Shown piece by piece: positions 1 to 48,630 of a stretch of 48,630 nucleotides of DNA (positions are counted from its first letter, which is position 1; every line of letters begins with the position of its first letter). Location: NCBI GenBank assembly GCA_964304625.1, contig OZ199840.1, forward strand, positions 8,346,657 through 8,395,286. The letters are read 5' to 3'. Both the position numbers and the translations under genes were made by a program. A model generated the notes under the pieces. The model had not been told where the DNA came from and did no database searches. It saw nothing but the letters and a program-made list of their open reading frames with translations. The stretch is from Kudoa neothunni. Taxonomy: Eukaryota > Animalia > Cnidaria.

Positions 1-67
1 CCATAGAATAATATTATAATTGTTAGAGAATAGATAAAAAATTAAAAAATATTTCAATATTTTTAGT

Positions 68-442
68 AAACTAAATTTTTTAATATTCATATACAAGTCA
101 GTTATTTTCAGGGTGATTTAAATGTTTAGAGCTTTTATTAATTTAATGGACAATATTTTTTAGCGTTAATAGAAAAAACCCAAAAATTCCTATCCTTGTC
201 AACAATCAGTTCCAACCAGAAATCTATTTATCATTGTAAATAACTCTTGAAATAACTAGTATCGAATGGCTTGTAGCTATTCGTAATTACACTAATATAT
301 ATTTTTTAGTTTCATAAATGGAATAATTTGTAAAAGTTCTCCAGATTCTGTAAATACTAATTTTTATAATACATCAACTAATTTTTATTATTCATTTTTC
401 GCAGAAAAAATTATTTTTAATTTTACATAGACGAGTCAGTGA
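68..442 (+). CDS. Possible 3' exons of an unidentified multi-exon gene entering from the left edge
   Basis: A phase-consistent chain of short GT-AG-bounded segments reads KLNFLIFIY|NVNRKNPKIPILVNNQFQPEIYLS|FFINGIICKSSPDS|TSQ*. No recognisable homology, and it could be chance in AT-rich DNA. Confidence 0.25.
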
Positions 443-1110
443 AGTTAATAGGACGTAGCATGTACATATATCTTGACTCATAATTAATAGTTTCGTATCA
501 GGAATTACATCATTAATAGATTTTTTAAGACAAACAGTGTGTACAAGCTTTTAAGAAAGTTTACAATCACCATTTTTGATTCCATAAAACAAAAAAAATT
601 TTTTTAATTTTAAAAAATATTTATTCCGTAACTTAAGAAAGCTATGATCAATAGGATTAATTATCGGAACCAAATAAATTTTTACATTAATCAAACTCAA
701 TTGTACCTGATTAAATAATTATGTTATTCAAAATATCCCTTGTTTTATTTATTTAATTTCAAATTAATAGCTTTTTGTATGTTCAACCAACTCTAAATCA
801 TTCTAGGTTCCGTAACATTTCTACAATGCAATTTTAAACATTATTATGTTATATAAACAAAATTTCTCAGATATATCATTTTGTATATAATTATTACTAC
901 TTAAACTAAATATTTAATTTAATAAGGAAAAATTAAAATTAAATTATATGCATAATATATTAGCTAATTTACTCAATGGATAAAGTCAATTGATAATCAA
1001 GAATTTAATAATTCTTCGGTAGGCATTCGTTGGTTAAGAATGTACCGTATTCGTATATTAGTTCGATATTTTAATATTCATATCATCCTCAGCTGTGTTA
1101 AACGTCATTA

Positions 1111-4011
1111 ATGTCGCTTGTTTTTCATATTATTTTCACGTTAAGTAGTTTTGAATTTTTTTTGTGGTTTCATATTTTTTTAGTTTTAATCAACAATACT
1201 ATTTCCAAAGGACAAGTTCCTACCACTCCAACGGAAATAATGAATTATCAGATTGTTAAAGATACCAATGATAATCTACTCAAACTCCAACTTGTTTTAA
1301 GTGAAAATACTTATACTGCCACTGATAAGATGTGTCGCATCATGAAGTCTACTGAAGCCACTCCTGCTGCTTTTGATGAAATAACTACATGTCCTAATAA
1401 TGTTAGCACGGATGATCCAAAAAATAAATGTGTTAGAGCTTGTGCTGGAAACGATATAATGTTGGATTTTAATCAGATTTCTCCAAGGACTTCGTACATT
1501 TACATATATTCTGGGACCAAGGTAGAAGCCGAAAAACAAGCGAACCAATTAAAAGGAGGAAAAATATTTGGCTTCACAACACGTAGCTTATTGTTAATGA
1601 GACGAATAACAACATAAACTTTAGCATTGCTCGTTAATCCACAGTTTGCTATTTCCAAAGACAGCTCAAAAAAGCTTAAATTATGTGCTAAAACATTCTC
1701 TTCAGTAAATTGCCCTATTTATTACAAAGATATGAAGTACGCAGAAGGCACGAAAACGGAAAATTGTGACACTGGAAATCAAGCGAATGTCGTTGACTTT
1801 GATCGCCTTATTCCTCATTATGAAGTTAGATGCGAAAAATATCCAAGCTTTTTTTACACCATGCCTAATGAGTATATGAAAGGCAATATTGAAATTTACA
1901 AACCCCAATTTTATGTCACAACAAATTCTGCAGGTTCAAAAAAAATCACTTTAAAATTTACTAATAATCCATCGCATGAGATTTGTGTGTTTCGTATTAA
2001 AGATGCTACAACAACTGGTTCCAATGCCGCATATGAGTCAAATTGTGGGAACGAAAATGGTGATTGTTACGCCCCTTGCGCAAATGTTACATTGACAGTT
2101 ACAACAGAAAAATCAGTTTACAGTGTCGTAATCCAAACAAGACATCACAGTTTAACGATAAACGCTCAAAAAAATTATGATGGGTATACCCAAAATAAAT
2201 ACGGTAATAACCGACGAAAAAATATGTCTAAGTATGATGAACTATTTTAGCCATTACTGAGCCAGCAGAGGGATTATTATCAGGGTTTACTGATGTTGGT
2301 GTCACGTTTGATTCAGCACTCTTCAAATCTTCAGATAGTGTAACTTGTACTCTTGCTCATTATTCTGCCGACTCACTTGAACCATCTATACAAACTACTA
2401 CTTGTGCCGAGGGTAGTAGACAAAATGGTGTTTCTGATAATAGGTGCAAAACGGAACCCTCTAAACTAGCTGTAATCGGACTTTCTGCTGAGAGGGCGTA
2501 TATTTTTGAAATGTCTTCAACAGGAATTACCGATCCAAGTGGCTTTAAGGAAAAAATATTTTATAGAACAAGTAAATATATTTAATGTTACAGAAAATAT
2601 TAATATTTATTAAGAAAACGGCAGTGGAAAAACTTATTTAGCTGCGGCTCCAACAACTACAGCATCTGATGCTTCCTTGAAAGCTGTTGACGGTGCGGTA
2701 GCAGCCAATAATGAAGAGCCAACATGTGAGTATCATGTTAGTGGGGCCGGAAAGAATAATTTCTATCCTGCATCATGCGAGGATAGCAATCCCTGTAGGG
2801 GCTGGTGTAAGGATACCAAAAATATCGTCGGTCTGGAACCAGGTGTTCAATATGATATCAAGGTAATCGCCCATAGAGACTATGCAGAACACATTTATAG
2901 GAGAGTTGAAACGAGTAAATCAATATTATTTTATCTTATTAATACTAAATTTCGTTAGAATTGGATACATTATCAATTACCCATAGGTTCAATATGGAAG
3001 GATTCGAGCTGAATGCCAAACTCTCGACAAAGATTCCAGCCTTGTGTGAATATGATGTAAAAATTAAAAAGGGTAACGATTATGAGTCGGTATTTGTGTG
3101 CCCTGCCCCTGTCCCGACTAATCCAACTACCTCCTCAACATCCAATCCTTCCTCAGAAGTTTCACCACCTCAAAATTCTCAAATTAAATCGAGGTTAGAG
3201 ATACCAAAAATAGCTAGAGCAGGTGGCGCAGCAACGGCAAATACTGATCAAACTAATGCTACCACTTCAAAGACATGCCAAAATATGCCATCATGCAAAT
3301 CTATTGTATTCAACACCGACTACGATCCAAACCATGAATATAGAGTTTTGGTGACCGCCAGAGGAAAATCTACACAACAAACAATTGATATCCCTTCAAG
3401 TAAAAATTTTAATTTCAAATTTATCTGTATTAATCAATGATTAGATAAGCCTAAGGAAAACCCAACAGATACAAACAAAGTACTAGACGTTTCAATAACA
3501 CGAGATGGAACCACATTCACAGTGGAAACACACCATTCGACAAAAGTGAACGAACAGTCAAAATGTAAATGGGAATTGAAAAATACAAGTGCGAAATCAC
3601 AATTAATTGTGAGATCATGTATAAGGCGGAATTCTGGATGTACCGAGTTTCCAAAATGTGCAAGTTTTACCATTGATAACTTGCCAGAATCAAACAATTA
3701 TCATTTAATCGTATATTTGGCGACTGATGAGTCATATTACGGAACTGCTGCAATAAATCAAGGTATCAATAAATTAAAGACTACTTATTTAACATTTGCT
3801 TTAGGTGAAAAAAGTAGTGCAAAGTAAGTTGAATACTACATAAATATATATAAGAATAAAAAATTATTTAGGTCGAACATGAAAATGATGTATTAATTTT
3901 TGTTATTATGTTATTTAATATATAAATAGAATTGTCGTATCAGCGGTTGCCGGAGTGGTACTTTTGATAGGAGTGATCGCATTCTTTGTCGGAAACAAGA
4001 ACAAGGACTAA
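1111..4011 (+). CDS. Orphan type-I membrane protein (~836 aa): signal peptide, about 7 Cys-rich FN3-like repeats, TM helix, 6-aa tail
   Basis: Exons 1111-1144, 1184-1582, 1625-2203, 2251-2571, 2615-2914, 2959-3399, 3445-3762, 3805-3823, 3872-3889 and 3930-4011 splice into one 2511-nt ORF with 39-48 nt GT-AG introns. N-terminus MSLVFHIIFTLILINNTISKG is signal-like. Repeated FN3 tyrosine-corner-like motifs: QISPRTSYIY, GLSAERAYIF, GLEPGVQYDIKVIA, DYDPNHEYRVLVTA, NLPESNNYHLIV. C-terminus IIVVSAVAGVVLLIGVIAFFV-GNKNKD*. Confidence 0.8.
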
Positions 4012-5070
4012 CCTATACATCATCTCTAATTATTTATATCCTTATTTTTTAGTTTATTCATTTAATCATTTTATTTTCAATAAAACAATATATTTACTAA
4101 TATAACCCACTAATGATATTACTCTTCTAAACATAAACTATTTTTATTTTTTTCGTGAAACTACCTATTTTCGTGGATATAATTTAATTTTGTTTGGGTT
4201 AAATATACCTGATAATTTATGTTTTATTTTAAGCACAATAAATCTTAATTTAAAATAATCAATACTCCCAATTACATCCGATCCGAACTTAATTACTTCA
4301 TAATAAATATAGTTTTTTAATTCACAAAAAATACAAATATAATAATCTAAATTAAATTTGATTCCAGTTTTCTCATAATTATTTAATATTATCATTGGTG
4401 TATTCTCAAAAGTCTGAATTCCAATTTTTTAATATTCACAAATCGTCGCCGTGCATTAGTAACTCAGTAATCAGACTTTGTTTAGATAAAGTAACATTAA
4501 ATGCTATAAAAAATTAGCTCGTTTTAAGAAAAATAAATCAAAACAAGGTTTCTGCTTAAAGCTGACAACATCCATTTTTATAAATCACAGTCAGTTATCA
4601 ATGTTGATTAACGTTTCCTTGATCTCAAAAAGTTATGAAATATCAAGACTTTCCTCTAATAAATATAAAATTCAGTTAAAATTGCATAAATTTTAAATTT
4701 GTTTATGCACTCATATTTAAACTTAAAATCTATTATCCCATCCATGTGTATACAAATAATATATTTCACGTCAATAGGGAAATAAATTTCATTTATAAAA
4801 TCATGGACTTAGTTATTTAAACATAAACTCAATTATTAAACTAATGAACAAGAAATAAAACCAAAAAATTAATAATATAACATTTTTTTCTGATTTTCGC
4901 TACAAATTTTAGTATATTAGTGATAATTTTTTTTAATTTGTCAAGCTCGTTCAAAAAATAAATCACAATAAAATTGGTCCACCCGTAGAATGCGCACGCA
5001 GATGCTTAATTACACAGATCAATCTAATAGAGTGTTCCCGCTCAGTTGTAACTATTATTTATCGCTAACT

Positions 5071-6497
5071 ATGCCTAAAAAATGTGAAATATGCCATCAG
5101 GTGAAAGATGACAATTTGTACCAATGCCCAAGATGCGAAATTCATTATTGTAGTTTAAAATGCTATAGGAATTCTGTACATTCGAGTTGTGAGAGTAATT
5201 TCAGGATAGCTTCGCTGTCAGAAATTATAAATATCAGTGATAATTCCACAAATCTTGATGAATGTGAAAAAGTTATGTCTGAAATAAGAGCCCACTCTCT
5301 GATCAACAATGAAAATAAAACCGACAGCGAACCGGAAGCCAAAACTCAATACAATGACAAAATTGAGTGTGATAGTGATAAAATGTTTAATGCAGATTTT
5401 GGACAAATGAAAGATTATTATGATAAATTATCTTCAGAGAAAAAGACAAAATTTATCCACTACCTAAATTCCATGATTAATCCCAGTAGTTTGGACGACA
5501 ATAAGGCAGCTGTGCTTGTAGCTCAACCCTGGTGGATAATAATATTTCATATTAGGTATAATGACTCCATCTTATATTTATTTGCATTGCATTAATTAAA
5601 AATGATTTTAGTTCTAATAAACCCGTTGAATTGGTCGAAGAGACTGTCGCTGAAGTCGACGAAGGGACTTCATTTGTTATTAATGAGATAATGCCTCATT
5701 TACATCCAAAATTGAATGAACTATCTTTGGAAAAAATGAACATAAGAGCTTTTCAAAATTATAACAACATAATAGCATTGATTGTTCATCGTCTTATGCT
5801 TGTTTATGTGGCCTCTATTCGCATTTATGGAAACCGTAATCAATGTGCTTCCGATACTAGTCATGTAGCCATGAATCAAACACTTGCTAACACATTATTA
5901 TCATTGGTGAGCCCATTGGTATTGAACGAATCGGAGAAATTCCAAAAATTTTATTCGAGTTATGAGCAGCTACTTGAAAACTTTGAAATCGATTGTTTAA
6001 GCTATTTCAAAAATGACTGGAATTATGCTTTGTTTGAAATGAGTGAACAATTTTTTATTCAAATCTACACAGATTATATTCTGATACTGAACGAAAACTA
6101 CACCGAAACTGAATGTCCAACTACCGCCGCCGATGTCAACTCACCATCATTACATATTTCATTTTTATACTTGGCTCTATCGGATGTGTATGACATTTTC
6201 AAAAAGTTGAACAATGCTACTCAGCCCCAATCCAAATTTGTTAATATAATGAAGAAATTATCATTCTACCTAGCCTGGTGTAAACATTACTCAAATTGCG
6301 ATGGTTTTAGAGGTGTGTTAAATTTTCTGCAATATCGAGCAGAATACCACAAACAAATTGTACACACCAACAATCAATCTGTTATCCCCAATGAACAATT
6401 AAATAGAATGAGAGATGCTGTAAGGAACAAAAGCAACCCCAAAAAACAACTAACGGCCCCATTGGATTTAGAATATTTAGAACATTTACAAAATTAG
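5071..6497 (+). CDS. ZNHIT2: Zinc finger HIT domain protein 2 (R2TP/U5 snRNP assembly cofactor)
   Basis: N-terminal zf-HIT CEIC...YQCPRCEIHYCSLKCYR...HSSCESNF, a central PWW motif and C-terminal KKLSFYLAW match ZNHIT2. A single 56-nt intron (5556-5611) joins ORFs 4990..5595 and 5631..6497 in frame. Start taken at MPKKC (5071). Confidence 0.8.
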
Positions 6498-6642
6498 CAT
6501 TTTATTATATTGTATTTTTTATTGTTTGATAAAATAGTTTTTTGTTATTTTATAAAAAAATTGATAACATTTATAAAATATTATTTCTACATATGAAAAA
6601 GTTGTTTCTATTATACAGATTATCAGGTTATAGCCAGGCATC

Positions 6643-7108
6643 TTATTTTTTTAGGAGTTCCTTCGTAATTGTGGCGTTTTGTTGAACCTATAAAAAACAT
6701 AACAAAACAACAACCAAAATTAAACCCACTAATGACAACCACTCTTCATTTCCATTTAAAAACTCTATTTGATCAATTATTTGCATTTGATTTATCTCGT
6801 CTAAAGAGGGTAAATTTTTAATTTCCTCCAAACTACATAATTCATCAACGTAACAGTCGGTTTTCCTAATAATCCAATGTTGAAAATATATTAATTTGTT
6901 TGTTGGACTACTTGAAGTATTTATTGCATTTATCAACGTCAATTTTGATTTTGGATAGAATTTCATTTGACGTAATTTTCGATCTGCCCACACCACTTAA
7001 ATCCTCCAAACGGTCACAAATCGTATTCTGCATTAACTCGTGGAGATCTTTCATAGAATCCGATATTGTGTCCAATAATTGTTCGACTCTGTCATTATTT
7101 AGGGCCAT
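6643..7108 (-). CDS. Small helical protein, probably Mediator subunit MED21 (Srb7)-like
   Basis: Three exons (introns about 6866-6911 and 6688-6729) give MALNNDRVEQLLDTI...KKTDCYVDELCSLEE...GNEEWLSLVQQNATITKELLKK*. From memory this resembles MED21 (MADRLTQLQDAV...KDIDVLIDSLPSEE...[22 protein letters not shown]), with matching spacing at the C-terminus. Needs an HMM search. Confidence 0.45.
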
Positions 7109-7653
7109 TGGAATGAGGTGGTAATAATCTTCGTTACGACTCGAGGAAAATCGGTGTTTATAAAAAGTTGAGTTTTGGGGATGCTAAGTAATTTTTTAAT
7201 TATCTTTTAACTCAAAATATTGTCTAATTATTTTTTTATATATTATACGAAACTTAATTAGCTTAATAAATATGAAATTTATTTAAATGCATAATAGAAA
7301 GTTCTCATTTTCATTGTAGGCTTTTCAAATTTAAAACAATTTTTAATCTAAACAGTTTAGTACAAATTCTTATTAAGATATTACGTACAAATTCGAATAT
7401 AATTATGAAAGGTAATATAAGGAAGAAAATACATGTAAATGATGGGGCTTAAATTCAGACAGAAAATAAATTTAAAAACTCATCGTGGTTTCTTTTTTAA
7501 GGATATTGGTTATTTCGAAGAAGATATTAATGTTGTCACCGCCTAATCACAGTATAAATATGTTACATTAAAAGATAACAAAGTCATAATTTTTCATGAA
7601 ATAGATTATGCATGATTTTTTACGTTGACGTTGAATACGCTTAATACAAACTA

Positions 7654-8192
7654 CAGTAATGGATAGTACGTATTTATTACGGAAACGCACAAAAATATTA
7701 AAACAATAAATTAGCTATAACCTAGATATTACAGAAAAAAGAAGTTACTTTTTTGTTTAAAAATACGGGTTAAAATTGAGTAATCATCTGAAATAGAATC
7801 AGATATTAACTACCATTTCTTTGAGCCATGATATTTAAAATAATTGCGAAGTTCTTCTAAATAAAATAAGACCGCGTCTGAAACGTTCAATTTATTATCA
7901 ATACCATCATCTTGCGTTTCTAAATTTTTTGAACGATGCTACTATTGCGTTATTGTTACTACTATGAATTAGGGAGGACATCATTATAAACCACCTTACT
8001 ATATATTAACAACGCGTGGCTATGTATATCCTCCATTTTTTAACTAGGTGCCACATTTGTATAACTATAAAAATTTATTAATCGTTCAATTCGTGTAATC
8101 CTAATATTATATGATTTTTAAAATCATTTAAAATATGAGAGACCCTTTTAATATGTAAAATTACCAATGTACGTACGACTGGTTCATTAATG
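7654..8192 (-). mobile_element. pogo/Tigger-type non-autonomous element, family A copy 1
   Basis: TA-flanked degenerate TIRs (ta|cagtaatggatagtacg ... cgtacgactggttcattaatg|ta). The interior is homologous, in inverted orientation, to 47194-47838. It contains a pogo C-terminal-like remnant, AIVASFKK...DDGIDN. Confidence 0.7.
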
Positions 8193-9105
8193 TATTACCT
8201 TATTTCAACATTTCTTATAATAAATTAGTTTTCATTTATTTTTTTTCGAATAGAGATTTATTGATAACTGAAAACCCAAAAATATTACACACATTATGTG
8301 CTTACATGACTTAAAAAAACTAAATAAATAATGGATAAATTAATTAATTAAGATATAATTTCAAATTTATTATAAGATGAATCCAGCACTTCCTGTAAGG
8401 AACACTTCATTACTACATTATAGATTTATTAGAGTTAAGATATTCGTCCAAAGAACTAATATACCCGTTAACAACTATCAAAATTATCCCATAACTTTAA
8501 AAACGAAACCTGGACGTCAACTAATCATGGTAAAAACTACAAAAATTACTTTCATGTCGCGAAACCCGCCATTAGGATCTATTGTCGTGATTAAGAAATA
8601 ACGACCTGCTTTGCTTATTGTAAAAAATAAATTATCTATTTAATTCAATATTGTATATTTTTCCCCAAAAATACAATTTTCATTCATTGGCTACATTTCT
8701 GAAACTTTACGAATATTCCATGGAGCGATCCGATCAGATTATAATGAGAATAATTTGTCAAATATTTCTTACTTCTCTATAATTAATTTCTTATATATTT
8801 TTTAAAGTCATTTTATGTTAATTTTTTAAATAAATATATTAACAAAAAATGTCAGGTGTTAAAATGTTAATGTACTCCAATAAATAAAATATTTACTCTT
8901 GTTTTGATCAAAAAAAGTTCCTTAATAGTCAGTTAAAATAATAATAAATCATATTTATATAATGCTGATAGATTGGAAGATGGAAAATATCAAACGACTA
9001 AAAATAAAATATACCCAATTTAATTAATTAATTATATTACTGTAACAATTGTATGTCGAAGAATAAAACCTTAGAAGCATATATAGGTATTGACAAAACT
9101 TATGC

Positions 9106-12100
9106 TCACAGACTGTTGTGGAACTTCACCTCAAACAGATCAGAATCCAATATGCCATGATAATCTGGAACGGAAATTTCATTTGTTGGCATAAGTATAC
9201 AATAAACCCCAGTCTAGAATTCAACTGATCACATATTTCGGATTTTGTCAAAAATTACGAAATATAATGAGATAAAGAAAATTAGAGCGAATACTATCGC
9301 GCTGCCAATAACAACGGTAATCATCCATCTTTCCAATTTCTTCGGTCGATTCTGTGTCAAGATAATTGTATACTAAATGAATTATTCCGAATTACATTTA
9401 AGTGATGAATTTATACTTTATGTGATGTTTCCATTAAAGGGAGACCTTTGACATCAATTATTACCGATGTCACATTGATTAACAATTTATTCTCATTAAA
9501 CTAATCAAATTCAACCGCTTTAATATATGACAAAAATACATTTGAGTGTAGAGCATATTCTTGTAGTTTAATCACCATAGATATTTTATGAATGTTTAAT
9601 AATTCAAGATCCATTAAAGAACAATTGAAAGCCAATGTTTGTTTTCCACATATGTGATTATTGCATTGGTTTAGTATTAGAGTGGGTTTGCCTTGGCACT
9701 ATTCTGATTAATAAATGGATACGCTTTTGAATTTACTGTATAATGTGAGATAAAAGCCAAATTATTATTAAGATCTGTCGAAATCTTAATTTTAACAAAC
9801 GATTGGTGGTGATTGTAGGTTCCAGAAGCAATTATCTAAATATCGTAAGTTAAATGAAAGCAAACCAATTAGATTACGAATAATCCAACTGGAATATTAA
9901 CAGACAATACTTTCCGACCAAACAAATTGATCAAAGTTTGATTGTATCTATTTAATAAATATTATACTAAAAAGTATTCTAATTTATTAAGTATAGAAAT
10001 ATTACAAATAAAGAAAAATATTTTCATGATTTATTAAATAAAGAAATATATATTTACTCAAGATAGGAATAACTAACATCAAAGGGGTTTTCAAGTTTAG
10101 ATACTGAGTTTCTAAAACTATTCAAAAAATTATCCAGTTGAATAATTTCTTAGAGAAGGAAATAACTATTTATGAAAAAGATTATAAAAATAACTAATTA
10201 CTCCTTTAGAGAATTTTTTGGCTTAAGACGATTAGAAACGTTGTATAACCTTTCTATTAATGGATAACCTTCAGTATTATCAAATGCATATCTTAAAAAA
10301 CATAAATATATTGTGGTCGGATTTTTCTTACATTTTTATTGACAAATTTAATTGCTTCGTTGTTTCAAAGTCTTTTTCGTACATTATACAAGTAATATTC
10401 GGCTGAATATATATTTATAATATTAATTCCATGCAATTATAATGAAACCTGCGAAACCAGGAGAAACAATTTCACAGTAGTTTTTGATGACGGATCCTTG
10501 TCATGTTCGATTGATTCCTGTGTTAAGAAAATATACAATAACTTATAATGTATGTTATTAGGATTTACATTGTATTGTTGGCCGATACAATTCAAAAATT
10601 GGTGAAAACGCCAATCAAAGTCAATTAAAACATAAAAGCAATAACGCAAGTTGCTATTTATATGTTTTAGAGGAAGGATATTTTCCAGCTTTAATACGTC
10701 GATTCCATTTAGTTCTTTGTGGGTGATTCTAAAAAGTACTAAACATAATAACACATAAACATGCATTACTTTGTTATAATTTCCTTAATAGAAAGGACCG
10801 GTTTTTTTATGCCACAATGGAAAAATGTACATGCTACATTTGGTTTCTCCTCAGGGTATGAAATAGAATCCAACATATATCCAACAGCAGATGGCAAATG
10901 GTTACCAAATACCAAATTCAACTTTACATCCATCTCAAGTAATTTATTCCACGAATACAAATTCAACATGAAAATAGCGTCGTCTTTCATTAAAAAGCGA
11001 ATCGATTGTGACTTTAGTCTAGTAGAGTTTTTTTGGTATTTATATTTTAAAAAATATTTGGAAGAGAACAGTTTGTCATTCTCGTTCTCCGTAATGATAA
11101 AAGCACGAAACTCATGAGGGATGTTGAATATAAAGCCAACGTTAATTTCAGCTAATAATTATAATTAAAGATATACCAAAATTATAATATAAATAATAAT
11201 TTTGGTCGTATTTATTAGTTTTAAATGTGGATTTAAAATAAAACCATTTTATTATTTTTAGATAAATTTTAAATATAGATCTAAACATTGGAAGAAAATA
11301 AAACATATTTTAATTATTTAGTTTATACAATTAAAAAATGATGTGAAGATATATTAGTGTTGTGACGCATATGAAATTTACCTTCTGATCCATATTTCAT
11401 CCACCAATATGAACGGAATAAACACCCCATATTGAAATCGATATCTATAGCAAAACTAAAAAAAGACTTCATTTACATGCTATTATTAGTCTACAATACC
11501 ACATATAACCTTTCATTGGTCCGTTACACTTTGAATCGTCTTCAACCCGTAAATTAATGGTTTCATTGAGCAGATAGAAAAAGAATGGTGCTCTAAAATA
11601 TGTGCTTACTAATTTGTCTAACAACTTTGAGAGTAAATAAATAAAAATTAACAATTTCGACAGCTTTTATCCTTAAAATAAATTATAACACCGATTTTTT
11701 TGATCGATGTTAGTTGGTGAAAGTAGAACATAAATAGTTCGCGCATTCATTATTGAGGGAAATTAATTCAAATCTTTTTTAGGTCCCACATAAAACTATA
11801 AAATTATGTAATAAATTTTAAAATAATTTTTTAAATAAACTTTATTATTTACATTAAGTTGAAATAATTAATTTGATAATCTTAGTTGATTAATTAAATC
11901 TACATTGAGTTTATATCTATTTTAAAATATTTCAAAAAAAATTTCGTTTAACTGTTCAAAAGTTCGATTTTCTTATACCATTTGACGAAACGTTAATTAT
12001 AATAGAAGTATTTGTACGTAATTTCACACCATATTTTTACACATGCATTAAAGGTCTTTCTGAAGCAAGAGGATTTATTTATCAATAAATTGATACATTA

Positions 12101-15018
12101 TTATGGAATTAACAATTAAAAATATTACTTTAAGTTAAAAAAATTATAATCTAACAAATCTTAAAAATATTAAATAAATGATAGTGTCTCTTTCCACAAC
12201 GATGGCGCATGTGCCAGGATTATAAGATTAATTTTATTTCCGTTAGTTTTGTATGTTATAAATCAAATAACTCACAACAAATATTCAAAAAAATGATTAT
12301 ATATTTTTTACAAACATACCACATAGATATCAAGACGCTATTTATCAAATTCAAAATAATTATCCATTGCCTGGGATCTACCTACCTGTAGCTTTTATCT
12401 CTTTCATAATAAAATTAAGTTTGAATTAATGGTTAATAGCGGAATTTTCATAGTGCTGTGAAGAGGAGTTAAGCACACTAAATAATTTTCTACAATCACT
12501 TCCACCAAGTTAGTTAATGTATGCAAGAACCTATCTATCGCCGCTTTTTTTCGTAGCTATTATTTTCATACATGTTGGTTTCATTATGAGTTTGATTAAA
12601 TTCATTACAATTTGATTTATTATCTTCTTAGATGTACGCATTCGGGTCTGTTGATACATCGTCATATTCAGATGCAACATTATGTTTTGAGTCGGTTGAA
12701 TTATTGTTTACACTGATTTTTATTATAACTAATGAATACGACGAGAAATAGCATCAAAAATAATTAATCCTTGCGCATACAGCATTATTATGGAAAGAGA
12801 TGCCACCTAAAAAACATTGCTTAGAATTTTTTTCTGATAGTTCAAGAAATTATAAATATGAGTTAAACTTTTGAAGAGTGCAGAATAAGCGGAATGTTGA
12901 ATTATACTGAATTAATTTATGTCGAAAATTTTTATTTATTCTTTAAATATTAATAGTTTTTACGAAATAAATTTCAAAAATAATTTTACATTAATGGTTT
13001 GATTGGTGAGACATTCGATGTGGTTGATAAGAGGACATCTATATACACTGAAAGCGAAAAATGCAAATTAGATTAATACCTGGGATGCCGTCTAGATTTA
13101 GATCTAGTTCGCTAAAAATTTGATAAGCAACTTTGTCCACACCATCGAGATCCAAAAAAATATTCCGATAAATCAAGCTACATATGTCATAAGTTATATT
13201 GGAACATTCACTTTCAATACTTACAAGTGAAAGGTAACCAAGAGAAAACACAGAATTCCGATTATATAAAAATAAGGTTCTATAAATATAGAGAGCTCCT
13301 TTTTGTGACCTTCCACCGTATGGTGCCAAAACATATAGCCCTATAATAACTCATTTGTCACAGACGAATCTACGATTTATACAGCTGTTTAATTTGTGTT
13401 CATCATGATTAGACAAACAAATTGAATATCCATAATAATCGCCATAATTTTCACCGTAGCTTTCAAGCGAATTTTCCAAGTAAGGTGGATTGGCATATCT
13501 TTGCGTAACTATTATTTTTCCAGTACCAAACTTCACAAACGGATTGCTATATACGGTAATGTGTCTATAAATAGAATTATGGTTCGTATTTCATTAAATA
13601 ATAAATCTCACGCTTCTGAAAAGATAGCATTGAGTGATTTGAACCCAGTGTCTTTCCAAAACTAATGGATAAATAGAATAATTCATTATTTATCTAAAAA
13701 CAAAACTTGGAATTTTGTGGATAGGTTTTTTCTCTGTATAATTCCATCTTTAATATGATAAATATAAATCTTATGTAAAAATTATTTAAGAACATTGAAA
13801 ATCAATTACTCCCGTCTCGTTCTTTGGTAAAGCTTTGAAATATTCAAATTTCACTAATTTAATAATTAATAAAAATTTTAATTATGCCTTCAAAGTTTAA
13901 ACTAAAATTATACAAAAATTGTTTATATTATAATTCATTATTGACATATTCTATATTTTGGATAATTATTAAATATTATTTATGTTACTTTTATATTAAT
14001 TACAAAAAAGAGGAATAATTTACATTGCCCATCAGGGAATTTGTACATTAATAAACTTCTGAGATCTGAATATCTTTCAATTTATACAAAGAAAATTAAT
14101 ACATTACGTGTAGAAGATATTGTATAATTTGATAATTCAAAATTTCCATCCTTAGTAAAATTGGTGTAGAGGTAAATATTGGCTGTTTTACTAGAGATTT
14201 TGTGAGAACATTTCTTAATTATATATTATACTTGTTATGTAATACACCAATTATTAGATTATTTTCACCATCGGAGAAGGTAATAATTCCAGTGCTGTTA
14301 TGAAAATTTTGTGTGACTAACAAAATCATTTATAAATTTATCACGTTATGTAACATGAATTTAACACGTTAAATACAAGGTATTGGTGCAGTTTTGTTGA
14401 CTTCACTGTTATATGTGTAGCAGTATGAGAGAGCTTCTTTCGCGAAGTTTTCTACAATCCCACTATTAGGAGCACATACCTAAATCAATAATGATTGAAA
14501 TAATTTAAAAATAATATTAATAAAATTAACCATAAATAAATTATCAGAAACTTTTTCCAAATTAAATCCCAATAATAACGAATATTTATTCAATATATTA
14601 TTTTTATCTAAAAATTAAATATTCACTGTAAAATATAAATAATTACCAATATCATCCGGTAGCATATGAATTTTATCACAAATCCCAGCTTTTCCAGCTT
14701 TTGTTGGAATTTCGCACGAAAAAACTTGACCGGAAGTTACTATTCGTTTTGTATCTGATCCATTAATTATACTTGAAAATGGGGCTGACGTAATAAATCT
14801 ATACAATAAATTAATAGTTGTTTAGATATATAATTTAACTTCCTATCTGAAACTTTTCTTATGTTGAATCCGAATAAAGTGTGACCATATTTAGGGTTGA
14901 TTTTATTCGATTTGCCATCCAATGACCAATTTTCAATTGATGCGAATGTATTTCTAGGAATTTGGTGTCCTACTTTGTTCAAAAAAATTAAATACGTAAA
15001 AATGATCAGCTGCAACAT
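9106..15018 (-). CDS. Divergent integrin alpha subunit (no I-domain evident), many short introns
   Basis: Signal peptide MLQLIIFTYLIFLNKVG. FG-GAP-like repeats: LFGFNI...FITSAP...SGQVFSC; LLGFNL...VCAP; YGDYYGYSICL...VLAPYGGRSQKGALYIY; DLNLDGIP. Leg-domain-like exons follow. TM exon 9259-9372 encodes WMITVVIGSAIVFALIFFISLYF, and last exon 9106-9213 encodes a 35-aa tail. Not all middle exon borders were resolved. Confidence 0.8.
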
Positions 15019-18000
15019 CAGCAATAATCAGAACGAAATTAAGTACTGGCGGTATCTTCCGAATTAATGTGGATTGTCCTTAATCTTGGTTAACGACATT
15101 TTTTGATGAGGTAGATAAGCATTTCGATATTATTTTACCTTATCAACTTTTGCACGTCAATATATTCTGATAAAAAATTACTTAATTAATTGATTAATTA
15201 ATCCTAAATATATTATGTTGTTTTAAAATAAGAAAGTAATTACAAATAAAACAATATTACTTACAAACATAAGTTAAATTAAATTTTAGTGTTTGAATAA
15301 TCAAAATATAAACTTTGTATTGGTAATTTCTTCCGTGTTTTCGGTTATGTATGACAAATTTAATAAAAGAAATAATTCTAAAATATCATCCATTCACCTT
15401 AATAATATAGGATTAATTATCACGAGCAATTACTAATTCAAAATAATATTATTAACTTCATGAAAACTTGACCATGTGATTAAATTAAATCTTTCCTAAA
15501 TTAATATATAAATATTTAATTTATTTCGGCAAGCTTTATTTACCCTATTGCTATAAATTCATCGTTAAAACTGCAGAATAATGACCCCAATCCTATTCAG
15601 CTACAACGAATAAGTTCGGTCATGTTGATTGCCTTATTTTTGTTGATTTTTAGTATCAATAGAACATGATCTCATATTTAATATTCCATTTGTTATATAT
15701 ATTAGTTGCAATAATCTATTTTATATCTCCTAGCCCTCGTAGTCATTTTTATAGGTCATAACACTCAATCGCGTAAAGCGTCCTTTATGTACCCTAAAAC
15801 TTAAGTGTGACTAATAATTCGGAAGTGTGATCACAATTTCTCCTTGACGATTGTCTATTATTAATTTCAGGAATCTATAAAAATAAGAATTTCACGATTT
15901 ATAAAACCATTAGGTGTTCAGTTGTAGAAAATATTTAACGTCACTACCAAACAAAATTATTGGATTCAACATCAGAAATTTTTGATAAATATAACAATTC
16001 TAATTTATAATCTTGGGATTAATCGTCGGTCTGAATATAATCTTTAGACGTTAAATGTTGTCAATATTCTGCAATTTTCGATTCCATATTTTTCAGTTTT
16101 ACATTTCTTAATAATGTAATAAATTAAATGTTTAGTTAACTGTACAATCCAAACTTTAATTTTGAAAGATTTTATTTTAGTTTGAAAATAGATCGATTCA
16201 TTTTATTGGTGATACAATAAAATCATGCGCAAACATTCCAATAGTGTTTTAAATCGAACCATATTGATGGTTTGTTGGATTTATCGATAGTTTTAAATAA
16301 AATTTTAACACGCGGATGGATGATGATAATAATAATAAATGAATTTTATCACTCGTGATGATCTTTTAATTTTCTGCATTTCGCGGATACTCTCGGCATA
16401 ACTAGATTACACAATATTTATAGAAACTCTATCTTATTTCCCCTTAATTTTGCTTTCTCGAATTTTTAATAAAAAATATAAGAAAATGCGTTTAAGATTA
16501 TGATAGTAACAATTGATAATTAAACGGTATTTGCTCTAATTCGAACATTGTTTCCGAGTAAAAAATCGTTAACTAAAACCAGTTTTGTATATATGTGTGT
16601 GTATTTTTCTCTAAGATTCGTAATCTATCTGTAGGTGGGTGTAAAAATTGATGCTGAGAAATATTTAATCGGATTGTAAAATGATGTTTAATCATTGTTT
16701 ATTATATTGAATTTCTCATGTAAAAAAATTAATAAAGAACATTCTCTATATTTAACATAGTAAATTCATGTTGATCAATGAATAAATAATTTGACAGATT
16801 AATACCATGATATTATCAGATTAACTTTCGGTAATATCAAAGCAGTTTCACTTGGACGAAACGATGACTCTTAGCAATCCATTTAATTATTTCAATGATT
16901 TATACTTATTTCAAAATGTCTGTCTCCTCTAATGCTTCAATCAACCACATACCGCGTATATTAAAAACTCGGATTAACGAAATATCATTAAAAACCAATT
17001 CCTAATATTTAATGACCATTCTATTTAATTCATTTTTAATATTAGTATATATGTTACTCAAGAAATTTATCTAATTTAATAGTAAAAACAAAGAAACTTC
17101 TAATCTGGATAGACTCCACCGTGGTGTGTATCATCGATGTATAACAGGTACACGTCATGTGGGATTTGGATTTTATGTAGGGTTAATTTGTTCAAAAAAA
17201 TATTTTATTTATAAAACAACAAAGTTATAGTAAAATAGAAAATAAGGAAAATAAATACGTGTCATTATAACTCTCGGAATTAAAGAATTATTTACGAAAT
17301 TCTTATTACTTAAGTTTATGGGATTTGTAATTTAAAAAACAATTAAATGATTTTCTTAATTTTCGATCGCTATTTTGTACATAAATTTTCATTTAATTGT
17401 CATAGAATCGTTTGCAAATATTTTTAATATATTAAATTGTCCATACAAAAATTATAATTATAACAGTAAACTTTCATATAAATAAAAATCAAATCTTACA
17501 TATTCCATATTTTTTTAATTTTTCTATAAATAGATAAAAGTCAAGATAACATATCAAACAGTTTTTGCGAAATTACTAAAAAAAGACCGCGACAGGGATG
17601 AAATTTTTCCCCTTGTTTATTTAAATTTCAAATGAACATTGGTGCGATAGGATTAAATATTTATAAAAAAATCACCTTTGAAAGAGACCAACCAATCTTA
17701 AGCTTATTAACTCAAGTTACAAACGTAATAGCTGAATTTTCCAACAAATATACGGGAATCGCCGATTGTTGTATATAGGCCTTTAAAAAATCGAGAGTGA
17801 TTATGTGTTGAAATGAGGATTATTAAGGATTTGGATAGGAATTTCATGGTTCCAACGTTTTGGGGTTGTTACTAGTTTTCAAAGACATTTTTATAGATAA
17901 TATATCTCAGTAAATTAAATATATTCGTTAAAATACTTGAAACATTCAACCAAGCAGATATATTGTTGAAATAAAAAATAAAAAAAATGCATTTGACATG

Positions 18001-18692
18001 TTGACATCCATAATTGATTTAACTTAAAATGTTAAAAAAACATATTTTTTGATTTGTGACGATTGCTCTACTTTAATATTAATTTTAATTTAAAAATAAT
18101 TACTGAATATTTTTATTTTTAGTTACTTAATAGATATAAATAAAAATATAACTTAATAAAATAAATTAAAAATGTTCATGCGTGAATTTTGGAACAAATA
18201 TTGTTGTAACATTTTTTTAATCATGAATAAACTATGCGAAAAAATTTATAAACTAAAAACCACATTAGGTTATGTCATAGTTCAATTGAAACATCTTTGT
18301 TCTAATTTTGAATAGAATAAATCAGAAAGTTCTGTTTTTAAAATACGAAAGCAAGATTGAACATTTACAAATTTGTTACTAATAGATACAAATAAAAAAA
18401 TTCAGTGAACAACTAACGACTTCTAATTTGTCAAAATTATAGAGAAATAATAATTTTCGATGTATCTATCAACAAGGGAGATTCCACGTGAATCCGAATG
18501 TGCTCGACTTAAGATGTATTCCCAGTTTATATGTTAATTCTTGTTGAGCTGTATTTAATTACATAATGTAATTTTTTGTGATTAGATCATAAATAAAAAA
18601 ACGTTTGAAAGAGAAATGAATTAATAGGCTGAGTTGTAGGAAACGACTTAATTTCCGATTTTGTATGTGACATATGCGACATTAGGGGTTAA

Positions 18693-18878
18693 GATGGGTT
18701 CAATTTTAAAAATCTATTTTAAAATTAATATAATTTAGCTTCTATTATCAATTGATGCAGCATTTTAAATAAAGAATGACTAAAATAAGTTTTCAATCTA
18801 TCACATTTTTACATATTTTTTGCGTGCAAAATACTTATAATTGATGATTGAAAAAATTATTTGCAAAACCGAACCGTC
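18693..18878. mobile_element. Possible TTAA-flanked MITE (Kolobok/piggyBac-like target site)
   Basis: ttaa|gatgggttcaatttt ... aaaaccgaaccgtc|ttaa forms imperfect inverted ends with TTAA on both sides. Confidence 0.3.
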
Positions 18879-19675
18879 TTAAGTGTTAACCCTATGCGAC
18901 ACCGCCCGAAGTTCTACACAGATATTGTAGTACTTTAGTTTAGCTGATATTTTAAAAGAAATAAAACAGTTTGTAACAATACTACGCGTATATTAAACAG
19001 GGAGCGGCGGCTCTGTTGAACCACTAATAACCTATATAACATTGAGTCGTATTGGTGCATTTACTCAGTATCTATTCGCTATACAATTTATTCCAAAAAA
19101 TAATGTAAAGCTGAATTTTGATAGGAAAATTTCTCCTAACATTGATTACAAAAATCCACTGTGACCGAATCACACAGTCTTGTTAATACATTGACTTAAT
19201 TTCTTCGAACTAGAGGATAATCCCTCTACCCTCGAAGGCAACCCTTGATTTTTTGAAGCCCTGCTTGTATAGCATCAACTAGTCTTAATTCAGTCACGAC
19301 ATAAATTAAGACTTAATTTTCATTAAAAAAATCATAACTTATTATGTTGAGAGAGAAGATTATAGATTTTTAGGATTTCAAACAATTGTGATGAACAAAA
19401 ATAATTAGACATAAATTTGGTGAAAAATCCTCTATTAGTGATTAGTGTATTGGTGACACAGCGGACCCCTCACCCATAGATCCATAGACCCATAGCAGTA
19501 ACGGTATGTATCCATAGTAAATTTAAATTCGAATTAACGCTATGAACAAAATTCAAATTAAGAGAAGGAAATATAGCGCACACGAAAAATCCCATTGCAT
19601 ATGTATTTTAAATTTAACAAAAATTAAGAAAAAAAGAAATATCTAAGAAAAATTTGGCCAAAAATATATTTCCAA

Positions 19676-22600
19676 TCAAACTATATCATAGGTTTTTGTA
19701 GAAAGTGAGGTTTGAATTGTGTAATCCGTGGGACCGAGGGATTCACCATTTTCTTTTATGAAATTTTGTATTTGACTTTGTAACAGGAGATTATGCGAGT
19801 CAAATGAACATTTGATTGGATAGATGGAATTCACCGGCCCACTGAATCCATCGAGTGATAATTCGATCGAAGCGTTTCTATCATTAGCATCCATGATGGG
19901 AAGTTGCCAGGTGAATAGATTTTTATTGACGTTATACTGACCTTCCGAAATATTGATTATACGTGGAGTGGAATGGAAATTTGAACTAAAGAGTAGCTGA
20001 TTAAAACCAAACGATTATACACACAAAAATACTCTATTAGGAAGCAGACCATCACATTATTCAATGTGAAGGATGTATCATTCAGCTCCAAATCCAAAAT
20101 AATGTTTACCGCTGGTGTCAGAAGTTTTATCAATCCAACAGTTCACTTAAATCAGGACGATTATTCAAAGTTGAAAACAAAATTTTTTTATACATAAAAG
20201 AAATTTATTTTTTAAGAAAATATTTAAATATAAATTTTACATTATTAGTTTCACTTCCCATCATAGAACTTTAGAATTAATTACATATAACATATTAACC
20301 TTTCGTGTACCAGGTGGGGTATATGTGGTACCCCAACTAAGATAATTTATTCCTAATTCATAGCAGACATAAATTATTCTATTGAAATCTCATGGATGAT
20401 TTCCTCTTGATTTAGTACATTTGTAGGGAAATTTTTTAATGTGTGTTTAACTTTAACAAGAAGTATGGCTTCAAATGTTTAATCGGTCCGACGGTTTCAT
20501 TCACAAAAATCATTTTGATACTGCAAAATATTCATTTATATTTTTGTGAATATTTAAATTAAATATATATATCAATAATTTGATTCTAGACTAGATATTT
20601 TCAAATTTAAATTATGAGATTAGCATTAACGATGAATAACTCATAACCATCATGGTCTGTTGAGTGTTGTTTCATTGTAGAGTTGAGAGTTTCAACCTAA
20701 TTATGATTAAAATTAATTTAATCGTGTAATAGAGTTTGAGAGACATTTAATCCTTAACATGGGGTAGAAGCTTGATTTCGAGATGAAGGCGCTGCAACAG
20801 TCTACAGTCTGAGGTAGATCACGTGCGACGTTGTTACCCCAATATTTTGATATTATGTTGATAGGTTAGTGTGCACTCCTCTCTATAAATTTAGAAGTTT
20901 TGTTCGAAATTAGACTTTTTATCGTACTTGTAAATATATAATATCGACAAAAATTCTTTATACAAGATTTATTTTGGCGTGGGTTGATGTTTAAATTGTA
21001 GAATATCAATCGATTAATCGGGTTTCATGACCGATTACACACAATAAATATATGAATGGTTGATAGGTTAAAAACGAAAAAAAATAATTTTAAGTTGATT
21101 TCTCGTGGGAGAAGGCACACGCAAAATATTTTTGAGCTCGGTACGGGAAGGATTAAAAACATTACTTGTTGGAATAACTTAAATAAATAAAAATAATTCC
21201 ACTAAGATATACCCATTATCTTTAGAAGTTGAACAAAACAAATTCAAAATGCTCACACAAACTTACTTTGTAATATTAAATCATCCATATTATTGGACTG
21301 ATATCGCCATTTCAAAACACCAATTTCATTGTTAAGGGGGAAATTACGGCCGCCCTCTTTGATGGCAATTACAGAATGTTCTAAAAATTGTTTCTTATCA
21401 ATATTGGGATGAGTCTAAACAATTTTATGGTCTTTTTTAAATACAAAAAATTGTCACAACTTGAAGGGTAAGTTTTGGATTTGGTCGTTGTGAAAATTGA
21501 AATTTCAAATTTGACAATTCATCCTCAGCAACATTCACAGTCATAATCCCAGTAACTTCGTAGTTTTCTAATTGGCCATTACGATTGATAAAGGTCGAAA
21601 TTGTTTCATTTAGTTTGACTAATATTTTATAATCTCTAATTAAAGGATTAGCGTTTTGTGACGGTTGAGCGTTTGAAATCGGCATGGCGCTCGATAATGG
21701 TGCAGTCGAAATTGTATCATTGTTGGCAACAGGAGCAGGCTGAATATTTTTTTTCAGTTGTAACGATTTGACGGATTTAGCAAAATTGGTGTTAGACGTC
21801 GAAGTATGGTTGGTATTAGTTGTTCTAAAATAGTGTTCACTATCAATAATTGCATTCATGAATCAAATAAATCATCTTATTAAATGCAAAATTTAATAAT
21901 AATAATAATACCCATCCACCAGTTCATAAAATTAATCCTAAATGCTCATGCGCATATTTGAATTTTAATCCTACCCCCTACTCGACATACACATTCATGT
22001 ATTTACAGTCGAGCCTGGATATTGCGTAATTTTTCGGGAATGGGAAATAACTGCGCAATAAGTAGATTTTACGCAATATATGATATTGACGCATGCGCAC
22101 TGAATATAAAACAAAATTTAGTTTGGATTTAAAATAACTGGTAATTTCGGCATGTGTGCGCCATTTTTGTATTAATCCAGGTATGAACTCCACAACTGGG
22201 ATTGTTTTGAAAATAATGCTGTTGGATTTTTTACATAAAAATTTTCCGATTAAATTAATCTACTGCATACGCTTAAGGTAAAGCTATTGGTTCTTCATGT
22301 ATTTTCCCTCTCTTCTTCAATGTTGTCGATTTCGTCATATTTTGAATCTAGAAATTAAAGTTGATAAACAATTAAATAGTGTGACGAGATTTTAAACATT
22401 ATTTTCGGAAAAATCTTGAAGTAAGTTTTAATTATCTAATAATGTTTAATTTAATATATTGAAGAATTAAATATAATGTTCAAAAAGTCTAGATTCTCTG
22501 AAGCAATTTTGAATGATAGTCGATGTTACGTTTTCCTGTGCATGTTTTAAAGCCGGGGTCGGCAACCTTTTTGAGTGAGGGGTCGTGTTAAAATTAATCT

Positions 22601-25600
22601 ACTAAAATGTTAAATTATTCCTAATTCAAAGTATGAGTTTAACTATGTACATAAGAATTTATAAAAGTTATTAAAACCGTAAAAGTACGTCAAATCAAAA
22701 GTATTATATTCTAATGGTTTGCAAGTGCAGTGTAATCAACTCGTGCTTAACTTGTGAATGAATGATTTATGGGACGATTTCAAATTACATTAGATATACC
22801 TATATGCCTATTTAAAAATATTTTACGCTTTTATAAGAACAATTTTAACATTATTGTAGAAATAATATTTATTCCAGTTTTCTGATTTAATGAAAATGAA
22901 TTTTAGTCGTTTAAAATATTTATATTGACAACATATTGACGCTTAGAAAAATGATTTAGGTACTTTAGATATTACGAAAAATTCGTATGTCAGCCAATGC
23001 AGGGTGGGTCGTAGGTTGCCGACCACTATTTTAAAGTTTTAGTAGATCCAAAACGGTATATTTAATTAAATTTGAATTATCCATATTTATTATGCTGCAT
23101 TCTTCGTATTCTAGTGAAATTTCTGGGAATTCTACCGAAAAAACCATCACAGCTTGATTATTCACCATCAAATTTTTTATAATCAATTCCAAGTCTATGT
23201 TTAAACCCCACGAGCCAACCGTTACTATTTACTACCGGTAAATTTGGCGATACCTTTCGTCTTTTCAACAATTATGTAAGCAGGAACAATCTTTTCTCAT
23301 TTCGCATTTTAGTAAAGCATAAATAAATTAACTCAGTGTATTTGTCTGATTTTATTCTTTTTTTGAAGCGGAAACAATGAAATTAATAATATCACATAGA
23401 GAAGCTAAAATTCTATTAATTGTGGAGTGCCTTACAAATTTACTATATAAAGAAAACCGGAAATTCGTGTGTGTATGTGTGTACGCTTTTTTCATTGTTT
23501 ATAGAGAGACATGTCGCTCCATTTGAGCACACATATGGAAAGATAAAATTTTATTTTATCACAGAAAAATACGTAAAAAATTATAAAAGATTTGCATCCT
23601 ACGAAATGACTAAAAATATTTTCACGCGGTATAATTTGAAGATTTAGGCAAACATATAGATCCTTTCGTTAAATTTTAAAAAATTAATTTTAAACGTACC
23701 ATAGTGTTTATTTTAATATAAAATTCATTTTTAAAAATATTAAATAAGGTAAGTTAATTAAAATACAATTTTTCCTACTAATTGATTTCTCTTTCAAAAT
23801 TTTTTCATACTTCTTTATATATTCAAAAATAACATTAAATAACTAAAATTCAGATCAAAAAATAGCTTTAAAATCCTAAGCCGAGCTAGCGAGTATATTC
23901 GGATTAACGTGAATTTCAATTTTATTTAGGAAAAGTTTAAAATTCTTTTACTTTTTCTGTTAAAAATAGTTATCTACATTGATTACTCCAAAATTTGTTT
24001 ATAATGAATAACAGAGACCTATCAGATAACTCATTTGTTGCCGCGTTTTATATATTAATGCGTTGCAAAATTAGAATAGATTAAAGAAAACTCATGTGAT
24101 ATTTATGTTTACTTTCTTGAAACGTACATTTTTGTGAACGTACTAAGTAAAAAGGTAACAATTAACGGCCAATAAACCTAACTAGATCATATATTCACGT
24201 ACCAAAGTTTGGTATTTTAGTAGATAATAAATATACGACGTAATATTACATTTTATAACCAAAAACTAATTAATAAATGTTTATTTTTAGATTTTACATC
24301 ATTTTTATATTAATTAAATAAATCCAACTTTATTTGTGTAATCTTTGTTCTATTTGTCCAAATTCTCTTAATTTACTTTAAACTTAAAATAATCTTGGCC
24401 TACTCTAGACTTTAATCTACTTGGCCGGGCAAGGAAGTCTACGCTAATAAATTATATTGTGATTAGATAATTTCAATTTTTTTCAGCCACCGTTCGCTGA
24501 TTCCATACCATTTTAGTTTCTCAGAATTCAAAAAGAAGTTTAATTGATGATTAAACTGAACAAAACGTTACGTAGTAGCGAGATTTTAGTTTTGGTACAC
24601 TCACTTAAATTCACACTTATTTAATAAAAACTTTTTATATTCGCCAGCCCAGTTAACATTAGTTTAAATAATATAAAAGCAAAGTTTGAGTAAAAAATTT
24701 GAAATATCCTTTATATTTTAATGGGCTTGTGAAATTATGCAATATCCAGGTTCGACTGTAGTTCAGTCTTAAAAGACAAGCGCGTATGCTTGTTTAGCGG
24801 TCAGTTTAAACCTTCACAATTATTGAAAAACAATGCTCAAATCTTATCTTAATAATAAGCTAAAGACGGGTAAAATATAGAGAATATAGGAGGACACCCA
24901 GTATTAATTAAGGGGTAATTTTAAAATACTTGGTGGATTTTTGTGAAGCCTCAGACACCACAAGGAAATCATTGGGTAATGCGGCGAAATTGTAGGAAGA
25001 GGAGGTGGGCTGAGTGCCTTTCAGGTTGTTAAATATATTAGACGCGAGTGAGGCTAATGGGGGAACTGAACAGACCGCCATGAGATCCCCGATGAGACAA
25101 TCGCTCTTGTTGTCTTTGCAACTTTTGAATCATTTCAAATTCTTTAGCTTTTCGTTTCATTGTCTCTTTGGCCTGATTTTCTCTGTCCTGTAAACAAGCG
25201 AATAATTTATTTAAGCTCATTATCGAGAATAAAAAAGAGGATAGCAATAGAAAATTACCTTTTTCACTATTTCGGCCAAAATCTCATTTTCACTGTGCAT
25301 ATCAATAGAAGCAGCAACATCGGTGAGATCGACATCTTCTCGATATCCCAATGAAACCATCTCATCAAAAGCAAACACAAGAGTGAGCGCTTTTTCTCGA
25401 ACCGTATCCTCATTCACAGGATAACAATAATGCGAAACAACTCGAGACAACATTCTAAGTGTTTCCAAATCCTCAAAAATGTTGCTGTCCAAACTTGTCA
25501 TTAACACCATGTACAATAATCCCATCGGTTGGTACACATATCGAACATTGTCTCCGTCGATAAATGTGTGTTGAGACTCGCTGTTCAAACAGGACAAAAA

Positions 25601-25801
25601 AGAGTTCAAATATTGCTCCACTGTGTTTTTGGAAAGATCTGCAAATTGTCTTGAAAGCAAAACTAAAATTCACTCATGAATAAAATATATATTCGGGAAA
25701 ACTAATGTGTACTGGATCCATTTTTTGTTAGAACGGTAGCTGCTATTATCGTCTAATATAAAATATAATCCCAAATTGGAAATTACAATAAAACTCACCA
25801 T
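19676..25801 (-). CDS. ARCN1: Coatomer subunit delta (delta-COP / archain 1)
   Basis: ATG-only first coding exon (25799-25801), then TIIAATVLTKNGS|ILLSRQF...QHTFIDGDNVRYVYQPM...SNIFEDLETLRMLSRVV...AFDEMVSLGYRE (longin domain). The mu-homology domain reads THPNIDKKQF...FPLNNEIGVLKWR...NCW...WQLPIMD. Large introns at about 21825-24929 and 20146-21266. Exon 20033-20145 has one extra base. Confidence 0.95.
20299..21152. mobile_element. Degenerate piggyBac-like non-autonomous element inside an ARCN1 intron
   Basis: ttaa|cctttcgtgtacc ... ggtacgggaagga|ttaa, with subterminal palindromes (ggggta...tacccc; aatcgg...ccgatt). Fills most of the 1.1-kb intron. Confidence 0.45.
22553..23028. mobile_element. 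hAT (Charlie/Buster-type) MITE nested in the Tigger element
   Basis: Perfect 8-bp TSD ttttaaag (22545-22552 and 23029-23036, central TA). TIRs ccggggtcggcaacct / aggttgccgaccacta. Confidence 0.85.
23439..24447 (+). mobile_element. Possible non-autonomous Helitron nested in the Tigger element
   Basis: The 5' end t-tactatataa...gtgtgtgtatgtgtgtacgc and the 3' end gccgggcaag...gctaa|t resemble Helitron termini. Both are degenerate and there is no TSD. Confidence 0.3.
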
Positions 25802-27093
25802 CACACGACAAAAAATTAATCACCGGATAGATGACTCTGCAATCGGTGATCTTCGTATAAAGGAATAACTTCAAACTTTTAGTTCTTTTTAGTGGCGTAT
25901 ACTTTGTTTTTATTGGTCATTAATTTTAAATAATTTATTCGGATAGCCCGAACTTTATTTTGGAGTATTAAAGTTGTTATGAGACATAGTATAAATGTGC
26001 CCTTAATTTAATCAATTCTTTTGTAATTATTTGTTTATTTGTTTTCTTTAAATAAATTTAAGATTTTTATATTATCTTTAATTGCTATATTGACTAGTAT
26101 TCGTGAATTTTAATTAAAATTGAGTTATATTATTGTTAAACATTAAATAATTTTCAACTCAAATTATGAAAAGCAATCTATGCATTAACTATTTTTTAAT
26201 ACACCCTACCTAATTACATTATGTAATTCATGTGAAGTAATTATTTCAACGCGTGCATGTAAAATAAAAAAAACTGTTCAATTCAATGTTTATAATAATG
26301 TAGAGAAAATTATGTTAATAACATAATAAATTATTTTTAACCAATTTATATGATTAATTGTGGATTTTTAGTCATGATAGTGAATGTAATTATATTTTTA
26401 AATTTTACGGATTCAGGTACATTTGATTCTGTTATTTTTTCGGCGTGATTATTATAACTATTATTTTAATTAGGATTATCAAGTTTATAACGTATATCCT
26501 GCGATTCTATAAGCTTTTTAATGAATCTTACAGGGTCACAAAATTAACCTCGACCATACGATTTGAAAAAATTGTAGTTAACGATCTAATTGAGTTTAAA
26601 GTAAGATTTGGTCGATTAAATATTCTTCCGTATGTATTTAAGATTTTAATCGGATATTTCGCGGAATGAGTAAAAATTTTTGAAATTAGTTAGGAAAAAA
26701 TTTACGATTAATATTCTCAAGTTTATTGGCTTTAGTTTTTAATTTTTCTAGTTCCTATTCTAAGTTTTTAGCTTTTTTTAATTAAAATGATAAAACAAAT
26801 TTGAAAATGATTTAAAATTATAATTTGAGTTATATATTTGAGAAAATCCTTCATTCTGAATCCGGTACAAAAATTATTGGTCACCACGGAAATGATAAAA
26901 GTGAACAGATTATTTTATTGTTTAATTAAAAACTGTACAGTACAGTTACGAAAGTCAATGTTGATAATTGGTTAGATTGGAAAGTTAATAATTTATTTTA
27001 ATAATTTCACAATTTATGTAGCATTATCCATGAAATTTAAACGTTTAATTGATTGAATAATTAGTAATATTTTTCTGTTACACATTCATTTAA

Positions 27094-29331
27094 CCCTCCG
27101 AGCGCCTGAAAATCGACTTTACACATCCTTTCTTTTGGGGTCTAATGGACCACACATTTTTTAAGCTTTAATTATGCAAGCAAATAAAATAAGTAATTTA
27201 CTAAAATATAAAAGAAAATTAGCGATAAAATATAGAAAAATATCACATTGGCGATTTATGGCGACAATTACCGAAGGGTTTACAATGTTAAAATAAGCAT
27301 AAAATTCAACGATTTTAACATCTTTTTGAATCTACTGTTGTTTTAATAAATATGAATTTAATTCCTTATTAATAAAACAATATAACGAATTTTCCTCACA
27401 ATTAATTACTTAAGAGTGGCGCCCAATAAAAACCGCAATATATAATATTTTGAAATAGACAAAATATGAGATGTTTATGATATTTTAGTTTTTCTTATTA
27501 GAATATAACATGAAAATAATTTCTTAATGGTTTTCACAACAGTTGGCCCCACAAACATAACAAATTGTCCTCGTTGTTCTATCACGCGATCTTGAACAAA
27601 AACAACATCTATTCTTGCGACGAGGAAATTCTTGAATGCAAGTAGAACTTTGATCAACGAGATGTGCGTCTCTTCGAATATAATCCTTCATCAAACTATC
27701 CGCAAGCTCTTCAGAAACTTAACCCTTGAGCAATTACGGTCGCAGAAAATAGCCTAATAAAGATAAAACGCATTTATCAAACTAAGATCAACCATATTGA
27801 AGAATATTGCCGTCGGCCATCGATTCGTATACCTTTTTACACTTGTTGTTGCAATAATACGATCAACCGTGTCCACCCCTCCTTTATAATGGTTATATTC
27901 CGAGATAATCATAGGTTTTTTTTGTTCACTATCTTCAACATCTGTATTGAAACAGGGGATGTTAGCAGTAAAACTACTTTATATTTTTAGGAATGTGGGA
28001 GGTTAGAATTAGTTTTTGATTAAACAAAAAACGTATATTGAAGACCTCCCGCTTTGAATTCTTTTTTAGCTGATCCGGAATATCTCATTTATTATTACGG
28101 ATTGTTCCAGTTATTGTCATTCCCCATGTTAAGAGTTTTGGGACAAGAGGAACAGAGGTAAAGAAATTGTCGCAGATGATATTTCTCCTACTTTCATTTA
28201 ATTCTGGAACATGATTTAGAACAATGTTTTCTCCAACATTTGTTGACATTTCATTGTTATTTTTTCCCAAATATACCGAAATATTGTGAGTGTACTTGGT
28301 CTCGGGATCGGTAAGGAGAAAAAACTTTATTCCATACACTGCTGGCTTTGACGGCATATACTGCTTAAACGGGACATTTTCCCCTAAAAGCAACTAATTG
28401 TTCGTCAATTGTCAAATTCTCCTGATATAACAAGTTTCTCTCGTTTCAAAATCATCAAAATGGATAGCTCTCGAAATATAAATAAACCTTTTTAATGGCA
28501 TTATCTTTCGAAAAATATCCCTTCCCTTTTCAACACTCCATAGCAGTTTGAGTGATTCTAATTTAGCTTTAAAATTGGCATATACACAAGAATTCCTAAA
28601 TATGCCAATAACCCTTGGTTTGTTAAATCCTTCCAAGAATGTTGATAATGAAAATTGCCGAACTTATTAGCATTCGAAATTACAGTTGAGAAAAAGGCCT
28701 CACCGAAAAATATGAGGAATGTATCAACCAACGAGGTGATTCTGCTTGAAGCATAAGCATTCATACCTGGAGATTTTCGAATAATATTTTCTTTTGCGCT
28801 TTTAGTTATTTGAGGTTTATCAGTAGACCAAATTACACCATTCTTATCCTAGTATATGTTTCGATAGTATTTATTATCGTCAGAAATATTAGAATTGTGT
28901 GAATAATCAAATTCTTCAAGGTTATCATAAACTTCACTCACATCAGACTCAAATTCATTCGAAATATCACACTCAGAACCACTCATGACAACATTTTGGT
29001 TGTCAGTAATGATCGACACCTATTGCCTACATGGTTTTTTGAATTTATCTGTTTCCTCTCGATAAATTTTTTTAATAATCAAAATTATTTTTTTTCGTAT
29101 TTTAATAGAAAAAAAACATGGGGTCCGTTGGACCACAAAAGAAGGAAGTTGTAAGTATTTTGATTATTTTCTGAATCAAAAATACGAATTAAAATTTTCT
29201 GTTATATTTTAATTTAGCATATATTTTAGGATAATAAATGAGATCTCTAATTTGTTGATGCGTTAAAATGTTCTCTAAAATGGATTCAAACACCCCTTGA
29301 GGTTCAATGGACTCCAAAGACGCTCGGGAGG
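27094..29331 (-). mobile_element. Full-length but inactivated piggyBac transposon (~2.2 kb)
   Basis: ttaa|ccctccgagcg ... cgctcgggagg|ctaa, plus a subterminal inverted repeat (about 27118-27162 vs 29110-29156). The frameshifted transposase retains TIDEQLVAFRG..PFKQYMPSKP..YGIK, ICDNFFTS, YNHYKGGVDTVD, RWPTAIFFNMVD and the C-terminal C...CYVCGANCCENH. Confidence 0.92.
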
Positions 29332-31168
29332 CTAAATTTGGTAAATTAATTACTAGAAACTTTAATTGCTCTAAAATTAAAAATCATTGCTTAAGTTAAT
29401 ATAAACATAAATGTAATAGCTATAAAAATTATTAACTTTGTCATCATAACGAAATAGCTTTAACATTGAAATACTCACAATGTCATTTCTACTACGCCGT
29501 GATTAACCTATAAGTTAATAATCATATCAAATATAACTTTACAACAATTATTAATCAGAAACCAAAATAATGTAAATATGACGAAACGTGTATAAAAATT
29601 AATGACATATGATTTCACTTCATAAATTGTAAAACTAAAAGCCATATAAATCTACAAATCATTTTAATAAGTATTATATTGTTCTTTTCTAATTATAACG
29701 ATTTGAAGTTACAATCGCACTAAGATATAATGATTTTGAATTTAAACTATTCTTCGTTCGTTATAATATCCAAAAAAGATGCATTTACTCATAAAATCAA
29801 TAATTTATTATTGATGATTTTCGTATTTCAAGGTTTAGACATTTATATTGCTTGCGTGTAGTCAGGGAAAAAATTTTGAAACTACAGTAACATTAGAAAA
29901 ATTTGGTGAAACATAAAAAAATGGCACGATTAATATCTATCTGGCGCTTTCTCACTTTTGGACGAAAAACAGTCTTACGTACCTAGTAAGTATTATCGAT
30001 TCTGATATGGAGGAGGAAAATTTTTATATTTCGATTTCATTTTAAAAATTTGTCCCAGGGAAATTGAATGGAAAAAAACATAAATTACTTATAAAATAAT
30101 TGTTTTATCATATTATGCGAACGCATGACTCACATGGCCGCTTTGTATCCTCTTTAGTATTTAACTTAAATGTTCTGATTTATAACAAAATGTACTAAGT
30201 CATAAAGTAAATCTGGGTGTTACTTTGGTTACCTAGGTTAAGCTGAAAAATTTTATATTGATTGTAGTGCTAAAAGAAAAGGATTGTTTATTTGATAATT
30301 TAATGAGGTCCACACACACTTTTTTAAAGTCCATGTTATTTTAATAATACATTTAAAAAATTGTAAAAATAATGCGATTCACGTGATCGATGTTGCAATA
30401 TTTTCTACATGTTCCGACCATCGCATGTTATTTCCTGTGATCTCTTTACTATATCTAGCAAAACAAACAATATTTCTGGAAATTTAGACGAATTAATAAC
30501 ACCACTAAGACTTTTCTTATACAATTTTATCAGAAACAATTTTATAGGATTAACCAATAAATAATATTTAATCTTCGTAATAAACAAATCTGAAGTTAAA
30601 TAACTGTTTATAATAGCGCGCAAAATAATACGTAAAATTGGTCAAATAATGGATTAGTAAAATATGAATGTCCAATGTTTTTTTATCATTATAAAATATT
30701 ATTCTAATATATTAATAAAAAATAAAAAAATTTGATAATCGTCAAAACTCAAAATGTATGTTAGAAAAATTGGCCAACTTGTGTTGACAAAAATATCTAA
30801 TCCTAGTTCAGTAAAATTTATAGAAACTCTACATTATTTAGTTTACGTTATTTATCATGAAGAATGTCTTGTATATTGCAATGAATTTTCATTCATTCGT
30901 ATTTAATAACAAATGTTACTATTTATATTATTGTTATAATTTAAAAATTATCAGTGTTATCTTTTTATAAAATAAACTGCATGCATTACAACAATATTTT
31001 AGCTTATTCATACCATTTTCATAAATACTAAATAAAGGCATGGTGTTTTTTATCAAAGACTTAATTTTCTTTATAGAAAGAATGTCGTAATTAATTAGAG
31101 AATCATAAATGCTTAAAGATATATCGAAGATGATCCAAGTAAGTTAAAATTCGATTTGTCCGAGTCAA

Positions 31169-32926
31169 TTAGAGAGTATTCCATACCACTTGATATCCAT
31201 ATTGATTATATAAGGCCAATTTGAATTTTTCAGATTGTTCAGCTGTTTGAAACTCCAGACACATGCTCACCTAACAACAATTAAATGTGATAATGAATAG
31301 TTGGGAGTGTTAATACTTTGCAGAGATAGACACTAGCCTGTACAGAAACTCTTTCGGTGGAAATATCTCTGATGCTAATATAAATATAAATCTTTATTGA
31401 ATCAGCATTAAAAATGAATACTTTATCTGATGATCATTTAGCATTTGGATGATCTTCTGGAGTCCACCGGGACGATCGTTTGTTAACAACGTAATTTTGG
31501 CAAGTCTTCCACTAGAAAACAAGGCTCGGTCGATAACATAAGTCAATGTGAGTGAATCTATATTTGATCCACCTAACATGAATGCCACTCTGAATAAATA
31601 ATTTATAAGATTTGATATGTTTTGAAAACTTTTTATTTTGAAGATGATTGAGTTTGCCAGATACCAATGCCGCTACCCCAGCTGCCCCCGCTCCTTCAAT
31701 GACACAGCGTTCATACTCCATCAGCTTGTAAATAGCTTTGAAAATATCACGTTCACTTAAAATGCCAAAAGTTAAAATATGTCTTAAAATTAATTTAATT
31801 AAAATGCTTTTACTCTACTTGAATCATCTGATCGTATAATGGAAGTAGAATGTTTAGCGGGTTTGCACCTACAGTTTTTACACTCAAACCTATTGCAATA
31901 GATTGAGAGAAACACTGGTAGTATTTATTTTTACCATCCGCTACAGTCAAACTTAAATCTGTCTGCAATGTGACTAGCTGTTTGGCAGCTAATGCCTTAT
32001 TCATAGAGTCACAGATACTAGTCTCCACTCCCTTTGATGATACCAAGTAAATTTCAAACACATATATTGTACTAGTGAATTTACTATAATTTTGCAGTTG
32101 GGGAATAGTTTCTTAGTTGCTGTTGCAACACCCGAAATAAGGCCTCCACCTCCAACGGGAACGATCATTGCATCCAAATGATGAGTTTGTTGGGCTATTT
32201 CCAACATGACGGTTCCGTGCCCAGCAATAATCGAAGGATCATTAATACTTACAAAAAAATATATTTAACTCTATCATCACTTATTAAGTTACCCATTAGC
32301 ATATTTTAGGTTGTTTTGTTCGGCGTACGTGATAGCAGTAGCTTTAGCTTCATCAAAGCTTTTCCCCGTAACTATAACTTTGGCTCCGAGTTTTTGGCAT
32401 TTTTCCACTTTTAATCGCGGAGACGTTTCGGGGATAAACACAGTTATGGGTATTGAAAGTTTTCTTCCATGATAGCTTAATCCTAAAGCATGGCTTCCTG
32501 ATGATGCAGCCACAACACCTCTTTCACATTGCTCCTACCAAGTTATTGTGTGAGGACTGAAATGCGTCTGAAATAGATAGAAAGTACTTTAGTGAGCGAT
32601 AATAGAAAATTTAATGCACCCCTTTCTTTGAATCTAAACAAAATCATTTTGGAAAAAATATTTTAAGGACAATATTCACCCTCCTGTGCATTGGCGATAG
32701 TCATGTTTTAATAGCACTTCCATGTTATATTCTTCTGATAACTTTTCAGAAACCTAAAAATTACTAAAAGAAAATTGTATTTTTAAGTATTAAATTATAT
32801 AATTCAGATGAGTTCATCGTTGCTGTAATAAATGATAAAATTTACCGAAAATTCTGTGAATTTGATTCCAGATTTTATTCTCATATAAGCATCTTCGATA
32901 TCTTTGAATGGCACTATTTCTTCCAT
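31169..32926 (-). CDS. PLP-dependent threonine/serine dehydratase-family protein with ACT domain, paralog 1 (racemase-type active site)
   Basis: Eleven exons splice without stops: MEEIVPF...TGGFKERGA...AASSGSHA...AGHGT...VPVGGGGLISG...GVE...ADGL...EGAGAAG...LGGSNID...DRPGGL (ACT)...VVWNTL*. Confidence 0.92.
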
Positions 32927-34485
32927 ATCGATTGGGATTATAATATTTTAACGAATCCTCAACGATATCTTGTAAATCTTAAAGTATTATGGTAATTAAC
33001 CGGTTCAATTAATTAATATATTTAACAACAATCAAGCCACATTGAACATGTCTCAGCATGGATGGAAAATTAAAAAATAATCCGTAAACTTATTTATATT
33101 TGTTGTTAAAGTCAAGCGGTATATTTATAGATGTGTAAACAAATTATCTCGAATAACTAATGATGATAAAAATTAAATTATAGAATTGTAGACTGAAACG
33201 ATTTAATTTTGTAATTATAAATATAAAACCTGATTATTATTTGAATGTAATATTTTTTAACATGCTTTTTATAACTAAAATTATTTCCTATGATAAATGC
33301 AACTTGATGCACTTATGTGTTCTTTAATTACTTTGACACAAATCTATTTACATATACAAAAATGGATTAAACGGGATATACCAGGTGATCTAAGAATTCT
33401 TCATAATCAGTCATAAATGTTTTTTGATATTCTTTAAATTTATATAACAAAAAATTAATGTCGGGAAGTATTATGATGTCTCGCTTATTATACAAAATGC
33501 CTCAAAATATCAATATCAATAACAGCTGAGCCAGAATTAAATAATTTAAGTGATCACGTGATTTTAAAATTTAATTCTTAAAATTTGGAGCTTCTATCTA
33601 ACTCTCCAATATTTTTACTTTTAACTTACGAGTAAAATGCGGTTATTATACTCAAGACAAGTTTAAGTAGCAATTTTCTATTTCCAATCGAATGATAAAA
33701 TTGTTAATATCGCATTTTATTTCACATTTCTTTTTATCGTATCTCTAAATAATGTATCAATGTAACTTTTTTTTATTCCTACAAAAATAATTTAATGTGA
33801 AGCATTCTATAAGAAACATTTTGCTATTAATGAACTCAAACTTTTAAAATTTGTTAAAATCAATATAGACAATTTTGATACTCTCATCAATTAACGAGTG
33901 TTAATCGAAAACATTAAAAAATGACTACAATCAATAATTGGATCAAAATATTTATAAATGGACTGGGTTCATCATGCAGGAACCTAAAAATATCACTTTC
34001 TTCTTGCGATATCATTTGACAAAATAATTAAATATAAATGTCAGATACTACGAGAAAATAGATCTGCGATTCTCGGATAAAACTAGACTCACACTCCCCT
34101 TAACATACGATAAGGTATGGTTGACTCAAATTTTCTCAAAAATTACTTTCTTTGGTGAGCGAATCTCGCACCCTCCAAGCCCAAAGTTCGCATCCCGTTG
34201 TTGAGGGAACCACTGAAATAGACTACGTTACTTCGCCAATGATTGTTTGTGTAGATTCTCAAAAGATACAATACAAAACGGTTAAATTTTTAAGTTTGAG
34301 CTGCTTAAGTCACACCTGACGACGTTGGAATCATAAGTTACAAAAATAACAACTAACTTAGAAAATATTGACGATTCAGTATCACTATTCTTTATAAATA
34401 ACAACGAAATAAACATCGAGGTCCACATTATGATACAGAAAGAGAAAAAGATTTCATTTAATGTCTGGAAATCTATAACTTGATA

Positions 34486-34992
34486 CAGTGCAACCTCGAA
34501 ATTCGACCAAAAATATTGAATCAGTAAGACTTTTGAGTTCGAACACATAGATAATAGATAGGGTATTCAGAACAAATCCAGTTGGAGCTAAAACCAGAGA
34601 AGAAAAGATTTTCAAGAAGGAGATTAGCTTAATCAAATTGTGCGTAAGTCATCGAAAGAAGAACCTTTATTATGTATCGTACGACGAACAAAAAATATTT
34701 ATCCTATGTAACATGTGGATTATAAGGATTGTAATCCACCAATCATATACGCAATCGAGAACAGAGCGGGACGGCACCACAGACTTTAATGCTAATAACG
34801 TAGGTTCGAATCCCGATTCGGAGCTTGTGTTACATCGTATATCTCATTTTTAATAAATAAGAATAAAAATAGTCATTTATTTGATGAGCAGTACGGATTA
34901 AACTAATTTTCATTATATTAAATGGGAAAAATTGGTTCGGAGTTCGAACACACTTCTAGAACGGATTATGGTCGAAGTCCTAGGTTACATTG
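34486..34992. mobile_element. Tigger/pogo-type MITE
   Basis: TA-flanked TIRs ta|cagtgcaacctcgaaattcgacc and the reverse complement ta|caatgtaacctaggacttcgacc (20/25 match including TA). Internal gagttcgaacac repeats. Confidence 0.65.
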
Positions 34993-35774
34993 TAGATTCC
35001 AGTTCAACTGAAACGCATTATCTTTCTGAAGGTTAATAAATAGATATTTTTAGGTAAAAACGATTTATTGAAAGATAGTCTTATTTTATTTAGTAGGATA
35101 TAGCAAAATATTGAACATCAAGACTCTAACAATTGGTAACTTAAGCCTGACTCTTTTTCCTTAGTTTATGAAATTCTTAAACGTAATTTAATATAATTTT
35201 TTTACTAATAATTTTTCACTGATAGTTAATTTCGCATTTTTTACTCTGTGCGCAGACGCGGTTCTATTATGTTGACCACGCTTGCGCAGAAAAATTTTTA
35301 AACTTAAGATATGATGCCATATTGGTGAGCAAATCGTTCATTCCAAATTTGTATAGAATTTAATATCTAGGAGGCGATATGTGACTTCACTTTTGGATGC
35401 ATACAAAGAATATCCACATTTTGTGCAAGCCATATCATACCACAGGAATTTCTGTATTAATGCCGCCCTATTTTATTCCCTCTTTTGGGTTGTTACGAGT
35501 ATTTAAATGTAAAGTTTCGTCTTTTAACATTTTTTAGGGCCATACAAATCAGGTTAACCAATTTTAGTTGTTATTTTTAAACTTTTTCTAGAACTGGAAA
35601 TGATTGACGATCTTTATGTTAAGGTTGATCGACAAGAATTTCGCAAACTATAATCTAGTCGATAAAATTCTATTTTATTTCCACATTTTACTAAAATATA
35701 TATTTTGCGTTTGATTTCCACATAATTCCTTTTTTATAAATAAACTATAATATTCAACTAAGAATCAAAACAAC

Positions 35775-37621
35775 TTAAAGATATATTTTAGTAGGTTGTC
35801 CATATAATTTAAGATTCTGAGTATTTAAGTTTGAGGGGGTTCCATTCCACCTTAGATCCATAATGGTCGCATAAGACTAGTTTGAATTCGTTGGATTGTT
35901 TGGACGTTTGAAATTCCAATAACATGTTGACCTGTTAGTGCATCCATCAGTTCGACAACAAAATTAGTCAATATATAAATGAGTATCTTTACTTTGCAAA
36001 GATAGACACTAGCTTGTATAGAAACTCTCTCGGTGGAAATATCTCTGATACTAATACAATGAATGTAAATCTGTATTGAATAAACAACGGAAAGGGATAC
36101 TTTATTCGGTGATCATCTAACATCTTAATAATCTGTTGAAGACCACCTGGGCGATCATTTATAAGCAACGATATTTTGGCCAGTCTTCCGTCAGAAAACA
36201 GAGCTCGTTCGATAACGTAATTTAATGTGAGTGAATCTATATTTGAGCCACACAGTATGAATGCCACTCTATATTAATTATTAATTAATTAATTAAATTA
36301 ACGTGAATAACTTTTTGTTTTGAAGATGATTGAGTTGACCAGATATCAAGGCCGCTATCCCGGTTGCTCCAGCCCCTTCAATGACGCATCTTTCATACTC
36401 AATTAGCTTGGAAACGGCTCTGAAAATGTCAGTTTCTCTTAAAAAAAACATCAAGATCCATTCTTAAAACTTTATCTAAAATAACATAATTACTCTACTT
36501 GGATCATTTGGTCGTATAATGGAAGAAGAATGTTTAGAGGATTCTCTCCTACGGTCTTCACGGCCAAACCTACCGTAACCGTAATACATGAAGAGAAATA
36601 AATCAATAATATTTATAGTTTTACCATCCGCGACACTCAAACTGGAATCTGTCTCCAAAGTTACCGGATGTCCTGCTTCTAATGCCTTACTCATTGAATC
36701 ACATAAGGTAGGTTCAACACCCTTTGAAGTCAAGTAAAAACTATTATTCAAAATTAAATATAATTAGAGTACAATAATTTGGCAGTTGGGGAATAATTTC
36801 TTAGTTGCTTTGGCAATTCCCGCAATAAGTCCTCCACCCCCTACTGGTAGAACCACCGCATCCAGATGATGAATTTTTTTAGCAATCTCACACATGATAG
36901 TTCCTTGTCCAGCAATAATTAAAGGATCATTAAAACTATCGAGGAATGTTATAGTTTCGGATGAACAAAACGACAATTCACTTTACCCGTTAACATATGT
37001 TAGATTGTTTTGTTCGGCGTAGTCGAGGGCGAAACTTTTGGCTTCGTCAAAACTCTTCCCTGAAATTATAACATTTGCTCCAAGTTTTTTGCATTTTTCA
37101 ATCTTGACAACTGGGGCAGTTTCTGGAATACATACTGTCACAGGTATTGAAAGCTTTTTCCCGTGATAACTCAAACCTAGAGCGTGATTTCCTGCCGACG
37201 CGGCAACAACACCCGTTTCACGTTGTTCCTATATAAAATGGCGACGTGTTAAATTCAATGTGAGATGTGTCTAATAATCATCAACTTTGCTGAGCATCAG
37301 TAGAAAGTTTAATGCTCCTCTTTCTTTGTAACTATCAACATTTAATAGTTATCTTTGGTTGAAATTTTTACCTGCCAGTACATTGACGATAGTCATGCTT
37401 AAGTAGTACGTCCATTTGAAATTCCTCCGAAAATTTTTCGGATTTCTAAATGTAAACTAACAGGAAATTAGATTATTTCATTTAAAAATACATATACGTT
37501 AGTTTGAATTTGTTCTCTAATTCCTCTGTATTAAAGTTACCGAAAATTCCGTTCGTTTTATGTGGGATTTTGTCCTCAAGTAGGCATCCTCAATGTCTTC
37601 ATAAGAAACTACCTCCTTCAT
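35775..37621 (-). CDS. Threonine/serine dehydratase (TdcB-like, ACT domain), paralog 2 with canonical active site
   Basis: Eleven exons with intron positions identical to paralog 1: MKEVVSY...TGSYKERGA...AASAGNHA...AGQGT...LPVGGGGLIAG...GVEP...ADGLAV...EGAGATG...LCGSNID...DRPGGL...KIYL*. Confidence 0.93.
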
Positions 37622-40600
37622 GCTAACTTAGATTATACTCTATTATCTGGCGTTGAGTGCTTATTTAATGATATCAATTATATTTGTGACTCTAAACGGT
37701 ATAACTCTGAATTGCAATCAAATACACGTTCCAAATAGTACAAAGATACTACAATTGGCGTCAAATCAAAAATGGAATATGATTCTCATTATTTGTGGAT
37801 ACATAATGAATAGATCTTTAAATCTTTGAAAATATTGAAAAGAACCAACGGATACATTTCTATAATCACCTATTTCCAACCTACTGTTAAAATCGTAATG
37901 TTATGGTTTTTATTGACGAACAATATAATTGATGAATTAATTATATGAAACGAAGCTTTAAAAATAGAATACTTCTTGAATTAAACCAACTATACATTAG
38001 GTGTTATACAAGAGTGATTATACTATTCGATCAATCCGAATTGAATAAAACATTATTGCGAATCTATGGTACGATGATGAAAAGGTTTTCTTGTAAATAT
38101 ATAATATTTATATGTAGATAGAATTCTTTTTATTGCATGTTTAACGATAAAATTTTTCGTCTTGAAAGATTTCTATGACTTTAAAACCATTTGAGTCATC
38201 CTTTTTTAAAATTATTATATATCTGTGGACGATCGAATGGATTATTCTCCTCCGTGTTTAATTTATTCACTATAATTGACCCCATTTTCACTTCAAATTA
38301 ATTGGAACATATTCTTTCTAGTAAGTTAATTAGAGAATAGATCAATAGTTGAACTGATTATGATTGTATTATTCGATAAATTTAAGAACGAGAAATAAAC
38401 TTCCAATAATTTAATATGGTAAAACACTTTACATATATAATTTATTTCCAAAGAATATTAATTGATTTTTTAACTCTTTCATCCATAATTTTCATTTAAA
38501 ATCTAATGATTTTTACCTATTTCAAAACGAATTAAAAATAATTTGAGTTAATTATAACACTCGAATACGCGTTCAAAAATTAAAAGGACGCTATTTTAAA
38601 CAATGTAATTTACTTTTAGGAATAATCATATTTTATTCCAAAAAAAACTTTTTTAGAATATCCATTTAAACGCACGTGCGTGAGAAATCAAACTCAATTA
38701 TTTTTTGTAAATATACTAATTAACATTTATTTTTTTGAAAAATTATTTTAAAAGTACATTTTTATGTATATTTTACAATTTTAGATATCCTATCCATCAT
38801 TGGATTGAAATCATTCAATCCATTTAGGTCTTAAGTCATAACGTGTCAGCTTATTTCTGAGATAGTATTATTCAGTTTCTCCGAGATAAATACATTATTG
38901 ATGTGGTAATTTCACATGTTTTCCATGATCTAACTGATTAATAATGATATAATCACCTTGTTAGATTTATTAAAACTTTAAAAATGGCGAATTAAAGGAA
39001 AACTTGATCGTCTTTATGTATCTAGAAAGGTGTTCCGTCTGAATTAATTTTCGATAAATTTTTCCTTTAAACCTAGTTTTGTGAATTCAATTATAAACAG
39101 ATTTGGATTTACCAAGGTTTGGTTTGGTAAGACACAGCAAAAGATACACGTAAGAACCACGACATATATGGGCGCGCGAGTATTTAGAATGAAGTTGTTG
39201 TTTTATGCTTATTTTAATTTTAAAATTTGTGATTCCATCTGATATAATTATTTATCTTTATATTCATTTTTATTTTTTAACGATGATGCAATTAGATACT
39301 ATCACAGTTGAAGAAAGTAATAAAATATTTGTATAAAAAACGTTTTTAAAAATTTTAATTTATAATTTTGGAATAAAAAAAATGTTAATTAAATCCGAAA
39401 CATGCAAGTTGTTCCAATATATTATTCGCTTGTTATTACTTATCATTTATAATTATAGGCATTTGTCGGTATTTAAAAATAATTTCGCTTACAATACTAA
39501 AATTATAGAATTTTTACAATTAAACATCATTTTCAATAATCAATAATGATGCTTTAGTTTATAAATTTTTTTAGCGGTTTTCTCTAGCTAAATTTAGAAG
39601 GTATTTAATCAATAATGGAATATTTTTACCATCGGATTTTTAAAACCATCGTTTCCCACATAATAATTATATAAATTTATACGTCATTTATAAAAAAAAT
39701 ATAACACCTATAGTAAACATTTTTTTAAATTATGGACTTAATTAACTTTTGCAAAATTACTTATTTTAATCATAATGACTAGTCAACCCACACACAGTAT
39801 AATGTCTCAATGTAACTTTTCTGTTTATTTGTTTATAATTTGATTTATTGATGAAAATTTTATACTAAACTTTACATAAAGTTAAAATATTATAGATTTC
39901 AGGAATAGAAAATAAATTATTTCTTTGCAGAGAAGCAAAATTACATGACCTTGTACAATTATAACAAAATCGTTCGTCTCTTATAATAATAATAATATTC
40001 TTTTTTTATACGTAAAGATTTATTTAAATATCAAAAACATCAATATAACGTTAGTGTGCACTTTTAGGAGAATTTAAAATGGAACAAGATAAAAATTCCG
40101 TTCCATGTAACTGTTAGATTGCGCAGACATAAAACAAAACATAATGATGTTTCGAGAGTAATGTAGTGTTTGATTATTTTCAAACATGTTATACGTGCCA
40201 ATTATTTGTTTACTACATCATTTTAATATTTTACGTAAGATATAATGAGTGAGATCATCCATCCGAACCATAATATACGTTTCTTGTGAATTTTAGAGAG
40301 TAGATATTTTATTTTATTATTAAACAATAAATATTCATTTCAATTGATTTATTAAACGAAAAAAAGTGAAATTTTGTTATAATTGATTGTCGATGGTCGG
40401 ATTCCTCCTAGATTCTATCGGATCATGTATATTTGATTTATCATCAATTTGATCACTAATATTAGGCTCTCGGAGATACATGTATAAAAGAAACCAATTT
40501 GTATTTAGTAATAAGTTCACAGTTTTTACAACAAATATTTAAATGCCATCCTCATTGTTATCATTACCCATTTGCCGTAGTTACATTATTGACATTAAAT

Positions 40601-42573
40601 GTAATAAAAATACTCTCTACGTTGCTTCAAAAAATTTTTTAAATTTGATCAGCATTTAAAACTCCTTCTTAATGGAGAAATTTATACTATATTTTTATCA
40701 TCAATTTTATGAAAAATATTAGTTGATTGAACCCTAAAACAATCTAATAATGAAAGCCAACAAAACAAGTTACCAAAATAATTTTGTTGGTATATGTACA
40801 ATGACCACACATATAATCTAAAATCAACGAATCTAATCTACTCATATTTAAAGAACAACATGCAATCCTGTAATAAAGCAAAGATACTAACAAGTTAATG
40901 CATGTGGATAAAATTTATAATCATAAAATATTCCTGTTTTTCTGCGTTGGCTATGAATTCAATTTTAACAATTTAATAAATTAACCCTGAATAATTTTTA
41001 TTAATATAGATATTGAAAAAAGTTGATTTCAACATAATAATCATCAAATAATGACAATACACTTGGATTTTGAGATATTATTAAATTTAATGGTGACTAA
41101 AATTAGAGCGTAATATCTACCTACGTAATAATCGTTATTGACTGTAATTTTCTGTAGTAAAACATATTCATTAGTATATTTTTAGTTTTTTAATTTAAAA
41201 AAGTTATACAAGGATTATTTTCATTATTCATAATTGTTTAGTATATCTACATCTTGAGAACAAATATATATACTAAAACTCAATCTGTTGTATCATTTGT
41301 CAAAACCTTCACCTTTAAATATTTTTATATATAAAATATAAATCTATTCTACTTCTTTTTAAAAGTTTTTGTTTTAAATATTTTTAGACATAGAAAAACT
41401 TTGAAAATGAGAAATTAACATCTAATCGGTTCGCAAGCGAAAAAAAATTGATCGATGTAAGCATATTGATTATATTAAACCATTATTTATAATTTAGATA
41501 AAAAATCAATTTTCGATGTCTTTTTAAAGACAGCGCAGAATTTTGTTGAATATTCATTTTTCCTGGAATTTGGTGATAATGATTGATAAAAATCAATTTG
41601 GTATTTTAATTTTTACATCTTTGTAATTATTTTTTACATATTATATTATCTTGAAAAAACAAACAACAAATTTAGACATTGAACGGTTAATATTATTTCA
41701 TATTATTTAGCAACATTAAACTTTAAAAATATTTATAAAATATTAAGAAAAAATATTTATGTGACTTATGAGGATATAAAAATTAGAAAATAAATCAAAA
41801 TTAAAGCAACTAGTTGACTGGAATAATCCATATACGATCGTTTTAATTTCGTAGTAATTAATAAATTCCTATTAGAATATTTCTAAAAGTTGAATTATTA
41901 ATTTAATTGATTCTACTCTATTAGTTAGACTTCTGATAATTATGGGATGCAACTTATTATGTGTATGATAAAAAAAATTTCCCAAAATTAAGTATTTTAT
42001 AGGGAATTAACTTTAAATTGTAATAGTTATTTGCGATTAAAATATTCAATAAATATAAAATTCATTCAACAATTTTTCCTCTTTAAACTTCATATATAAT
42101 GTTATATTAGTTTAAAAACAACTCCTTATGTGCTATAATATTTCTAAATTGGTATCCAATGAAAACCTAAGAAACGATGGATTAAATGCGATATTGTTCT
42201 AAAAAAATATTTTGTTATTTAGTTTTAATCATAATTTAATGAGTACAAACTAAAAAAGAATTCAATAACATAATTTCTATAAAATTTAGGAGAGAATTTT
42301 CACTCTATTTATATATAAAAAAATATATAAACAATTTCTAAATATAAATAGCATTTATTTTGAAAAATTTATACTTAAGGTTTAAATTTTTTAAAATTGA
42401 GTTAAAAAAGATACATTATAGATGTTAAAATAATTTTCAGTTGGTTATCTCGAGTGAGAGTATTTAAAAAATGGCCCCCACACAGAGTTATTTCCATAAA
42501 AATAAAATAACGCAAAAATCTATACCTCACAATTAAGCACACTGGAATAAATTAAAATAATAAACAAATGTGG

Positions 42574-45500
42574 TTAGAAATTTTTCAAAAGATAAGCATG
42601 AACAACACTAAAAAGTTCTTTATAGGGGATATGAAGATATTTTTGCCAAAAGCGTGTATCATTCGCAAAGACAGATCTCGGAAATAGCGGTGTGTCAATT
42701 GCATGAAAAATATTTGTGATGGACCTTGCGTTGAATTTTCTGTCATCGTACACACCGACAAGGTTGGTAACAGAATCCATAATTTTTGAAATGGTTTGTG
42801 GATCAGTTGGTTCTCTAACAAATTGGGAGGCAATCCCATCACGATTAGATAAAAATTCCTCTCTAAAAAAAACTCACCTATAAATTTCTATTTGATATTT
42901 GGATGCAACATTCTCATCAAACCATTGCTTAAATAATTCCACACTGTTGCAAGTGAAATAGGTAGTAGCGCATTGAATAAAAAGGGAATTCGCCTGTTTT
43001 GGATCACATATTTTGGACATAGAATGCAGCAGCTGAATTAGCGACAGCCTAGAGATTATTTGTTCTTTCTCGTACAATTTAACGTGATTAGACAGATATT
43101 CAGTAAGTTGATCTTTCGCATCCGAATTCAAATCTTCAGCCGCTTCTATGATCACACCGTGATCTATAAACTTGAAAGAAATATGGCGTTGTTTGGCGAG
43201 TGTTTTGAAAATCTGTTTTACCACTTTCGAATAGCTCTGATCAGTCGAATTCAAATAATATTTACAATACAAACCAATAATATCCAACTCGAGAGCATTT
43301 TCTTCAGTATTAGACTAAATCGTATCCAATCCAATATAAAAATACAAAATGACAACACATTAATACTTTAGTAGACTCGCTTAGAAGGCACTTTAAAAAT
43401 GGCTCACCTTGACACAATTCTAAGACATGCTCAGCACTGTTGTATATTTGGAGTTGAAGACGAGTGGGTTTATTGAAACCAATAAGTTGAGGGGGGATAC
43501 AATTACGTTCAATGAAAAATCCCCTCATCACATAAAATATGGTAAGAATGGTGGTTTCAGTTTGATTACATTCCTGAACGATTCTATCCAAATCCAGCTG
43601 AAATAATACTCTAGAAGAGGTGGAGGAATTAGGTTGGGGAGGAAAAAAACTCTGAACAATTTTCTGGAGTGCCAGCTTATCAACGCTTTGTGAGTACACA
43701 TGTTTGAGCACTTCGTTTATGTCTTTCAACTAATGACAACAATCAACAAACGTATTATATTACACAACAAAATCAATGAGAATTAGTTGCAGTCACTCAC
43801 ACTAGTGAAATCAGATATCACGTAAGAATATGCAGGTAGATGATCACGTCCCGCTCGACCAACCTCTTGCACAAACGATTCAAAACACAATGGATAATCG
43901 TAGTGAACAATCACACGAACATTGCGTTTATCCAGTCCCATTCCAAAGGCTGATGTAGCGACCACAATTTTCGTTTTATTCCGCATGAAACGATTCTGTA
44001 CAGCTGTTCTAGCTCGTTTGGTCATTCCTGCATGGTAGTGGTCGATTCTAAATAAATAAACTAATGATCCGGCGTAATCCAAAGAAAAATTTTACATTAA
44101 ATCCTTGTTTTGTAATTGATTTTCACCTTGCGTGAATGAAACGAGAGATGTACGCAAATACGATGCGACACTTTCAGTGGTATCTCTTCTTCCACAATAG
44201 ACAATAAGGTTTCCATAGTTAGACTCAGTGACCATATCTGGTAAATAGTTATTTATGACAGTCAACAACTCCTTTAGAACGTATGTAAAGAAAATGTTGA
44301 ATCAAAATTATCGAATTAGCAACCTTATTTTTATTGTCAGTATTAATCACATTGAAGTTGATATTCGTTGGAATATTGAAAGTGTTTGAAGTGCTGCTGA
44401 TTTTGGTGGTTGTTTGTTGACAATTGTCGAGCAGTGTAAAATTCAAATGGTTCAATATATCGTTGACAGCAGGAAGTGTGGCTGTAGCAGTAACACCCAA
44501 AAAACAACTTACACCTCGCTCTTTTTTTATCAACTAAATGGATCAACCCATCACCGTCAACTCACACTCCAAATGGTGTAATACCTCACAAATAAAAAGA
44601 TAGGCCGGCCGGAAATTATGCGAATATTTCGATAAACAATGCGCCTCATCAATACACACAAACGAAATCGAAGGAATGAGCTCAAGAATGCGTGACGATG
44701 ACATCAACGATTCGGGGGAAACATACAACAAATCGTACATCCCGTCCGCCACATTCTTATATATCACTTGCTTCACATTATCATCCATGTAATGATTAAT
44801 ATATGCACCTCTTATACAGCTAGGCAACGAGCTGACCTATCATAAAACAGTAAGTCAGATTAGAATGGATAAAGTTGTGGAGAACGATGGAACCACTCAC
44901 TTGATCCTCCATCAACGATATCAAGGGCGAAATCACCAATGTTGTTGATTGAAAATGTTGATGATAGAGCATCGCAGGCAGTTGATAACACAATGATTTC
45001 CCAGATCCAGTCTCTTGGACCAACAAAGTTGAATTACCATTCAACACTTTCAGACATGTTTCTTTTTGTTGGGTTCTGAATGCACCGTAACCAAACTTCT
45101 TTAAACCAACGTCTAATAGTGATTCTAAACTTGCTTGGTCCCAATCGCTAAAATTTGAACAACCAGCAGTTGTGTTGGTTTCTTTGTTGATTAACGGTGG
45201 CATGTTTTCATCCTCATCGTTACTCCCCTTTAAACCTATTAATATGTTAATAGAATATAGTATACTTAGAAATTATAAAAATATAGTGTAGCTAAAAATT
45301 AATAAAAATCAGCGCACATGAAATCATCTCGTCGTAAGATAAGGGTTCGTATCCATCTGCCGAATTGTCATGATTGTCATTAAAAGAATCGACCGCGTCA
45401 AGATAATCTTGTGATTTGAATATTTTGGACTTCACTGTAGATGAGGTGGGCCCATCTCCATGGAAGGAATCCATCTTTTTTCGCTTCCAAAAGTTTCTTC

Positions 45501-46434
45501 TTTTCTGCTTTGTATAGTGAATATGGGTGAATTTGGATTTGTGGTGATATTTCTTATATTGGAGGTTCAGTCTTACAAAATTTTCAGTATTTAAATTTTT
45601 AGTAGTAACGCCAGAAGATTTTTCTGGAGTAGTTGTAGTTGGTAGGGAGAGAAGCGCTGAATGGGTATCCTCAGATTCTTCCTCTGAGTACGAATCTGAA
45701 TGCCCCATTTGCTGTTCTACAGTAGCGTCATCATGAACAATCGATGGGTTATTTAACACTAAATCCAATCATAAGGATCACTTATAGTTTAACTACTCTC
45801 GACAATTTGTCCCTCATCAAGCGGGCTACTATTTTCCGCATTCTCTGAGGTAGTTAAATGACGATTGCTTCTTTTTTTGACGATGGGATTTTGTCGTTTG
45901 GTATCTTTGAGTGAGATTTTAGCACAGTGCCAATCTTTTAATTTTGAACTCAAACTGTGCTCTTTCCCGCCATCATCGGTGGTTGGGGCCGGACTGGAGT
46001 TTTTGACCGGAGTTTTTTTCGAAGAACCTGCTATTGAAGATCTTATGATAGATGATAATCTGTAGAGATCGCATGTGTTCTGTGGTGCCCTTAAGATTTA
46101 AAATGGTAAAATACAGCCGATGATGGCATGAGATTACGATTTGATGCTTGAGGATGATAGCTCTGAATTTTTCAAACACTTCAGCTTGTAGTAATCTTTA
46201 TACATTGCTATTATGTCGCAATTTAATTTAATTAAAAGTCACAGTAGTCTATTGATCACTCACTTTGGATTTTAAAATCTGTTTTCTTGAGATCATCCTA
46301 CATCAGTAGCACTGATCAGTAAAAACATAAACACTAACGCAACAAACCTTTGTAGGTTTTCTTTGATGAAACTTTTCGAAACATGATTCCCAATGTTTTA
46401 ACTCATACTTAAGACGCTCCAATTCGCCATTCAT
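42574..46434 (-). CDS. RECQL4: ATP-dependent DNA helicase RecQ4
   Basis: Sld2-like N-terminus (LKYELKHWESCFEKFHQRKPTK|DD), then NFVRLNL. Helicase motifs TGSGKSLCYQ, VISPLISLMEDQ, IDEAHCLSKYSHNFRP, TATAT, YHAG, VATSAFGMGLD and QEVGRAGRD. RecQ4-specific C-terminus ARSITNIFHAIDTPLFP...RFW. All exons splice in phase. Confidence 0.95.
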
Positions 46435-47193
46435 TCCCAGCAACGAGCGGTGTGTGAAATAGCTCAAAATAAAGATAATTCCCGGAACCATAGAGATTAT
46501 TTATTCTATATTGTTCATTATCTAAAAACTTCCTATCTGATTCCTATTGTTAAACTTTCCAAACTTGTGTACATTGAATATTTGACAATTTGATTTTTTA
46601 TGTTATTGGTATTTATTACATGTGATTGAATTTAGAAACATTTATAAAAATTATGTATTAACGGAAACTCATATCAGCTTGAAATTTTTTTACGAATAAC
46701 AGGAGAAATATCGAAAATATTATCTCGCGCCAACTTAATCGTAATGTTTCAAGGATAGTCGGCATTCTTTGTGGAAATTCTCTCGGGAACCTCTCAATAA
46801 TTGTTAAACGATATTATTACATTAGCAGATGTATTCAGTCGCCAAAATAAGAACTAAATTTATAGCCATATTCGTATTAATTATTTATCAATGAAATGAT
46901 GGTCTAGTTCAGCGGTTAATAGTTACAGATAGTCGCTATGCGTGATTTCTCACAATTCCAATAATGATAAGATTATTATATATCTAAATAATGAAATTCT
47001 TTTTTATCTGATTTGGCAAATAGTGTTGAATTTTTTGAGGGAAACAAGATAGATTCCATCTTAATCCTTATAATGTTCCTCAAAGGACTTAGAATTGCGT
47101 TATTATTTTTATATTATACATATTATTTTATATAAAGGCTTGTAAGAAACTTTCTATAGGTATTAATCTGTTAAAAATGTTGGAAAATAAATA

Positions 47194-47838
47194 CAGTAAT
47201 GGACCGGTCGTGTGTACATTAGTTTTTTTACATATTAAAAGGTTCGCTCGTATTTAAAATGATTTAACAAATGATTTAATGTTATTATTACTCGCTTTAA
47301 ATAACTTGTAAGAATAATTAGTACGAAAAAACGAAAAATAAAAAGTCACGTGAAGATCGGTCTTACGTACCTTCTTGCTTTGACCGTGTGATTAAATTAA
47401 GCGTCTTCTTTCTTTCTTTACCACGATTAAACAGTTAGTAAGTTTTTGTAACTACATAAATGCGGTAGCTTGTTAAAAAATGAAGGATAAACATAGACAC
47501 ATGTTGTAGATACATAGTAGTGTGGTTTATAATGATGTCCTCTCTAATTCATTGAAATAACGATGACGCAATGACAGTTCCACTCCAATAATTCAGAAAT
47601 GGATGATTATTTTATTAAAAAAAGTGAGTCATTCAGAGATGGCCTTATTTTATTTTGAAGGGCTTGGCAGTTATTTAAAAAAAAAATAATTGTGTTTTCA
47701 TTAAAATTTAAGTTATAGTTAGTTTTGTGTTTTATTTTTGTGCGCTTGCGCAAAAAAAAAGTACATATCCGGCCGGGACCGGTAATACGTACAATTTACT
47801 CATCCCCCCCAAAATTACGTACGACCGACCCATTACTG
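47194..47838 (+). mobile_element. pogo/Tigger-type non-autonomous element, family A copy 2
   Basis: ta|cagtaatggaccggtcgt ... acgaccgacccattactg|ta TIRs. The interior (47422-47578) aligns by eye with the reverse complement of 7940-8095. Confidence 0.75.
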
Positions 47839-48230
47839 TAATATTTATTGCGCATTAAAATTAGGATAAAAACTTTCAGAATAAGCTGATATTACACATT
47901 TTATTTTATCGGACTTTTTACAATTTACACTTTAGGAAACTCTTATACATTAATATGCACAAGTACATTTATCTAAATTTAATAAATATAAATTGAATGA
48001 AAAGTGTTAATTTCAAGGGTGTAAACCATAACGTTATAGTTTCTCCATCAATATCTTAATTAGTATTAGTTATATCGTAATTTTTTGTTCATCTTTAATT
48101 TGTCTAAATAACATTTAGCTATTAGAGTTACAATTTGTACATTATATTATAATAATATTTATCACAGAGTGTAAAATAATTATACTACTAAAAATAAGTC
48201 AATTCAAATAAGCCAAATTAATAAGGCAGT

Positions 48231-48630
48231 GGCTATTACCACGGATCCGTGTAATCCCCACCTTCGGCACATGCTATTACCACGGGAATCAATCTCTCTG
48301 CAATTGTTATCTCTATTAAATAACTAATTTCACATTACTATTATTTATATTTTTCTCTACTAAATTATGAAAAATAGAGAAATTTGAGATGGTTGTAAAT
48401 TTATGTAAAATAGACGACCAGAAACATAAATGTTAGCGAATTTAATAGACTAAAATAATATTAACGTTGAATTAATTATAAATATTAATCATTTCTAAAT
48501 TATTGCTTTGAGCCATGCAGTGTAAACATAACTCCACGTGTTTCACGAGTTTGGTTGAACTACAATGAGTGATTCGAATTCAGACAATTTTCATGTTGGA
48601 ATGAAATTTGAAACTTTTGAAAGTTTAAAA
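48231..48630 (+). mobile_element. Possible left end of a Mutator/MULE element, with the transposase start running off the window
   Basis: A G-initial terminal segment carries the direct repeat gctattaccacgg twice. The ORF from 48565, MSDSNSDNFHVGMKFETFESLK..., resembles the F-x-V-G-x-x-F-x-[ST]-F start of FAR1/MULE/ZSWIM3-type proteins. Confidence 0.4.

Follow-up and report, generated by a model that had tools for sequence, protein, structure and literature searches.

A diverged paralogue of an ACT-type threonine ammonia-lyase in Kudoa neothunni with serine at the racemase re-face position

Racemases and dehydratases of PLP fold type II

The serine/aspartate racemases, represented by the human (3L6B) and S. 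pombe (1V71) enzymes, are PLP enzymes of fold type II with a size of about 320-350 aa and no ACT domain, in which a Lys is the si-face base and a Ser (Ser84 in human, Ser82 in S. pombe) occupies the re-face. Replacement of this Ser by Ala abolishes racemisation by the human, S. pombe and Dictyostelium enzymes, while its replacement by Thr retains about 10% of the racemisation (PMC6424897). The pyridine nitrogen of PLP is contacted by Ser313 in human serine racemase and by Cys303 in human serine dehydratase, and both beta-eliminases and racemases depend less on this nitrogen than transaminases do (PMC6424897). Fold and family are no predictors of racemisation, because pure dehydratases are found among the serine racemase homologues of bacteria (PMC11850409).

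The metazoan single-ACT threonine ammonia-lyases are composed of a PALP domain and one C-terminal ACT-like domain, and share the motif set, and probably this architecture, with the gene pair described herein. In the distant family of diaminopropionate ammonia-lyase, the residue before Gly-Asn-His is the second catalytic base, which serves the D-isomer, and is Asp, not Ser; because this second base sits there, the re-face position would be the one that controls stereochemistry. Wang and colleagues are said to have found in 2012 that the change of Ala to Ser alone confers racemase activity on serine dehydratase. PMC6504911 takes Drosophila CG8129 (469 aa), which behaves genetically like a racemase, to be the serine racemase of the fly. 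A TdcB-like protein of tephritid flies (P0145, 469 aa) belongs to the ACT-type family of the pair, with Thr at the re-face position and a long branch, and CG8129 appears, from its length and the taxon of P0145, to belong to this family as well. With the orthology of CG8129 and P0145 judged from length and taxon alone, the fly case would be a precedent for racemase function arising in the ACT-type family.

Structure, family and evolution of the gene pair

The window, a stretch of 48,630 nucleotides of the K. neothunni genome, carries on its minus strand two 11-exon genes, par1 and par2, for which models were built by hand and checked for splicing and open reading frames (Table 1). Neither gene contains an internal stop. 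All 20 introns are of GT-AG type and 40-95 nt in length, the positions and phases of 10 out of 10 introns match between the two genes, and exons 1-10 agree in length and phase, as expected from the original prediction of two intact paralogues with 10 identical intron positions. The proteins are 76% identical. As a second assembly copy of the region matches all the coding bases of par1, its odd residues are not sequencing errors. For par2, the TAA variant of the second copy would stop the protein at 410 aa, the same end point as par1. Exon-sized ORFs of other animals end with '...YING', as does exon 4 of the pair, which suggests that at least the intron position at the end of exon 4 is common to other animals.

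Table 1. Positions in the window of the two genes and their main features
Feature	Position	Strand	Remarks
par1 gene (diverged copy)	31169-32926	minus	11 exons, 410 aa; intact ORF, PALP domain
par1 exons 1-6	32926-32846, 32753-32680, 32633-32588, 32534-32293, 32247-32085, 32031-31935	minus	
par1 exons 7-11	31889-31814, 31755-31630, 31589-31422, 31374-31317, 31270-31169	minus	
par1 Gly52	32681-32680 + 32633	minus	codon split by intron; invariant Ser in family
par1 Lys54	32627-32629	minus	Schiff-base Lys, retained (alignment to family)
par1 exon 4	32293-32534	minus	carries SSGSH loop; E 4.7e-15 to tomato threonine deaminase 3iau; best NCBIfam PRK07334 and TIGR01127
par1 codon 79	32499-32501	minus	tca, Ser, re-face position; Ser84 of human serine racemase by alignment ranges
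par1 codon 81	32493-32495	minus	agc, Ser, in place of PLP O3'-binding Asn (Asn86 of human serine racemase); Asn in 110/110 family members
par1 His158 in AGHGT	32217-32219	minus	Gln in 95% of family
par1 tetraglycine phosphate loop G180-G183	32142-32153	minus	retained (alignment)
par1 Gly308	31571-31573	minus	PLP pyridine-nitrogen H-bond residue; Cys in 99% of family
par1 ACT-like regulatory domain	31214-31492 (introns included)	minus	residues 335-396, exons 9-11; aligns with Pfam ACT stretch 375-436 of P0185
par2 gene (conventional copy)	35809-37621	minus	11 exons, 417 aa as assembled in window
par2 exons 1-6	37621-37541, 37445-37372, 37331-37286, 37228-36987, 36935-36773, 36721-36625	minus	
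par2 exons 7-11	36569-36494, 36437-36312, 36268-36101, 36050-35993, 35931-35809	minus	
par2 counterpart of codon 79	37193-37195	minus	gca, Ala
par2 counterpart of codon 81	37187-37189	minus	aat, Asn
par2 counterpart of Gly308	36250-36252	minus	Cys
par2 ACT-like regulatory domain	35875-36171 (introns included)	minus	residues 335-396; aligns with Pfam ACT stretch of P0185
par2 codon 411	35830-35832	minus	AAA in window, TAA in second assembly copy (difference at 35832)

Pfam PALP (PF00291) was matched by exons 4 and 5 of both genes (E 1e-14 to 1e-18), and maps by alignment to residues 18-309. The best solved relatives at the exon level are threonine deaminases (E 1e-11 to 1e-17, the best being 1e-15 to 1e-17), whereas exon 4 matched the serine/aspartate racemase chains at E 2e-6 to 4e-4 for par1 and 2e-9 to 5e-5 for par2; these racemases form a separate clade (E 1e-4 with the par1 exon against 1e-15 for threonine deaminases), serine racemases reaching 1e-4 to 1e-7 over the two genes. 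The top NCBIfam models for exon 4 alone were those of threonine ammonia-lyase, PRK07334 and TIGR01127, while the models of diaminopropionate ammonia-lyase were matched at E about 1e-6 to 1e-7. Proteins of metazoans named 'L-threonine ammonia-lyase', which combine PALP with ACT, make up the relatives. The relative P0185 passes TIGR01127 (score 385, cut-off 379), and XP_001637194.3 of Nematostella vectensis (single-ACT L-threonine ammonia-lyase, TIGR01127/PRK07334) is an example of the family, with full-length identity of 47-50% to the pair. By these similarities, par1 and par2 are assigned to the metazoan single-ACT L-threonine ammonia-lyase family (PLP fold type II, ilvA_1Cterm type), outside the serine racemase clade. 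Unlike the racemases, both carry a C-terminal ACT-like extension; the ACT domain claimed for par1 is putative, being recognized by its alignment with ACT-bearing relatives alone, exon 9 by itself giving no Pfam match and the domain being split over three exons.

In a tree for which three environmental sequences served as outgroup, support of 100% was obtained both for par1 and par2 as a sister pair and for the 42-row group that includes them along with the animal, choanoflagellate and algal family members; the pair is on a long stem branch (1.55), and its placement within Cnidaria was not resolved by the tree. The proposed independence of par1 from the classical Ser/Asp racemase clade would not be unprecedented given CG8129.

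Between par1 and par2, dN is 0.146 and dS 1.24, and the dN/dS of about 0.12 is even along the gene (bootstrap range of pN/pS, 0.18-0.27). With dS at about 1.2, the duplication is an old one; it took place within this lineage, and both copies are under purifying selection. The ratio is not near 1, and together with the intact ORF it marks par1 as an ACT-type dehydratase paralogue that selection has maintained. The rate of evolution of par1 is about 2-3 times that of par2: the branch lengths are 0.37 and 0.11, respectively (3.4-fold), and the rarer residue is in par1 at 42 sites and in par2 at 18 (p = 0.003), although the difference was not significant by the strict relative-rate count (19 against 13, p = 0.29). 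Departures from columns conserved at 90% or more are common to both copies at 34 sites.

Residues of the cofactor pocket

All the motif strings of the original prediction are present in the translated gene models: GFKERG, SSGSH, AGHGT, GGGG and GGSNID for par1, and SYKERG, SAGNH, AGQGT, GGGG and CGSNID for par2. The Schiff-base Lys motif and the tetraglycine loop are thus found in both, while the SAGNH loop with the O3'-binding Asn is present in par2 and absent in par1. The description of the par2 motifs as canonical holds for SAGNH and AGQGT, but not throughout: the family consensus is SFKERG with Phe in 110 of 110 relatives, so that the Tyr of par2 (Phe53Tyr, its main difference from the metazoan family) is itself a departure, and both copies have GSNID where GGNID is invariant in the family.

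The second Ser of the par1 SSGSH loop (exon 4 residue 12) aligns with Ser84 in the serine racemases of human (3l6b) and rat (3hmk) and with Ser82 in that of S. pombe (1v71), confirming that the change from gca to tca places Ser at the racemase position. Against the metazoan family, par1 has Ser instead of Ala at this re-face position, Ser instead of Asn at the O3' contact, Gly instead of Cys at the pyridine nitrogen, Gly instead of Ser before Phe-Lys, and His instead of Gln in AGQGT. In 85 columns conserved at 99% or more, the par1-only changes are exactly three, S52G, N81S and C308G, all of which touch PLP; A79S and Q158H are further changes in the pocket. Among 293 relatives, the re-face position is occupied by Ala, by Leu in insects and by Thr in flies; Ser is found in none of them at either Ser position of SSGSH, which speaks against SSG being common among dehydratases of this clade, and the Asn-to-Ser change at the O3' contact has no precedent in this set. 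Gly at the pyridine-nitrogen position and Ala ahead of Phe-Lys are each seen in relatives that are otherwise canonical. In contrast to par1, the flies retain Asn (STGNH), and their pyridine-nitrogen position is occupied by Thr. More distant relatives have Ala or Cys at the position of His158.

With the Ser/Asp racemases, par1 shares the si-face Lys, the re-face Ser, the tetraglycine loop and the equivalent of human Lys114 (Lys109), and Phe53 just before Lys54 is also retained. The racemases, however, keep Asn86 and Ser313, for which par1 has Ser81 and Gly308, and Arg135 of human serine racemase is Ala in par1 by hand alignment.

Possible activities of the diverged copy

Judged from these residues, we tentatively favour, with somewhat less than even confidence, that par1 still works as a PLP enzyme, chiefly as a lyase acting by beta-elimination, and has shifted in its specificity for substrate or reaction. 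par2 would be a working dehydratase that converts Thr or Ser from the host to ammonia and 2-oxobutyrate or pyruvate, while par1, derived from the old duplication, would have stayed intact under purifying selection as its cofactor pocket was rebuilt through S52G, A79S, N81S, Q158H and C308G. The parts for PLP binding and for handling of the alpha-proton (Lys54, Phe53, the tetraglycine loop and Lys109) would have been kept, together with the ACT-like domain, and the hydroxyl of Ser79 on the re-face could allow handling of a D-isomer or racemisation, as a side or main activity. N81S could cripple catalysis, a point counted against this reading.

The remodelling of par1 into a racemase or new-substrate enzyme, as originally proposed, is consistent with A79S at the position of the re-face base, but this is the only one of the five pocket changes directed to the racemase state: serine racemases retain the Ser ahead of Phe-Lys (Gly in par1), Asn86 (Ser in par1), the Gln in AGQGT (His in par1) and Ser313 (Gly in par1), and the other four changes lead away from it. 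We consider it unlikely that par1 arose inside the ACT-type dehydratase family as a true racemase of amino acids, with the dual function of serine racemase, and was selected for making a D-amino acid with Lys54 and Ser79 as the two-base pair. The alignment of Ser79 with Ser84/Ser82, the requirement for this Ser in known racemases (PMC6424897), the absence of Ser there from the 293 relatives, the presence of Lys109, whose human counterpart may tune the re-face Ser, and the fly family member with Thr, for which the probable counterpart CG8129 is genetically racemase-like (PMC6504911), argue for a racemase, while the loss of the Asn86 and Ser313 equivalents argues against it. Neither D-amino-acid oxidase nor type-III D-serine dehydratase was detected in a search of the genome. 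We know of no use for D-Ser in a myxozoan, which also counts against a racemase. Because these D-amino-acid enzymes were not detected and par2 has Ala, with which action on a D-isomer is not expected, the proposal of a linked pair that makes and degrades a D/L-amino acid is without support. The broader possibility, a racemase or D-amino-acid-acting lyase derived from an ACT-regulated threonine dehydratase independently of both the Ser/Asp racemase clade and the fly case, with a pocket devoid of the O3' Asn and the pyridine-nitrogen donor, is likewise doubtful.

A pattern of changed invariant cofactor contacts with conservation elsewhere is also the signature of a pseudoenzyme, and par1 might be catalytically impaired and retained for a regulatory or structural role alongside par2, for instance as a subunit of a hetero-oligomer or a sensor of ACT-domain ligands. 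The three par1-only changes all remove PLP-contacting side chains (Ser to Gly, Asn to Ser, Cys to Gly), purifying selection acts on the remainder of the protein, its ACT-like domain included, and threonine deaminases are oligomers. Since neither the Schiff-base Lys nor the stacking Phe nor any part of the phosphate loop has been lost across dS above 1, and since two of the three positions carry Gly or Ala in otherwise canonical relatives as well, we regard this role as possible but not probable. Quite improbable is a redundant L-Ser/L-Thr dehydratase with odd residues that represent near-neutral drift in a fast-evolving parasite lineage. Myxozoan proteins are fast-evolving, as the shared departures and the stem branch indicate, the re-face position is variable in the family, and the strict relative-rate count is not significant; drift fits poorly, however, with clustering of invariant-column changes in the PLP pocket of one copy only, with the 3.4-fold branch asymmetry, and with the retention of both copies since dS above 1 in a genome of about 5,300 genes (PMC12239612).

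Fold-type II PLP enzymes are a textbook case in which a few residues set elimination against racemisation, and this locus provides a natural matched pair in one genome, a conventional par2 and a selection-maintained par1 with the racemase-type re-face Ser. Should par1 be inactive or an ordinary dehydratase, the finding would be one of routine paralogue divergence. As par1 is devoid of two near-universal cofactor contacts, the pair bears on the dispensability of the Asn and Cys/Ser contacts and on the extent to which a single Ser is able to redirect a dehydratase, as well as on the metabolism of a much-reduced parasite that still carries two copies of this enzyme.

Gene models and family of the two copies

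The diverged dehydratase copy, par1, and the conventional copy, par2, were modelled by hand and checked by script, and they proved to be the two intact paralogs with a shared intron layout that the original prediction had described. Exon lengths and phases match for exons 1-10, all 20 introns of the two genes are GT-AG and 40-95 nt long, and internal stops are absent from both (0 in each). Identity over the first 377 codons is 76% at the protein level and 77% at the DNA level, and all the motifs quoted earlier for each copy were found. The spacer between the genes (32927-35808, 2.9 kb) shows a rise in GC at 34001-35000 and several ORFs of 55-88 aa; no tRNA or Rfam family was found in the whole window, this spacer included. 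The GC content of the window is ~29%; for Kudoa neothunni, three chromosome scaffolds, 30% GC and a median intron of 49 bp have been reported (PMC12239612).

Features of the dehydratase pair and of the pocket of par1 (window coordinates)
Feature	Gene	Position	Strand	Description	Basis
Gene	par1	31169-32926	minus	11 exons, 410 aa	exons read from sequence, script-checked
Gene	par2	35809-37621	minus	11 exons, 417 aa	exons read from sequence, script-checked
Re-face codon (residue 79)	par1	32499-32501	minus	tca	
Re-face codon (residue 79)	par2	37193-37195	minus	gca	
S52G	par1			residue directly preceding Phe-Lys	
N81S	par1			Asn binding PLP O3'	
C308G	par1			donor to pyridine nitrogen	

Exons 4 and 5 of each gene match Pfam PALP. 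With exon 4 as query, the top solved structures were two threonine deaminases, 3iau (tomato) and 1tdj (IlvA of E. coli), with E values of 1e-11 to 1e-17, whereas serine and aspartate racemase structures were far weaker (1e-4 to 1e-9), and the top NCBIfam models were PRK07334 and TIGR01127, for threonine ammonia-lyase (the ilvA form that has a single regulatory domain at its C-terminus). The joined spliced proteins, assembled from window coordinates, served as input to the local alignments, the rate tests and the tree. Their full-length relatives are animal proteins with PALP and ACT domains, annotated as L-threonine ammonia-lyase or TdcB-like, many of which carry the automatic UniRef names 'serine racemase' or 'L-serine deaminase'; the best of them show 42-50% identity to par1 and par2, and residues 335-396 of both copies align to the part of one relative that Pfam assigns to ACT.

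Close relatives of the two proteins were not found in the collections searched. With par1 exon 4 as query, no match in an exhaustive search of representatives exceeded about 58% identity, and a word-index search gave no match; a profile built from exon 4 of both genes reached no more than 62%. The best exon-sized match, protein P0302, was rejected as a relative for dating the duplication, as it carries the canonical SAGNH loop and different intron positions and lies on a Logan contig of another AT-rich eukaryote. On the Logan contig L019 (SRR19201363, 31% GC), from an AT-rich eukaryote, the canonical SAGNH dehydratase gene at 6750-8030 has short introns whose positions differ in part.

Age of the duplication and the repeat in the assembly

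By the Nei-Gojobori method over 410 codons, dN between par1 and par2 is 0.146 and dS is 1.24, giving a dN/dS of about 0.12, uniform along the gene and across both domains; the bootstrap range of pN/pS is 0.18-0.27, and 67 of 130 four-fold sites differ. From this high dS together with the low ratio, the duplication is old and purifying selection has retained both copies. A pseudogene was rejected for par1 on its intact ORF, its canonical splice sites and the same ratio. In a site-heterogeneous maximum-likelihood tree the two are sisters with 100% support on a long stem, and their terminal branches measure 0.37 (par1) and 0.11 (par2). When sites were polarised by residue frequency among 110 family members, the rarer residue was held by par1 at 42 sites and by par2 at 18 (p = 0.003), but a stricter consensus count, 19 versus 13, was not significant. 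Apportioning dN between the copies by the tree ratio suggests a dN/dS of roughly 0.18 for par1 and 0.05 for par2, a coarse partition since synonymous sites cannot be polarised.

The genome search shows four dehydratase genes instead of two because window 20745-48630 (27.9 kb) is repeated at G000:C3:8395287-8423373 of the same assembly (offset +28086), right after a 200-N gap. The two stretches are 99.95% identical, with 15 differences (6 mismatches and 9 single-base indels), and the repeat most probably represents a contig overlap that was left unmerged, or else a haplotype copy. An older gene expansion was therefore rejected as the source of the four genes; the second pair, an assembly overlap or very recent copy, is unlikely to be real. 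Codon 411 of par2 (35830-35832) holds one of the 15 differences, AAA in the window against TAA in the repeat; a TAA codon would shorten par2 to 410 aa and make it end at the same position as par1, and its 7 extra residues may reflect a variant or an error. The coding sequence of par1 is the same in the window and in the repeat, so its residue changes are not read errors. Elsewhere in the assembly, G000:C2:12039536-12040069 is a single (TAAACC)n array of > 500 bp, the telomere motif given for one Kudoa neothunni chromosome end (PMC12239612), in agreement with the assignment of the genome to this species.

Pocket of par1 and the re-face position

In serine racemase the two bases are Lys56 on the si-face and Ser84 on the re-face. 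In the enzymes of human, S. pombe and Dictyostelium, the Ser84Ala change abolishes racemisation and leaves beta-elimination; a Ser84Thr enzyme still racemises at roughly one tenth, and Ser84 may be tuned by Lys114 via a bound water molecule (PMC6424897). The pyridine nitrogen is bonded by Ser313 in serine racemase and by Cys303 in human serine dehydratase, and deaza-PLP lowers kcat about 260-fold for a beta-eliminase, about 700-fold for a racemase and about 10^9-fold for a transaminase (PMC6424897).

As had been claimed, A79S of par1 sits on this re-face position: by the alignment ranges of the structure search, the second Ser of its SSGSH loop aligns to Ser84 of human and rat serine racemase and to Ser82 of S. 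pombe. Such a loop is not common in the clade, for among 293 relatives with a readable motif, 253 have Ala as the re-face residue, 29 (insects) have Leu, 5 (tephritid flies plus one environmental sequence) have Thr, 1 has Ile and none has Ser. Among the 85 columns conserved in at least 99% of the 110-member family set, par1 alone departs at three (S52G, N81S and C308G) and par2 alone at two, F7Y and F53Y, both conservative. Besides A79S, par1 also carries Q158H, at a position that is Gln in 95% of family members; its Lys54 and Phe53 are unchanged, as are its GGGG loop and its equivalent of Lys114 of human serine racemase, also a Lys. Otherwise canonical relatives provide precedents for Gly at the pyridine-nitrogen contact and for a small residue before Phe-Lys; for Ser in place of the loop Asn there is none (0/293).

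Re-face Thr occurs in the tephritid members P0145 and P0168-P0170 (Anastrepha) and Leu in 29 insect relatives, and the fly branch is very long in the tree (2.44). With Thr in tephritids and Leu in many other insects, the re-face position has shifted several times within the animal family. In the literature, Drosophila CG8129 (469 aa) is taken to be the serine racemase of the fly (PMC6504911). A tephritid TdcB-like protein of 469 aa, which belongs to the family of par1 and par2 and which we infer to be the CG8129 orthologue, has the loop STGNH.

Candidate functions of par1

The original prediction saw par1 as being remodelled into a racemase or a new-substrate enzyme. Its reasoning on A79S is sound, and Ser is truly unusual at this position in the family; Wang et al. 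in 2012 reportedly found that Ala65Ser confers racemase activity on serine dehydratase. A79S is the only one of the five pocket changes that leads towards the racemase state, however, and S52G, N81S, Q158H and C308G lead away from it, so that a true racemase appears unlikely. Pure dehydratases can also occur among bacterial serine racemase homologues (PMC11850409).

The further proposal, of a pair that makes and degrades D-amino acids, gained no support from searches of the genome (4 contigs, 40 Mb) for the DAO family and Ala_racemase_N, made exon by exon so that genes can be missed. In these exon-by-exon searches Ala_racemase_N (PF01168) had no match anywhere, no classical serine racemase was seen with PALP, and no convincing D-amino-acid oxidase was found; the sole strong DAO-family (PF01266) match, G000:C1:7557834-7558746, was rejected as such an oxidase since it resembles mitochondrial glycerol-3-phosphate dehydrogenase. 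A single PALP gene (G000:C1:5893449-5894439) was seen beyond the two dehydratases and their repeat; it has a TSGNTG motif and resembles cystathionine-beta-synthase or cysteine synthase.

Judged from its residues, the pattern of par1 would fit active-site remodelling for new chemistry and a retained pseudoenzyme that has lost catalysis about equally well. What tips the balance towards a working PLP enzyme is that Lys54, Phe53 and the phosphate loop were conserved while dS rose above 1; the pseudoenzyme is rather doubtful, if somewhat more probable than the true racemase. A redundant dehydratase seems quite improbable. We tentatively favour par1 as a lyase of altered specificity, possibly with a D-isomer or racemase side activity.
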